Source: a virus. From it: DNA of 64,000 nucleotides. The translations under genes were made by a program, and so were the position numbers. The notes beneath the pieces were generated by a model. That model did not search any database. It saw nothing but the letters and a program-made list of their open reading frames with translations, and was not told the origin of the DNA. Location: positions 18,757 through 82,756 of the IMG/VR virus record IMGVR_UViG_3300032006_000003; one strand, given 5' to 3'. Positions 1 to 64,000 of this stretch are shown here, piece after piece (the stretch's first letter is position 1; the number at the start of each line of letters is the position of its first letter).

Positions 1-12
1 TATAACCTCCGT

Positions 13-213
13 TTATGTTGCTGGTTTCTCCACCTCGATTAATGCTTGCGTTGCATCCTGTACCTTACATAACCTACAACGCCGCCATGTAATCTTAGCC
101 TGATATTTGACATCTAAGTTATTTAATTGAAGAGAGAAGCTACCTTTAGCAGCTGGGTTCTCATCACATATAATACAATGGGATACAATATACTTATGTA
201 ATTCCACAGTCAT
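13..213 (-). CDS. Small CxxC..CxxC zinc-finger-like hypothetical protein
   Basis: 66-aa ORF with CIIC and CRLC pairs; GGAG SD upstream. Confidence 0.6.
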   Translation of the reverse strand: MTVELHKYIVSHCIICDENPAAKGSFSLQLNNLDVKYQAKITWRRCRLCKVQDATQALIEVEKPAT

Positions 214-222
214 ACCATTCTC

Positions 223-693
223 CTATACTTTATTTCTGCTTACAGTTAAGTTAGATTGAGGTCCAATATCATATTCAAGTAATGCTGGAAGTATCTTTGG
301 AGATTTGCTAGGATTAATCATTGCTTGGCTTGTTAACGTTTTAGACCCGCCTTCAAATTCAATTTTTCCTCCGCCATCTCCACCACTACTGCCTGAACTA
401 CTCCCCCCTGTTATAGCTTTAAAAACTTCAATAGCCTTTTCCATTTTATCCTGATAGCCTGAATTAAAATCATCAACCTCAAAGTCTGTGTCTGTTCCGG
501 GTTTAAATGTAGGAACTACTTCCTGATTCGTAGATAGATTTGCTACTTGACTCGCTACATTTTTTGCGTTTGAAGGGGCCTCTTTAGGCTGCTGCCTTAT
601 ATAATTTATGCCTGCTTGTACACCACCGCTACCTCCTGAAGTTGAAGGACCTGTAATCGCTTTATTAATTCCAAATGTTTTACGTACATTCAT
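223..693 (-). CDS. Gly/Ser-rich hypothetical protein, possibly internal head protein
   Basis: 156-aa ORF with INKA, MEKA and VFKA motifs like those in the head proteins. Confidence 0.6.
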   Translation of the reverse strand: MNVRKTFGINKAITGPSTSGGSGGVQAGINYIRQQPKEAPSNAKNVASQVANLSTNQEVVPTFKPGTDTDFEVDDFNSGYQDKMEKAIEVFKAITGGSSSGSSGGDGGGKIEFEGGSKTLTSQAMINPSKSPKILPALLEYDIGPQSNLTVSRNKV

Positions 694-860
694 TCGCTAT
701 TTACTCCACACATACAGTTACCTCCACAAGGACATCCATTCATTGTAAAGTCAGCACATTGATCACACTCACAATCACCAGTACATAAACATATAGATTC
801 TTCTATACATATACATATTTCACTATCAATATCACATATACATTCCGTTGTTATATTCAT
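690..860 (-). CDS. Metallothionein-like Cys-rich small protein (56 aa, 13 Cys); not in ORF track
   Basis: Manual translation MNITTECICDIDSEICICIEESICLCTGDCECDQCADFTMNGCPCGGNCMCGVNSE; ATGA overlaps with both flanking genes (860-857 and 693-690). Confidence 0.7.
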   Translation of the reverse strand: MNITTECICDIDSEICICIEESICLCTGDCECDQCADFTMNGCPCGGNCMCGVNSE

Positions 861-1510
861 TGTTGTTTCCTTCTCCCACGAAAATCTAATCCACGACTCT
901 CGTTAAACTGTTTTCTTTGATACTCTTCTTCCATCTGATTTACGGCATCTTCTGTGGGTTTGCCCGGATTGATTCCAGTACTTCTTACATACGCTTCAAA
1001 ACCCCGTCGTCGTTGTCTTGTTCGTGCCTCAGTTATCTTAGAACGATCATCTTTAGGTTTGCGTCTTGATAAATCTCGTAGTTCAAACCGATGATCTCGC
1101 ATGGAATTAATATTAACTTCATCTTCCATGTATGGGGTTTCTTTCATTGCATCTCGTACATGTGTTAATAATTCATCAGGATGATATGAATCGTTTAATG
1201 CATCTCTCCATCTAACTCCTTTTTCTGCTAAAGGATTTTGCATATTAGATAGGTCTGCTTCATTTCCTGCGATATGCCTAAAATTACGAATCCCTGTCAA
1301 TAAAGTTTGCGGGGTTCCTTCGTAAATATTATTTTTATATTCTTCATGTTGTGGACCGAAATCTTCTTTATCTGAAATACGTAACGTATAATCTTTATCA
1401 GGATGTAACTCCCGTGGGTCATAACGCATTTTTCCTTTTGCCATAGCAACCCCCAATGATTTTCGTAATCTTCGGTTCCTTGCTTTTCGTAAGGCTACGT
1501 ATCTTTTCAT
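857..1510 (-). CDS. Basic hypothetical protein, possibly internal head protein
   Basis: 217-aa ORF; N-terminal LRKA/LRKS/MAKG motifs; GAGG SD. Confidence 0.65.
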   Translation of the reverse strand: MKRYVALRKARNRRLRKSLGVAMAKGKMRYDPRELHPDKDYTLRISDKEDFGPQHEEYKNNIYEGTPQTLLTGIRNFRHIAGNEADLSNMQNPLAEKGVRWRDALNDSYHPDELLTHVRDAMKETPYMEDEVNINSMRDHRFELRDLSRRKPKDDRSKITEARTRQRRRGFEAYVRSTGINPGKPTEDAVNQMEEEYQRKQFNESRGLDFRGRRKQQ

Positions 1511-1523
1511 TTATGTTTAACCT

Positions 1524-1676
1524 CTATTCACTTTCAAGTACTTTCATTCCTAATGCAATAATACCACCAGTACAGCCCGTCGCAATTTCATTCATTCCAT
1601 AGTATAGACCTACTCCTGAGAGTATACCTAGTACTATTATCGCCATAAATATCTGTGGTCTTAATTTCCCCATCAT
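1524..1676 (-). CDS. Small membrane protein with two hydrophobic segments (holin-like size); not in ORF track
   Basis: Manual translation MMGKLRPQIFMAIIVLGILSGVGLYYGMNEIATGCTGGIIALGMKVLESE (50 aa); AGGAGAGG SD. Confidence 0.65.
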   Translation of the reverse strand: MMGKLRPQIFMAIIVLGILSGVGLYYGMNEIATGCTGGIIALGMKVLESE

Positions 1677-1687
1677 TATATCCTCTC

Positions 1688-1828
1688 CTAATACCACCTA
1701 TCATATCTTGGTGGTTGCTTCTTCTCCCCTACATTTTCAATCTCTTCCCAATATTTAACTGAATCATATGATCTATCTCTAGTAGTCATGGCGAACCATC
1801 TCCATAGAGATCGCAGGACTCTTATCAT
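1688..1828 (-). CDS. Small hypothetical protein (46 aa); not in ORF track
   Basis: MIRVLRSLWRWFAMTTRDRSYDSVKYWEEIENVGEKKQPPRYDRWY fills the gap between neighbouring genes. Confidence 0.45.
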   Translation of the reverse strand: MIRVLRSLWRWFAMTTRDRSYDSVKYWEEIENVGEKKQPPRYDRWY

Positions 1829-3897
1829 TTATAGTTCCTTCTCCTATCAATATTTTTGGCAAGGGAAACCATTGTATCGTACATGCCATCTAATGTCTTA
1901 TATAATTTCTGCATCTTCTCAGGACCTGATACTATTGATCGTCCGCCCCGTTCTCCCATCCACTTATCATATTTATCTTTTGTCTGTTTAGCCTTCCTTT
2001 CTTTAGCACGATCTGGATGTTGTCTATAAGCCTCTCTAGCCTTCTGTTCTTCTCGTTCACGATCCCTGTTTGTGTTACCTATTCTACCTTCTTCATAGTA
2101 AGAACCCTCACCATGTCTTTCAGAAAGCAATCGTCCTCGATCATCTGTTTGTTCTTCAATAGGTTTCTTCGCTTCTCTAGACCTTCGTTCTACTTCTCTC
2201 CGATGGCTAGGATGGCTATCGCCCCATATCTGATCATCCCATCCTCCTTTATCATCCCAATCTTCTTTTACAGCATCTCCCACATCTGCATATATTGTAT
2301 CTGACCAATCTCGTGTCTGTCTTCCAACTGGTCCTTCTCTTTTTCCTGTTGGGGCAGTAGGTATACCCTGTAGAAACGCATCATCAGGATATTGATCTTT
2401 TAATCCTTGTGTAGCCATCATACCACCAGATGTCCGATTCGCATGACTATCCAAAAATTGTGGGTTTCCTTCCTCTGGAGAATCGTCACCCTTCTTTCCT
2501 TTAAAAGGATTCCAATCTTTCATCATTTGAGCAGCCATAACATATTGTTTCAATAGTTTTTGAGAAGCGTAACTATCTATCCCTGTATCAGGAGCCTGCT
2601 TATATAATTTAAGTAATCGTTTAGTTAATGACATTGTTTCTTTGCCCTCCCTATTAGTAGCCTTTGGTGATTTAGAATAAGACGGAGCATCTTCATCATT
2701 AATCTCCGCAATCATTTCACTATTCTCTGCAACAATCCACGGTGGTTTATTATGCATGACCACACCCTTACCATCAGTCTCCACTTCTGCGTAACGTTGA
2801 TATCGTCCAGCAGCAGGATCAATCTCTGATGGGAAGCCATACTCTCGTAATAGATGATCATGTTCCCGTTTCCGTGCTTCATAGTTATGTAATGTAGTAA
2901 AGGACTCTCCCGTTTTTAATGGGTCTTTCCCGGATGATTTGCCAGTAGCCTTAGTATTTTTGTGATTTATGTCAAAGTCTACTTTTTGTTTCAATAGTTT
3001 TTGTGATGGATGGTTAGCATCATAATGCGCTTCAGGATTTTCTCCTTGTCGTTGTCGTAGTGCTTCATTAGCAGCTGAAAAATCCAGCTTGATTTTCCCG
3101 CCTTTTTTAGCAGGACCTCTACCTCGCATATCTTGAATTTCTTCCGCACTTAATTCAGGAAACTGTTCTTCATATGCTTTATCTGGACCTTTAGGAAAAT
3201 GTCTTGCTAAAGCATCCTCAAGATGTCGGGAGCCTCTCCTTCTTTTTCCACCAAAATCTTTTGACGGACCTTCACCTTCAACATCAATAGAAGGATTTCT
3301 TTTTTTAGCCCTATCGTAAGCAGATTCTTTCTCCTCATGTTCCTTCAATAGTTTCAGAAACTTTTCTACATTGGGGTCCCTACTACTTCCCTCATCATAT
3401 GCTGAGTAAGGAGAATCTGGAGTCCAAGGTTTAAATTTTCTTTTCCCCGGTATTTGACTCTCAGGCATCTCAACAACATTGCCTTCATTTGTTTCAAGCA
3501 TTGCTATTCGTTCTTCTTGAGTTGGCTTACTAGGATTCCTATTTGAAAGTTCTTCATACTCTCGTATCAAAGCTTCTTCTAAAGTCTCACCGGGTCTTCG
3601 GTTCCCCTTCAAACCACCCTTCAAAAGTTGATTTGCTCTAGCAAAAGACTTCAACATTTCGGTAGAGAATACCATATTCTGCATTCCTCCCCCTCGTCCT
3701 CCTCGTCCTGCCATAGTTTCGTCATGCATAGGACCACCTTGCCCCATATCTTTAGGTTTACGAACCCAATGTCCAATAGCAGCAGAGTCCATTCCTAGTT
3801 GCCGATAATTTTCTTCGGTTACTAAGTCGTGAGTATCTGCCGAAGGTAAACCTTCTTTCGCAGTATATTTACTTCCTCTTCGTTGTTTTCCCGGCAT
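1825..3897 (-). CDS. Highly charged, likely disordered protein; putative internal head protein
   Basis: 690-aa ORF; many LLK/MLK/MMK motifs; GGAGG SD; AGTATAAT motif upstream. Confidence 0.65.
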   Translation of the reverse strand: MPGKQRRGSKYTAKEGLPSADTHDLVTEENYRQLGMDSAAIGHWVRKPKDMGQGGPMHDETMAGRGGRGGGMQNMVFSTEMLKSFARANQLLKGGLKGNRRPGETLEEALIREYEELSNRNPSKPTQEERIAMLETNEGNVVEMPESQIPGKRKFKPWTPDSPYSAYDEGSSRDPNVEKFLKLLKEHEEKESAYDRAKKRNPSIDVEGEGPSKDFGGKRRRGSRHLEDALARHFPKGPDKAYEEQFPELSAEEIQDMRGRGPAKKGGKIKLDFSAANEALRQRQGENPEAHYDANHPSQKLLKQKVDFDINHKNTKATGKSSGKDPLKTGESFTTLHNYEARKREHDHLLREYGFPSEIDPAAGRYQRYAEVETDGKGVVMHNKPPWIVAENSEMIAEINDEDAPSYSKSPKATNREGKETMSLTKRLLKLYKQAPDTGIDSYASQKLLKQYVMAAQMMKDWNPFKGKKGDDSPEEGNPQFLDSHANRTSGGMMATQGLKDQYPDDAFLQGIPTAPTGKREGPVGRQTRDWSDTIYADVGDAVKEDWDDKGGWDDQIWGDSHPSHRREVERRSREAKKPIEEQTDDRGRLLSERHGEGSYYEEGRIGNTNRDREREEQKAREAYRQHPDRAKERKAKQTKDKYDKWMGERGGRSIVSGPEKMQKLYKTLDGMYDTMVSLAKNIDRRRNYK

Positions 3898-3916
3898 GAC
3901 TTACCTCCTATGGTTA

Positions 3917-5614
3917 TTATACTATATCGAGTATCTCTTTCGCTAGGGCGTACTCAGTTTCCATACGTAACGTATCTTTTTGTATAGGTAACCCTTTTAA
4001 TATTTCAAGTGCTTTAACGTGTTCTTTTATTAATTTTTGTGGCATCATCAGAGACAATCCATAGAAAGTGTCGCTTAACGATTCAGGTGCTTTCCACGGT
4101 TTCTGATTATTTGATGCCTGCATTGATTCCGAAAGAGCAGCAGCACTACTATTTGCTGGCTGCTTTGCTGTAACCGTGTGGGCAGTATTAACCGGGGGCT
4201 TTGTAAAATTAGTTGCATTTACAGGCTTATACTTAACGCTAGTAGACGTTACTGTATTATGAGCAGCTGGATTTTGAATACTATTAGATGCTACGGCTCT
4301 TGGTGGTGGTGTACCACTTGTAGTCTTTAGTCCTGAATTAGGATCGTTAGGATTATTTAAGTTCATATTATAGTTAGGATTCTCTGTTTTGAACTTAGCT
4401 TGAGCCTCTGCCCCAACAGGTGTATTATATTTATCGTATTGAGCAGCCATTCTCTCAGCAGCTGCTCTACGAGGATCATCTGCTCGTAAATCCGCAGGAA
4501 GTTCTAAAGTATCGTTATCACCCGAACCAAACCGATAAACAACCATATCTCCTTTCTGGCCTGCAAAGTCCTCATCAACAACATCAGTACGAATTTCTTT
4601 CCCTGTAATACTTGTTTGTGTCATAGCACCTTTTTGTTTATCTTCTATAGGAGTTATTGCAGTATCATCTGATCTATATTGTTTACCTGTAGCTGGGTTA
4701 ACAACAGTAGGTGTAGGTGCAACATCGGACTCCAGATTCTCCTTACCTCCGCTACCAGCAGCACTACTACCAGCAGCATCACTACCAGTAGCAGCATTTC
4801 CGCCACCAGCGGGGGCAGCGGCTGCCTCATTAGCTGTCTCAGTAGTAATTGATGCTACATCAACCCAACCAGTATCAGATTCATTTCGCTGGAAAGTTTG
4901 ATTCCCCAGACGATAATATGTTTGTCCATCTGCACCAATATATTCACCATCAATATTATTGTCAGCAGATGCAACCTCATCTACAGGATTAGGATCGTCA
5001 CCATCAACAGCCTCAAGAGCAGCATTAGCTGCGTTATTTGCATCAATAGTTTCATTCAAGTCTGCATTAGCAGCAGCACCTTTAGCGGCTTCAGCATCAG
5101 CAGCTGCTTGGTCTGCAACCTCAATTCGCATTTGATTATCTATAAAATCTTGTTCAGAGTATCCGGGGTCATCCTCAAAGATTTCATTATAAGGAGGCTT
5201 AGACCACCACGGATCACCACCTACAGCTGTGTCTGCGGGTGCTTCTACATTAGCGGTTGGAGTAGTAGCAGCATCAGGATCAAAAGTACCTTCTGGATAC
5301 CCTACAATATTACCAGATGAATCTCTATAAACTCCTTCAACTTCTGAATCATCAATATCATCTGGATTCATATTTCGTAATTTAGCTAATGCTTCTTTAG
5401 CTTCCTGCCTAAGAGTAGCCTCTGTATCTCCACCCCCATCATCTTGTGATGCTGGTGCTTCAGGATTAGCGGCGTATCCGGGGTCACCGGGAAACTGTAC
5501 AGTTGTATCATCTCTAGGTGTACCGTCATGTTTATGCGTAGCTTGTGTACCCATTTGATGTTTGAGCAATTCTTCTGCCCTTGTGTATGCTTTTAATAAC
5601 TTTAATTTATTCAT
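3917..5614 (-). CDS. Acidic Ala/Asp-rich protein; putative internal head or ejected protein
   Basis: 565-aa ORF immediately downstream of the prohead protease; LLK/LIK/ILK motifs concentrated at both termini. Confidence 0.6.
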   Translation of the reverse strand: MNKLKLLKAYTRAEELLKHQMGTQATHKHDGTPRDDTTVQFPGDPGYAANPEAPASQDDGGGDTEATLRQEAKEALAKLRNMNPDDIDDSEVEGVYRDSSGNIVGYPEGTFDPDAATTPTANVEAPADTAVGGDPWWSKPPYNEIFEDDPGYSEQDFIDNQMRIEVADQAAADAEAAKGAAANADLNETIDANNAANAALEAVDGDDPNPVDEVASADNNIDGEYIGADGQTYYRLGNQTFQRNESDTGWVDVASITTETANEAAAAPAGGGNAATGSDAAGSSAAGSGGKENLESDVAPTPTVVNPATGKQYRSDDTAITPIEDKQKGAMTQTSITGKEIRTDVVDEDFAGQKGDMVVYRFGSGDNDTLELPADLRADDPRRAAAERMAAQYDKYNTPVGAEAQAKFKTENPNYNMNLNNPNDPNSGLKTTSGTPPPRAVASNSIQNPAAHNTVTSTSVKYKPVNATNFTKPPVNTAHTVTAKQPANSSAAALSESMQASNNQKPWKAPESLSDTFYGLSLMMPQKLIKEHVKALEILKGLPIQKDTLRMETEYALAKEILDIV

Positions 5615-5615
5615 G

Positions 5616-7139
5616 TTAATTTCCTAAATTAGATTTATTTTGTAAGCCGTAGGGTCCCCAATTAAAGCTAGGAGGTTCTTCATTTAATGTCCATTGCTGT
5701 TGAGCATCCGATAGATACTTAACCATAGCTGTTATATTATCTCCTTCTTCTACCTCCCACTTAGTATCAACCGTCACATCTGCGGGAGTTGGTTTTAATC
5801 CTGTCTTTAAAGCATTGCCCGTATTGGAAAACCATCCATCAGGTATAGGATCAAACTTAGTAAGAAACTTCTGTAGTTTATCTATATCAGATTCTTCTTC
5901 ATCCTCCGTATCCCATTTGGCTTGAAGTTCAGGAGGAACCTCCGCAGCCGATGTAGGTTCGGTATCTTGATCAGGATTCCGTGGCATAATAACATCATCT
6001 AAAACGCTATCTTCCATACTATGGGGGGCTTTAAACCTTGTAATGAGGTTTTCTATCTCGTCACCACTTAGATGATCGGGGATATCCTCCTTTGTTTTTA
6101 TCAAGTCTAAAAATGAGCGGGTGAAATCTATTGATCCATCCTCTCTTTTACTTAGATGTATCTCAATTGAGATGCCTTCTTCCTCTTCTGTGTCCAATGT
6201 GTGAGGCGAATCCTCTTCAGGTTTATATAGAGTACAGTAATCATCTGCTTCTATATCTCCTGACACCGTTTCACAGGAGTTCTCTTGTTCATTAAAGTAT
6301 ATACAAGAGCCACATGCTATATTCATTGCTAGTTCAGCGGGTGTAGATTCTCTATAACCACATTGTTCTTTAGATACCTTACCCGTCTGTTCACTCATAT
6401 CTGCTTTTAATAGATCAAATGAAGCCCCTTGGTTAACACCTTTCTCACATACAGTAACTTCGGCAAGTTCCATCTCATCGACTTGCATGTATGGCATTAA
6501 TCCTTTGGTCATGTTCTGAACCTTTGTAGCAGACCCCGCAATGGAATAGGATTTTAGTTTCCCTTGTTTAATTTGATCCCTTACTCTATCTGCGATCTTA
6601 GTATCATTCCGTATTTCACAGATAAAGAAGAGTCCTTTATCATTCACATCACTCTTATATATTTGTCCACCCTTTGTTATATAGGCTGGTAATGCCCAAC
6701 CTACCTGTACATCAGAGTGGAGAACCATAGCGTTACGAGTACGGAAGTTTTCCATGTACTTTTTAAAAGCTGTTCGTAAGGCTCCTGTAGTAATCAAATG
6801 GCCTTCCCTGTCTATTAATTCGACTGATGCTGGCCCACCTACCACCATAACACTCTCGTCGGGTATACCCATCGCCGCTTGTGTATAAGTGGGGCTATCA
6901 GGAAAGGCTCGTGATAAGGTCAGTATTTCAGCATCAGAGGCAACTCCAGCATTAAAGAGCCTGTCAAACTCATCTAAGGCTTCGGTTATGTTTTCCATAG
7001 TAGTAGTTCCCCCAAATGTTTCTACAGGAGATTCTGCCTTTTCAAGAAACATAACCTCTGCATCTGAGGGAACTTGTTGAAATTGGTCACGAACTCCCAG
7101 AAAAAATGATCGGGGTTTGTGGCTTGTAAAAGTAACCAT
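5616..7139 (-). CDS. HK97-type prohead maturation protease with C-terminal HiPIP-like 4-Cys domain
   Basis: ASVELIDREG, MVLH, KSYSIAG and EVTVCEKGVN match the HK97/S78 protease pattern (His, Ser); likely start at ATG 7139 (TAATG overlap). Confidence 0.85.
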   Translation of the reverse strand: MVTFTSHKPRSFFLGVRDQFQQVPSDAEVMFLEKAESPVETFGGTTTMENITEALDEFDRLFNAGVASDAEILTLSRAFPDSPTYTQAAMGIPDESVMVVGGPASVELIDREGHLITTGALRTAFKKYMENFRTRNAMVLHSDVQVGWALPAYITKGGQIYKSDVNDKGLFFICEIRNDTKIADRVRDQIKQGKLKSYSIAGSATKVQNMTKGLMPYMQVDEMELAEVTVCEKGVNQGASFDLLKADMSEQTGKVSKEQCGYRESTPAELAMNIACGSCIYFNEQENSCETVSGDIEADDYCTLYKPEEDSPHTLDTEEEEGISIEIHLSKREDGSIDFTRSFLDLIKTKEDIPDHLSGDEIENLITRFKAPHSMEDSVLDDVIMPRNPDQDTEPTSAAEVPPELQAKWDTEDEEESDIDKLQKFLTKFDPIPDGWFSNTGNALKTGLKPTPADVTVDTKWEVEEGDNITAMVKYLSDAQQQWTLNEEPPSFNWGPYGLQNKSNLGN

Positions 7140-8152
7140 TAGCCAGAATGTACTCCCCATATGTATCCACGTATTGTAGTACCAGCACTAGAGGCAATTA
7201 CACTAACTGAGTTGGCTTCTATAGGCCAATTAGTTTCAAATGTATCTCCTCCTGCTATGGGAATTCCTTCTCCAGCTACGGCTACATCATCGAATGCTAC
7301 GGTAATTATATTATTAGTAGCATGGTAACTTTCTTGATTAATTATTTTAATTCCTCTTACATGGGTCATGCCTGAAAATTTTTGTGATGCCGACAAGTCT
7401 GCGGCTCCTTCCCAAACAAAACGTTCCCCTACAGAGGATAGTGGTTGATGCCCATCTACATATGCAGAGTGGGCGTTTTGAGTTCGTAATTCATACATAA
7501 ACATATCAGCATACCAAGCTGTTGTATTGTTATTCCACATACTTCCTGAAGGGCGTACCTGAATTCTATATTCTTCAGACGTTCCAACTGGAACATGGTA
7601 AGCAACAGAGATGCGTTGGAATGACGTAGTTAAAGTAACTGCATCTCCAGTAGCAAGGGTTGTAGTTCCTGCTGCATTTTGAATAACCATTTCGACAGCT
7701 GCCGTTGCCGACCCTGACTTCGCAACATAGACGGATGCTTCCATCGCAGTTCCGTATCTACCACCGCCACCAATCTGTGGGGTTGCTACATAAAACCCAT
7801 CCGCAGTAGTTGAGGTCGCTGCTCCACCACCACGAGTAACTTTTAGTCCATGAGCCACTCCATTAGGTGTAGTAGACCCACTAATAGCTTCTCCACTATA
7901 TGCAACTCGTGCTAGGGTGACATCGCCACCACCAGTTTTAGTATACATTGTAATATCGGCGTTTTCAATGTTTGGGTTTGTGGCAAGATTTACGGCAGGG
8001 ATTCCACGATTAGCTGTGTCCACTAAAGTCACAGCTGACGTACCTATGTCCTGTTGGGTTATTCCAATATATTTAGTCCATAAATGAACGCTGGACCGTG
8101 TACTTGGGTCTATCTCCCATGAGGTCCAATCTTCTGCACGTAATGATGACAT
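7139..8152 (-). CDS. Putative virion protein with beta-sandwich/carbohydrate-binding-like domain
   Basis: 337 aa, Thr/Gly/Ala-rich, NLATNPNIE..VTLTTSFQRISV pattern; head module context. Confidence 0.5.
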   Translation of the reverse strand: MSSLRAEDWTSWEIDPSTRSSVHLWTKYIGITQQDIGTSAVTLVDTANRGIPAVNLATNPNIENADITMYTKTGGGDVTLARVAYSGEAISGSTTPNGVAHGLKVTRGGGAATSTTADGFYVATPQIGGGGRYGTAMEASVYVAKSGSATAAVEMVIQNAAGTTTLATGDAVTLTTSFQRISVAYHVPVGTSEEYRIQVRPSGSMWNNNTTAWYADMFMYELRTQNAHSAYVDGHQPLSSVGERFVWEGAADLSASQKFSGMTHVRGIKIINQESYHATNNIITVAFDDVAVAGEGIPIAGGDTFETNWPIEANSVSVIASSAGTTIRGYIWGVHSG

Positions 8153-8162
8153 AATGTTTCTC

Positions 8163-8420
8163 CTATTTTAGTAGGCGCATCATACCAAAAATGGAACTAA
8201 GAACAAAGGTAGTATGTACTATAAGTAATCCTATACCTCCTGTTATCCATTTAGCCCCTAAAAATTTGCTACGCCAATCCCGTATTTCGTCTACTTCCGA
8301 ATCTATTTTTTCTAATCTAAGACATAAATTTGCATTTAAGTTAGCTTGAGTTTCTATATAATTATCTAATCTTTCCATGTATACAGCGAGTTTGACATTT
8401 AAATCGTTTTTCGCTGCCAT
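8163..8420 (-). CDS. Coiled-coil plus C-terminal TM protein (XhlA/holin-like architecture)
   Basis: 85 aa; heptad-like N-terminus then hydrophobic WITGGIGLLIVHTTFVLSSIFG. Confidence 0.5.
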   Translation of the reverse strand: MAAKNDLNVKLAVYMERLDNYIETQANLNANLCLRLEKIDSEVDEIRDWRSKFLGAKWITGGIGLLIVHTTFVLSSIFGMMRLLK

Positions 8421-8424
8421 ACTA

Positions 8425-8748
8425 CTATCTACCGAAAGCTATAATACGAACTACTTCAGCAACTGTACCAGTAGCTTCCTGAAGAGCATTACCATCTCCA
8501 CTAGCCACATACAAATCAAGTGTTCCATTTGTGTAGTCATACTGTGGAACATAAGCAGAGTTTGCTCCTCCATCAGCTTCTGATGCACAAAGCATTATAT
8601 GTATTGACTCTAGTCCTATATCGGTCGCTGAGATTGCGGCTCCTGCATATGAACCTGAAAACGTAACTGTTTTAATTACGTACTTATTATTACCGGGAAC
8701 TCCTGCCATATCGGAAGCATTCCCCGGAGTTGTGATTGCAAATGCCAT
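8425..8748 (-). CDS. Putative capsid decoration/head protein
   Basis: 107-aa beta-rich protein directly downstream of the major capsid gene. Confidence 0.55.
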   Translation of the reverse strand: MAFAITTPGNASDMAGVPGNNKYVIKTVTFSGSYAGAAISATDIGLESIHIMLCASEADGGANSAYVPQYDYTNGTLDLYVASGDGNALQEATGTVAEVVRIIAFGR

Positions 8749-8770
8749 TGTATTCCTCCTTACATATGAA

Positions 8771-8798
8771 GGGGGTAGAGCGTGAGAACCCTACCCCC
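8771..8798 (-). terminator. GC-rich hairpin after the major capsid gene (terminator/attenuator or mRNA stabiliser)
   Basis: Minus strand GGGGGTAGGG-TTCTCACG-CTCTACCCCC followed by only a weak T-tract. Confidence 0.6.
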
Positions 8799-8808
8799 AA
8801 CAATTTAA

Positions 8809-10209
8809 TTAAGCGTTTAAGTCGCCTATCTTCGCCTGTACGAAGAAGTTCCTGCATCGCATCTCACCCATTGTATAGAGTAGACCCCTAATTACCAGCT
8901 GGTTTGCAGCAAAGTAGTCACGGTTCTCAATATACTGAGTCGGCTGTGCAATCGCAATCTCCAAATAATCGGTGTCTAGAACGTATACGTTTGACCCCAA
9001 TGTATTATAAGGTGAAGCTACTGCTACGGACTTTGGAACGTCCGCATCTGGTAGAATCGGGATGCCCATATAGGTAGCAAGAATCAGACCTGTTCGAGTA
9101 CCGGGAAAGGTTCTCTCAGAGCCGACACCAACCTGATACTCTTCCTGTCCCATATACCTTTGCTGCGAGTTTAGAAGTCTCTCTAGCTTAAAGTACTGGT
9201 CATGTCCAAGAAGAATAAGTTTGGGTTCACCACCATTCTCCCTAATCTTCTGAATACAAGTATCCAAAGCGTTCAGGGATAGGTCACGCCCTACACCAGC
9301 GTTATAATCAACGTTTGCTGCCGCATTCCATGCACCCGCAGTTCGGGCATATGTTACGTCATAAGCTTTTGGTCCGTTTCCAGCACCTGAAGTAGGCCAT
9401 GTTACACCATTGCTTATTCCGTCTGCTTCAACAACATCGTCAATAGAAGTTATTCCAGCCCTTGAATAGGCGAAAAGAATATCGCCTGCGGCTGACTGCT
9501 TAGAGTTTGTCCACGCACCATGTGTAAAGGTAGCCTGTGAAGAGGCTATGGAACGGTCCGTAATTTTAGTTGCTGTTTCAGTAGCAGGACCGTTAGTATC
9601 CAACAAAGAAATAACGTCACCAATGTGAAAGTCATTCTGTGCTGCTTCGTGAATCTTACTCGTTGTGGTTGCACCACCAGCAGCAACGGCTACGTGCCTA
9701 GAAGCTGATAGTAGTTCCTCGTTAATTTCTTTCATGTGGTCTAGTTGAGAGTTCTCATTCTCCAGAGCCAGCACATCTCCGATACCGCCTTCCAACTGTG
9801 CCGTGAAGACTGACTTCACCGAAGCACCGAAGGTCGTAGCGACTATTCGGGGTAGGCTGGAAACTGGCTCAATGTTCGACACATCGACTGCGGGAAGCGT
9901 TCCTGCTTCCTCTACAGGTCGGCTGCGAAGCGAACCCCTATCTGTCCTTACCCTCCAACCAGCTGTATTGCCCCATACTACACGGGGTACAGCGTTGAAG
10001 AAACGGGTCTGGTTGTTAAGTGCTTGCCAGACTTTCCGTCCGTAGGTGGTTGTGAAGATAGATGCCGTTGAACTTGCGTCACCAGCCGTGCCAGTACCAA
10101 ACGCCGTTCCACTAAAGTTATCCTTCTTCAACATTCCATCGCCGAATATGGACTGATATAGACCCCTCTGGGACTGCGAAATATATTCGCTTAGTGATGG
10201 GTTAGCCAT
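8809..10209 (-). CDS. Major capsid protein (HK97 fold) with internal insertion domain
   Basis: 466 aa after scaffold; YGRKVWQALN, YMGIPILPD, VYVLDTDYL and C-terminal AKIGDL resemble HK97-fold capsids. Confidence 0.85.
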   Translation of the reverse strand: MANPSLSEYISQSQRGLYQSIFGDGMLKKDNFSGTAFGTGTAGDASSTASIFTTTYGRKVWQALNNQTRFFNAVPRVVWGNTAGWRVRTDRGSLRSRPVEEAGTLPAVDVSNIEPVSSLPRIVATTFGASVKSVFTAQLEGGIGDVLALENENSQLDHMKEINEELLSASRHVAVAAGGATTTSKIHEAAQNDFHIGDVISLLDTNGPATETATKITDRSIASSQATFTHGAWTNSKQSAAGDILFAYSRAGITSIDDVVEADGISNGVTWPTSGAGNGPKAYDVTYARTAGAWNAAANVDYNAGVGRDLSLNALDTCIQKIRENGGEPKLILLGHDQYFKLERLLNSQQRYMGQEEYQVGVGSERTFPGTRTGLILATYMGIPILPDADVPKSVAVASPYNTLGSNVYVLDTDYLEIAIAQPTQYIENRDYFAANQLVIRGLLYTMGEMRCRNFFVQAKIGDLNA

Positions 10210-10238
10210 ATCATTTCCTCCTGATTAATCTTAATAAT

Positions 10239-11072
10239 TTATCCTAATAGTTCTCTAGGAACACCATCGGTATCCCCTGTCTCAATAGCAATCTGCATAT
10301 CTCGAAGTTGCTTATATGAGAGTTCTGTCAACTGGTCTACTACCGCATCGCCTGAACTGTCGGCTGACTTAGTAAGAGGTGTTGCACCATCAATACCAAA
10401 TCCGTCGTAGTTTATTGTCGTGGGTCGTTGTAGACTAGTCTCTTCCTTAAAGCCCATCTTTCGTAGTCGAGCCTCAGTTTCTCTCTGTACAGCTTTCTCA
10501 ATAGAATTATTGGTACTTACCGCTTTAGTCAAGTTCATAATCTGCTTCTGCATGTTCTCTAACTTTCCATAATATCCACTTTCGATATTCTCTTCTGATC
10601 CTTCGTCGTCATCTTCCTCTTCGTCCATATCCATATCTTCATATTCCTTTGCCAAATTCTGTAGCTGTAGCTGCATAGCCTGTATTGTATGCTGTACATT
10701 TTCTGTCTTGGAATCAATTGTTACAGGGGATTCTGAATCATCTGCATCCGCTCCACCTGTATCACTTGGTCCTTCTGCCTTCGCCTTTGTTTCAGGGTCA
10801 GGGCTGACATCCATCCCAGCATCACCATCATACTGACTTGCTTTGAAAATGTTAGCAACTTCGTTAGTTACTGCTTTAATAAGCAGGGCTTTCTCCATTG
10901 CAGCATTTTCCATTTCTTCCTCTTCCTCTCTTTTCTCAGCATCTTCGGCATCATCTTCTTCAGCCTTCTTTAGTCGGGAATCCATTTTTTGCAAAACTTC
11001 TGCCACGGCAGCCATCGCAAGACCATTGCCTTCCATCTGCTTCTCAATTCGATCTAGAATTGCATCGTCCAT
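10239..11072 (-). CDS. Capsid scaffolding protein
   Basis: Acidic, coiled-coil 277-aa protein directly upstream of the capsid gene. Confidence 0.75.
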   Translation of the reverse strand: MDDAILDRIEKQMEGNGLAMAAVAEVLQKMDSRLKKAEEDDAEDAEKREEEEEMENAAMEKALLIKAVTNEVANIFKASQYDGDAGMDVSPDPETKAKAEGPSDTGGADADDSESPVTIDSKTENVQHTIQAMQLQLQNLAKEYEDMDMDEEEDDDEGSEENIESGYYGKLENMQKQIMNLTKAVSTNNSIEKAVQRETEARLRKMGFKEETSLQRPTTINYDGFGIDGATPLTKSADSSGDAVVDQLTELSYKQLRDMQIAIETGDTDGVPRELLG

Positions 11073-11096
11073 TCCATTACCTCCTTAATTGCATTT

Positions 11097-11128
11097 AGAA
11101 GGTTGGTCTAAGCCACCTCCGACCTTCT
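11097..11128 (-). promoter_or_regulatory. Leader hairpin upstream of the scaffold RBS
   Basis: AGAAGGTCGG-N12-CCAACCTTCT inverted repeat between the promoter motif and the AAGGAGG SD. Confidence 0.5.
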
Positions 11129-11155
11129 TATAAAATAGTGAACTTCTCACATAAA

Positions 11156-11164
11156 TATTATACT
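11156..11164 (-). promoter_or_regulatory. AGTATAATA promoter-like -10 motif for the scaffold/capsid operon
   Basis: Same motif at 3915-3923, 17001-17009, 19177-19185, 42749-42757, 51419-51427 and 60853-60861; variants at 11873-11881 and 44675-44683. Confidence 0.65.
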
Positions 11165-11193
11165 AACGTTCTACAAAAAACCTACGTTTTATA

Positions 11194-11403
11194 TTAAGAA
11201 TCAGAAACCGTAGTCTTTGTAGTTACATATTGTAACATTTCGTTACGAAAATCATATAAAGGAACTTGGATTAACTTCTTAAACTTTTCACATTGAGTCC
11301 CTTCAGGAAGGGAAACTTCTACTAAATCTAATACTTTACCTACCATTCGTGAATGACGGGCTAAAATATATTCTTGCTCTGCGGTTACTTTACTTACATC
11401 CAT
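11194..11403 (-). CDS. Hypothetical protein
   Basis: 69-aa ORF with GGAG SD. Confidence 0.6.
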   Translation of the reverse strand: MDVSKVTAEQEYILARHSRMVGKVLDLVEVSLPEGTQCEKFKKLIQVPLYDFRNEMLQYVTTKTTVSDS

Positions 11404-11415
11404 AATTCCTACTCC

Positions 11416-11868
11416 TTACATTCTCCTATTTCGTCGCATGACATTCTCAACTGCTGTGTCAATAACATCATCAATAAACGGATTCTTAAATACCATAACT
11501 TGTTTTTCTTTCTCTACGGGAGTTAATTGTTCGTCAAGTGTTGGCTGTTCTTGCTGTCGTGTATGCTGCCTAACTTGTTCTACACCTCCTGTTTTTCCTC
11601 GTCTACGATAAGATCGTATTCGTTTTGGAATTAAACGAGAGACAAAAGAAGGTTCGACTACTTCTTCTGTAACCGTATCGAACCCTCCCGACTCTCGGAT
11701 ATCTACAGCCTCATGTGCATCAGGAAAAAGAATCTTATCTATATAGATTCCTTCCCCTCGTTGTCGCCATTTTCCCTGCGCTTCTGGGGGCGATTGAGCA
11801 TTAAGGAGGGCATAAATTTCCTCCTGAACCTCTTTCTGTAGTTTTCCAATCATATCTTGTACACTCAT
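11416..11868 (-). CDS. Hypothetical protein
   Basis: 150-aa ORF with basic RSYRRRGKTGGVEQVRQHTR segment. Confidence 0.6.
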   Translation of the reverse strand: MSVQDMIGKLQKEVQEEIYALLNAQSPPEAQGKWRQRGEGIYIDKILFPDAHEAVDIRESGGFDTVTEEVVEPSFVSRLIPKRIRSYRRRGKTGGVEQVRQHTRQQEQPTLDEQLTPVEKEKQVMVFKNPFIDDVIDTAVENVMRRNRRM

Positions 11869-11874
11869 ATTTAA

Positions 11875-13122
11875 TTATACTTGAATTCCTGAATTTATCC
11901 ACACATCATCTAATGTATCATTAAAGGTTTTATTAGACTCATCATACCTATTTAAATAAATTACTTCTTTTCCTACATAACCATGTTCAGGATGCCAATA
12001 CGTAGCTAAATGTTTTGGTGGTGAATAAACAATTAGCTTCTGTAAAGCATATTCATCACCTCCTTTCATCGTGCCACATATATGTACTTCACCTGTCCCA
12101 ATATCAAATTCATCAATACGATGAAAGTGTCCCATCATTACAGAATCAAAACCATAATGTAAAACATTACGGAAATTAGAAACTATTCTAAGGATAGATG
12201 TTCCTACTCCTGCTCCCGGAACTGAATCTCCATGCATTATTAATACGGTTTTGTTTCCTGCTTGAAATGAATTTACAAACCCTTTAGGAATATCAAAGGT
12301 AATGTTTGACTGTTCCCTACAAAAAGCTGCTACCCATTGGTATAACATGTAATCCCAATCCATATACTTATCTTTCATAGGAGGTTTCCTTGTCATACGT
12401 CCGTGGTTACCTACTACACAAGGAACATGAATCGTTTGAAAATTCCCTGCTAGGAACATCAATGCTTGAGCCACTAAGTTGGCTCCCCTAATCATTTGCC
12501 CCATACAATTATCAATATTGGTACGGGCTAACTCCTCATGAATATCTCCACTAATCATATCTCCCAACATTGGAACAACTAGGTCGTCAATAGGAGCGAA
12601 GTTTCTACGAAGTTCTACTAGTTCTAATAGCTGATTTGCCCACCCGTATAATCTTTTATTGAAGATATCAATATTATATTCATTTAATCCGACCATTTGG
12701 GCTTCTTCAACCCTATCTCCAATGTGCAAATCCGTAAGTGGAGCAACGACCGTTTGCGGTTTATGTGACCCATTACGAGGTTTATACTTAGGTATTGACA
12801 CAGCTTTAATGGCAGGAGCCATATTCTGTATTGTATCAATAATAAGTTCTTTCTTAGCCGTTTGCTTAATCGACTGTTCATAAAGTTTTTTCCAATAAGA
12901 AGCTTCTGCTTTAAAGGTTTGTGACTTCTTATCTAAATCTACTTGCTCATCAGTCTCTAAAGAAAATCTGTCTGAGTATGCCCATTTGTCGTGACAACGT
13001 TGAACGGTCGTCCGATGAACGTCGAGGCCAAATCTTTCCCTTAGTCTTTGGGCTATCCCCGTCCATGTTTGTCCAGCTTTCCGTAGTCTTAGTATCTCTT
13101 CTCTCGCCTGTTCTGGTATCAT
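11875..13122 (-). CDS. N-terminal HTH plus calcineurin-like metallophosphoesterase
   Basis: Metallophosphoesterase motifs DLH, GD, GNH, HGD and GHFH; HTH-like N-terminus. Confidence 0.85.
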   Translation of the reverse strand: MIPEQAREEILRLRKAGQTWTGIAQRLRERFGLDVHRTTVQRCHDKWAYSDRFSLETDEQVDLDKKSQTFKAEASYWKKLYEQSIKQTAKKELIIDTIQNMAPAIKAVSIPKYKPRNGSHKPQTVVAPLTDLHIGDRVEEAQMVGLNEYNIDIFNKRLYGWANQLLELVELRRNFAPIDDLVVPMLGDMISGDIHEELARTNIDNCMGQMIRGANLVAQALMFLAGNFQTIHVPCVVGNHGRMTRKPPMKDKYMDWDYMLYQWVAAFCREQSNITFDIPKGFVNSFQAGNKTVLIMHGDSVPGAGVGTSILRIVSNFRNVLHYGFDSVMMGHFHRIDEFDIGTGEVHICGTMKGGDEYALQKLIVYSPPKHLATYWHPEHGYVGKEVIYLNRYDESNKTFNDTLDDVWINSGIQV

Positions 13123-13243
13123 TTCCTCTCCTTATATGTAAATAAACTACTTTTCCACAATCTACGCATCCTAAATCTTGATCAGTATTCATGTACATTG
13201 CCCCATTACATTTAGGACACGACTTTAAAAATAGCTTACTCAT
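12950..13243 (-). CDS. Small zinc-ribbon protein
   Basis: KSCPKCNGAM..CVDCG; ATGA overlap with upstream gene; 3' end overlaps the next gene. Confidence 0.55.
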   Translation of the reverse strand: MSKLFLKSCPKCNGAMYMNTDQDLGCVDCGKVVYLHIRRGNDTRTGERRDTKTTESWTNMDGDSPKTKGKIWPRRSSDDRSTLSRQMGILRQIFFRD

Positions 13244-14547
13244 AACTTCTTTGTCAATAGAAAATCTCTAAACCATTGTGCCGTACTCTGTTCTTGTGCT
13301 TTTCTCACAGTTTTTTCTACCTCCTTCTCATCTAATAAAATATCTTCTGGTAATTCCTTCTCCTTATCAAGATCACCCCCTCTTACTAAAGCGTCATTAT
13401 TCTGAAGATTAAATCCTTTTTCCATTGATTGTACATATCCTCCTATTGAAGCTGCTGCTTCTAATGGTGGTTCAACTACACTTTCTGAATCTTGTTTATC
13501 TCTTCGTCTTTTTTCTTGTACTTTATTAACGAAGTCATTTTGTTTTACATCTGTATTTAAAGGCTTATCACCTTTTCGTTCAATATACTTTGGTATTTTA
13601 TCACCCGTTCCTTGACGAGGTTGAACAACTGTTAACGTATGTGGTGCGCCTCCGCCAACTGTATCAGCTTTCTCCATCGCTTGAAAATTATTACCACTCT
13701 GGGCTGGCATTTCTAAAGTGGCTCCTGATTTAATATATCCTTTCTGTTTTTTTGGTATTTGCTGCGCCCCTACCTTTTCATCTGCATCATTCATTTCAGC
13801 CCCAGCCCGTCCTGATTCCATTAATCCCGCCATCCCCATATTATGAGCAACTGGATTAGTAGGTACGCTGTTCTCTGTTTTAGGCGTGTCTTCTGATCCT
13901 TCTCCTTGTAAAGAATCAGCTGGACGTAATCGTTGATGTGGGTTTAAACTATAGTCATCGTAATGCGAAGGAGCATTATGATTCTTTTTAAGTTCGGTTC
14001 GAGCAAATTGTACTAGGTCATAGACAAAAGATTTATCGAGGTTTTGTACCGTTGCGTGAGAATGGTCTGGTGTTGTACTCATACCAACACTACTCGTTCC
14101 CATCCCGGTCGTGATCACCCCCTTTCGTCGATTAGATTTGATTTCAGTATATGGTTCCCCATATGCCTTGTCAAGGGATTTAGTAGGGGAAAAGTCCCTA
14201 AGAAATGCATCGACTCTCTCAATACCACTTTTCTCTTTAACCTTCTTTTTATCATTATCAAAGGCTTCATCTGCATCCTCAGTACTTGTAAAAACAATAT
14301 CATCATCTAAGTCTTTTCGTAACTTCTTTTTCTTTGGAAACGTTGAACCGTATGTCGTTGTTGAAACATCCGCAGATGTAAACCCTCCAATGGCTCCGCC
14401 GCCTCCGTCCCCTTCTTTCATAAAATCAATAAATTTTTCATAGCCCGATGCGTGGGCAGCTTGTGAAACCTCCTCTGCTTTTTTACGTGAATTAAACGGA
14501 CCCTTACTTCCCCAATACCATCCATCACTCTTCTTACTAATCGGCAT
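13240..14547 (-). CDS. Putative head-associated/internal protein
   Basis: 435 aa directly after the portal; N-terminal MPISKKSDGWYWGSKG..ASGY; many LDK/MEK motifs. Confidence 0.6.
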   Translation of the reverse strand: MPISKKSDGWYWGSKGPFNSRKKAEEVSQAAHASGYEKFIDFMKEGDGGGGAIGGFTSADVSTTTYGSTFPKKKKLRKDLDDDIVFTSTEDADEAFDNDKKKVKEKSGIERVDAFLRDFSPTKSLDKAYGEPYTEIKSNRRKGVITTGMGTSSVGMSTTPDHSHATVQNLDKSFVYDLVQFARTELKKNHNAPSHYDDYSLNPHQRLRPADSLQGEGSEDTPKTENSVPTNPVAHNMGMAGLMESGRAGAEMNDADEKVGAQQIPKKQKGYIKSGATLEMPAQSGNNFQAMEKADTVGGGAPHTLTVVQPRQGTGDKIPKYIERKGDKPLNTDVKQNDFVNKVQEKRRRDKQDSESVVEPPLEAAASIGGYVQSMEKGFNLQNNDALVRGGDLDKEKELPEDILLDEKEVEKTVRKAQEQSTAQWFRDFLLTKKL

Positions 14548-16534
14548 TGTCTACTTCCTTATCTACTTCCTCTCTAGTATTACCGACTTGAGAAGGGTTA
14601 TAACTAATCTTAGGAGTATCTATAGTATTCTTAAAGGTTGCTTTTTCTACCCCTAGAATACCCGCACTTCCTAATGTAGCTGTATAATCTACCCCTTCAT
14701 TTACAAACCATAATTGTTTACCATCAGAAGTCATATCTTTTAGAATAGGGGCAACATAACCTCGACCAGTTAAGTCTTCAATCCATGACTTATTCATTAA
14801 GGTTAATTCATTGTTCTTATTGCGTCCTTCAGCGAACTCATCAATATCTCTTTCCTCGAAAGGAGATTTGTCATGCCAATCAGGAGTTCGTCCTGCGAAG
14901 CGTCCACCAAACTTCTTTGCATCTTTTCCTAATGACATATTCTGTAAAGGTATCTGTGGGGCAGGCTCTGATCCGGGTCCTTCACCACCTCCCGGTGCGG
15001 CTCCTGTATTACCGGGGGCTGGATTAACTCCTGTCATTCCCGGTACATTAGCTTGTTGTTGGGCTAATTGGGCTTCCATAGCTTCTTCTTGCATCCTCAT
15101 TTGCTGTACGCCCAATGCCATTTGTTCCCCTTGCATCTCCGCCATTGGAACAGCTTGACCGCCAATAATAAATTCTGCCTGATCTAGTGGTACATCATCC
15201 TCTTTAAGAGAGACTTGATAACCTAATTGTAAGTACATAGCGGCTACTTGCGCCCTTTGCTGGGCAAAGCTAATGCGAGTAGCTTCTGCTTTCTCTTCAG
15301 GGTTTTCCAAATGTATTTCATAATCTGTTATGCCAAAAGCTTCAAGAATTAAAGGGAAGACTTTTTCATGGAAGATTCGTTGATCTCCTTCTACTACACG
15401 ACTCATAACAACTAACTGTTGAGTCTGTGTTGATAATCCACCGAATGCTTCTGGTGCGCCTTGCCATGCTGGAGTTACACCCCACATAGCTGCAATACGT
15501 TCTCGTATTTCATTACGTACTGGAAGATAATCCATCTCTTGTAAAGTATGGAATAGTCTAAGTAGTTCTACTCTACCCCTTTGATTCCTAGAAGAGACAG
15601 CAACCATCGGTACATAGTTAGGGTCTTGCCGTGTCTGAGCCGTAATGTTTTCACGTTCTCGTCGCAGACTTTCAGGATCGTCTGTATAGACCATCATCAT
15701 TGCCGCAGGCATTTTTCTCTCAAAGAAATAACGAAATAGGTTTTTATCCATACCAATTAAGGTTAATGCTTTTTCAAAGATTGTTAGGATAGGACTCCAT
15801 CCATATGTTTCTGAAGGAGTAAATTTAGAACTATGAACTATTTCGGCATCGAACATATAAATGTGCTTATTCCGATGATAGTACTTATACATGACAGGGC
15901 GAAGATCGACTTCACAATCTTCTTCTTGGCAGTTTCCGGGTTCCTCATGGACTTCTTCTCTGTGTATTGGACACATAAAATGTGCGTTCTTAGGTAAGCC
16001 AGCTGCGTCAAGATCGAATTCGACAAGGGCTGGATTAAGTCTTCGGACTTCTTTAACTTTTGATCTGATGGTTCCATCATCGCCTGCCTTATACTCTTTA
16101 GCTAAGTATAAAAATCCGTCATCAATAGAATTTATATCGAAATGAAACTGTCTTAATACTTCTTCAAAGCTTTGATCAAATACATTACAGTCATCTAAGA
16201 AAGCTTTTAATCTATCTAACTGTTCTGTATCAGGGTCTTCGACTGTGGGTTTAAAGATTATCCCCCTACGAAAAACCTCATTAGTTATATGTTGAAGTGG
16301 TCCTCTAATCTCTTCTACTGAAAAAGCTACCATCTGTAAGTCCATTACCAATTGTTGGCGATACGCCATTTGGTGACGTACCCATGTATTAACAATATGA
16401 TCAAGACCTATAGTTGGTGCTTGTCCTATATCCCCTGCCGATTTCATTAAATCTAATTGATTTAATTGATTAGTTAGCTGAACCATTTGGTCAGCCATAT
16501 GGGGGACTTCAGGTAAGTATTCTGATAATCTCAT
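14537..16534 (-). CDS. Portal protein
   Basis: 665 aa; YGWSPI, NLFRYF and ERIAAMWGVTP portal-type motifs; low-complexity C-terminal extension. Confidence 0.85.
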   Translation of the reverse strand: MRLSEYLPEVPHMADQMVQLTNQLNQLDLMKSAGDIGQAPTIGLDHIVNTWVRHQMAYRQQLVMDLQMVAFSVEEIRGPLQHITNEVFRRGIIFKPTVEDPDTEQLDRLKAFLDDCNVFDQSFEEVLRQFHFDINSIDDGFLYLAKEYKAGDDGTIRSKVKEVRRLNPALVEFDLDAAGLPKNAHFMCPIHREEVHEEPGNCQEEDCEVDLRPVMYKYYHRNKHIYMFDAEIVHSSKFTPSETYGWSPILTIFEKALTLIGMDKNLFRYFFERKMPAAMMMVYTDDPESLRRERENITAQTRQDPNYVPMVAVSSRNQRGRVELLRLFHTLQEMDYLPVRNEIRERIAAMWGVTPAWQGAPEAFGGLSTQTQQLVVMSRVVEGDQRIFHEKVFPLILEAFGITDYEIHLENPEEKAEATRISFAQQRAQVAAMYLQLGYQVSLKEDDVPLDQAEFIIGGQAVPMAEMQGEQMALGVQQMRMQEEAMEAQLAQQQANVPGMTGVNPAPGNTGAAPGGGEGPGSEPAPQIPLQNMSLGKDAKKFGGRFAGRTPDWHDKSPFEERDIDEFAEGRNKNNELTLMNKSWIEDLTGRGYVAPILKDMTSDGKQLWFVNEGVDYTATLGSAGILGVEKATFKNTIDTPKISYNPSQVGNTREEVDKEVDNAD

Positions 16535-16537
16535 ACA

Positions 16538-16981
16538 CTATTCCCTCTCGGTTAAATTAGTCATATCTGACATTGAAACCAGTTTAACAATATTATTCAT
16601 AGCTTTTTCTTTTAGTTCATAATCTTCTGATCTTTGAACCTTACGAATTGTTATAGCATTCGTTTCTTTTAGATCAGCAATTTCTTGTCGTAACTGGATA
16701 ATTGTATCATCTTTCTCCTGTGTTACATCTTCTAGTAGTCCTTCTTCTCCTTCAAAGGATGCATTTTGAAGTACACCCATTCTGGCTGCTTCTCGTATTA
16801 ACGAGATAAAAGCCCCCTCAGTTAAAATTGTTACTGCGGGATTATCATCTTCGATATCATCATCAGGACCTACTTGGGTTAAAGCCTCGTGCCATGTATC
16901 CAAAATCCGCCATGTTGATGTTGTATCATCCCTATGAGCAACATACTGCTGTTCTCGTCCACGTAAAATATTACCTAACAT
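16538..16981 (-). CDS. Hypothetical protein
   Basis: 147-aa ORF; GAGGT SD; AGTATAATA motif upstream. Confidence 0.6.
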   Translation of the reverse strand: MLGNILRGREQQYVAHRDDTTSTWRILDTWHEALTQVGPDDDIEDDNPAVTILTEGAFISLIREAARMGVLQNASFEGEEGLLEDVTQEKDDTIIQLRQEIADLKETNAITIRKVQRSEDYELKEKAMNNIVKLVSMSDMTNLTERE

Positions 16982-17007
16982 ACTTACCTCTACTTTATTC
17001 TATTATA

Positions 17008-17238
17008 CTACTTGCTTAAAGCTTTCTCCAATTTACCCGGAGCAAACCCCGCAATCATATCTGTTCCTATAACTGTAACTGGTGTAACTCTAAAACCCAT
17101 CCGTACTAAATCTTCTGCGTAATCAGCATTTTCTGAAATATTATATTCAGTAAATTCATGTCCGTTCTTTTTCAACCAAGACTTGGTTGCTGTACAAGGA
17201 CCTCAACCACTACTCGTGAATACTTTAATATCAGCCAC
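17008..17238 (-). CDS. Selenocysteine-containing glutaredoxin/NrdH-like redoxin (UGPC active site); not in ORF track
   Basis: GTG start after GGAGG; MADIKVFTSSG-U(TGA 17205-17203)-GPCTATKSWLKKNGHEFTEYNISENADYAEDLVRMGFRVTPVTVIGTDMIAGFAPGKLEKALSK; NrdH-type cis-Pro (TPV) and GF motifs. Confidence 0.85.
17173..17189 (-). promoter_or_regulatory. Putative bacterial-type SECIS hairpin
   Basis: CAACCA-AGTCT-TGGTTG perfect stem starting 13 nt after the in-frame TGA; GU in the apical loop. Confidence 0.7.
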
Positions 17239-17341
17239 CTTCCCTCCTTTGTTTACGTTCACAAACATAACATATCTTATGCCCTTTCTTAATACTTAGT
17301 TTAACACCACATTTACATTTTGACCAATTACGTCTAGCCAT
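17231..17341 (-). CDS. Small basic Cys-rich peptide (36 aa); not in ORF track
   Basis: MARRNWSKCKCGVKLSIKKGHKICYVCERKQRREGG; GGAG SD; overlaps the start of the redoxin. Confidence 0.55.
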   Translation of the reverse strand: MARRNWSKCKCGVKLSIKKGHKICYVCERKQRREGG

Positions 17342-17441
17342 TTATCACTCCTATTATTCCTACTCCTACTAATCCTATAATTGATATGAGAACTAATAAT
17401 TGTATTACTAGCCCCCATAACTCTGGGTTCTTCCACCACAT
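17334..17441 (-). CDS. Single-TM micropeptide (35 aa); not in ORF track
   Basis: MWWKNPELWGLVIQLLVLISIIGLVGVGIIGVING; AAGGTGA SD. Confidence 0.5.
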   Translation of the reverse strand: MWWKNPELWGLVIQLLVLISIIGLVGVGIIGVING

Positions 17442-17451
17442 ATTCTCACCT

Positions 17452-18879
17452 TTATTCGTTAGTAACCGTTACTGTCGGTGCGCCAGTAAGAACCTCTACG
17501 TTGTCACTAACATTCCAGTTAGCTGCGGTTACGCTCTGATTAATCTTAAACTCCTTAGTTGCAAATCCGTCTGAAGCACCAGCGTTACCACCACCACCTA
17601 TCTCGTTAAGCTGAATAGTTAGGGTTCCAATCTTCATACGGTCGAAGGAACAAGAGCCTCCTTCAGTATACAAATTGCTCAGAATCAGCTTATCTATTTT
17701 TCCATTAACAGCGGATGTAGGAGCATCTATATGTATGCGGTCATATGTACCGCCTGAAGTTACCATTGCTTCTGCCTGATGATGACCTCCGCCAACTGCT
17801 CGCATTCTGGAAGTCCCCGGAGTCTGGTTAATACTTTGACCATCTGAGGCATTTCCAATTATGTTAATGGTGTGTGCTGTTATGTTGTCAAAGTACATAG
17901 TTGTACACCGTGACTTTTCAATTAGCATTTCACCTACCTCTAGGAATGTACTTGTCTCACCATTACCACTCTTTACTGTTCCACCAATCAATACCGCAGT
18001 CGCACTAGCGGCTGTTCCATTAAGAGAAGTATGTGCAGAAGATGGTACTGCACCTCCAGTAAATACAGTTCCTACTGTTACATTCTCAATTTTAATCTCT
18101 CTTACGGGAGTCGAACCCATAACAACTCTTAACGTGTTGTCTTCCTTATATTCTTGCCTCCAAGCCATTGCCTGTTCCAATGTGGGATCAGGGTTTTGAG
18201 CAGGGGCGGCGTATATGCCTGAGTCACCGTTTGTGAAGCTTCTGTCAGCCAAAACTGTCTCATTCACCACGACTCCAGTTCCAGCAGTACCTCCGATTGC
18301 GAGAAGTCCTATTGCCATCTGTGGACTGAATCCCATCATTCTTAGGAATGAATATGGAGACATCAGTATTTTAAATGTCGTCTTCCATTTTGCCGATTCA
18401 TTATTAGCATATTCAATCTTTTCCAATACCCAATTTCGCCAGACCGTAATTTTTTTGTATAGAGTAATCGGAGATCGTAGAATTGCTTTTGGAGCCGTTC
18501 TAAAGTTATTTAAGTGTAGCAATAGTCCAAATAGGATTAAACCTGATGAAACTCCTATAGTAGGAATTAAATTAGCTTGTAGAAATAATACTTGAGTATA
18601 TAACTCATTTGCTAATCCCATTGAGATATAAGGAGTAATTGCTGGGATTGGATTAATATAAGATACAAATAACCCTAGGCCCCCTAGCAGTACGAGTAAA
18701 GCTGTATTAATGGCTCCCACCACAGTACTAATCCCTTTTAAAGGAATTTTAATAGAAGGCAAATTAACTTTAGGCATATCCAAACGTATCATTGGCAATG
18801 ATGCTTTCGGCAATCTAAAACTGATTTTAGGCATATTAAGTGTTGGAATTGTTAATTTTCGTAAAAAACGTTTAAACAT
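17452..18879 (-). CDS. Multi-TM membrane protein with large C-terminal beta-rich domain
   Basis: Start ATG 18879 after GGAGG; Pro/Lys repeats, about three hydrophobic segments, Gly/Thr/Ser-rich C-terminus. Confidence 0.65.
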   Translation of the reverse strand: MFKRFLRKLTIPTLNMPKISFRLPKASLPMIRLDMPKVNLPSIKIPLKGISTVVGAINTALLVLLGGLGLFVSYINPIPAITPYISMGLANELYTQVLFLQANLIPTIGVSSGLILFGLLLHLNNFRTAPKAILRSPITLYKKITVWRNWVLEKIEYANNESAKWKTTFKILMSPYSFLRMMGFSPQMAIGLLAIGGTAGTGVVVNETVLADRSFTNGDSGIYAAPAQNPDPTLEQAMAWRQEYKEDNTLRVVMGSTPVREIKIENVTVGTVFTGGAVPSSAHTSLNGTAASATAVLIGGTVKSGNGETSTFLEVGEMLIEKSRCTTMYFDNITAHTINIIGNASDGQSINQTPGTSRMRAVGGGHHQAEAMVTSGGTYDRIHIDAPTSAVNGKIDKLILSNLYTEGGSCSFDRMKIGTLTIQLNEIGGGGNAGASDGFATKEFKINQSVTAANWNVSDNVEVLTGAPTVTVTNE

Positions 18880-18889
18880 AGCGGACCTC

Positions 18890-19171
18890 CTATTCATCAA
18901 ATGACAGTATGTATATTGGAGTTCGTTCTCCCATATATGCTCCACGGATATTAAACTCAAAAAAGTCTATTGCATCTTCATAAGTCATCTTATCTCGCTT
19001 CACCAGCACATCTAAAATTTTTTCCTCACTATATACTGCTCGTGGTGGATCATCATCAGTTACGCCTAAAAATGCTTCTGCGTAATCCATCCGTTCTTCA
19101 TCTGATCCTAACACTAACAGACTTTCATCCATCATTTCCGCCCATTCCATTGCAATCTCTAATCTATTCAT
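18890..19171 (-). CDS. Conserved-looking phage hypothetical protein
   Basis: 93 aa; AVYS..MTYEDAIDFFEFNIRGAYMGERTP pattern recalled from environmental phages (not searched). Confidence 0.6.
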   Translation of the reverse strand: MNRLEIAMEWAEMMDESLLVLGSDEERMDYAEAFLGVTDDDPPRAVYSEEKILDVLVKRDKMTYEDAIDFFEFNIRGAYMGERTPIYILSFDE

Positions 19172-19197
19172 CGTTATATTATACTCCTAATTTCGTA

Positions 19198-21036
19198 TTA
19201 TGCTATGACACATACACTAAAACCGCAGTTTTTACATGTCTCACACCCTGAATCAGCTACTATATAAGGTGAATCACAACATGGCTCATTCATTGGAGAG
19301 TCTTGTGTACCTTTAACTAGTACTTCTTTCTCTCGACTTCCTGCCCTATACACAGTAATTCCTTTACATTGTTCTCGCCACGCCAACATATATGTATCGT
19401 ATACATCCTCAACTGTTGCTTCTGTAGGCATATTAATAGTTTTTGATATACCTGAATCTATGTGAGGCTGGAAGAATGCTTGCATTAATACATGGTCAGC
19501 AGCTGAGATTTCAGGAGCCGTAATATATATCTTTTTAATATCGTCAGGTACTTCATCTCTATCCTGTAAGGATTCTCCTTTAGCTAAAGCGTTCATTAAC
19601 TCTTCAGAATAAAACCCTCGATCACGGGCTTCCTTCTCAAAATATTCATTAGTATATCGTAAAGTCTTGCCTTCTAGTATATTTTGCTTTTCCCATGCTA
19701 AAGCGAATGTAGGCTCAATTCCTGATGAACAGTTAGCAATCATAGAAATAGTTCCCGTTGGGGCGATAGTCATACGACACGCATTTCTATATACCTCTGT
19801 AATTGGATGAAAATTACTCTGTTCAAAAGCTGGAAAAGGTCCTCGTTTAACTGCAAGATCGAGAGATGCTTGATCAGCAATCTCTTGAATATATCTTATA
19901 AGAGATTGCCCAATTTTTCTCGCTTCTAATGAATTATATGGAACCCTAAGTTGTATTAATAAATCAGCGAAACCCATTATACCTACACCAATCTTTCGAG
20001 TAGCTTTTGTCATCTTCTCAATAGCAGGCGTAGCATAATGATTAGCGTCAATAACATTATCTAGAAAGTTTACAGATAACTGCGTAACTCTTTTTAAGCC
20101 TTCCCAATCAATTTTATCTTCCCATTTTTCAGTCCATTCATCCTGATAAAATTTTGCTATATTAATTGAACCTAAGTTGCAAGATTCATTTGGTAATAGT
20201 GGTTGTTCACCACATGGATTTGTAGCAATCATTTGACCGAACTCTTTCTTAACATGATTATCCGCATTTACTTTATCTAGAAAAATCATTCCCGGCTCAC
20301 CATTTTTCCATGCCCCTTCACATATCTTTTTAAATACGTATCGTGCTGATATAGTATCAACCATATGCTTTGTCTGTGGATCAATTAACCCATATGACAG
20401 GTCATACTCAACCATTTTCATAAACTGAGTATCAACGCCAACACTAATATTGAAATTGTGTATATCACCTTCACTAGATTTAGCGTCGATAAATTCAAGA
20501 ATGTCGGGATGATAGACAGACATAACAGCCATATTCGCTCCATCACGTTTACCTCCCTGTGTAATCATGGACGAAACTCTTGAAAGTGTTTTTAATACTT
20601 CAATTGGTCCACAAGCAACACCATGTGTAGATTTAATTTTGGCTCCTTTAGGACGGAGTTTGGATAATGAAAATCCTGTTCCACCCCCAAATTTCTGTAC
20701 CATTGCGGAATCTGTAGCGGCTTGCATAATACCTTCCATACTATCTTCTAAAGGGATTACAAAACAGGCAGACAACGTACCTTGTTCTGTTCCTGCATTC
20801 ATTAATGTAGGCGAATTTGGAATAAATTCAAAATTTGACATCATATGATAAAAATCTAATTCAAGCATAGTTTTCTCAACAGGTAACGTAAGGTACTGAT
20901 TTTCTATATCAGCAACTGCTTTTGCTACCCTTTTAAATAAACCATCAGCGTCTTCAACAGGCTCACTTTTTTCATTCTTTAAAAAATATCTGTGTCCTAA
21001 TACCGTTGCTGCCTGCGGTGAAACTGTTGTTGTCAT
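19198..21036 (-). CDS. nrdJ: Class II (adenosylcobalamin-dependent) ribonucleotide reductase
   Basis: NSPTLMNAG, TNPCGEQPL, TIAPTGTIS, SKTIN and KGITVYR motifs; C-terminal Cys cluster; no beta subunit in window. Confidence 0.9.
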   Translation of the reverse strand: MTTTVSPQAATVLGHRYFLKNEKSEPVEDADGLFKRVAKAVADIENQYLTLPVEKTMLELDFYHMMSNFEFIPNSPTLMNAGTEQGTLSACFVIPLEDSMEGIMQAATDSAMVQKFGGGTGFSLSKLRPKGAKIKSTHGVACGPIEVLKTLSRVSSMITQGGKRDGANMAVMSVYHPDILEFIDAKSSEGDIHNFNISVGVDTQFMKMVEYDLSYGLIDPQTKHMVDTISARYVFKKICEGAWKNGEPGMIFLDKVNADNHVKKEFGQMIATNPCGEQPLLPNESCNLGSINIAKFYQDEWTEKWEDKIDWEGLKRVTQLSVNFLDNVIDANHYATPAIEKMTKATRKIGVGIMGFADLLIQLRVPYNSLEARKIGQSLIRYIQEIADQASLDLAVKRGPFPAFEQSNFHPITEVYRNACRMTIAPTGTISMIANCSSGIEPTFALAWEKQNILEGKTLRYTNEYFEKEARDRGFYSEELMNALAKGESLQDRDEVPDDIKKIYITAPEISAADHVLMQAFFQPHIDSGISKTINMPTEATVEDVYDTYMLAWREQCKGITVYRAGSREKEVLVKGTQDSPMNEPCCDSPYIVADSGCETCKNCGFSVCVIA

Positions 21037-21045
21037 GAAAACCTC

Positions 21046-22737
21046 CTATCCTCTATAGTTACAATAAATGCAAAATTTGCGTTCCGGGACCCAAAATGAT
21101 GGTCGGCACTCTCCTTCATCACACTTTGGGTTAGGGCAATCCTTCATTGTTAAATCTGAATTGATTGACCCACTATAATTCATTGGCGGGGAATGTGTCA
21201 ATAACTCATCTCCATCTTGCTTATCTGTAACTGTAGATTGGACATCAAAGTTCATTTCTGCTGCTGGACTCGCATCGCCTGCTATATCATCTGCCCATAT
21301 TTGAATGTTTCCAACATGGACTACCTGATTCCACGTATGTTCATGGGCTGCCTGTAAAGCCATAGCAATCGAAAAGAATGCGTCCCCATGTCCCATCGGA
21401 GTTTCAGGTGCTTTTAATTCATTATTTACTGATAAAATTTGTTGTTTTTGTCGTTCATCTTTTAGGAGACTTACTCTATCTCCATGTACATATTGTTCAA
21501 AAATTTGTGCCATTGTGTTCTTTGCTTTTAATGTAAAATGCATAGGCCACCATGAATGGTCTAATCCTCTATCTTCTAGTTCGCCACGAGTATTATCTAT
21601 ATATCCTTTTGTTAAATCGTAATGTTCCGCTACCTCATTTAAATATTCAATTTGATCAGAGTAACTCCACCCATCTAACCATGATTGGTGTATTTGACGG
21701 GCTACCCCATTCTTTACACTAAAAATTACTAAGTGTGATGGGTGTCGTTTCTTTCCTACATCAAAGCCTGCAAATAACTGTTCATCTCTATCCACTTCAT
21801 ATCCTTTAGAGATAGGATAATTTTTTAAGTTTGCGTCTTCACATTTAGTAATATCATCATCTTCAAAATAAGCCTCTGTAGAAAAGTGTGGAATTAACAT
21901 GAACTCCGAAGCAAATGATTTAGGTCTGGCTCGTTGCTGTTGCAATAACCACTCTTCACTATATAGTTCAGGCATTAACACTCTTCTATCGGGGGCAGGG
22001 TCTAAAGCTGGAAGTACCCTAGATTTAAACCGATCATCATCTTGTAGCTTAGAAAGTAAGTCTCCCGGCATCATTGGAGTTCCTAATACAATAACAGGTA
22101 CTCCTTTCAATGGAATGAATAAACTCTCTGTAAGAAAGTGATCTTCGACTTTAGTAATCTGTGTAGCATTTAAGGGGTTCTCTGGGTCACGCATTACGTC
22201 ATCAGCTATTAAAGCCCCATTCACATGCATTCCACGTTTAAATGAAAATAGTCCTCCATGCATAATCTCAATCGGTTTATTATCTTTCATATACCGAAAC
22301 GAATAATCAGCCTTTGGATTCCTATTTGTAATCATATCCTTTAATAGGGGATTACGATTAACTGTCTTATTAATTTCTGAGATATGATACTGCGCCATTC
22401 CATCGCTATACGATAAATAAAGTACTGACATATCTCTAGTAGCCTGTAAGAGTCTCCAAATACTGAAGGCATGACCTAACACCGTAGATTTAAAATGGAA
22501 TCTAGGTAGTACAGCTACGTAATTTAAGTCTTCCTGTAAGCATTGTTCAATATCTTCAGCTACTACTCCTACATGCCAAGCCCTAAAATATTCAGGATGG
22601 TCAAATCCTTGTGACCAAATGTCTCTAAGAAACTCCCAAAAGCTTCCTTTAAATTGTGTACTTCCACCAGAGACTAACCCGTCAGCTAATTGGGAAAATG
22701 CATCAGTATAAGTAGTAACAGATTCTTTAGTAGTCAT
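21046..22737 (-). CDS. terL: Terminase large subunit
   Basis: PRFHFKST Walker A-like, IADD Walker B, GTP coupling motif, GFDVG nuclease motif, HGDAFFS. Confidence 0.9.
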   Translation of the reverse strand: MTTKESVTTYTDAFSQLADGLVSGGSTQFKGSFWEFLRDIWSQGFDHPEYFRAWHVGVVAEDIEQCLQEDLNYVAVLPRFHFKSTVLGHAFSIWRLLQATRDMSVLYLSYSDGMAQYHISEINKTVNRNPLLKDMITNRNPKADYSFRYMKDNKPIEIMHGGLFSFKRGMHVNGALIADDVMRDPENPLNATQITKVEDHFLTESLFIPLKGVPVIVLGTPMMPGDLLSKLQDDDRFKSRVLPALDPAPDRRVLMPELYSEEWLLQQQRARPKSFASEFMLIPHFSTEAYFEDDDITKCEDANLKNYPISKGYEVDRDEQLFAGFDVGKKRHPSHLVIFSVKNGVARQIHQSWLDGWSYSDQIEYLNEVAEHYDLTKGYIDNTRGELEDRGLDHSWWPMHFTLKAKNTMAQIFEQYVHGDRVSLLKDERQKQQILSVNNELKAPETPMGHGDAFFSIAMALQAAHEHTWNQVVHVGNIQIWADDIAGDASPAAEMNFDVQSTVTDKQDGDELLTHSPPMNYSGSINSDLTMKDCPNPKCDEGECRPSFWVPERKFCIYCNYRG

Positions 22738-23234
22738 TAATTCTCCTCAGATACCAATCGTCGAAAACGTGTTGCAATACGATCAATAGTTCCTTGATCT
22801 GAAACTTCTTCTAAAATTATTGTTAATACTTCTTGTACAAAAGTCAAATTCATCATCCCTTCCATAATTTTACGTTCACCTTGAATACTTAAATCAGCGG
22901 CTCTAACCGCATCTATTGCTCTATCAAAGACTAACCCGTCTAATTCATGAGTTGCTTTATGTCGCATAGACTCATAATTAAGTAACTGCTCTTCTTGAAT
23001 CCGTGTAAAGCGATTCTTTTCAGATTCTTGTACAACATCCATTGCATCAGTACGGGCTTCATCTCGTTTATCATTCCAATTAAATCGTTTCGCCCACGCA
23101 TATATTGTAGGCGGTTTTACAGACACATTAAAATCCGTAGACACCTTTCGGGCTATATTAGCCGCAGATAAATTCCCTTCTAAATATAGGTCCATTGCTT
23201 TCATCTGAACCTCTTGAGGTATTAATTTGGGCAT
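22737..23234 (-). CDS. terS: Terminase small subunit (HTH)
   Basis: HTH with TIYAWAKRFNW immediately upstream of terL; TAATG coupling. Confidence 0.75.
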   Translation of the reverse strand: MPKLIPQEVQMKAMDLYLEGNLSAANIARKVSTDFNVSVKPPTIYAWAKRFNWNDKRDEARTDAMDVVQESEKNRFTRIQEEQLLNYESMRHKATHELDGLVFDRAIDAVRAADLSIQGERKIMEGMMNLTFVQEVLTIILEEVSDQGTIDRIATRFRRLVSEEN

Positions 23235-23237
23235 CTA

Positions 23238-23852
23238 TTACTCTCCGATAGTGTGGTCTGTACTTCGGTTATTCTTGCTACCTTGTCCACCATAATTAAC
23301 AATTCTTTCTCGTCCTCCTCCCCATTGGCTAGGAAGTCCATATGAATAATCATTAGAGTTAACAGTTTGAGAATCTATATTTCCCCCATACGGAGAACCG
23401 TCACCCTGTATTAATTTAGAAAAGTCTATATGACCTGTCTTTCCATTTTTAGCTGCTGTATAGCAATAAGGAACCATTACTTTATCACCCGTGGCTCCAC
23501 GAATTGGACGGAACCGTAAAGCAATCTCAGTAGGTCGAGAACAAATTCGGTGGAATACTGCTTCTCCAGCGTTTGTTCCTATCGGTTGATAATTAGGATT
23601 ACCTTGAATTGTTCCCCATGTCTTTTGTAAATCTTTAACTGTATCATTCCAAAAACAGTCTTTGAACTCACACCAAACAAGTTTTCCATATTTCTCTTTA
23701 ATATCTTCTTCAGTTGTTCCTTCAGGAAGCTTATCTTCATATTCAATTTTATCAGTATACTCATCAGTAAATTGAACTTTAATCTGTCCCTCATTCGTCT
23801 TTTTTATTGATCTACTCGGTCGTTGATTTGTATTACCATAACTATTTACCAT
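23238..23852 (-). CDS. Hypothetical protein with Cys motifs
   Basis: 204-aa ORF; CEFKDC and two further Cys. Confidence 0.6.
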   Translation of the reverse strand: MVNSYGNTNQRPSRSIKKTNEGQIKVQFTDEYTDKIEYEDKLPEGTTEEDIKEKYGKLVWCEFKDCFWNDTVKDLQKTWGTIQGNPNYQPIGTNAGEAVFHRICSRPTEIALRFRPIRGATGDKVMVPYCYTAAKNGKTGHIDFSKLIQGDGSPYGGNIDSQTVNSNDYSYGLPSQWGGGRERIVNYGGQGSKNNRSTDHTIGE

Positions 23853-24342
23853 TTAATCTCTCCTTAACTTTCCAAGCTGCTATACAAGTTGCGTCTGCAA
23901 AATCTTGTTCGGGAAACTCTTCGCCCCATTTTTCTATTGCATATTCCATAATATCTGTCTTCTTTGCATTACCATTACCAATAATTTCTTTTTTCCATTT
24001 GCGATTGTCTACAACCTCTACATCAAATCCATTAACGAGACAAGCAGTACGAACACAGCCAATAACATTGGCAATCTCTACAGTTGTCTTAGGATTTTGA
24101 ATAAAAATAGCTTGTTCAATTGCTACATAAACCTTTTCATTTTCTGAACTTCTTATGTATATTTTACTCAAATCATGCCAAAAATTCACCGCAAATTCCA
24201 TGAATCTTTTTTCAAATGTCTTCTCTTTACTACTCCATTTCTTCTGAGTAATAAGATTATAATCACCGTCTAAAACAGCGCAATGAATTGCTTTACTAGA
24301 GCAATCGAATCCTAAATATGCTGTTTGTTCTTTAGTCGTCAT
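23842..24342 (-). CDS. ruvC: RuvC-like Holliday junction resolvase
   Basis: LGFDCS, IEQ, WKKEIIGNGNAKK and DFADA RNase H-fold acidic motifs. Confidence 0.85.
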   Translation of the reverse strand: MTTKEQTAYLGFDCSSKAIHCAVLDGDYNLITQKKWSSKEKTFEKRFMEFAVNFWHDLSKIYIRSSENEKVYVAIEQAIFIQNPKTTVEIANVIGCVRTACLVNGFDVEVVDNRKWKKEIIGNGNAKKTDIMEYAIEKWGEEFPEQDFADATCIAAWKVKERLNGK

Positions 24343-24523
24343 GAAACACCTTATGTACCTTTGGATGCTTTGCAACAGCCGCTACTACAAATCCGAATGT
24401 GATAGTTGCTATAAATAATATAAATATATTAATCTCAGTATACCGTCCTAATATTATTAAAAGAGCATCCTCAAAAAAATGTAATATAGAAACAATAACT
24501 GTAAATGGTATTAATCCTTTCAT
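24332..24523 (-). CDS. Small membrane protein
   Basis: 63 aa with two hydrophobic segments. Confidence 0.55.
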   Translation of the reverse strand: MKGLIPFTVIVSILHFFEDALLIILGRYTEINIFILFIATITFGFVVAAVAKHPKVHKVFHDD

Positions 24524-25042
24524 TTACATCCCCCTATGTGTATTATCCATACGGATAGTGACTACTCTAGAGACTGTATTATACGCTGTAGTGTATGTAT
24601 TTAATAGACCCGTTATACGAGTTTCAACAGCTTCTTGTTCAATAATCTCTCGTTTTAATTCTTTAAGAGAATCATATTTATCCATTACAGCCCCTCGAAC
24701 TTCTTCTCGTGTCAATTTCTTTTTTCCTGCCTCCTCTCGTTCATCAGCAACTCGACTAACGGCAGTTGCATATCCCTCCTCAAAGGCTGCAATTAAAGCA
24801 TTTTTCTTAGCTTGTGCGTCAGATATTTGACTTTCAAGATAGGCTTTATACCCCCCGTACACAACTAAAAATTCTTCTAATTCTTTATTAGTTGAATTCA
24901 TCAAATCTGAGAATTCTAAATGTTCTCGATCTTCTAAATTAACCCCCAAGGTTGGAACCATTAAAGAATCTACATATCTAGATGCAGACCCTAACGCTTT
25001 CATTGGGGACCAGCTAGAGTCACGTCTTTGCATTGACACCAT
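24524..25042 (-). CDS. Helical protein, possibly UvsY-like recombination mediator
   Basis: Coiled-coil 172 aa in the recombination cluster; function inferred from context only. Confidence 0.4.
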   Translation of the reverse strand: MVSMQRRDSSWSPMKALGSASRYVDSLMVPTLGVNLEDREHLEFSDLMNSTNKELEEFLVVYGGYKAYLESQISDAQAKKNALIAAFEEGYATAVSRVADEREEAGKKKLTREEVRGAVMDKYDSLKELKREIIEQEAVETRITGLLNTYTTAYNTVSRVVTIRMDNTHRGM

Positions 25043-25665
25043 CTATTACCTCCACATTTACTTGGTACTTCAATCATTTCCATAATACGTAAACACCGAT
25101 CTGTAATCTCTTTCCATTTCACCGGGTCACGCTGTAATTCAAACGCCTTTAGTTGTTGATCATTCTTATTCTCATATAATACCACACCATGATCCATTGG
25201 TAATAGATTTAAATAAATCTGTAATTGAATCTCATGTTCTGGTTTTGGGGCATTTTTAAGTGCATTAAAGCCCCTTGAATTAATTGACTTTAACTCCAAA
25301 GCTATCTCTTCATACTTCTCGTGAGCCAATATAAAGTCTACCCGCCCTGAAATAACAGGATACTCCAACTTAACTCGTAGTTCACGAGAAATTAATATAT
25401 CTAAATTTGCAAAATAGTCCTCCATTCGTTCTTCCAAATAAGACCCATTATCAAAAATACGTTGTAGTTTTGCGTCTAACGGTCGTTCTTTAATAAAACC
25501 ATTATAAGCTAAATACAAATATCTATCGCAAGTATTTCCTAAAGCAGAAGGATAAAACTTTCCTGCTTCCATTGGACTAAACTCTCCTGTTAGATATTTA
25601 TCCAACTCTTTTAAAAGCCATTTATCTTGTGGGAAGGTCACTCCAATTTGCTTAATGCCTGCCAT
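25000..25665 (-). CDS. Cas4-like PD-(D/E)XK exonuclease
   Basis: N-terminal Cys (TCDR), GRVD, ELKS, QLQIY and C-terminal CGGNRWCQC. Confidence 0.8.
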   Translation of the reverse strand: MAGIKQIGVTFPQDKWLLKELDKYLTGEFSPMEAGKFYPSALGNTCDRYLYLAYNGFIKERPLDAKLQRIFDNGSYLEERMEDYFANLDILISRELRVKLEYPVISGRVDFILAHEKYEEIALELKSINSRGFNALKNAPKPEHEIQLQIYLNLLPMDHGVVLYENKNDQQLKAFELQRDPVKWKEITDRCLRIMEMIEVPSKCGGNRWCQCKDVTLAGPQ

Positions 25666-25961
25666 AATGTCTCCTTTATATCTTTATATCCTACCTCTTT
25701 AATATGTAAAACATGTTGTACCATAGGTAATTCCATTAAGTCCATATCTCTTTTAATATCTCGTTTTTTATAATGTCCGTATATACCATCTGCTTCAATA
25801 ATCATGTTGATCTCAGGAATCCAGAAATCAACGACATACCGCATAAGAAAATGCTGTGTATCATATCGTAACCCAAACTCATCCAATATCTTTTCAATAA
25901 TTTTCTCCTGTGGGGTATTATCTTTAGGCGGTAAATTCATTTTGTAATTTTGTATAGGCAT
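25638..25961 (-). CDS. Vsr/DUF559-like endonuclease
   Basis: TPQE, YVVDFW, IEADGIYGH and RDIKRD motifs. Confidence 0.8.
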   Translation of the reverse strand: MPIQNYKMNLPPKDNTPQEKIIEKILDEFGLRYDTQHFLMRYVVDFWIPEINMIIEADGIYGHYKKRDIKRDMDLMELPMVQHVLHIKEVGYKDIKETLWQALSKLE

Positions 25962-26865
25962 CTGTATTAGTTAAAAAGAATTCTTTAATCCCATTCATTC
26001 CCATTGCCTTTTCTTCTCCATAAGTATACCACGGCCCCGCTTGTGTAATTAATTTTCGTGCTAATCCTTCTCTAATATAGCTTTCCAATATGTCAATACC
26101 GCCTTCCACACGGAAGGGTACGACCGCAGATTTCCAGTTTTCCCCTCCCACTTTACTCTTTCTAAGGCGTACTTCCATGTCAAATCCCACATTATCATTT
26201 CCCTCCTTAATCCAACCATTACGACGTACCTGTAATAGAAAATGAGCGAAGAACCCTTGTGCTAATCCTCCGGGCATATTATCTAATGCTACAGGTCCCA
26301 TACTTGATCGAACTTGATTAATAGCAATAAATGCTGATCCATGTTTTAAATTAGGTAATAGTCTTGGTAAAGAACTGTTTACAAATCGTGCTTGCCATGC
26401 AATTGGACTATATGAAAAATCTTCATCATGAATAGCTGTTGGAACAATTCCTGCAATACTATCTAAAACAATTAAATCCACTCCAGCCTGCATGAGTTCC
26501 CTAACTGTGTCCATTGCTTCTTCCCCATTCGTGGGTTGGGCTACCATAACATTACTGCTATCTACTCCACATTTCTCTACCCATGCTGCATCCCATGACA
26601 ATTCAGTATCAATCCATGCTGCGATTCCCCCCTCTCGTTGAACACTAACAACTGCTTGAGAGGCTAAATAAGACTTCCCTACGTTAGTTGGTCCGTATAC
26701 AAGAGTCATTCTTTTCTTAGGTATACCACCACCAGTAAGAGTATCAAGAGCAGGAATCCCGAAAGCGATACGTCCATAGGAAAAATCATCGCTATCACCT
26801 CGCAGTAAATTTAACGATTTTGATTTTAATAAACTTTCAATTGCTTCATCCGCAGTCTTCTTCAT
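25924..26865 (-). CDS. recA: RecA-family recombinase
   Basis: GGGIP, GPTNVGKS Walker A, IDTE, VLDSIA and INQVR. Confidence 0.9.
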   Translation of the reverse strand: MKKTADEAIESLLKSKSLNLLRGDSDDFSYGRIAFGIPALDTLTGGGIPKKRMTLVYGPTNVGKSYLASQAVVSVQREGGIAAWIDTELSWDAAWVEKCGVDSSNVMVAQPTNGEEAMDTVRELMQAGVDLIVLDSIAGIVPTAIHDEDFSYSPIAWQARFVNSSLPRLLPNLKHGSAFIAINQVRSSMGPVALDNMPGGLAQGFFAHFLLQVRRNGWIKEGNDNVGFDMEVRLRKSKVGGENWKSAVVPFRVEGGIDILESYIREGLARKLITQAGPWYTYGEEKAMGMNGIKEFFLTNTDAYTKLQNEFTA

Positions 26866-27131
26866 TCTCGTTGCCTCCTATGTACTGCTTCTGCCCATGC
26901 AAAATAAACAGCACAACATTGAATAATTTCTTCATACATGTGGATATCATCTTGTTCCCAAATTGCTCTAGCTACTTCACCATTCTCTTCTGTAGCAATT
27001 ACATTCCAATATTCATCAGAATGGGCTTTTTGATCTCCATACATGGAATCTTGTCTTTCTCGTTCTTTTAAAACATCTTCTAATACTATTGCTCTCGCCA
27101 CTTCATTTTCCATATTATCCTCCTGACTCAT
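26862..27131 (-). CDS. MazG-like nucleotide pyrophosphohydrolase
   Basis: EENGEVARA..EEIIQCCAV pattern. Confidence 0.65.
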   Translation of the reverse strand: MSQEDNMENEVARAIVLEDVLKERERQDSMYGDQKAHSDEYWNVIATEENGEVARAIWEQDDIHMYEEIIQCCAVYFAWAEAVHRRQRE

Positions 27132-27336
27132 CTAGCATCTCATCTATATCATGATCAACTCTCTCTTTTATAAATGTCCAGACCTGATCAGCAGCTTCTT
27201 TAGACTCCTCTAATTGCTGTTGAATAGGTAACTCGGTATCAATCTGATCGACGGATAAATCTATACGACCATACTGATTAGTTTGTAAATCTCCTACTCT
27301 AAATGTAAATCCTAAATGCATACTAACTTTTGGCAT
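27115..27336 (-). CDS. Hypothetical protein
   Basis: 73-aa ORF; GGAGG SD. Confidence 0.6.
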   Translation of the reverse strand: MPKVSMHLGFTFRVGDLQTNQYGRIDLSVDQIDTELPIQQQLEESKEAADQVWTFIKERVDHDIDEMLDESGG

Positions 27337-27361
27337 TCTTTCCTCCTACTATTTGACTTAT

Positions 27362-27466
27362 GAGGGCTTTCAGGCTTATCCCTCTAGCAAGGCTTACCAC
27401 GTCTGGTTATATCCAGTTTTTGAACCTCCTAGGCAATCGCCTAAACCTACCCACGTACCTTGTCTA
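27362..27466 (-). ncRNA. Candidate structured intergenic RNA of unknown class
   Basis: Four pairable elements within about 105 nt (see findings). Confidence 0.35.
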
Positions 27467-27467
27467 A

Positions 27468-29438
27468 TTATTCCCAATCTATAAAATCCTCCATTCTTGT
27501 TTTAAAATGTCCATTGGACAATGCCTTATCTAAATCTACTTTGGTTGCCCACGATGGATCACATAATTCCATATCCACTTGGAGTGGTATGTTCAAACTA
27601 TTTGTAATCATAACATCTTTAATCTGATCTGGCAAGGTTCTAATGTCGTCTTTATGTATTTCACATATCACTTCGTCATGTACCTGTAATAATAAATGAC
27701 TTTTAGTATCTTGTAATAACTTATGTACTTCAATTAAGCGTTCATTTAATATATCAGCACTAGTTCCTTGAACTAAGTAGTTAACTCCTTTATACCCTAA
27801 ATCGGCAGGAATCTTATATATCCGACCATATCTATTCTTAATCCATCCCCGTGTCTCTACAGTTTGAACTACGGAATCAAAGAACGGCTTAGACCCCTTT
27901 AGCCCTGCGAAATAGCGTTTTTTATATTGCCCCGCCTCTTTAGGACTAGTTCCTAATTGAATCGCTAATTTCTTATTACCGATACCATAAATAGTTCCGA
28001 AGGTTATGGCCTTTGCCATCTGTCTATAGAACTTAAAATCATCTTTATCTTCATCTGTATTAAACGCAAGCTTTGCTGCTTCCCCATGAAAGTCTACATC
28101 TGTTCGATTTAATAATGTATTGATCTCTTCATTTTGTAAATAACTTAGAAAGACTCTTACTTCCATCTGTGAGTAATCAAAACCTACCAAATAATAATCA
28201 GGGCGAGGTCTAAATAATCTACGGATTGCAATTTGATAATCTATAGACTCGTCAAAGGATTCATCTCCTATAAAAGCCCATGTATCAATTACTTCGGGAC
28301 TTAGATTAGCGGTTCCTGAATCTCCTTTCGCTGCTAAAATTGCATTAACCCTCTGCGCCACTTCTTCTCTATCTTCATCTGATAAATCTAAATCTGCTAA
28401 CTTAAAATGATTACGAGGTATGTTCTGTAGGTTTGGTTCCCTAGAAGATAGTCTTCCTGTAACCGTTCCCCAATTACAGAAACCTGTATGTAATTCTGTT
28501 ACCTCTTTATTAGGTTCAAGATAGGTAGAACGTAATTTTTCTAATGTTCTATACTGTCGTATATATCCTGCAACAGGATGATTTAATCTGACTAAAGCTG
28601 CTTCACTCCATGACTGCGCCCCTTTAGGAGTTAATACAGGAGAATATATACCGTGAGAATTTAATATCTCCCCCATTTGCTTTGTACTATTAATATTAAA
28701 CTCGCCAACCAAAGAATGAATCTTTGTTTGTAAATAGTCTTTACGCTTTTCAATCTTTTGCATCGCCGTATCAACATACTCTGTATCAATTTGAATCCCT
28801 CTATGTTCCATTTTAAAGAGAGCATAAGTTAATTCAATCTCTAACTCTAATATCTCTTCTTGATTTGATTTCTTTATTATTCCTAATGCATCATGATATA
28901 ACTTCCGTGTCCAATAGACATCTTTCTCACAATACGGTCCTAATATATCGGGAGGGGCTAAAGAAAAATCTTTATTCCATTTATTACTACGTAACTGTTT
29001 TTTGGTATCTATATCATACTGAGCGTCCGACTCTCCATACCGCCGTTTTATCGTCTGAGTCAGTCCTAAATCTTTAACTGAAGCTGACTCGATTAGACGT
29101 ACCATTACAATTACATCCACTAATCTACTCTCTAAGGTGTTTAACCCCTCCTTCTCTAAAAAATGTAAATCGAATTTAATGTTATATCCGATTAGAGTCG
29201 AACAACCACTCAGTATGGTCATTAAATTGTTTATTGTTTCGGGAGGAAGATTGCTTCCCTGTTGATGCCTAAAGGGGAAATAGTATGTGTCCCCATTCAA
29301 TCCTGCTACACCAACCCCACAAATTTGATTCATGCCAAACGCATCTAACCCATTTGTTTCTACATCCACAATTAAGGTGTCTTGTATTTTTAATATTTGC
29401 TCAACTTCATTATATTGAGCAAGTGTTTCGACAAGCAT
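27468..29438 (-). CDS. polA: Family A DNA polymerase with 3'-5' exonuclease domain
   Basis: DVET, YNIKFD, TGRLSS, NLQNIP, DYSQMEVR, KAITFGTIYG and QVHDE. Confidence 0.95.
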   Translation of the reverse strand: MLVETLAQYNEVEQILKIQDTLIVDVETNGLDAFGMNQICGVGVAGLNGDTYYFPFRHQQGSNLPPETINNLMTILSGCSTLIGYNIKFDLHFLEKEGLNTLESRLVDVIVMVRLIESASVKDLGLTQTIKRRYGESDAQYDIDTKKQLRSNKWNKDFSLAPPDILGPYCEKDVYWTRKLYHDALGIIKKSNQEEILELEIELTYALFKMEHRGIQIDTEYVDTAMQKIEKRKDYLQTKIHSLVGEFNINSTKQMGEILNSHGIYSPVLTPKGAQSWSEAALVRLNHPVAGYIRQYRTLEKLRSTYLEPNKEVTELHTGFCNWGTVTGRLSSREPNLQNIPRNHFKLADLDLSDEDREEVAQRVNAILAAKGDSGTANLSPEVIDTWAFIGDESFDESIDYQIAIRRLFRPRPDYYLVGFDYSQMEVRVFLSYLQNEEINTLLNRTDVDFHGEAAKLAFNTDEDKDDFKFYRQMAKAITFGTIYGIGNKKLAIQLGTSPKEAGQYKKRYFAGLKGSKPFFDSVVQTVETRGWIKNRYGRIYKIPADLGYKGVNYLVQGTSADILNERLIEVHKLLQDTKSHLLLQVHDEVICEIHKDDIRTLPDQIKDVMITNSLNIPLQVDMELCDPSWATKVDLDKALSNGHFKTRMEDFIDWE

Positions 29439-29453
29439 CTCCCCTCCCGAACT

Positions 29454-30152
29454 TTAAAATAAATCGTCGCTTTCGGCATCAACTTTCACTACATCACCTG
29501 TCCCATTTTGAGACTCTTCATTTCCTCCGCCATAACGACTAAGGAAATATTCTCGAATAGTAGGAAGGTCTGTAACATCTTCCGACCTATCATCAGGAAC
29601 ATCAGTATCTCGTGCTGTTGCTGCTATAGTATATGACGTATCGTACATACCTGTACCAGTTCTTTTTACTCGAATGACACCCTTATTTAGAGTTCCCCAA
29701 TCGTGGTAAATATCTACTAACTGGTTCCAAATATAATCACTTCGTCCAAAGGTTAATGTAATCACCCTAAAGTCATTAACTTCTTCTTTGAAAAGTTTTC
29801 TCCCACCGGGACCTGTAACTTCAATACAATCGTCTGTTCGTTTATCTGGATGAACAATCTCATGTACATATCCCCAAAAGGCAAATTTGTGTGAAGGTCT
29901 GTAAGTATCTGGAACCATACTAGTATCCACATCCTTATCAGACAGGAGATTTATCCAACGTCCACCTGACTGATAGGTATATAAATATAGTTCATCAAGT
30001 AAATTATCGCCCTCATCACCTGTGGCTACAGGGGTAATAAATGCCTGATCTCCATCCTTAAACCAAATCTCTCGTCGTGGAGGTTGTGAATCTTGTCTGG
30101 TCTGTGACCATGTTTCTACTCTTGTCGCTGCTATTTTACTTATACCGCCCAT
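29454..30152 (-). CDS. Putative single-stranded DNA-binding protein
   Basis: Between primase and polymerase; KRTGTG..TSY motif; acidic tail ending DDLF. Confidence 0.7.
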   Translation of the reverse strand: MGGISKIAATRVETWSQTRQDSQPPRREIWFKDGDQAFITPVATGDEGDNLLDELYLYTYQSGGRWINLLSDKDVDTSMVPDTYRPSHKFAFWGYVHEIVHPDKRTDDCIEVTGPGGRKLFKEEVNDFRVITLTFGRSDYIWNQLVDIYHDWGTLNKGVIRVKRTGTGMYDTSYTIAATARDTDVPDDRSEDVTDLPTIREYFLSRYGGGNEESQNGTGDVVKVDAESDDLF

Positions 30153-30164
30153 TTAATTTTCCTC

Positions 30165-31025
30165 CTACCACAAAGCCCTATTCTCTAAAGCCTCGTGTAA
30201 TATTTGTGAATCTCGTATATCTTGAACATCCTTATAACCTTTAGGAATCTGTACAGTACTTACTATACACCTTTGGCTAAGAGTCGTCAAAACTTTTTCT
30301 GTAGCTTTTGAGCCTGCTTCATCGTTATCTAAACAAAGCACTATCTCATTTGTTGGTAGCTGTAATAACTTTTCTTGTTGGACCCTAGATGCATTGGCTC
30401 CTAGAAGTGCTACAGACGTGTATCCATGTTGGTCAAGCCACATTGTATCTAAGCATCCCTCCGTTACGCAAATAAATGGTTGTGGAGTAACATGATTATT
30501 TCCAAATAAAACTTGCGACTTCTTTAAACCTTTGGAGTATAAATACTTCGGAGTCATATATAATCTTCTAGTGATCCATCCAACTACCTTCTTTCCCTCA
30601 AAAATAGGGATTACCAAACTATTCTCTAAATCAACTGCACACCTCCATTTACTTAATGTTTCTTTATTAAACTCTCTATTGAATATCCACTCAGGGACAT
30701 ATCCCATCTCATACGGAAATTCTACTTCAGACATCTCTACTATGTCAACATCTTCTTCAGTATCAAACATATTTAAATCAAATGTTAATTGTTTTGTTAA
30801 GAGTACTTCATCTATAGCATCCCATGATATCTTTAAATACTTGGCGAGAAATCCTTTTAACCCCCCTTGTCCACATCCTGCATGACAAATCCATACTCCT
30901 TTATCTAAATTAACTGAGAGTGATGGTTCTACGTCAGAATGAAATGGGCAAGTCATGTTAAATTCATCACGATCTGCTGGAACATTAATTCCTGACTCTA
31001 ATAGTACAGAGGCCCAATTTACCAT
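30165..31025 (-). CDS. dnaG: DnaG-type primase
   Basis: CPFH..CHAGC zinc finger; TOPRIM EG..D and DNDEAG. Confidence 0.9.
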   Translation of the reverse strand: MVNWASVLLESGINVPADRDEFNMTCPFHSDVEPSLSVNLDKGVWICHAGCGQGGLKGFLAKYLKISWDAIDEVLLTKQLTFDLNMFDTEEDVDIVEMSEVEFPYEMGYVPEWIFNREFNKETLSKWRCAVDLENSLVIPIFEGKKVVGWITRRLYMTPKYLYSKGLKKSQVLFGNNHVTPQPFICVTEGCLDTMWLDQHGYTSVALLGANASRVQQEKLLQLPTNEIVLCLDNDEAGSKATEKVLTTLSQRCIVSTVQIPKGYKDVQDIRDSQILHEALENRALW

Positions 31026-31207
31026 TACGCTTTTTTATCCTTCCTCAAGAAAAAGACTACCTCATTCTTATAACCACAATACGGGCAGGGTAGTGACCCT
31101 TGCTGAATATGTCCAACCGTTGCATCAATTCGTTGTCTACAACCCTTACATAATTTTGGTTTGCCTACTGCTACCCTACTCTTATCTAATAACCAATTCA
31201 TAATCAT
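31025..31207 (-). CDS. Small zinc-ribbon protein
   Basis: CKGC..CPYC; TAATG coupling to the primase. Confidence 0.6.
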   Translation of the reverse strand: MIMNWLLDKSRVAVGKPKLCKGCRQRIDATVGHIQQGSLPCPYCGYKNEVVFFLRKDKKA

Positions 31208-31217
31208 TACTTACCTC

Positions 31218-32453
31218 CTAATAATCCGGGTTTACTTCATAAATCTCGCCTATATCTGGGTTCCAATGCATAACTGACGTTTCTACAAATGACTCAGCAT
31301 CTCTGTATTTTTGGTATTGAATTAGCCTTCTAGTAGGCATATCTTCTACCTCGCACATTGAGAGTACTACATCAGACGCTCTTAGTAAAGCATCTCCAAA
31401 TGCAACTTGGTCAGCTTGTGGGGGTCTATATATATCTGCCGCATCTCTATTTGCTTGTGTAGCGGCTAACATGCTTACATCATTCGATGTACATAAGTTC
31501 TTTAATCCGTAAAATAATGCATGACTTTCTTCCCATGCTTGTCGTCTACCGTTTCCACTTTGAATTAAATATACACCATCAATCACTACAAAATCAGGAG
31601 AGTGTTTCCTAATTAAATTAGCAATAGAAGATAAGGTAATACCATTTTGTCCTGCAATATGGTCACAAATTAATAGTGGTCTACCATCTAGTTCTTGTAA
31701 GAAAGTTTTATAGGCGTTTTCATCTATAGCTTCGCCACTTCGTAAGGCTCTATGCGAAAAGTTATACCCCATTATATTAGCCATAATTACGTCTGCTCGT
31801 AAACTAATTGCTGATAAGGGCATCTCCGTAGAAATTAATAAGGTTTTATATCCTTGAGAAGCTGCTACGGCAGCTGAATGTACCAATAACCAAGTCTTTC
31901 CAATAGAGGGTCGAGCAAAAACTGAAATCAATTCTCCCGACAACCATCCAACACCTGTCTTATTAATAGCATCAAATATAGTAGGCATCCCTAAAATGCC
32001 TCCTTGAATATTTCGTTGAGCATTTCGGGCTTGCCACTCTTCATACCTAGTTAATGCGCCTGATCCATAAGGTACTACATCTTCATCATAAACTACACCA
32101 ACATCATTCAATGCAGTTGTAATAGACGCATATGCTTTCTTAGGATCATCTTGCAATAATGGTTTATTATCTTGAAAAACTCCTACAATCTGACGATATA
32201 GAACCTGTCGTTTAAAACTATCTAAAGTATACTCTAACTGTAATGTTTGAGCCGCAGGGTCTAAGGTTGGAAAATTCTCTTGTAATATCTCAGGCGAAGG
32301 GAACTCTCCATAGTTATCAAAATGCCTAAGAAGAAATTCATATGCATCCCCATGAATTGCAAAATCTTTAGTTGTATACCTAAACTGTCGTAACGCTTTC
32401 GGACTTTCCAATCCAAATACTATTCCTGACTCAATAAACTCAAAGCTTTCCAC
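31218..32453 (-). CDS. dnaB: DnaB-like replicative helicase
   Basis: ARPSIGKT Walker A, STEM, VVIDG, QANR and KYR. Confidence 0.9.
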   Translation of the reverse strand: MESFEFIESGIVFGLESPKALRQFRYTTKDFAIHGDAYEFLLRHFDNYGEFPSPEILQENFPTLDPAAQTLQLEYTLDSFKRQVLYRQIVGVFQDNKPLLQDDPKKAYASITTALNDVGVVYDEDVVPYGSGALTRYEEWQARNAQRNIQGGILGMPTIFDAINKTGVGWLSGELISVFARPSIGKTWLLVHSAAVAASQGYKTLLISTEMPLSAISLRADVIMANIMGYNFSHRALRSGEAIDENAYKTFLQELDGRPLLICDHIAGQNGITLSSIANLIRKHSPDFVVIDGVYLIQSGNGRRQAWEESHALFYGLKNLCTSNDVSMLAATQANRDAADIYRPPQADQVAFGDALLRASDVVLSMCEVEDMPTRRLIQYQKYRDAESFVETSVMHWNPDIGEIYEVNPDY

Positions 32454-32456
32454 TAC

Positions 32457-32708
32457 TTACCTCCTTGTCGAAAAGACTTCTTCCATAAGGTTTCCTTCAT
32501 TATCTTCCCCATATACAGAACATGTCAAGTAGTTAGATGCCTGTATTCGGGCAATTAAGACAGCTTCTTTTAAATTTGTATGCTTTCCGAAGTCGGCAAT
32601 CTCAGATAAATCTGTCTCAGCTAAAACTCTATAGTAAGTAGGTGTAGGTGTCAAGAGGCTCTTTTTAATCAGCGATCCCCGTTGCCCACGCTTCATGTAA
32701 GGCATCAT
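32457..32708 (-). CDS. Hypothetical protein
   Basis: ORF; likely start at ATG 32708 or 32705 after GGAGG. Confidence 0.5.
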   Translation of the reverse strand: MMPYMKRGQRGSLIKKSLLTPTPTYYRVLAETDLSEIADFGKHTNLKEAVLIARIQASNYLTCSVYGEDNEGNLMEEVFSTRR

Positions 32709-33198
32709 TACCTCCAATTTTATTTTGAAGACTTTGACGTATTCGGTACGCTGAATCTTCAAGTTCATGAGAAATTTCTTCCATTGTTAATCCTTCTAAA
32801 CGTAAAAAGACAAATCGTTGTTCTTTTAATGTTAAATCATACTGGTTTAATACATCTGCTATTTCAAATCGTTCCTTATCATCAGCAGCTTGTAAAAGGT
32901 TTAATATCTTTGTTGGTATAACTTCAGCATCTGTAATCTGATCTAAGCTATCTGAAATTACTTGTCGTTGGGCTTTTGAAATTAATGTTCGTAATGTATT
33001 TACCATTGCTGTATGTAAATAAGTATGGAATAAAACTCCTTTATCTTCATTAAATCCTCGTGCTGCTTTAATAATTGCTATTCGTAACTCCTGTTCTAAA
33101 TCTCCGTGATCCATACCGATTACAAAAGTATTCTGTAATAAGCGGTGTATCTTAGGTTCCCATTGTTTAATTAGATCATCATTTATCTCAATTGTCAT
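32665..33198 (-). CDS. Sigma70-family (ECF-like) RNA polymerase sigma factor
   Basis: Region 2 DLEQE..KAARGFNEDKGVLFHTY; region 4 HTH LEGLTMEEIS. Confidence 0.8.
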   Translation of the reverse strand: MTIEINDDLIKQWEPKIHRLLQNTFVIGMDHGDLEQELRIAIIKAARGFNEDKGVLFHTYLHTAMVNTLRTLISKAQRQVISDSLDQITDAEVIPTKILNLLQAADDKERFEIADVLNQYDLTLKEQRFVFLRLEGLTMEEISHELEDSAYRIRQSLQNKIGGNDALHEAWATGIAD

Positions 33199-33572
33199 TA
33201 GCCATCCCTCCATCCTCTATAAGTACATGAACGACTACAATAAATATTCTTATAGCCGTATCTATAATTTTTTAATAATACATGTCGTTTACGATAAAAC
33301 TTAACATGGCAAAACGAACATTCTACTTCAATATTAGTGTATTTAAATCGACACGCATTAGAGCAGAACTTTCTATTGTACCCATGAAGTATACTACAAC
33401 CAGTACAGGTACGCAAATCTTTTTTAGCTTTTGGCACACATGTAATTAAATCATTTTTCTGAAGTATATAGGATACATATTGTTTACTAACTCCTACTGT
33501 TTTTGCAATATCAATAGAAGGTAATAAAGGATACTTCTTACGTAACCGTACAATCCTATTTTTAGCTTTCAT
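33198..33572 (-). CDS. HTH plus zinc-finger protein
   Basis: DIAKTVGVSKQYV HTH; CTGC, FCSNAC, CSFC and YCSRSC. Confidence 0.7.
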   Translation of the reverse strand: MKAKNRIVRLRKKYPLLPSIDIAKTVGVSKQYVSYILQKNDLITCVPKAKKDLRTCTGCSILHGYNRKFCSNACRFKYTNIEVECSFCHVKFYRKRHVLLKNYRYGYKNIYCSRSCTYRGWRDG

Positions 33573-36500
33573 TAGCTAGACTCTAATATCTCAATCCGTC
33601 TTTTTAATTCTTTTACGGCCCCAATAAGAGGGGCAATAAACTGTTCATAATTTAATGTTCTCATATTTGCTTCACTTACAGTTGAATTACCTGTAATCTC
33701 TCCTGTTGTTGGGTCTACAGTATCTCTAGTAATATCCGAAGTTTCTGCTGTGGGTATTTTAATTAGCCCTGACTTCGTTTTATCAATACTTAGTCCAGTT
33801 AAAACATCTTCAACTTCTTGAGCAACCAATCCATAATGTAGGATATCACCTCCATGCTTATTGAATTTGCGTGGGGTTAAAGCATTTATGAATGCTAATG
33901 AATCAGCATTTGTAAACTCGACTATATTAGATTTCAGTCGTGAATCTGATCCAGTATTACCTCCGTTATAATATACATCCCCTGCAAAATAACCATCTTT
34001 CCATCTATAGCTATTTGTTCCCCAATCAGTATTCCCATTATTAAATGCATTAACATGGTAATTAGTACTCATCCAGAAAAATAAATCATCAAAATAATTC
34101 TCGTATACGTACCCTGTTGTACTACGCAATCTATATTGATTACTACCTCCATTATAAAAATAGATACTAGGTGAGTCTCCACTAACACCATAAAATTTTG
34201 CGTCATTACTATCTAATACATACCGAGAAACCCCAGAATTGGCGGAAGTTTGTATAGTTGTGCCTGTAATAGTCCCGCTAGTTATAGACCCTATATTAGC
34301 ATTTATTGCCGATAACCCCGTAGTATTAAAAGAGGATGTATTAATTTCAGCTGCTGTAATCTGACCAGAAGCTATCTCATTTACTGTAATAGCGTTAGCA
34401 GCTATTTGACCTGTATCAATTGTATTAGCCCTAATTTGTGTGGCTGTAAGAGAGCCAGTTGCTATCTGTACAGCATTTAATGTAGGTATCCTAGAGCCAA
34501 ACGGAAGTATTGTTGGTGCATCTCCCCATCCATTTAAACTTGTTTGAACAGTAGCAAGCATTACTTTATTTGCTCCAATTGCATCTGAATATGTTGTTGA
34601 AGGAGTTGCCATACTATATGTTTGCCCATTAAGAAATCCGCTACTTCCTGCATCTACATAGAAATAATAACCAGTATTCTGTGCCAAACTTGCTGCTACG
34701 CCCGCATTAATAGTACAGACTGTACCATCATCGAACTCTATTGATCCGTTACCATTATTTGTTCCATTATCCCATTTTAATGCATTCCATGCCGTGCCTG
34801 TCCAACGTAAGTTAGTGGCCCACGGTTGAATATTCTTTGCAATTTCTGTAGCGGAAATTGATCCTGAAGTTATAATATTAGATGCAGCCATTTTATTTGC
34901 TGCTTGACCGGGAGAAGAGGCTCCAAAAATACCAAATTCTACTTCAGGGTCACCATAACGTACCCATAAAATACGAATTTTATTAGAACTCTCAACGTAT
35001 GAAGCTTCAGCTTTTACTTGAAATTCTGACTTACTTACACTTGGATCATAATAAACATAATATATTGTAGACCCGGATAAGGCGGTATTACTTAATTTAG
35101 CATAAGTATTTCCTGCTGCGATAGTTTCAGTTCCTGATGCACTATATAATGTTCCTGTAGTCCATTCTAATCTATCACCCTTATTATTTCCACTAACTCC
35201 TGCTACAAATTCACCTGTTTCATATCTCCATCCTAATGTACCAATACCTGTTTCTGCTTCAAGAGTATCTCCTCTTGCGGCATCAATAATTCCTGCAAAT
35301 CCACTTTCTCCTCCGGGAACATTGAAAACATCTGTATCATTATTTTCACCTACAGTATGCCATGTTGAATCTGATTTACCAGCACCTTCCAGATATATAG
35401 TCTTTGTAACTAAGTGGTTTCCTTTTACGCCTTGAGCCAAATTTTCAACTCGTAAATCATCTCCTGCTCGTACAGGAATATAAATTCGGACATAATGATC
35501 GGCTCCCATTTCTGTATTTGTTGTCGCCTTGTTCATATTAATTGTAAGCGTAGTATCTGAAGCATATGCAGCTATTTGTCCATGCGCTACTTCAGTAGTG
35601 AAAGAAGCATCCGTACCATAAAATCTAGCTGTCATACCTACTCTAACTCCATACTCATTTATAGGTACGGTAGTTGAGCCATCTATATTTGTAAATCCCA
35701 TTGTTCGTTGACGAGTTCCGCTACCACCCGGATTAGAACTAATTTGAATATCTAGATAGTAGTAGGGGCTTCTTGTAGTTGCGAAACTACCCCGTCTAAT
35801 ATCTTTTGTAGTCCGTCTTAATTTAGATAAAACAGCTTCTCGTAAACTATCTGGATGATCATCATTTCTATGCATCATTCTTACAGGTCTACGAACATTC
35901 CATGCGTTTAAAGCACGACCTTCATAAGCATGGGTAATGTTAGGAGAAGCATTAAATTTACAATAGGCTCCTGATGTATCTCCTCTAATATATACATAAG
36001 TATCGGTTCCAAAGTTATTTAAAGGGAAGGCTTTTCCTGCTCCAGTAGAGGTAGTAGTACTTGCGGCATCAGTATTTCTTACATCTGATACTAAAATATG
36101 TTCTATGCCAGCTTGAGTATTAACCCCCCCTGTTTCTACCGAATTATATTGGATTGTGCCAACGTTTAAAGCTAAACAAGAACCGTCATTAGCATTAAAA
36201 CTAGGAGTTCCTGACTCTGCTTTAAATACACTAAAGGTTTCAGCTGCTCCTGCACCCGCAACCTCATTATTTGAATCGGTACTAATTTTTTTAGCATTAT
36301 GAGTCTTAAATCTTGGAAAACAAGCAAAGCTATTGCCAAGGGAAAGAGCGAAATCATAAGTATACCATAATTCAAAAATAGTAGTGGCTCGTATATCTTC
36401 TCGATCTGACTCTTCAGTAGCAAAGTCTGCGGCAGCCCCACCAGATGTTTTAACATTTGATGAGGAGTTATCTCTTGCATTATAAGTTACTATTACGTGA

Positions 36501-37693
36501 CTATTTAAATTCGTACTAGGATCAATAAAATCTGAATTCGGTAACATAAGTCGTCGAGCGGGCAACGTAGTAGTCCCATCTCTGGGTTGTACTCCTTGTT
36601 CAACATATGAGTTAGATGTAGGGTCTGTTATAATTAAACCATTTGTTGCGAAGTTTGCTGATAGTGGTCGAGTTCCTCGTTTATGATAGTTAAATTCTTG
36701 TTTATGAGTTCCGCCATTTGGTAATATCCATGCCCGTTCAACCGTGGCTCCTATTAGATGGGTAGTAGCTTGGTTAAAAGTAGGTGGGTCAGTAGGTGTA
36801 ATTCGAGTAGCAACTGTGAGTGTTGTACTATCAGGTATACCAGTAATTGTCATTTGTTCGGAGCCAATCACAATAGCATCAGAAGTAGCAAAGCCTATTG
36901 TAGATGCAACTGTTACTGTAGTAGCACTTGGACTAGCGGATAATAATACTGTTAAACTTGTAGACTGATCGGGTTTTGGATACGTAAAATTAGGATCGAC
37001 ATAATAATCAAAACCAATATTTTCATAACGAGAAGTATTATGAGGATCATCCATAGCTATTTCGTTAATTGTTTGAAGAACAGATCGTTGTGAATGCTCT
37101 AATATTAAATTACTTTTAACATTTTCTATTGATAATTGATTACGAGATTTTGTAACTGTAGCACCACTTGTTCCTGTCGCAACATCGGTAACCCCTAAAA
37201 TCTTACTATTAACACAATCTGTACTTTCAATTAAATATTCAATTTGTTTCTGTTTGGTATTAGCAAGACTATAGAGAATTCCTTGTTTCTTTTGAGGTAA
37301 TACATCAACACCTAATTCTCTTGCAGGATAATCTCTTAATTCTCCTAATGCGTCATTAGCTACTAGTCTAATTGAATCTCCCCATTGTGCGTCCCATTTA
37401 GTGTCTGCTTCGTAACAATAGCCTGCAAAAACAATCATATGTGTTTCGTCATCAACTAATATAATAGGTTTAAATAAATTAAATTTATCTGTATATGGAC
37501 CTGTACGACTATCTTCATCATCTACAAGTGATCTATCAGGCGCACGATTTGAAATAGTAATAGTAGCAATTCTACCATTTCCTAAACTGTCTTCTAATTC
37601 AAGCCCGATAACAGCACTTGCATCATTGTTAGTTGTAACAGCTTCCCAACGTAAACTATTCCAATAATATAAATTTAATTTAGGGGCTGCCAT
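33572..37693 (-). CDS. Tail tip/central fibre protein with C-terminal intramolecular chaperone (peptidase S74-like)
   Basis: 1373 aa after the distal tail gene; SDSRLKSNI..YGLVAQEV..YEQFIAPLIGAVKEL. Confidence 0.75.
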   Translation of the reverse strand: MAAPKLNLYYWNSLRWEAVTTNNDASAVIGLELEDSLGNGRIATITISNRAPDRSLVDDEDSRTGPYTDKFNLFKPIILVDDETHMIVFAGYCYEADTKWDAQWGDSIRLVANDALGELRDYPARELGVDVLPQKKQGILYSLANTKQKQIEYLIESTDCVNSKILGVTDVATGTSGATVTKSRNQLSIENVKSNLILEHSQRSVLQTINEIAMDDPHNTSRYENIGFDYYVDPNFTYPKPDQSTSLTVLLSASPSATTVTVASTIGFATSDAIVIGSEQMTITGIPDSTTLTVATRITPTDPPTFNQATTHLIGATVERAWILPNGGTHKQEFNYHKRGTRPLSANFATNGLIITDPTSNSYVEQGVQPRDGTTTLPARRLMLPNSDFIDPSTNLNSHVIVTYNARDNSSSNVKTSGGAAADFATEESDREDIRATTIFELWYTYDFALSLGNSFACFPRFKTHNAKKISTDSNNEVAGAGAAETFSVFKAESGTPSFNANDGSCLALNVGTIQYNSVETGGVNTQAGIEHILVSDVRNTDAASTTTSTGAGKAFPLNNFGTDTYVYIRGDTSGAYCKFNASPNITHAYEGRALNAWNVRRPVRMMHRNDDHPDSLREAVLSKLRRTTKDIRRGSFATTRSPYYYLDIQISSNPGGSGTRQRTMGFTNIDGSTTVPINEYGVRVGMTARFYGTDASFTTEVAHGQIAAYASDTTLTINMNKATTNTEMGADHYVRIYIPVRAGDDLRVENLAQGVKGNHLVTKTIYLEGAGKSDSTWHTVGENNDTDVFNVPGGESGFAGIIDAARGDTLEAETGIGTLGWRYETGEFVAGVSGNNKGDRLEWTTGTLYSASGTETIAAGNTYAKLSNTALSGSTIYYVYYDPSVSKSEFQVKAEASYVESSNKIRILWVRYGDPEVEFGIFGASSPGQAANKMAASNIITSGSISATEIAKNIQPWATNLRWTGTAWNALKWDNGTNNGNGSIEFDDGTVCTINAGVAASLAQNTGYYFYVDAGSSGFLNGQTYSMATPSTTYSDAIGANKVMLATVQTSLNGWGDAPTILPFGSRIPTLNAVQIATGSLTATQIRANTIDTGQIAANAITVNEIASGQITAAEINTSSFNTTGLSAINANIGSITSGTITGTTIQTSANSGVSRYVLDSNDAKFYGVSGDSPSIYFYNGGSNQYRLRSTTGYVYENYFDDLFFWMSTNYHVNAFNNGNTDWGTNSYRWKDGYFAGDVYYNGGNTGSDSRLKSNIVEFTNADSLAFINALTPRKFNKHGGDILHYGLVAQEVEDVLTGLSIDKTKSGLIKIPTAETSDITRDTVDPTTGEITGNSTVSEANMRTLNYEQFIAPLIGAVKELKRRIEILESS

Positions 37694-38506
37694 TTATAAA
37701 TAACCTTCTCGTGAACGGGAAACTAATTGCATTGTAAAATCCCACCTATCTTCTTTAGCAGCATTTAATTGAAATCGTGCCTGTTGAATGGCTACTTGAT
37801 AAATACCACCACCTGTTGAACCATGTGTATGCGAACCAGAGCCATGAGTATGTGTTAATAATTCATGGTGTTCGGCGGCTCCGACTTCTAACTCTAAATT
37901 TATATCGTTTTCCGCAACTAATGTATATATATGATCCTCTAATTTATTTTTATATGGAATATAGTAATTTAAAGTTTGCCCCGTATGTTCTACAACAGAA
38001 GCATTAGCATAATTACTTTGAAATCCACTAGTTACGGTTATATTACCCGGTCTTACTGCAAGATCAGGATTACCTTTGGCGGGAGCAATTGAACTTATAG
38101 TTCTTGGATTTGATGTATCTCCATTAATAATAATCGAGTAGCCTACTTGAAGTCCATTAACATTTGCTACAGAGCATGTTACACCAGTTCCAGACGCTGC
38201 TGTAAGGGTAGTCGCTACATGTTTATTTGTATGGGGAATAATTTCCATTCCTTCAAAATCAATTACGCTATCTCCTCCTGTTTTAGTAGTATTTGTATTA
38301 ACTGATGACCCATCAACTATTCCAGTTAAGGTAATTGATGGACGAAACATACCAATATCTAGTAGTATTGGGGATAGTCGTGCTACTGGAATTTGAATGG
38401 GTGTCTTTGTAACTTGAACAGCTACATCAGAACATTTTAATGCGTAACGTATTTTAGTTGCTAATGCATGAGGACCATTTCTAAATAAAACTGCTATATC
38501 TGCCAT
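37694..38506 (-). CDS. Putative distal tail protein
   Basis: Directly after the tape measure gene; ITLTG..WDFTMQL pattern. Confidence 0.55.
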   Translation of the reverse strand: MADIAVLFRNGPHALATKIRYALKCSDVAVQVTKTPIQIPVARLSPILLDIGMFRPSITLTGIVDGSSVNTNTTKTGGDSVIDFEGMEIIPHTNKHVATTLTAASGTGVTCSVANVNGLQVGYSIIINGDTSNPRTISSIAPAKGNPDLAVRPGNITVTSGFQSNYANASVVEHTGQTLNYYIPYKNKLEDHIYTLVAENDINLELEVGAAEHHELLTHTHGSGSHTHGSTGGGIYQVAIQQARFQLNAAKEDRWDFTMQLVSRSREGYL

Positions 38507-38515
38507 TAAATTCTC

Positions 38516-40180
38516 CTATCTTAATACGTTACTGGCATCTACTTCAACTCTATGCCCCGCCGCAATTAATTCCGTATAATGATTAAAAGATTCTGCCCAA
38601 GACATTTGATAATATTGTTCAGGACCATGTCCCATCGGACCTCCGAATTGTACTGTAAATGTTACGTTACCGGGTGTAACCTCACCTCCCGGAACCCACG
38701 GTTTTTGTCCTGAACCTACATATTTCCAGATATTTGCCATAGACGCTACGCCCAAATCTCCTGTCCCTCCAAAGGCCATTCTCCATGCCATATCCCATAT
38801 ACCTGATTCTTTATTTATACCTTCTATACCTACTTCTGTACCAGCAAAACTTTGCATTTGATTCATGAATTTACCAGCCCAATTCTGCATATAATTTGGA
38901 TCATTTAACTTTTCAGGAGTTAACAGTTGAAATTGGCGATTTAATTCATCTTGCATTCCTGCATAAGCACCGCCAAGACCTATCATCGCTGGAAGTAACG
39001 CCATCATCATCATAGGACTTCGTGATTTACCAAAGGCGATATCAGTTGCTCCTTCCGCATAACGTAAAAATTTCATGGCTTGTAGGGAATCGACCATGTC
39101 TACTCGACCTTCAGGAACACCAGCAGCTTGTATTGCATCAGCTATTAGCTTTCTTTCATGTTGATCTGCCAACCATTCCTTACCAATTTTATATGCACCG
39201 CCCATTATTGCGAAAACTTGTCCTGCCCTTCCTAATTTAGCTAATGCTCCTGCTCCTGCTTTTGTATAAATATTAACTCTCTTCCCCTCAATTTCTCTAA
39301 AACCTAGCGAATAATCTCTTGCTTGTTTAGTTAAATTGGCTAAACCCGCAGGAATTTTGCCTCCCATAATAGCTTTTTGACTTAGTCCGCCCCATGAAGC
39401 TACTTTTCGTCCTGTATCCGCTATACTAGTCACAACTTTCCCAACTCTACCTGATTTACCTACATCCCCAGCAGCATCCGCAGTAGCAGAGGCCGCTTTC
39501 CCTAATCCGGGAGAAGCTGCCCATTTCAATGCTCCCCACCCTAATCCAATAGCAAGCGGAGCGATTTTAAAAGAAAGTTTTCGCATCATAGCCAAGGCGA
39601 TTATTCCACCAATCGTGGACCAACCGGGATGATCTCCCATCCATTCAGTTATGCCTGCTACTAGACCTTTAGCAAACCCTAGTCCATGATCGTCCATCCA
39701 ACCCTGCATCTTCTGACTAAGAATTTCCATTCCTGATTCCCAACCGCCCGCAAAAACAGTTCTTAACCAATTCCACAGAGGAGTTAATATTTCGACTAGC
39801 CGATCAATTTTTTTCTGCGCCCAATCTGCAACAACAGGAACTTTACTTGCAAGCCATTGCATAGCAGGAATTAAAATAGGCATTAATGGAGCCAACATAA
39901 CGTCAACCATTGCTCCAAAAATTTGGAATAAAGAACCTACATAGCTAGTAAAAATCTGAGATTGTTTTAACATAGACTTTAAACTGACTTCAATTCCCAT
40001 CTGTTTAAAGAAGCCTGTTAAAGGAGGAACACGGTTTTGTATTTCTCTCTGTACATTTTTAAGTCCAGCCTGTATTTCGGCTGGCATGTCACCGGGAACT
40101 GCTGGGGACCCACCACCGTTGGCGACCGCCGCAGCCCCTTCGGACTGAAACTTAATAAAATACGTTGCACCTGATGCCAT
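38516..40180 (-). CDS. Putative tape measure protein
   Basis: Follows the frameshifted chaperone; Ala/Gly/Met/Trp-rich helical 554 aa. Confidence 0.7.
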   Translation of the reverse strand: MASGATYFIKFQSEGAAAVANGGGSPAVPGDMPAEIQAGLKNVQREIQNRVPPLTGFFKQMGIEVSLKSMLKQSQIFTSYVGSLFQIFGAMVDVMLAPLMPILIPAMQWLASKVPVVADWAQKKIDRLVEILTPLWNWLRTVFAGGWESGMEILSQKMQGWMDDHGLGFAKGLVAGITEWMGDHPGWSTIGGIIALAMMRKLSFKIAPLAIGLGWGALKWAASPGLGKAASATADAAGDVGKSGRVGKVVTSIADTGRKVASWGGLSQKAIMGGKIPAGLANLTKQARDYSLGFREIEGKRVNIYTKAGAGALAKLGRAGQVFAIMGGAYKIGKEWLADQHERKLIADAIQAAGVPEGRVDMVDSLQAMKFLRYAEGATDIAFGKSRSPMMMMALLPAMIGLGGAYAGMQDELNRQFQLLTPEKLNDPNYMQNWAGKFMNQMQSFAGTEVGIEGINKESGIWDMAWRMAFGGTGDLGVASMANIWKYVGSGQKPWVPGGEVTPGNVTFTVQFGGPMGHGPEQYYQMSWAESFNHYTELIAAGHRVEVDASNVLR

Positions 40181-40811
40181 TAACGCATACTCCTTGCTTG
40201 CTGTTGCTGTTGACGTTCCTCTATTGCTAGTTCAACGCCTAATATAACTGCGATATCCGTTTCTCCTAGTTCCTCTATCTTATCCCACGGAATACCTAAT
40301 CTCAACAATTTTAGTATTACCGTCCAATACTGAAATACTAAGCCCTCAGTTTGAGAAGTTCCTTGTACTCCCGCAAGAAAAACTAGGACTCGTCTTTTAA
40401 ATTGTCAATCTGTTCTAAACCTCCTGCTTCTGTATCATCTCCACCAAATGCTTTTGGTACGACTTCTTCCAAGGCTCCTCCTAATCGTTCATCAATTGAA
40501 AGTAGAAAACTTTCAGTCGTCTTTCCCCACGGAGCATCAACAATCATTTCTCGTAAACACATTCGTACATAGGCATCTCCATCAAAAGATGTTTGTCCAT
40601 CAGTTCCCCACTTAACCGCCTTTGAAAGAATTTGATTCCGTCTAGCCCATGAAAGCTTTTTAACTTGTACTTCAAATGTTTCTTTTGTATCCTCTATTGT
40701 AAGAGTCTGTGTTTCTGGTGTCGTTGTAATTTGGTAATTTTTAAAATCAAAGGGTTTCCCTATTTCCTGTGCTTTAAAATTTTCCTGTGCTGTTTGCTTT
40801 TCTTCTGCCAT
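40180..40811 (-). CDS. Tail assembly chaperone G (40383..40811) with -1 frameshift product GT extending to 40180
   Basis: Slippery T TTA AAA at 40401-40395; the -1 frame stays open to a TAA overlapping the tape-measure ATG. Confidence 0.8.
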
Positions 40812-40828
40812 CTAGTCCTCCTCATAAT

Positions 40829-42712
40829 CTATGGATAAAAATATTCTGAATCTGAAATTTTAATTTTTAAATTTGGAACCATAAAGTTAACTGATTGTTC
40901 CATTGGATTGGCCCCATCTACATTAATGGGAGCCGCTGTTAATATTGCACCTTGATTTAATCCTCCTTCTCCTTCTGCTCCATCACTTGGAATCTGAATA
41001 GAGATTTGATCCGCCGAGTTATTGGCTCGTTGGAATATTAAACTAATTGTAACACCTTCTAAGTTAGTATAGTTACTTGATGTTGGGTGATCACTAGCCT
41101 GCATTATTTCTTTAAACAAGCTATGCTGAGTCGCAGACACGAAATCTGCTGAATCAGGCAATCCAACTGTCGCCGTCATACTATAAGTACGTTGCCCTTC
41201 AAAAATCTCTTTAGGTCCTCTATTATCATTTCCTCTCTGTTCAACATAATATTTTGGTTCTAATGCATTAGATATATCTAATGAGAAGTTTTGAATCCTT
41301 CCGACTGTAGTTCCAAAGAACTTAATCTCCCCCTCTGAAAAATAGTATGGTTCTGTAGTGGGCAAATATCTTCCATCCACATTTGAACTTCCACTTAATG
41401 CTGGTGATCCAATATCTGTCTTTGCAATATCATGCATAAAGGTAAAGCCTCTAACATTTTCTGATGATGTAAGCTGTCCTGTATTTGAACCAGAACTATC
41501 AGAAAGGGCTATATTATGATTCATTCCTAAGAAAGAGGACGCATTCCAATCGCATGTAATTAAACCCCCTGCATCTGCACTTAATGTAAGCCCGTCTATT
41601 TTACCGCCATAATATCTTCTTTGGAAAGCATTAGCCCCCTCATCATCCTTTACATTAACATTCCACGCAAGAGAGGGTAATTTAACGTCTTCCATTAGAT
41701 GGTGTACGAAGGTTGCTCCAGAAGCAGCTATGCTTGTTGTTGTCCCACTATTCGATCCACTTTCATGATCAAAGAATAAAGGATAGTTAAGTCTAATAAA
41801 TGCATCGTGTGCTAGGGTTCCTCCTCCTGAAACAACTCGACGAATTTCTTGTCGAGCATCTGCTGTTGGAGTGGCTGATCCAGTTAATTGAGTCGAGCCT
41901 GCCGCCCCATTTCCTCCAAGACAGAGTGTTGCCCCATTAGCAATCGCAACTGTGCCTGTACCACCCGTAGCTTTTACTTGTACCATTGGTGATCCTGCGG
42001 TTCCTACTATTCCAGCACAATTACTAATTGCAGACGGAGCAGCCGCTGGTACAGAAATTACTTTACCTAAAGGAAAACGAAGAGGGAATCCGTTTAACAA
42101 TACCATACCTGATACAGAACCTGAATAAGCTTGCTGTCCTTTATAGTATTGGTATACATTACGATTAGTATTTTGTCCTAAAACGTATCTCTGATCAAAA
42201 GATTCTTCAACGTCAGGGCAATCTACAGAGTCATAAACACCGGGAAACCATGTTATATATCTATCAATATCAGGTCCTCCATAATTAGAGGATTCTGCCT
42301 GTGATTGAGCCGTTAATCCAGCACTATAATCCATGTTGCGAACAACTGCCCCAATTCCATGAGGAAAGGCTACAGGAGGATCGACTGTAACTGAGGTTCC
42401 ACTTACATGTGTAACTCTACGTACTTCAGGAACAGAGTAATGAGTTACCGCTCCTGATGTAACCTGATTCGCTGTGGTAGCTGTAGAATCAATAATAATG
42501 AATCGTTGATCTAAGTCTGATCCTGAAACATGTGATCCTTTTAAACTACCCGCAGATGCTAACGTAAGAACAGTATCTCCCGGATTTGTTGCCTCAGTAA
42601 GAGTAGTAGTTAACGTAGAACCTGACGGTAAAGGCGTAGCTAACTGCGCTTCAGGCGGTCCTTCACCCGCTGCGAATGTAAATTGTGCTTGATCACTTCG
42701 ATATATAGCCAT
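40829..42712 (-). CDS. Major tail tube protein with inserted domains
   Basis: 627 aa before the chaperone; YYGGKIDGLTL, IQNFSLDISNAL and EGQRTYS tube-like motifs. Confidence 0.75.
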   Translation of the reverse strand: MAIYRSDQAQFTFAAGEGPPEAQLATPLPSGSTLTTTLTEATNPGDTVLTLASAGSLKGSHVSGSDLDQRFIIIDSTATTANQVTSGAVTHYSVPEVRRVTHVSGTSVTVDPPVAFPHGIGAVVRNMDYSAGLTAQSQAESSNYGGPDIDRYITWFPGVYDSVDCPDVEESFDQRYVLGQNTNRNVYQYYKGQQAYSGSVSGMVLLNGFPLRFPLGKVISVPAAAPSAISNCAGIVGTAGSPMVQVKATGGTGTVAIANGATLCLGGNGAAGSTQLTGSATPTADARQEIRRVVSGGGTLAHDAFIRLNYPLFFDHESGSNSGTTTSIAASGATFVHHLMEDVKLPSLAWNVNVKDDEGANAFQRRYYGGKIDGLTLSADAGGLITCDWNASSFLGMNHNIALSDSSGSNTGQLTSSENVRGFTFMHDIAKTDIGSPALSGSSNVDGRYLPTTEPYYFSEGEIKFFGTTVGRIQNFSLDISNALEPKYYVEQRGNDNRGPKEIFEGQRTYSMTATVGLPDSADFVSATQHSLFKEIMQASDHPTSSNYTNLEGVTISLIFQRANNSADQISIQIPSDGAEGEGGLNQGAILTAAPINVDGANPMEQSVNFMVPNLKIKISDSEYFYP

Positions 42713-42755
42713 AATAAGTTCCCCCTATTAGTTTCTTGACCTATTATATATTATA

Positions 42756-43214
42756 CTAGGTTTCGAGTAAAACCATTTGATTAACAACCTGTAAGCTTGC
42801 TATACCATGCCATAGATTTACTTGCTGTTGTGTCTCTTCATTAAAAGCTTCAAATTGTAATCGTTGAAAGTTTGTTAATGAATGTCTTCTTGCATGGCAA
42901 ATACGTCTTACTTCTCGCATTAAATTATATAATTGTTGCCTACTTTTTCGTGTATAAATTTCCATTGATATATTATAAGTTCGATTTCCATATAACCAAT
43001 TACCGATAGGTTCTTCTTCAAAAGAAGGAGAACCGGGTCTTGTAACTATTACATCCCCTCTATTTAAATCAAATCTAATAGGGTCAGCTACATTATCTGT
43101 GCCTGTCCCCGTTGCCTCTAAAAAAGTGGGGGTAGTATTATCAACATTACCCGTTGTCCATTGAGAATTAATCTCATCTAAAATTTCATTGGTAGGCATT
43201 GGTTCTGTAGGCAT
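42756..43214 (-). CDS. Putative tail terminator/completion protein
   Basis: 152 aa between the neck and tail tube genes. Confidence 0.55.
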   Translation of the reverse strand: MPTEPMPTNEILDEINSQWTTGNVDNTTPTFLEATGTGTDNVADPIRFDLNRGDVIVTRPGSPSFEEEPIGNWLYGNRTYNISMEIYTRKSRQQLYNLMREVRRICHARRHSLTNFQRLQFEAFNEETQQQVNLWHGIASLQVVNQMVLLET

Positions 43215-44350
43215 TAAAAGACCTCAAAAGCTTTCAATCTGTCTAATTCATCCTGAACTTCTAATGACCATGATTCGGCTCTTTGGGCAGCCATAATTCG
43301 GTCTGCTCCACTAACTGTTAAATTACCGAAATCTCCAGATTGAATAATATTTATTGCCGCTAATTTACGAGCCGCTTCGGTAATAATACCTGATTCTCGT
43401 TGATCTACATGGATATCTCGTCCTGCTAAATAGCTAATTTTAATTGGTTGGGTAAACTCTCCACCTCCCCATCTCCATACAGGAGCATTATAAGAAGCGA
43501 ATCTTGCGGGAAGTAAGAAATATCTTGAGAAGTGAACCATTCCTGTATCAGGAACATAGAAGAAATCATTTTTTCTTCCATACTCTTTTTTATCCCATGA
43601 TGCGCCACTCCAAATTTCAACACTTAAAATCTTATAAATATCTGAATTTTGTGGTTTAAAACCATTTAAATTAAATTGATGATATTCATCTGTAATTAAT
43701 GATGGTCGCCATGATTTACGAGTAGTAAAATCAATAAAAGATTGAGCAGCAATAATATAATCTTCTACAGTTTCTTTACTTGGAATTGTTGTTGTTGTAA
43801 AATCAGTTCCTCCTAAAATATTATTTAACTGCATAAATCTAAATACGTCGCCCGTTGTACAATAAGCATTTATAGGACGCATTTGAATTCTTTTAACTGT
43901 CGGATTTGCTGCTACAGTCGCAGCGGTTACTCTGACCCAATATTTAGTTGTACTGTTATGGGCTGTCTGCGCCCATCCAGATAACGTATTAGAAGGGAAT
44001 TGTTCTATACCGTCTTCAGTAAAATCATATTGTTTACCTTCATCATCATCAGGATCAAGATTGTATCGTCCTGATGCAGGAGTAAACGTAGTCCAACCTG
44101 TCCCTGTACCTATAGAATACTGCCATGTTAAGGCTCCAAGACTACCAAAAGTATCTAAATCAAAAATAGCCATATCAAATTTTTCGGCATGACCTAAATA
44201 GAGGTAGTGGGCTGCACTATCAAAAATATCAAAGGTTGTTCCTGCTGGAGATTGTGCCTCCAAAGTCACATCCGTATAATTGCTAGATGCAGTCCCTGCC
44301 CCATCCCAATTAAATATGGTGTCAAAAAATAAGCTTGCTGATGAAGCCAT
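43214..44350 (-). CDS. Putative head-tail adaptor with extra N-terminal domain
   Basis: C-terminal half AYCTTGDV..IIAAQSFIDFTT..IKISYLAG..EAARKLAA resembles gp6/gp15-type connectors. Confidence 0.6.
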   Translation of the reverse strand: MASSASLFFDTIFNWDGAGTASSNYTDVTLEAQSPAGTTFDIFDSAAHYLYLGHAEKFDMAIFDLDTFGSLGALTWQYSIGTGTGWTTFTPASGRYNLDPDDDEGKQYDFTEDGIEQFPSNTLSGWAQTAHNSTTKYWVRVTAATVAANPTVKRIQMRPINAYCTTGDVFRFMQLNNILGGTDFTTTTIPSKETVEDYIIAAQSFIDFTTRKSWRPSLITDEYHQFNLNGFKPQNSDIYKILSVEIWSGASWDKKEYGRKNDFFYVPDTGMVHFSRYFLLPARFASYNAPVWRWGGGEFTQPIKISYLAGRDIHVDQRESGIITEAARKLAAINIIQSGDFGNLTVSGADRIMAAQRAESWSLEVQDELDRLKAFEVF

Positions 44351-44358
44351 ATCCCCTC

Positions 44359-44625
44359 CTACGTAGTATTTACAGGATATTCAGTACTTCTCTCTAACTC
44401 ATCTTCTACTATAACTGCTTCTTCCGTTTGAACTTCTTCTATTGGCTCTTCTTCAGGGGGTAATTTTCCTCGCAAATACATTGCCACCCCATTTAAATTC
44501 TGTATCTGTGTAACTAAATTTTCTCGTGCTGAGTTCATTTTGTTTAATTCTTCAACTAACTTAGTTAGCTGATCATTTACAGCATTCAAATCATTCTGCA
44601 CATCTACTTCATTCATCGTGGTCAT
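44359..44625 (-). CDS. Small coiled-coil protein
   Basis: 88 aa; GGAGG SD. Confidence 0.6.
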   Translation of the reverse strand: MTTMNEVDVQNDLNAVNDQLTKLVEELNKMNSARENLVTQIQNLNGVAMYLRGKLPPEEEPIEEVQTEEAVIVEDELERSTEYPVNTT

Positions 44626-44720
44626 TCAAAACCTCCTATACTCTACTTAGCTGAGAACCAATCGTTCTCTATATTATTATACCATATATATTTATATTTA
44701 TTACTAACTACCAAAAATTA

Positions 44721-45083
44721 TTATGATGCACCTAAATCTTCTCCACAGTCAGAACATTTAGTCGCATCATAATTATTCAAAGTAACTATACCATCTTCTA
44801 TCCTACATTTATTAGGACATACTATTTTAAAATCCGTATTCTTCGTCCAATTGGAACCATCAAACTTATACTTATTTCCTACCCAATCTGCGGGTTCTGT
44901 GACCCCTGTATATTTAGTTGTGTTACTAGTCGTCATGGAAAGAATAACAAGTTCTTCTGTAAGTTCATATTTATCTTCTGAAGTAGGAGAAACTACTGTT
45001 TCCGTACTACTGATAGTAATAGTTCTACCATCATTAAATACATAATGAGATATACCTGTAGCTGTATCTACTAATGTTTGCAT
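44721..45083 (-). CDS. Putative tail-fibre assembly/accessory protein with C-terminal zinc ribbon
   Basis: PADWVGNKYKFDGSNW; CPNKC..CSDC; follows a fibre gene. Confidence 0.5.
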   Translation of the reverse strand: MQTLVDTATGISHYVFNDGRTITISSTETVVSPTSEDKYELTEELVILSMTTSNTTKYTGVTEPADWVGNKYKFDGSNWTKNTDFKIVCPNKCRIEDGIVTLNNYDATKCSDCGEDLGAS

Positions 45084-45098
45084 AAAAAACCTCCTATA

Positions 45099-48000
45099 CT
45101 ACCTAAATGCCCAACCTTTTGAACCGTCTACTAGTAGCTTAGTAGCTGATATTGCTCTCCCCACATATAGCGAGGCTTGATGCATATCTGGCAGACCATT
45201 TGCATAAAGAGTGCCGAACTCATTCATAAAATAATGTTGTCCGATTGCTAGACCAGACTGCTGCTCGTTAACGCCTCCCTTAATCGTAACGGTAACCGTA
45301 TTACCAGCAGTTACATTACTGGCATCTGCTCCAAATCCTACAAACATTCCAGACAATGTCCCATAATTATCAAGAGGGGCAGTTGTACCAGAAATCTTCA
45401 TCATCCATATACCTGTCGTTCTTCCAGCATAAGTACCAAATCGGGACTCACTAAGGTCCCCTCTTGATGGATTACCAGCAGTAGTAGTCGAAGCTATAAC
45501 AACCCTACTTCTATCTGGATCAAAATCATGCCCTATACTCCCCAGACCCTCATGTTCACCCTGTGCATAAGGATTCAAAAATAAATCAGCAGTATCTACG
45601 GAAGTATTTGGAGATGCCACCACCCATCCACTATTGTAAGTCATACGTTTTGTATATTTTCCTCTCTGGTTACTCCAAGCACCATTTCCCGGAAGCACAC
45701 CACCAGATGGCGCACCAGAATTTCTACCACTTATTACCATCATGGTATTTGTAGTTCCTGTATACACCAGACCCAGCATGCCTGAATCTCCAGCACCCCC
45801 TCCTGCAACACTATTTGCGACAGCACCTTCAGAAGTTGAGTTATCACTACCTATAGCTACAGGAATCAGATAGCTTTGGTATGAACTATAGCTAGCAAAA
45901 ACGAAAGCCCATCCCGGCGTTCCAGTATATACCGCTACGTGAGGTCTAGGTTGAGACGATCCCCAATGACCAATAGTTATGTTAGAAATAGTAGTGCCGC
46001 TTGTTCCTATATCGAAGCCAAATTTAAACGCATAATAACCAAACACACACATCTGTTTACCGCCACCAGAATGGGTTGACCGCATCCATACCCCCGGTTT
46101 TTCATTGTAACTTGCCTGATTATATAGATTAGTTTCGCTTCCTGCTGTAATACCATGAGCAGCACCCTGAGTCTCATTCCAAGCAGTTCCAAAATCTAGC
46201 ACCCTAACTTTAGTGTAGTAACTGCCTCCCGTATAACTAATTATTCCTCTATGATCCGAACCACTACTAGCATCAGCAAACATAGTCTTATAATAATTAA
46301 CGCTACCTGTAGAAATACTCAACTCAGAACTAGCTACAACAGTAGTAGGATTTGTAGCTTTAGGTTTAAGTAAAAACACTACTGTTTCACTAGTAGAAAC
46401 AGTTATGGTAGCCACCATCTGTTGCCTAGTTTCTAAATACTGCAAATGTATACTATAACCATATAGAGAACGATCAGAGGTTATACGCATCTCTGTGCCA
46501 AAAGTAATATTATCGTTTGCATCAATCTCAAAAGGTACAGCAAATATTCCTTGATTAACCCCACCGTCCCGTACATCCTCTCCGTTTGAGGCGGTATATT
46601 TGGTAAATATCATTACATGAATATTTGTTTCAGTATCATAGGCAATTTCAGGCGATCTTATAGCATAAGTAGACTGAGTTTCAGGATAGCTATACATTAT
46701 TGGAGGAATATAATCCGCTCCAGTAGTAGTATATTCAACTGCCTGACCGCTACTATTTACCCCTACAGCCATTCCCGGTGTAATAGTCTGACCACTAGCA
46801 ACGGTTAATTCTATAGTCCCGCCGCCACCGCCAGCAGCATCTTCCCATGTAGCATCTCCATTAGCATCTGAAGTTAATACTTTATCCGCTCCGGGTGAAC
46901 CACCCTTAATTTTTAAAGTCCCAAACACAGTAGTTTTAGTAGTAGTACCAGTACCAGCAGTTGATGGACTTTCTATAGCTAGAGCGGGAGCCATAACTCC
47001 AACCGAATCAGCTACTTGCATTAATATATCTGCGCCATCTCTATCTGAGTGTTGATAGCTAGCCATCCTGAAGTCTATGAAGGCTTCTCCACCATTCGTT
47101 CCAGTTCCATGATGTAGATTTTGCGCCCCGATTCTTGCAAACACATCTCCTGCGGTTTCACCATCTCCTATTACCTTAACGATAGAAGCAGTATCATTCG
47201 AACCTTGAATAACGTTCAAATTTCCATTGACATCCACATTACCATTAGTGTCTATCTTTAAAGCGTTTGCTGTACTTCTTTCAGGTCGTAAGTAAGCATA
47301 TCCAGTAAAGTCCCAATATGTACCGCTGTTATCCGCAGTCAGTTCTATTGTTTTACCAGACCCACCCGACATCTGTAATTGCAATAAGTCAAAAGAAGAC
47401 CCGTCTCCTTCTATCTGTAATGGACTAGTTAAATCAATTCTATTGACGTTACCGTTGTGCCATATTTTCATATCGCCGCCAGTACCAAATAATGCGTTAG
47501 CACCGTCTACAAACTCTAATCCGTTATCAGAAGCATCCCAAACTACCTTAGATGTTCCGCTGTTAAAGAGTCTAACATCCCCACTAGGTTCTACTTTGAA
47601 TATGTCAGTACCGCTACCAGCAGAATCTCTTATTTTAAAGCTGTCACCATCATCTCCAAATAATCCTACTTGCATCCATCTAGCGTCATTATCAAATGTT
47701 AGCATTGCATTTGAATCAGCACCAGTTGTTTCGATATCTAGTCCTGCGGTTGATGCAGAAATGATATGTAACATAGCTTCAGGGGTAGTTATCCCACCGC
47801 CTATTGCCACCCTTCCATTAGTGTCAATAATTAATCTATCATTAGTGCCAAGTGCAGATGAATTAGATATTTTAAAATTATCTGAATTGCTGTGGTCTAT
47901 ACCTACAGAATAGTAGATATCGTTAGAACCACCATCAATATTCTCTAACATATAAAGTGTTTTAACGTCACCTGAACCAAGTGTTCTGATTTCCATATGG

Positions 48001-49532
48001 GCTGACGAACCAGAACCAGTACTTTGGTTATATGCTCTCACATAGCTAGCAGCACCACTATTAGTGTCATCAAATAACCCACTTCCGGGAACAACTATTC
48101 CTGTAGCAGAAGTATAGAATTTTAGAACATTATTATGATAAAGATTGACTCCAGCATCAACAATGAATCTCGCCATAAATTCATCGCCAACACCTTTATT
48201 TATCCTTACTTCTGATCCATTACTGCCAATAAGAAGGTTGCCCGTCCCATTATCAAGAAGAACACTATTACTAGCATCGTGATAAATCTCAAAATCGGAA
48301 CTAGTACCAAGAACAATTTTGTCATTATCTGCAAGAGTTACGTTACCAGCAGGGTCTAATACTAAGTCACCAGCAGTTGTGCTTAATTTAGCCCCACTAG
48401 ATGCTTGAAATGCAACTGTAGCAACATTAGAAGCTACTTGATATCTAGAATGGGAAGAACCCGTAACCTTTAATTCCATTTGGTCAGCTGGAGAATCGTC
48501 ACTCCCATAATATTTCCACCATGCTCTATCGGCATCCCCATTATTTCCAAAAATAACTGCACTAGCATATCCATCGTCAGACGAGATAGTAAGAGTTCTG
48601 TCGGCAGTATCTGTTGTATCTCCTATAGTTGCATTATCACTAATATCTAAAGTGGTTCCTGTAATCGTTCCAGAACTTGTTACTGCCCCGGCGTTCCATA
48701 CCCCAGAGGTTACAGTTCCAATAGTTGTACTAGTACCGCTAACTGTAAGATCAGTTAACGTACCAACAGATGTTAAAGATGATGCAGTAACTCCAGAAGC
48801 TAATGTATTTCCAGTTAAAGTTCCCGCAGGAGCAGTACCAGTAATATTTCCTTCTAGATTAGCCACTAATGTTCCTACTGTATAACCAGTTCCAGAAACA
48901 TTAACTGTTGTAGTTGGGGTAGCTTGTAAGTCTTTAAAAAGTTTCCATTTACCAGAATCATTCGCATCTCTAAATAAGCCGCCATATAAGTCTTGTGAAC
49001 CAGATGTATCATATAGTCCATAGATACCAATATCTATTGCATCAGATGAAGTATTACCTGTTGCAAGAGAAATCAACGGGTCTTCTACTGCTAATGTTGC
49101 CGTATTCACGGTAGTAGTATCTCCTGACACCGTAAAGTTCCCAGAAACTGTTACGTTTCCGGGAAGGGTTGGATTGTTAGGAATGCTTAATGTAATGGCT
49201 CCTGTCGAAGCAGAGGCAGCGATTTGATTTGCTGTACCCGCAATTGTGGCTGCATAGTTACCTGTTGTCTCTGTTCCTAAAATTACGCCCCCATCTTTAA
49301 TAGTTACAACTCCTGATGATACAGCAAAATTATCACTATTAAAAGATGCGACACCTTTGGCAGCTGTTGTAGCATCGGCAGCAGTAGTTAGATTCCAACT
49401 ATCACCATCCCATTGATATATTTTATCTGTATCAGTCTCAACAAAAATTACACCTAACTCGTTTGCTGTAAGTGTAGGTTTTGTGTCTCCTGCTAAACCA
49501 GATACGGTAGTGCCTAAATATTGTATTGCCAT
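45099..49532 (-). CDS. Long tail fibre/receptor-binding protein
   Basis: 1477 aa; Gly/Thr/Ser-rich fibre repeats, DKVLTSDANGDATW motif, large C-terminal beta domain. Confidence 0.7.
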   Translation of the reverse strand: MAIQYLGTTVSGLAGDTKPTLTANELGVIFVETDTDKIYQWDGDSWNLTTAADATTAAKGVASFNSDNFAVSSGVVTIKDGGVILGTETTGNYAATIAGTANQIAASASTGAITLSIPNNPTLPGNVTVSGNFTVSGDTTTVNTATLAVEDPLISLATGNTSSDAIDIGIYGLYDTSGSQDLYGGLFRDANDSGKWKLFKDLQATPTTTVNVSGTGYTVGTLVANLEGNITGTAPAGTLTGNTLASGVTASSLTSVGTLTDLTVSGTSTTIGTVTSGVWNAGAVTSSGTITGTTLDISDNATIGDTTDTADRTLTISSDDGYASAVIFGNNGDADRAWWKYYGSDDSPADQMELKVTGSSHSRYQVASNVATVAFQASSGAKLSTTAGDLVLDPAGNVTLADNDKIVLGTSSDFEIYHDASNSVLLDNGTGNLLIGSNGSEVRINKGVGDEFMARFIVDAGVNLYHNNVLKFYTSATGIVVPGSGLFDDTNSGAASYVRAYNQSTGSGSSAHMEIRTLGSGDVKTLYMLENIDGGSNDIYYSVGIDHSNSDNFKISNSSALGTNDRLIIDTNGRVAIGGGITTPEAMLHIISASTAGLDIETTGADSNAMLTFDNDARWMQVGLFGDDGDSFKIRDSAGSGTDIFKVEPSGDVRLFNSGTSKVVWDASDNGLEFVDGANALFGTGGDMKIWHNGNVNRIDLTSPLQIEGDGSSFDLLQLQMSGGSGKTIELTADNSGTYWDFTGYAYLRPERSTANALKIDTNGNVDVNGNLNVIQGSNDTASIVKVIGDGETAGDVFARIGAQNLHHGTGTNGGEAFIDFRMASYQHSDRDGADILMQVADSVGVMAPALAIESPSTAGTGTTTKTTVFGTLKIKGGSPGADKVLTSDANGDATWEDAAGGGGGTIELTVASGQTITPGMAVGVNSSGQAVEYTTTGADYIPPIMYSYPETQSTYAIRSPEIAYDTETNIHVMIFTKYTASNGEDVRDGGVNQGIFAVPFEIDANDNITFGTEMRITSDRSLYGYSIHLQYLETRQQMVATITVSTSETVVFLLKPKATNPTTVVASSELSISTGSVNYYKTMFADASSGSDHRGIISYTGGSYYTKVRVLDFGTAWNETQGAAHGITAGSETNLYNQASYNEKPGVWMRSTHSGGGKQMCVFGYYAFKFGFDIGTSGTTISNITIGHWGSSQPRPHVAVYTGTPGWAFVFASYSSYQSYLIPVAIGSDNSTSEGAVANSVAGGGAGDSGMLGLVYTGTTNTMMVISGRNSGAPSGGVLPGNGAWSNQRGKYTKRMTYNSGWVVASPNTSVDTADLFLNPYAQGEHEGLGSIGHDFDPDRSRVVIASTTTAGNPSRGDLSESRFGTYAGRTTGIWMMKISGTTAPLDNYGTLSGMFVGFGADASNVTAGNTVTVTIKGGVNEQQSGLAIGQHYFMNEFGTLYANGLPDMHQASLYVGRAISATKLLVDGSKGWAFR

Positions 49533-49550
49533 TTAATCTATTTAGCCTCC

Positions 49551-50132
49551 TTAAAAATGCTCAATATACGAGATATAGTAACCCCATCCAGAATCTAAGT
49601 ACTTCTTAGCGGCATTGCTTGTGCCTACGTTACTTGATTCATTAGCAATTCGTAATAAATCTGCACCTTCCATATAAATTGGCCCTGTAATTGTATTAAC
49701 TGGATTATATCTATTATGAAGTGAAGTTTCTTCACCAGAGTTAGCATGGGTTTGAGGTATTGGAACCCACCAATGCCCATACAACGCCCCTTCTGTTGTG
49801 TTACCGTCTTCTAACTCCATATTATATCCGGGCATAGCTTCCTCATTATTTATGCTATGTTCATAACCCCCCCAACTTCCAGACCATTGATTCGCCCAAG
49901 CCATAGGGAATTGGCTTCTAGACATGGCAACTGTTACGTACGAAGGCTCTGTCCAAATACCAGTTACTTCTAGTACTTTACCCGGAATTCCTCGTAACAT
50001 AACATAGTTCATATATCCATAAGATTGTCCATTGTTGTCTGTCATATAAGTACTCCAACTACTTTGACCACCTGTTTTACCAAAAATAGTTTTGGGGATT
50101 GAATACTCACATGTTTTTAAATTAACTGTCAT
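49551..50132 (-). CDS. Putative virion accessory protein
   Basis: 193 aa; C-terminal PIYMEGAD..ISYIE resembles the end of the neighbouring ORF. Confidence 0.5.
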   Translation of the reverse strand: MTVNLKTCEYSIPKTIFGKTGGQSSWSTYMTDNNGQSYGYMNYVMLRGIPGKVLEVTGIWTEPSYVTVAMSRSQFPMAWANQWSGSWGGYEHSINNEEAMPGYNMELEDGNTTEGALYGHWWVPIPQTHANSGEETSLHNRYNPVNTITGPIYMEGADLLRIANESSNVGTSNAAKKYLDSGWGYYISYIEHF

Positions 50133-50144
50133 TTTATAGTCTCC

Positions 50145-51389
50145 TTATGCGTCATTAACAACTTCAAAGCTAATTAAAATATCGCAATTTTTTCGATAGA
50201 ATTGCGGACTATTATCATTACAAACTACTTTCGCAGTTAGTTTATCTCCAGCCCCTAACCATATGGGTTGCTCGATAACATTAGTCGGCTTGTCCATTGT
50301 AGCTTTTTTTGTCTGACAAAGATTTGTTATTGCAACAGAACCGGGTGAAGAAGGTACAGTAATAATAGAACTATTTCCTGAATCTAAAATACCTGTATTT
50401 CCTGTTGCTAATCCCTCTATCTGCATATCAACATGCATATTAGGGACATCTGGGTTAATAATTTGAATGCTATTTATTTTTATAGTCTTATCAGCAGGCA
50501 CAGTAAATAACTCTGAGTGAGTACGAGGCGATTGTATATTCAGAAAACTGTAATTACTGACACCATAATCCCCCCATGTATGAGTCTTATGTCCCCAATA
50601 ATTACTAGCCTTTTTAACTTGAGGAAGTTCAAAATTATTGTTCGGCATTAGATACCACATATGACTTCCATTCAAAGTTCCATATGATGCATTAGAATCC
50701 ATATTTCCAGTTATAGTTCGGGCATTGGGGTCAGTAATATTAAAATAAGGGTAATGTGTTCCTGTCGCAAATCCGATAATAAGATCACCCATACGAGTTT
50801 TAATGGGTCTAACATGAGCAAAAGTATTATATTGGTAACCCTCCTGTGTCCAAATAACTTTGTCAGCAGTTCGTTGTTCACTACGCCCCGAATTAACAAT
50901 TCCAAAAGGATTTGTTTGGTCTACATTACCAAAATAGCCTATCCCCAAAAAAGCATACCCTCCCTGCGTAGCAACATGATCTATACTATATGGAACTGTT
51001 CCCCAACTACCTATAGAATCATCTGTAGATTTATCAGGATTAGTACGGTAATAATGAGCCATTGATATTGACTGCCCGGCTATTGCATCTGCTTTGTCTA
51101 ATAAGGTCATCGCATCCCCATTTTGAGTTACACCACTTGATGCTGACGAATCGTAATTGGCTACAGAACACAAAGTCATTGTATTTGCAATTGCCTCTGA
51201 TGAACCGTCATCAGTATAACCACCCATATTGCGATAATTAGTCGGTGTTGGGCATTTACCTGTAATAGAAGATGAACCATTGCTTGTTGCATGTCCTGCC
51301 CCAAACAAAGTTACTTGATCAGCAGTAATTGTCCACGACAACGTTCCTGTTGCTAAATTTGTTAAAGCTGCTATATTTGGATTTGCCAT
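50145..51389 (-). CDS. Putative virion accessory protein
   Basis: 414 aa; MANPNI N-terminus, KINSIQIIN..PIWLGAGDKL..ISFE C-terminus. Confidence 0.5.
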   Translation of the reverse strand: MANPNIAALTNLATGTLSWTITADQVTLFGAGHATSNGSSSITGKCPTPTNYRNMGGYTDDGSSEAIANTMTLCSVANYDSSASSGVTQNGDAMTLLDKADAIAGQSISMAHYYRTNPDKSTDDSIGSWGTVPYSIDHVATQGGYAFLGIGYFGNVDQTNPFGIVNSGRSEQRTADKVIWTQEGYQYNTFAHVRPIKTRMGDLIIGFATGTHYPYFNITDPNARTITGNMDSNASYGTLNGSHMWYLMPNNNFELPQVKKASNYWGHKTHTWGDYGVSNYSFLNIQSPRTHSELFTVPADKTIKINSIQIINPDVPNMHVDMQIEGLATGNTGILDSGNSSIITVPSSPGSVAITNLCQTKKATMDKPTNVIEQPIWLGAGDKLTAKVVCNDNSPQFYRKNCDILISFEVVNDA

Positions 51390-51437
51390 TTAGTTCTCCT
51401 TCAAAAAGTATTTCTTTATATTATACTCAATTTTGTC

Positions 51438-54400
51438 TTATATACTTAATAAGCCTGCTGCATATGAAGTTGCAAAACCGCCTCCGCCACCTCCACCAAT
51501 TTCAGTCTCCGCTTCCTCATTTGAAATGAAATATAATTTTCCGTCTGATTTAGCATACAATATAACCCCATCTCCATCAGAAGGAGCAGAAGGTGAAGAA
51601 ACTTCACCAGACATATGTATAGCACCAGCCACCTCTAGTTTTTGATCGGGATCAGCTACACCAACTCCTACATTTCCACTACTATTAATACGTATTCCAT
51701 TAGTAGTTGTACTACCAACATACAACATCATATACGCATTTGCATGAGTATCCGCATTGTTAATAGTGAATTCACCATTATAGCGTTTAAGAATGTTTGC
51801 TGCTGAAGTAGCGTTATTAGCAGTATTGCGAGTAATTAATCTTATATCTATGGCATCAGTTGTTGCTGTAGTAGATTGGTTATGTAAGTCAAAATACTTT
51901 ATTCCGTTTACTGCACCACCACTACCGTATGAGAAATCTCCAGAACCTTTCCAAGTATGTGTTCCAGCGGCTGTTAAAGTAAAATCGACAACCCCTGCTC
52001 TACCCATTCTTAAATCATCTTCATAAACATCCATAAAGTAATAGTTATATGTGGAGTCAAAATCAGCGGCAGTACCAAGTCGTAGTTCTCCACCTTCTTT
52101 GTTTGCAGTACCTGAACCATTTCCATCACCGCCCAAGGCATGGAATATACCGGGAGTTGTATCATTTAACCCGATATACATAGTAGCTGCACTAGTGTCT
52201 ATGAACCCTACTTGAACATTGTTATGCTTCCAAATGAAATCTGAATTATTTGCCGTGTCCATTGTGAAGCTACCAGTATTATTATCCATTGTAAAGCTAT
52301 TACCAGTATGATACATCTGCATATCAGTAGAAGCATTCCCAGAAGTGCCACCAAAAGCTAGATAGGTATTATCCAAGAAGTGCATTCTGTTTTGGTCTTC
52401 ATCCCAAAGCACATGTCGCCCAGCGGTAGCACCAAAGAAAGTAACATCTACTCCAGTATCATCTACTCCAAAATTAGTAGCACTTGTTATTTCAACTTGA
52501 GATGCAGGATTTAATGTTAAGTCACCAGCATTTGTGCTAATAGTTGATGCAACATCAAATTCCAGATGATCTGCACCTATAGAAGTATATTTATTAGCGG
52601 TGGTATGTTCTTCAGTAACAATTCCTAAACCATGTATGTCAGTAGCAAATATACGTACATGATCAGATAAATATCCCGGTTCACTTGGGTCTTCTTGAAA
52701 TTCTATATATGACTTTTGCAGAACTATGTTATCGGAATCACCGTCTAGAGTAAGATCACCACTTAACGTAGTATTACCAGTAACTGTTAATGTATTTGTG
52801 GCTTCAATACTTTTTGCTTTAAGGTCTGCATAATTATCTATTGTTACGTTTCCAGCAGTTGCTCCAACTTCTGCATTAGCTTGAACGAATGAGAATTTAT
52901 CTGTAGACTCATCCCATATCAAACCCATATTATTCTGATTGCCACGTTCAATAATGAATCCAGCATCGTATGAAGGAGTACTTGAAACATTTTTAGCTAA
53001 TACTATTAATGGGTCTTCTACTAATAAATTAGTTGTATTAACTGTAGTAGTAGTTCCATCCACCTGTAAATTTCCTGAGACAGTTAAATTATTTCCAATG
53101 GTTACGTCATTAGGTAATCCTATAGTAACCGCTCCTGTACTAGCAGATACGTCTACTTCATTAGAAGTTCCTGCCACGGTAGCAACATAATTTCCAGTTG
53201 TGCCAGAGCCTAATGTAATCTGCCCACCACTATTAGAGGCAGCGTGGGTATGATTTGCATTTGCAAAACCTGTACCAGAAATAGTTGGTGTCGTTAATGT
53301 TTTAGCTGCGAGAGTTTCGGTTCCACCTAATGTGGCAAAACTTTCACTTTGTAATGCAGTATTAAATTCCGCAATAGAACCTGTAAGTGTGTTTGTACCT
53401 AGATCAATAGATTTATTTGTAAGTGTTCCTGTAGCAGCATAAAGAACAGACATATCCATTCTTTTCAAAGTCCCTGCATCGGAAACCATAAGTTCATCTG
53501 TTGTTGCTAATCCACTTGATAACTCTGTTTGTCCTGAAATAACATTAGTATTTAGCATAGAACCTTCAACAGAAGTAGCTGCAATAGTAGCTGTTAGTGT
53601 AGCATTACCTAATGTCGTTAAAGTAGCATTTCCAGATAAATCTCCTCCTAAAGTAATAACGGGAGACTTATTAATAGTTACTGCTGAATTAATATCTCCT
53701 GAATCAATATTTGCATTCGTTAAAGCTTGGGAATTAAGGTCTTGAGCCGAACTCCATGTTAAGCCTCCTGAAATAGTTGCCGCAGAAATATCCCCCGAAT
53801 CAATATTAACATTTGTTAATGCTTGAGAATTAAGGTTTTGTGCAGCACTCCAAGTTAAGGCTCCAGAAATAGTAACTCCTGTCATATCTCCAGAATCAAT
53901 ATCAACATTTGTCATATTCTGGCTATCAAAATTTATTGCTCCAGCTGCTGTGAAGGCTCCTAATTTAGTTACCGTTAAGGTATCAGTACCAGATGCAAAT
54001 ACGATATCTCCGTCCGAAGTAAATCCTCCGCTACCATCTGAAAGTTGTACACGTCCAACAACACCATCAGCTGTTCCTGATGCTTGTGTAGCCATATCTA
54101 ATCGTGTAATCGTTATAAAAGTACTACCAACGGCTCCACCCTCCACATTAAGATTAGCCCCGCTATTTTGATAAAGCTGAACAGTTAAATAGTCAGTTGG
54201 ATCATCTACATAAACCGTAACTGAATTACCTCCAATTGCTGTTGCTTGATTAGAAGGAGCCACTATTCTATCTGTTAGCAATACAATATCAGTACTACCT
54301 GATACATCTCGTTGTGTGACTTTCATTTCCCTATAGCCTGCGGAGTCTACTGCCCATTCATGTCCGATAGCTACATGGTAATATCCTGTGCCTCCAAAAG

Positions 54401-57400
54401 TAAATCTATTCGTAGGAGAAGCCCCATGAAAGGCTCCTATATCATACGCTTCTGACCATATCCCATTACTACCTGATCCTAACGTTGTAGATGTAGCAGT
54501 AGTAATAGCTAGATCGGCATTTAAATAGGCTTTAATTCCTCTAAAGGCTCCGCCTCCAGCAATTGCTCCTCCATCAGTTAATTTTACTTCAGAATTTGTA
54601 TCATTACGATAATATAATTCATTATCTGTTTTAGCATACACCATTCCATAACCACTTGTTGCATTTGGTGTAGCTTGTTCTTTAAGAGCTAATGAATTAT
54701 TTTTAATTTCTACATTAGAGGCAGCAGCAAAGCTATTACTGTTATTATATTGAATTTCATTACCTGATCCGACTGCTGTACCACTAATACCTAGATTATC
54801 AAGTTTTACTTTCTTTAATGCATTTGCATTTTGATCCCATACCATTACCATATCTTGGGCTGTATCAATACCTGACGAAGAAGTTATTTCTGAATGTCCT
54901 GTAATAACATTAGTATTTAACATTGTTCCTTCAACTGCCGTAGCTTGTATAGTTGAGGTTCCCGTTACGTTTGCAGTACCATCGAATGCAGCAGAAGTCC
55001 AAACAACATCTCCTGTCATTCCTATAGTTCTAGGGTTAGCTAAAGAAGCAGCTGATTGAGCGGTTCCTGTGACTACTCCAGAGAACCCTCCTGAAGCAGT
55101 AAGTACTCCAGTATTAGGATTATAGGTTAAGCCTGAATCCGTTTCAATTCCTTGTGCGCCTGTTTGTCCGTCCACAAATGTTGGATACACCGTTTCATTA
55201 GTTGAATTATTCGCAGTTGACGTTACATTCGTAGCTTCTGTTGCTGTAGTAGCATTCCCTTCAAAGGTTGTAGCTACTATCGTTCCAGCAGTACCTGACA
55301 CGACTTCACTAGTAATAGTAGCATCGGGAATAAAAGTAAACTTACCCGTATTATCGTCGTAACCAAAAAATCCGTTTTTCGCAGTCGTACCATTGTGCCA
55401 CCTAAAAGCAATTCCTCTATCTTTATTATCGTCTGACGACGGGGCAGTATCTCCACCCACTTGGAAAATAGGATCATCAACTGTAACTGTCGTACTATTA
55501 ACAGTTGTAGTTGTTCCATTAACCGTTAAGTTACCTGTAATAGTTACGTTATTAGGAAGTCCGATAGTTACGCCTGCTGTCTCAGACCCGCTTCCCGTAA
55601 CCTCGACTTCATTTGCTGTGCCTGTAATAGTAGCTATATAATTTCCTGTAGTATGCGTACCTAATGTAATTAAGTTATTTAATGTTGTCGCTCCTGTACC
55701 GCCTCTAGCGACTGCTAACGTTCCTGTAGTATCAGCTATAGCAAGTGTCCCGCCACCAGCTGCATTGGTATGATCATGAGTTGAATTTACAAAACTTCCA
55801 ATAGTTGGCGTTGTTAAAGTTTTACTCGTTAAAGTTTCACTACCCGTTAAAGAAACGAAGCTATCTCCTTGTAGAGCAGTATTAAACTCAGCTAATGTTC
55901 CTGTGACTGTGTTTGCATCTAAGTCAATTGTTTTATTGGTCAATGTTTCACTATTTGCTACTGTTGCCAATGTTCCTGATGTTGGTAATGTAATGTTTGT
56001 CGTCCCACCCGTAGTCAATGTTAAAGCATGACTACCTGTTGTAAAGGCGTTACCAAAAGTTAAATCCCCGGAAATTTCTAATGTTCTAGCAGCATTATTC
56101 GGATCAATAGTAACTACTCTATTTGCTGTTAACGTAGTAGCCCCCATTGCTATCTGCATTTCATATGCCGTAGCTGCCTGTTTAATACCAAAAGAAGTAA
56201 GACCATTAATTGTGCCTGAATTAATATCTATGCCTGTTTGGGCCGTTGACCATGTAAGATCAACAGCTATCTCACCGCCTGATACCGTAATCGCTGAACT
56301 GGCTCCTAATGTTGTGCTATCAATGTTTCCTCCATTGATATCAAAAGCACTACCTTCAATTTCAGTACTGCCTGCCGTTAATTTACCTGATAGACTAAAA
56401 TTACCGATAGTTGTGGCGGCAATTGTATTAACAGTTAATATATTAGTAGATGCGTTATATTCAAATCCTCCTTCAGAAGAAAGAAGCCCATTCGCTCCTG
56501 TATAAATAACTTCCCCTGCTGTTAATCCATCGGCTGTTAAGGTATTTGCCCTAAAACCATGTGTTCCTATATCTAGGTTACCCATTGCAGTTAGAGCCGT
56601 AACTCGATAGATACTTACAGCATCGTCTGAATTATCTCCAATTTGAATTGCGTTATTGTCACCCGTTAAAGAATCAATAGCTAAACTACCAATATTTAAA
56701 ATGGCATCATCACTAAAGTTTAATCCTGATACAGCATCAAGAATTAATTCCCCACTAGTTGAACTAATGGTATTTCCATCAATTCGTATATTATCTACGT
56801 TAAGTTGCCCCGCTGTAAGAACAGATGTTCCAATATCAATATTTCCAAAGCTGCTAGAAACTGCTCCAGAAGCTAGTATACCTACTGTAGTTAACGATGA
56901 GGTAACAACAGCCGAACCCAATGTTGTAGCGTTTAAGGTAGACGCATTATTTATCTTAAACTCTTTTCCTGATGCTATATTCCAATGTTCGCTAGAGGTC
57001 CAATTTGTATTAGAACTATCCCATATAATAGTTTTATCTGTAGCACCTTTAAGTGTTATTCCACCGCCATTAGCTGTCGTGTTGGTAGGAGTTCCAACAG
57101 AACCCATCGTAATATTTTTATCGTCTACATCTAATGTTGTTGAATTAACTGTGGTAGACGTTCCTTGAATATCTACATCACCAGTAATTACAACTTTACC
57201 AGACCCTTTAGGTTCAAGACGTAAATCAATATTTGTATCGGTTCCTAAAGCTTTTAATATTGGAGGATTATTTACAGCACTATTTGTAATTTGTAAATAG
57301 TTAACTGCACTTGCTACAGGAGAAAAGACTATTTGTTCATTACCATTTGCATCTAAAATTGTAGTTAGAACGGGATTGACATAAGTCTTATTTGTTAAAG

Positions 57401-57653
57401 TCTGTGCGGCGGTTGTGATTACCATCTCACCATCAGCAGATAAAGCTGGAATTGTAGCCGTGTAATGTTGGCTGGCTTCAGAGGTATCTCCGTGACCTAA
57501 ATAAATACCGTAGGTTTCCGTAGGTAATTTAAGTAATAAAGCTGTATTAAGAACTAAAGAGTCGATTTCCGCATAATCGAAAAAACCGGGGCGGTCAAAT
57601 AAATTGCCCCCGGCTCCAGACGATAAGCCTCCCATTCCTCTACGGATTGGCAT
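51438..57653 (-). CDS. Giant fibre-like structural protein with internal repeats
   Basis: 2071 aa; TLTNK repeats, repeated GTTTTVN..VEDP modules, 32-aa tandem repeats. Confidence 0.7.
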
Positions 57654-57656
57654 ATG

Positions 57657-57986
57657 TTACCTCCCCCAGATAATACCTCGAATTCTGGCATTAGTTGATG
57701 TGGCTCGTAATATACTGATCTTAGAACCAATATAAACAGAGTCATCAAAATACCCTTCATCTTGAGGTACTAGCATAGTTGATGTTGATGCATCCTCATC
57801 GAATGCTATATAGGCTGGACCATTCTCTACTACAAACGAAACTTTATTACACTCTTCCATAGCTGTTGTTATATCTACAGCAGTTGTGGCATTACCATCT
57901 GTTGTTTCAACGGTAAAGGTTTTATTTTTACTATAATTTTGGAGCAGTTCAATTTCATTTCTCCAAGGCTTATTTCTCGTCGTCAT
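57657..57986 (-). CDS. Small beta-rich putative virion protein
   Basis: 109 aa; YIAFD..IRGIIWG resembles the C-terminus of 7139..8152 (VAFDD..IRGYIWG). Confidence 0.5.
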   Translation of the reverse strand: MTTRNKPWRNEIELLQNYSKNKTFTVETTDGNATTAVDITTAMEECNKVSFVVENGPAYIAFDEDASTSTMLVPQDEGYFDDSVYIGSKISILRATSTNARIRGIIWGR

Positions 57987-58995
57987 TTCCGTCCTCCCGT
58001 TTAAATTTCAAAAGGGTTGGTGAGCCTAACCCCATATATTTTCTATGGACTGCTTGTGAAGCTACTGGTAATCCTGCTCGTTTCATTATCGGAGCAGTTG
58101 AAAAATACCTAGGCTTCCTAACCTCAGTTAATAATGCAGAATTAAATTCAATTAATTCTTCTTTCTCCTGCAATAAATAATTAACTGTCTCTCCTAATTC
58201 TTCTATAACTATTGTACTATCAGATAGCTTTTGTTCTAAAGCAGATGATTTTGAGGTTGTTGTTGAAGATTCTTTACTTAACCTCTTGATCCAATTATCT
58301 AATTGGCTTTTAATTCCTTCTAAAGTCTCTATTTTCTCTCTAGCTGCTCTATTATCATTAATTAATTGTTGAGTCTCTAACTCTAAGTCTTTAAAATTAT
58401 TAAGAGTTAATGAAAGAGTCTTTGAATATTCACTATTGTCACTAACAAGAGTTGTATTTAAATTAGTTAATTCAGTTAATTTATTTTCTTGATCGAACAT
58501 TTTTACATTTTGGTCATGTATCTCAATAGATTGTTCTTCTTGTTTCTTCTGACTCTCTGCTAAATTAGTTTCAAAAGTCTCTAATACATTAATATAATGG
58601 TTAGTTTCTAATTTTAATTCATTACGTTCAGTAGTTACTTGTTGAAGATTATTTTCTAAAGAGGGAATTTGATCAAGCATTTTACGTAAATCTTCATTAT
58701 TCTCTTTTAATAAGTCTTGAGCAAGTTGTTGTTGCTGTAATTGTATACCTAATTGTCCATTTTCATTAGTAATTACTGTAAGTCTTTCTGAATTATCATT
58801 AAATCTTATTTGTAATTCATTATGTTGTTGAATCAACTCTTGATATTTCTTATTATCACTAGTTAAATCTTTAATTTGATTTTCTAATTTAGAAGTTTGA
58901 ACTTCATTATTTATTAATTTAACAACTGGTGATTTAATTTTTCTTTTTACAGGAGTTGAATTATTATAATCACGTAGTTTCATATTCTGAATCAA
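57970..58995 (-). CDS. Long coiled-coil protein
   Basis: 341 aa; Leu/Glu/Gln/Asn heptads. Confidence 0.65.
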   Translation of the reverse strand: MIQNMKLRDYNNSTPVKRKIKSPVVKLINNEVQTSKLENQIKDLTSDNKKYQELIQQHNELQIRFNDNSERLTVITNENGQLGIQLQQQQLAQDLLKENNEDLRKMLDQIPSLENNLQQVTTERNELKLETNHYINVLETFETNLAESQKKQEEQSIEIHDQNVKMFDQENKLTELTNLNTTLVSDNSEYSKTLSLTLNNFKDLELETQQLINDNRAAREKIETLEGIKSQLDNWIKRLSKESSTTTSKSSALEQKLSDSTIVIEELGETVNYLLQEKEELIEFNSALLTEVRKPRYFSTAPIMKRAGLPVASQAVHRKYMGLGSPTLLKFKREDGNDDEK

Positions 58996-59380
58996 TTCCT
59001 TTAATTATATACTGATCTCCATACTTCATTTCAAATTTTCCTTTGTCTAAATTAATAAACCATTCTACACCACCAACTACAGATTTAACCATATCTGATG
59101 TACTACCTGTAGAAGGATCAGTAACAGGATAACTACCTAAATTTAAAATGTCAAGAAACTCTCTCCAACTAGGGAATTCTCCATTAGGAGTAGCTTCTAA
59201 AATATCTGTAGACTCTACGTACATTATTTGTCCTGCTAATCGTTCTCCACCTCGTGATGGATCAGCAGGCTTAAAATATAAATACCCCCAATATTTTTTA
59301 GGTAAAGCCCTCTCTTCAACAGGTTGGACTTTCTTAGGTCTTCCCCTTTTACGTTTTTCTGTGCTATTATCTGTAGTCAT
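58970..59380 (-). CDS. Protein with N-terminal AT-hook-like motif
   Basis: KRKRGRPKK; GGAGG SD. Confidence 0.6.
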   Translation of the reverse strand: MTTDNSTEKRKRGRPKKVQPVEERALPKKYWGYLYFKPADPSRGGERLAGQIMYVESTDILEATPNGEFPSWREFLDILNLGSYPVTDPSTGSTSDMVKSVVGGVEWFINLDKGKFEMKYGDQYIIKGIDSEYETT

Positions 59381-59389
59381 ATTGACCTC

Positions 59390-60838
59390 CTATTTAAATC
59401 TCTTAACTGTTTTCCGTCTTTGTAATTTTGGAGAGGCTGCTCCCTTCGCCGATAAATATCGTTGAGAAGGATGTGGAGCCTCATGAGGTCGAGCCGTTCC
59501 ACTATCCGCAACTCCTCTAAATCTACGTCCCTCTTGCTGCCTACGAATTGGTCCTCTTCCATGACCTCCAACACGTCTTTCATGAACACCTGTACCATGT
59601 CCTCTAATACGCTTACCTCCCTGTACTTCTGATACGCTATGCCCATGATTTTCAGGACGTACCCATTTATGTTTAACTGCGTCCCAAACTAACCCCTGTC
59701 GTGGTGGCACAGGAGCATGGTCCTTCAATAAGTCTACCATGATATCCATTGCTTTAGCAATAGCCCCACCTTTAGCAGGAGTCTTTTGATGATAATCATC
59801 AGTTTTTTCAGACCAGAAATTTTGAATCTTCATAAATTCAGGGAAGTCATCAACTGATTTTTTAGTTCTCATAGCCCGTCGCATTGATCGTTCATGTCGT
59901 CGTCTATCTGCGGCTGAACGTTTTTCTTCTCGTCTTCGTTCCTCCATCTCCTCTCGACGTGCTTGACGACGTAAAGCTTCAGCCCATTCTGATTCTTGAG
60001 CAGCAGTCCTCTCTCCTCTTGGAGAACCTCCTCCTGATCGAACCGTATCATCACTTAATGCCCAGCCTGCCGCCGCAGCTAATAATCTAGCTAAATCGGG
60101 TCCCATCTTTGTTAAATCCATAGTTTTCTCCATTCCTTCATATGGTTTATACGCCCTTTTAGGAGCATCTTGTTGTCCATACTCCCAATATCGTTTTACA
60201 TTTTCTCCTGACATGTTAGGCTTATCCCACGGATAACCCCCACTTCCAAGATTACCTCCCTCTCCTTGCCATGCTCCCATTGCCTCTTGCATAAATTGTT
60301 GGAATCGTCTATCATCTTCAGAGGGTTCTTCTCCATAACGTTCTTTATATTGTTCTATTAAGTCAGGAGGTGCATTTAATTTAGCTTTTTCTAAGTCCAT
60401 GCCCTTTGGGGCAAAATCTGCAAATGGGTTTGGCCTTCTCGATGGAGCCTCCGTTTTCGGGGTTTCTGGTTCAGGCCCCCAAGGTAATTCATCAGATTCG
60501 TCTGAAGACTGGACACCACTCATTAATTTTTCAGCTTCTCGTACTAATTCGGCATAACCTTGTCCTGAGAAACCTTCTCGCTCAGTAATACCCGGAATTA
60601 TATCGGAAACTAATCTATCTCGTAATTGACCTCCCAAATTGCCTGATGAAAATATACCCTCAAACCACGGAGGAGCATCACCCGTACCTCTAGGAAACCA
60701 TTTCGCATTTTCTTTATGACGATCTCCTTTCCAACTAGGGTTGACTTGTATTAAAGCTGCGGTTGCCCAAGCATATGGATCATCTTTAGACGGTTTACCA
60801 TATGGTTGCCGCCCCTTTTCAATTTTTGTTGCTTCCAT
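59390..60838 (-). CDS. Charged low-complexity protein; putative internal head protein
   Basis: 482 aa; IEKG, LEKA, MEKT, LTKM and LLKD motifs; PPRQGLVWDAVKHKW; Arg-rich C-terminus. Confidence 0.6.
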   Translation of the reverse strand: MEATKIEKGRQPYGKPSKDDPYAWATAALIQVNPSWKGDRHKENAKWFPRGTGDAPPWFEGIFSSGNLGGQLRDRLVSDIIPGITEREGFSGQGYAELVREAEKLMSGVQSSDESDELPWGPEPETPKTEAPSRRPNPFADFAPKGMDLEKAKLNAPPDLIEQYKERYGEEPSEDDRRFQQFMQEAMGAWQGEGGNLGSGGYPWDKPNMSGENVKRYWEYGQQDAPKRAYKPYEGMEKTMDLTKMGPDLARLLAAAAGWALSDDTVRSGGGSPRGERTAAQESEWAEALRRQARREEMEERRREEKRSAADRRRHERSMRRAMRTKKSVDDFPEFMKIQNFWSEKTDDYHQKTPAKGGAIAKAMDIMVDLLKDHAPVPPRQGLVWDAVKHKWVRPENHGHSVSEVQGGKRIRGHGTGVHERRVGGHGRGPIRRQQEGRRFRGVADSGTARPHEAPHPSQRYLSAKGAASPKLQRRKTVKRFK

Positions 60839-60859
60839 AGATCACCTCAATATATTATA

Positions 60860-63800
60860 CTATAAGCCAGCAAATCTCCCTTGTTCAGGTTCTACCGTTT
60901 CTGGTTCAGGAGTATCCATTTCCTCTACGTTAGAAGGTTGAACCGTTGTTTGAGGTGTTTGACCTGTGAGTGGACCACCATATTGCTGATAAAAGGCTTC
61001 TACTGAACTAGTTGGTTGTTCAATTGGTTCTGGCTCTTTTGGAGGCTTAGAAGCATCTGCAATGCCTTGATTAGCAATTTGAGCATGTATACGATCTACA
61101 TTTTTCGGGTCTTCTAAACTCGTCATAACAATTTGATATCTAGGGTCGTCAGGTGATAATATATTATTTAAATGTTCTGTAACTTGTTGTCGTTTATCTT
61201 GTTGTGCTTGTGGATTAACAACGGAAGATATTAATTCTTTATGTGACTCTAAGAATTTTTGCTCATCAAAACGTCGTTGTGCATATTGATTCATACCCTC
61301 TATAAATATGTCTGTTTTACTACGAGGAATTAATCCTCCAAAATTTAAATTGAATAGTCCAAGAGGGGTATTTAAAAAGTCTCGTGTAATCCTTTTCAAA
61401 GAACGCATTACAGAGGCTCTTTCCATTACATTTGGAGCAACCTCTCCCGGAGTCCATTTACGAGATTCAAGCATCTGTAAAAATCTTGCTGCTGCCCCTT
61501 CTGCTGCCCCTATCGGGTCCGCATCGAAACCCTTAGAAGATTCTTCAGGAACAGGATTTCGTTGTATAATTGGATTATTTCCTAAGTTCTCTAGAGGGGC
61601 TGCGGAATATTGTCCTTTCTCATTTATATTTAATGGAATAATTGGATTAATAGATTGATCATCTAAATAATATCCCTGTGCATTATTATCCATATCCAAT
61701 CCTAATTGGTGTGCCATTATTGACGGCTTTATTTCATCCGGGTATAATGGAAGTTGCATATCAGGAGTTGTTGAATTATCAGGAATATGATGGATTTCAC
61801 CTTTATCCGTAATCATAATTGACGGGCTTTGTTCTAAGGGGCTACCTTCCAAAGGAATGATTGGACTAATAGTCTGATCTCCTACTTGGGTAGCTAAGAT
61901 ACCCGGATTACGATATAAGACCGCATTATTTGGAGAATCCTCTATATGCCTTTGATGTTCCTCTAAAAAGCGTGGATGTACCATTGCGTGTAGTTCAGGA
62001 CTATATATACCTTCTATAGTTTCCCCTGTTTCAGGATCGGTAAAGGTAGGCATTTCATCAGGCATAGGTCTATTTAAGGCTTCTTGACGTTCAGTTTTAG
62101 TTAAGCCTGCCCTATCTAATTGTTCCTGTGTAAAAGTTTTATTTTCTAAGAACCGAAGTTCCGTCAGTTTTAATTTATCTTGGATTTCTTGTAATCGTTT
62201 TTCACCCCCTTCTATAGCTTCATATTGTTCTCGAAGACTTTCCGCTTCCTTGGCATAAAGTTTATTTATATGATATTCATTGAAGGCTTCTTGTTGTTCT
62301 GGGGTTATACCCTGTATAATAGGAGGCATAATCTCATCCTCATACTCATCAGAGAATAATGTATTTAAATCTGTATTAGCAACAAAATCTTGGAACTCTT
62401 GATAGGTTTTACGTTTTTCTTCTAATGCTTTTTCGTTCTTCTCAACGTAATCCTCTAATTCATCTAAGCCACTATCGGGCTGATCTGAATGTAACAGTTG
62501 TAATTCAGCAATTAACTGTTGACCATTAAAATTAGGGTGTTGTTGAACAGCCCCCATTAATTGAGCATGTATTTGCCGTATCTGATCTTTCTCATCAAAA
62601 ATAAGCTTCTTATTAATATCAGTCGCTTGTAGATATTTAGCATTAAATAACACTAACTGTCTAGCATACTGCATAGTATCATCTACTGTTGCGTTTGGAG
62701 CCAACGGAGACTGTAAAGTCCCTATCATTTGCTGGGCTTGTAAACGTAAACCACTTACTGTTGCCGCATCTTCTTTCTCTTTATAATCTTGTTCATATTG
62801 TTTATAATCTTTATCTAACTCTTGAACAGTTTTATTCTGTAAAAATTCCGTAGTTAATTCCGCAGCATTCCTATTGGCTCGTTGATAAGCCTCTTGAACT
62901 TTAGTAATTAAAGTATCCTTATCTTCAAATTGTGAAGCATCAACTACATCTTTATGGAGATTTTTAAATTCCTTATCCTCCATCCTCTCTAGAAATGCAT
63001 AGTAACCTCGTGGAGTACTATTATCATCCAGTTCTCTTATATTCCAAGACGAATATTCCCAATCATTTCCGAAGCGTTGCTTCATAATATCTTCCATCTG
63101 CTGTTCTCGTAGGGTTAATCCTCTACGACGGAAATAAGAAGCGGTCGCAGGATCACGATTTGCATCTACCCCAGCTTGAATCTTAGAGTTGAAATCTTCG
63201 ATAGATAAGGTTTCTGTTGGAATATTTCTATTACTTTGAATACGCATCTCTTCTAAATTAGGGAATAATGCGATAAAAGATTCTGCATATTCAGGACTTA
63301 GTACATCACCGGGAGTTCCATCAGATTTAGCAAATGCCCATTGCAATGAACCCTGCTCTCCAATTAAGGTTAACATTGGGCGACCATTTTGATCTCGAAG
63401 CACATAAGTAGCTTCCTGCCCTTCTATTGCTTCGTCCGTTGCTTCTTCTGCTGCTTCTGCTAACGCCTGCTGTCTGACTTTCGCCCATTGGCCTCCTGTC
63501 TCGACGACTTCTTGGGCCTTTGGTTCGTCTGTAACTATCTCAGAGTCTAAAGCGTTAAACTCTAATTTTGGTCCTCGCCAATTTGATTCAATATCATTTA
63601 ACATTTCAATAGCAAGTTCTGGTTGAATAACCCCTTCAAATCGAGGATCGTCTAAAGGAATGCCCGCCCTATTTAATATTTCTGATACTTCGGAATCTAC
63701 TGGTTGAGCATCGTTTTCCGCCTGCCAAGCTACTATATCCTCATCAGACATAGCCCTTACTTTTTCTATAGCCTCTGTTCGATCTTGTCCTGCGGTTTCC

Positions 63801-63973
63801 ATAGCGGCTAATATTTCCAGTTGTGCTGGATTTAACCCTTCTAACGCTGGATCAATCTGATCGAATGGGTCCTGTTTATCAGTTCCAGCTGGACTACCTA
63901 TCTGAATACCTCCCGCTGTTTGGACATACTTGACTTTATCATCATCTGAAAGCTTATTATAAACATCTCTCAC
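60860..63973 (-). CDS. Large acidic hypothetical protein (start uncertain at window edge)
   Basis: 1037-aa ORF; Glu/Gln/Pro-rich. Confidence 0.6.
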   Translation of the reverse strand: MRDVYNKLSDDDKVKYVQTAGGIQIGSPAGTDKQDPFDQIDPALEGLNPAQLEILAAMETAGQDRTEAIEKVRAMSDEDIVAWQAENDAQPVDSEVSEILNRAGIPLDDPRFEGVIQPELAIEMLNDIESNWRGPKLEFNALDSEIVTDEPKAQEVVETGGQWAKVRQQALAEAAEEATDEAIEGQEATYVLRDQNGRPMLTLIGEQGSLQWAFAKSDGTPGDVLSPEYAESFIALFPNLEEMRIQSNRNIPTETLSIEDFNSKIQAGVDANRDPATASYFRRRGLTLREQQMEDIMKQRFGNDWEYSSWNIRELDDNSTPRGYYAFLERMEDKEFKNLHKDVVDASQFEDKDTLITKVQEAYQRANRNAAELTTEFLQNKTVQELDKDYKQYEQDYKEKEDAATVSGLRLQAQQMIGTLQSPLAPNATVDDTMQYARQLVLFNAKYLQATDINKKLIFDEKDQIRQIHAQLMGAVQQHPNFNGQQLIAELQLLHSDQPDSGLDELEDYVEKNEKALEEKRKTYQEFQDFVANTDLNTLFSDEYEDEIMPPIIQGITPEQQEAFNEYHINKLYAKEAESLREQYEAIEGGEKRLQEIQDKLKLTELRFLENKTFTQEQLDRAGLTKTERQEALNRPMPDEMPTFTDPETGETIEGIYSPELHAMVHPRFLEEHQRHIEDSPNNAVLYRNPGILATQVGDQTISPIIPLEGSPLEQSPSIMITDKGEIHHIPDNSTTPDMQLPLYPDEIKPSIMAHQLGLDMDNNAQGYYLDDQSINPIIPLNINEKGQYSAAPLENLGNNPIIQRNPVPEESSKGFDADPIGAAEGAAARFLQMLESRKWTPGEVAPNVMERASVMRSLKRITRDFLNTPLGLFNLNFGGLIPRSKTDIFIEGMNQYAQRRFDEQKFLESHKELISSVVNPQAQQDKRQQVTEHLNNILSPDDPRYQIVMTSLEDPKNVDRIHAQIANQGIADASKPPKEPEPIEQPTSSVEAFYQQYGGPLTGQTPQTTVQPSNVEEMDTPEPETVEPEQGRFAGL

Positions 63974-64000
63974 CCAATTTCGAGCCTGTGTTTTAGTTCA

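Follow-up and report, generated by a model that had tools for sequence, protein, structure and literature searches.

What a bacterial ribosome makes of an in-frame UGA at the catalytic position of a small viral redoxin is the question raised by this locus. The window, the whole stretch of 64,000 nt that was analysed (positions 18,757 to 82,756 of IMG/VR record IMGVR_UViG_3300032006_000003), comes from an uncultured marine bacteriophage in which the redoxin gene lies near a gene for ribonucleotide reductase (RNR). The redoxin gene occupied positions 17008–17238 on the minus strand and comprised 76 sense codons followed by a TAG stop (17010–17008), with a GTG start codon, read from the sequence, at 17238–17236 and a Shine-Dalgarno sequence (AGGAGGG, 17242–17248, minus strand) 4 nt 5′ of it. 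Relatives carried ATG, GTG or TTG at the start position, preceded by the same purine run. Direct translation revealed a frame interrupted solely by a TGA at codon 12 (17203–17205), the proposed selenocysteine (Sec) codon, which stands at position 1 of CxxC in the context S-G-U-G-P-C. The TGT encoding Cys15, the resolving Cys of the U-G-P-C motif (17194–17196), was invariant in 60/60 aligned sequences. A first-pass annotation, made from the letters alone, had described the frame, its start, stop and ribosome-binding signals, the codon-12 TGA and a hairpin 13 nt downstream, and all of these elements were present on the minus strand. Calling of the locus under table 11 returned only a 55-aa fragment (17008–17175). 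The expectation that gene callers would miss the gene was borne out in the protein database, where 61 of 65 relatives were fragments of 54–61 aa; three full-length database relatives (ENA gene calls) had the TGA read as W. If the gene is real, standard gene callers systematically break it.

The read-through product passed the cut-off of the Pfam Glutaredoxin family (PF00462; E 5e-12, 46.2 bits vs. a cut-off of 22.9). An AlphaFold2 model of the redoxin had a pLDDT of 96.1 and placed residue 12 between a strand (residues 4–8) and a helix (residues 13–24), and its top fold matches were NrdH (4hs1, 1h75, and 4fiw) and cGrx1 (7c10), consistent with a glutaredoxin/NrdH fold. The best NCBIfam match was NrdH-redoxin TIGR02194, at 60 bits (E 2e-16) and under the cut-off of 85.75. 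Scores were also below the cut-offs for the YruB-family glutaredoxin-like TIGR02196 (59.1 bits vs. 88.55), the PRK10329 equivalog (37.2 vs. 131) and the Uxx-star glutaredoxin-like (seleno)protein families NF041212 (43.3 vs. 66), NF041211 (35.1 vs. 100) and NF047338 (29.1 vs. 97).

The redoxin family comprised 49 unique coding sequences from 21 viral and 43 metagenome contigs, with about 50 distinct homologues being 38–78% identical to the window protein. The DNA patterns by which most members were found had the TGA and some of the hairpin built into them, and the unbiased sample is a subset of 14 sequences only, obtained with a pattern built on the C-terminal motif and blind to the N-terminus (34 loci matched, 14 of them family members and 20 unrelated chance matches). 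A search for homologues with either Cys or TGA at this position had been suggested in the first-pass annotation; with the N-terminus left unconstrained in this way, TGA was found at the codon-12 position in 14/14 members. A further pattern, in which the synonymous sites of the T, K, and S codons were left free, found the TGA form on 26 viral contigs. The Cys form of the same hairpin pattern gave two matches, both in unrelated GC-rich sequence, and no Cys form with the hairpin was found. All family coding sequences that were complete in their contig were open past the TGA to the full-length end. In each of 11 Cys-type homologues, the residue aligned with residue 12 was Cys, the first one of CxxC. 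Within the nine codons before the TGA the protein was conserved and synonymous sites varied (four codons for Thr and four for Ser, including AGT vs. TCN), which argues that both sides of the TGA are translated in one frame.

One Cys-type relative, P0044, available as a protein sequence, had CIHC at the active site. Over the last ∼54 residues it was 83–87% identical to Sec forms, and a viral scan with residues 22–75 matched Sec forms only, while the first ∼21 residues, among them the part corresponding to the hairpin codons, were unrelated to the Sec forms. Such a relative is as expected, being what Sec/Cys pairs would predict.

The SECIS-like hairpin (17173–17189, minus strand) begins exactly 13 nt after the TGA and consists of a 6-bp stem, formed by CAACCA (17189–17184) and UGGUUG (17178–17173), and a 5-nt loop, AGUCU (17183–17179). 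It is encoded by codons A17-T18-K19-S20-W21-L22, and the spacing from UGA to loop is 19 nt. The bacterial SECIS model, as set out in the legend of Fig. 2 of PMC13188914, has a stem of 4–16 bp, a loop of 3–9 nt with G in the first two loop positions, a UGA-to-loop distance of 16–37 nt, and a minimum free energy (MFE) of -7.5 kcal/mol or lower. The window hairpin agrees with all four published rules; the MFE was -12.6 kcal/mol for UGA plus 45 nt (-6.9 kcal/mol for the hairpin by itself), and the loop A-G-U-C-U matched N1-G-[G/U]-N-N2, in which N1 and N2 can pair. Energy does not single out the hairpin, the stability of the fold being unremarkable (z = -0.59 over 66 nt). When the stretch of UGA plus 45 nt was folded for 48 family members, only 30 were at or below -7.5 kcal/mol; the MFE fold contained the expected stem in 40 of the 48. 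The motif occurred once in the window. A rule-obeying hairpin with at least 6 Watson-Crick pairs followed 52 of the 2,814 TGA triplets in the genome, a chance rate of 1.8%, so that the hairpin alone is only mildly unusual; it is its conservation in relatives that places it beyond chance.

Across 48 distinct sequences pairing was retained in 96.5% of 288 cells, vs. 3.5–50.3% for slid partners. The outer stem pair was U-A in 21 sequences, C-G in 17, U-G in 2 and unpaired, as a C/A mismatch, in 8, and the second pair was A-U in 26 and G-U in 20. The covariation signal was limited to one stem pair, and a phylogeny-aware analysis of covariation, which was underpowered, gave no significant result and adds no support (one independent pair on supported branches and six on all branches; sign test p = 1). 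In the loop variants AGAUG, AGGUG, and AGGCU the stem was preserved and the second loop nucleotide was still G, with AGAUG deviating from the usual G-[G/U] rule. Among the unbiased unique sequences, Thr18 was ACC in 14/14, Lys19 was AAG in 14/14 and Ser20 was TCT in 10/10. Invariant Gly, Pro, and Thr residues elsewhere in these 14 sequences were each encoded by three to four different codons, and outside the hairpin ACC accounted for 21 of 277 Thr codons, AAG for 69 of 206 Lys codons and TCT for 48 of 203 Ser codons. Thr18 and Ser20 were not conserved among Cys-type bacterial homologues. This freezing of the hairpin codons at synonymous sites indicates a constraint at the RNA level; the conservation of the hairpin in relatives, which had been named as a check on the initial claim, was thus found together with frozen synonymous sites. 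No Rfam family was matched at gathering thresholds across the window, and at E values up to 10 the region 17120–17250 gave a chance match to PK-HAV only, with the bacterial SECIS families not matched. The Rfam bacterial SECIS families appear specific to particular genes, so the absence of a match says little.

Elsewhere in the genome, UGA is an ordinary stop codon and general recoding is not present. Among 84 greedy ORFs in the whole 82,756-bp genome, the stop was TAA in 45, TAG in 26 and TGA in 13, and the latter include the ORFs ending at 857 and 25638 that had been cited against genome-wide recoding, a claim that therefore stands. When 12 TGA-ended ORFs were extended, the next in-frame stop lay 0–17 codons on, and several of these ORFs ended in ATGA stop/start overlaps. 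A scan for TGA triplets flanked by open frame on either side and followed by a hairpin returned two sites on the coding strand, the redoxin TGA and one at window position 40407. Neither tRNA-Sec nor selA, selB or selD was detected in the whole phage genome, which extends the lack of SelA, SelB, and tRNA-Sec initially noted for the window and adds selD to it, and the genome had no tRNA of any kind. In five related records tRNA-Sec and Sec genes were absent as well, the single weak match being a tRNA-Tyr. A phage without tRNA-Sec, selA, selB, and selD must depend on the Sec pathway of its host, in which SelABCD are assumed.

The redoxin gene lies within a conserved neighborhood. A class II ribonucleotide reductase, the adenosylcobalamin-dependent NrdJ, was encoded at 19198–21036 (minus strand); its C-terminal tail is rich in Cys, and it was assigned by TIGR02504 NrdJ_Z (668.5 bits vs. 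a cut-off of 399.95) and by Pfam PF02867 and PF00317. Of 85 related loci, 32 had an RNR homologue at a distance of 61–2,419 nt from the redoxin gene, the two being immediate neighbors in L043, L048, L050, L076, and L082. NrdJ is likely to be the client of the redoxin. A portal protein (14537–16534, minus strand; PHROG 18178, E 1.5e-44) marks the tailed-phage head module, and its homologue was found about 600–760 nt from the redoxin gene in 67/85 related loci. The large terminase subunit was encoded at 21046–22737 (minus strand; PHROG 38, E 1.8e-26). The arrangement terminase-nrdJ-redoxin-portal was conserved in the lineage, with a few members in other genomic contexts. Directly upstream of the redoxin gene was a Cys-rich ORF of 36 codons (17231–17341, minus strand), which was kept in relatives (tblastn, 48–91% identity, in many related loci) and matched no Pfam-like, NCBIfam or PHROG family.

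Cultured relatives of the phage were not found; its terminase shared 26% identity with those of Sinorhizobium phages, and the closest RNR (43% identity) came from a Moorella phage. A scan of genome contigs returned solely Cys-type homologues (31–44% identity, mostly Firmicutes) with patterns that required Cys, so that TGA forms were invisible to it. The phage encodes a sigma-70-family factor, and its relative G001 carries an 88-nt tRNA-Tyr, a long-arm tRNA-Tyr being of the bacterial type. These two features support the host as a bacterium, and nothing narrower. RNA run X20 yielded one contig, at 17262–17527, which is outside the redoxin gene and uninformative either way.

Several other explanations of the codon-12 TGA were weighed. 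A mistake in the reads or the assembly, or a nonsense mutation private to this genome, had already been raised as a concern in the first-pass annotation, and no point in support of either was found. Nineteen DNA runs contained at least half of the sampled words of the sequence, and three runs from other studies (X3, X8, and X14) assembled the same TGA. Record 10 of X3 (815 nt) had 0 differences and was identical across the redoxin gene, and contigs of X8 and X14 also spanned the gene with no difference listed at 17203–17205. Together with the presence of TGA in every family member found, these independent assemblies refute error and private mutation alike, an explanation that retains a negligible probability. 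Alternatively, UGA might be read as sense throughout, in the host or in late infection, by recoding of the table 4 or table 25 type. Stop-codon recoding is known in phages and the redoxin frame is open under TGA = W, but TGA ends 13 of the 84 ORFs, and in the 12 that were extended another stop follows within 0–17 codons, often with ATGA overlaps. Furthermore, table 11 gives a normal coding density, the genome has no suppressor tRNA, and, site 40407 aside, the redoxin TGA is the only coding-strand TGA of this type in a recognizable gene, all of which makes such recoding very improbable. Hardly more credible is a broken or truncated gene in which UGA terminates translation, leaving an 11-residue peptide and/or an internally started C-terminal fragment without the active site, and in which the hairpin is a regulatory or attenuator element. 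Many relatives do have an ATG right after Cys15, gene callers predict products of 54–61 aa, and termination at UGA is probably the outcome under selenium shortage. The window gene, however, has ACA and not ATG at that place, its next start being a TTG at codon 22. Across 38–78% divergence, purifying selection acts at the protein level on the nine codons preceding the TGA and on the G-P-C that follows it. In the confidently predicted fold these residues make up strand 1 and the beginning of helix 1, and a pseudogene would not have persisted intact in about 50 distinct sequences.

The strongest of the alternatives, although still unlikely, is that UGA and hairpin together insert a residue other than Sec, either Cys on a tRNA(Sec)-like tRNA via SelB, or the amino acid of a near-cognate tRNA-Trp or tRNA-Cys with the hairpin merely stimulating read-through. 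SelB-dependent Cys insertion occurs, the loop variant AGAUG is outside the usual SelB loop rule, three homologues carry W in ENA calls, and the inserted residue is not decidable from sequence. Yet the W calls are the output of a table-4 gene caller on short contigs and not evidence of Trp, and with W or G inserted the site would read WGPC or GGPC and lack a nucleophile at the position where 11/11 aligned Cys-type homologues have Cys. Cys itself could be obtained by TGT or TGC without any hairpin, yet TGA was found in 14/14 unbiased members; in addition, the hairpin fits the SECIS rules and the phage is without any tRNA.

We therefore favor, with a probability of roughly 85%, the reading that the UGPC redoxin is a virus-encoded selenoprotein made by the Sec machinery of the host. 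The attacking residue of the redoxin would be selenocysteine, in a U-G-P-C active site. The infected bacterium would own SelA, SelB, SelC, and SelD, and a host SelB-GTP-Sec-tRNA(Sec) complex would bind the hairpin that starts 13 nt 3′ of the UGA, thereby delivering Sec to the ribosome in place of release factor 2. With no selenium or no Sec machinery, only the 11-residue peptide would be made. The redoxin would most likely re-reduce the B12-dependent class II RNR of the phage via its Cys-rich tail and would itself be recycled by host thioredoxin reductase, and the dNTP supply of the phage would thereby be tied to selenium. We infer Sec rather than another residue, the recognition by SelB, the RNR as client and the host; the selenoprotein interpretation first offered for this DNA is supported by the comparison of related sequences.

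The best PDB sequence match of the redoxin was cGrx1 of Clostridium (Alkaliphilus) oremlandii (7c10/7c12; E 5.5e-10, residues 3–74), whose fold was the same as that of the redoxin model (TM 0.90–0.91, rmsd 1.0). Phage residue 12 aligned with cGrx1 position 13, the first position of CxxC. cGrx1 is described as a native selenoprotein, Cys13 of PDB 7c10 being natively Sec13 (U13C constructs; PMC4479559), and is covered by the wording "native selenoproteins ... U(or C)PXC motif" (PMC7642778). The two proteins, about 35% identical, differ in their motifs, UPHC in cGrx1 and the thioredoxin-like UGPC in the phage; moreover, the cGrx1 gene is cellular and linked to selenoprotein MsrA, whereas the phage gene is viral and linked to class II RNR. 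The NrdH-redoxins of E. coli (1h75), M. tuberculosis (4hs1) and C. glutamicum (4fiw) are of similar size, about 75 aa, and the phage C-terminal motif [IV]-x-G-[FY]-x-P-x-x-L sits where NrdH has WSGFRP. Linkage to RNR is common to NrdH and the phage redoxin, although the phage partner is class II NrdJ and that of NrdH is class Ib NrdEF. The phage redoxin has the proposed Sec instead of the first Cys of NrdH, with GP between it and the second Cys, where the usual NrdH motif has V/M-Q. NrdH-like redoxins with Cys are frequent among cultured phages and occurred in 347 GenBank phage records, always at <60% identity.

The glutathione peroxidases of molluscum contagiosum virus and fowlpox virus are encoded by UGA-Sec genes that rely on the Sec machinery of the host. 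These animal-virus selenoproteins use a eukaryotic SECIS, whereas the phage redoxin gene carries its hairpin, of the bacterial type, within the reading frame and belongs to a tailed phage. Huge wastewater phages carry tRNA-Sec genes, and the study reporting them suggests that phages may make Sec proteins (PMC10747093). There, tRNA-Sec occurs and no selenoprotein gene is named, whereas here a candidate selenoprotein gene occurs without tRNA-Sec. A published selenoprotein of a bacterial virus was not found in the full-text literature, with subscription journals and supplementary files not covered, in keeping with the earlier remark that phage selenoproteins are little described. Known selenoproteins come from cells and from a small number of animal viruses. 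A 2026 review of the prokaryotic selenoproteome contains neither the word phage nor the word virus.

Taken together, it is probable that a widespread marine tailed-phage lineage has fixed a Sec redoxin in its B12-dependent deoxynucleotide module, which would represent the first selenoproteins described for bacterial viruses and would make replication dependent on host Sec decoding, selenium and cobalt. If this is true, the phage would carry in the hairpin a ligand adapted to the SelB of its host, and, because only a Sec user could serve as host, the gene with its TGA and hairpin would be a host-range marker readable from sequence. P0044, a Cys-type protein with a swapped N-terminal module, would then mark an escape from Sec dependence. 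The compact 17-nt hairpin and its natural loop variants would offer a series for studies of SelB recognition. A common marine phage lineage would be confined to Sec-decoding hosts, and in the ocean the synthesis of viral DNA would be linked to two trace elements, selenium through the redoxin and cobalt through NrdJ.

The redoxin gene was located at 17008..17238 on the minus strand, with a GTG start at 17238, 76 sense codons, a TAG stop at 17010..17008, and a Shine-Dalgarno sequence (AGGAGGG) read in the sequence at 17248..17242 (-). The frame was interrupted only by a TGA at codon 12 (17205..17203, -), where the first residue of the CxxC motif belongs, so that the site reads U-G-P-C, and a hairpin, CAACCA-AGUCU-UGGUUG (17189..17173, -), began 13 nt past this TGA. 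The first-pass annotation had proposed a selenoprotein from these elements, all of which were present. The redoxin gene, with its TGA and hairpin, is genuine and conserved, and very probably (about 85%) encodes a phage selenoprotein, with selenocysteine (Sec) insertion predicted. The read-through product matched the Pfam Glutaredoxin family (E 5e-12; 46.2 bits, cut-off 22.9). In NCBIfam, NrdH (60 bits) came nearest, followed by the YruB family at 59 bits, each under its curated cut-off.

Genome-wide recoding of TGA or a sequencing error could each place a TGA within an otherwise open frame. TGA was the stop codon of 13 of the 84 ORFs in the phage genome, and the TGA stops that had been claimed for two ORFs, which end at 857 and 25638, were both found. 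When 12 TGA-ending ORFs were extended, the next stop came 0–17 codons on, and several were ATGA stop/start overlaps. No tRNA genes were found in the phage genome. Of the words sampled from the redoxin-gene kilobase, 19 public DNA runs contained half or more, and contigs from four of these runs were compared with the window. One contig from a different study (run X3) was identical over 16629-17443, while contigs from runs X8 and X14 spanned the redoxin gene with differences elsewhere; among the differences listed for the three contigs, none fell at 17203-17205. Judged from these sequences, the codon-12 TGA is neither recoding nor error. Apart from codon 12, the coding strand had a single TGA, at 40407 (-), that was flanked by open frames (of 9 and 74 codons) and followed by a predicted hairpin (-6.5 kcal/mol). 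It was located between annotated ORFs and is probably a chance occurrence.

The TGA was conserved among relatives. Guided by the protein sequence, a scan of viral contigs recovered four relatives with 51–73% identity, all four with TGA at codon 12, and a fifth relative (38% identity) had TGA at the same codon. A strict DNA motif requiring TGA retrieved 21 viral and 43 metagenome contigs, yielding 49 unique coding sequences, and all those complete in their contig were open to the normal end. Allowing synonymous variation at Thr, Lys and Ser in the DNA pattern, with TGA still required, gave 26 viral contigs, and the same pattern with TGY as first codon gave two matches, both in unrelated GC-rich sequence. 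Because the strict patterns demand TGA, a separate search was made with the C-terminal motif alone (G-[FY]-R-V-T-P-V-T), which is blind to the N-terminus. It returned 34 loci, of which 14 were family members, all with TGA, and the other 20 were chance matches. Among the protein-database relatives, 61 of 65 were fragments of 54–61 aa, and the five inspected began just after Cys15. Three full-length entries from short ENA contigs (P0007, P0009, and P0014) had W at the TGA codon (G-W-G-P-C), apparently the result of table-4 gene calling, and this Trp translation makes the Sec codon invisible in protein databases. One genuine Cys-type relative with a CIHC site was found, P0044, on an ENA contig of 1,225 bp. 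Its last ∼54 residues were 83–87% identical to Sec-form members (L114, L124, and L126 compared), and its first ∼21 residues, including the stretch that encodes the hairpin, were unrelated to the Sec forms. From sequence comparison, P0044 looks like an N-terminal module swap in which TGA and hairpin were lost together.

The bacterial SECIS consensus published in the Figure 2 legend of PMC13188914 has a loop of 3–9 nt on a stem of 4–16 bp, a G within the first two positions of the loop (most often N1-G-[G|U]-N-N2, where N1 pairs with N2), a UGA-to-loop distance of 16–37 nt, and an MFE (minimum free energy) no higher than -7.5 kcal/mol. The window hairpin, with a 5-nt loop (A-G-U-C-U), 6 bp, a spacing of 19 nt and -12.6 kcal/mol (UGA plus 45 nt), agreed with all four rules. 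Across the family, 30 of 48 sequences reached the energy threshold, and the stem was part of the MFE fold in 40 of 48. Such a hairpin follows 1.8% of TGA triplets in the phage genome by chance, so the hairpin alone proves little, and the evidence lies in its conservation. In 14 unique sequences retrieved without constraint on the hairpin codons, Thr18 was always ACC (14/14), Lys19 always AAG (14/14) and Ser20 always TCT (10/10), and Leu22 was only UUR. Among invariant residues outside the hairpin in the same sequences, Gly13, Pro14, Thr52, Pro53, and Gly64 used three to four codons, and Cys15 used two. ACC is the rarest Thr codon of these genes. Outside the hairpin it accounted for 21/277 Thr codons, AAG for 69/206 of those for Lys and TCT for 48/203 of those for Ser. 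Since the hairpin codons are frozen, and Thr18 and Ser20 are both unconserved in Cys-type bacterial homologues, it is the RNA, rather than the protein, that is constrained.

Over 48 distinct sequences, 96.5% of stem cells were paired, compared to 3.5–50.3% with slid partners. The outermost pair was U-A in 21 sequences, C-G in 17, U-G in two and a C/A mismatch in eight, its switch being an Ala/Met replacement coupled with a synonymous Leu codon change. The second pair was A-U or G-U, and two sequences had U-G instead of C-G at one inner pair. With the hairpin columns left out of the tree, this covariation was too clustered for significance. Natural loop variants were AGAUG with Ser20 replaced by Met (L097-L099), AGGUG with Val (L111/L112) and AGGCU with Ala (L114/L118/L124-L126), and in all three the stem was retained, as was G as the second loop base. 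The Met variant was abundant, as truncated protein P0034 occurred on 153 contigs.

An AlphaFold2 model of the redoxin, based on a 60-sequence alignment, had a pLDDT of 96.1 and placed residue 12 after strand 4-8 and before helix 13-24, where the attacking Cys canonically lies. The top Foldseek matches were the NrdH proteins of M. tuberculosis, E. coli, and C. glutamicum, with cGrx1 next. By sequence, the best solved relative was Clostridium oremlandii cGrx1 (7c10; E 5.5e-10), described as a selenoprotein in its native form, U13 being part of a U(C)PXC motif (PMC4479559, PMC7642778). This U13 aligns with codon 12 of the redoxin gene.

The source IMG/VR virus record, of which the window covers bases 18757-82756, is 82,756 bp long, complete by CheckV, with 38% G+C and 78 of 84 ORFs on the same strand. 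The virus is a tailed phage, with a portal (PHROG 18178, E 1.5e-44) and a large terminase (PHROG 38, E 1.8e-26), and no close cultured relative was found. It encodes a class II adenosylcobalamin ribonucleotide reductase (RNR), NrdJ (19198..21036; TIGR02504, 668.5 bits vs 399.95). Relatives kept the order of these genes: terminase, nrdJ, a 502-aa protein, the 36-aa Cys-rich ORF, redoxin, a 147-aa protein, and portal. A portal homologue lay ∼600–760 nt from the redoxin gene in 67 of 85 loci, many of them duplicate or short, and an RNR homologue lay 61–2,419 nt away in 32 of 85. In five loci (L043, L048, L050, L076, and L082) the RNR gene directly adjoined the redoxin gene; the 502-aa gene was absent there and the gap was 61–265 nt. 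The phage NrdJ ends in a Cys-rich tail, and Cys-rich tails of NrdJ type receive electrons from thioredoxin-type proteins. From the conserved RNR linkage and gene order, we infer that the redoxin is an NrdH-like, thioredoxin-motif (UGPC) reductant of the phage NrdJ.

Directly upstream of the redoxin gene, the 36-codon Cys-rich ORF (CxC ... CxxC; 17231-17341, -) kept 48–91% identity across many related loci and had no family match in NCBIfam or PHROGs. One 266-nt contig from a marine metatranscriptome (X20) matched 17262-17527 with three differences, just upstream of the redoxin gene, which lay outside it. A few family members stood in other phage contexts, near tail-fibre, sigma-factor, HSP20, NUDIX or SET genes. 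In L065 (7,077 bp), the redoxin had as neighbours a tail-fibre protein carrying an endosialidase chaperone domain, two sigma-70-like factors and an HSP20. The UGPC redoxin genes of L067, with NUDIX and SET domain proteins nearby, and L084 were outside the terminase-nrdJ-portal arrangement.

No tRNA-Sec, selA, selB or selD was detected in the phage genome, and neither tRNA-Sec nor selB in five related records. The sole weak tRNA-Sec match among these relatives was an 88-nt tRNA-Tyr (GTA) at 1496-1583 (-) of L127, in G001, a related complete record of 85,063 bp with direct terminal repeats. As the phage has no Sec genes, the decoding machinery must be that of the host, which would decode the redoxin UGA. 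The host is a bacterium. This is supported by an ECF-type sigma-70-family factor of the phage (32665..33213, -; TIGR02937, 60.3 bits vs 42.9; PF04542, 36.2 bits), whose Pfam family, among the control genomes, was confined to the 10 bacterial ones, the four archaeal ones giving no match.

No description of a selenoprotein of a bacterial virus was found in searches of the main text of open-access papers. Neither 'phage' nor 'virus' occurs in the 2026 review of selenoproteomes of prokaryotes, in BSepDB or in deep-Sep. According to a marine trace-element survey, the protein families examined there, three named ones excepted, are without or nearly without viral sequences. For huge phages, tRNA-Sec genes have been reported and Sec proteins speculated upon (PMC10747093). 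Both the mechanism and the protein fold of the redoxin gene are known ones; the kind of carrier is new. This bears on gene calling, on the inference of host range, and on the dependence of marine phage replication on trace elements.
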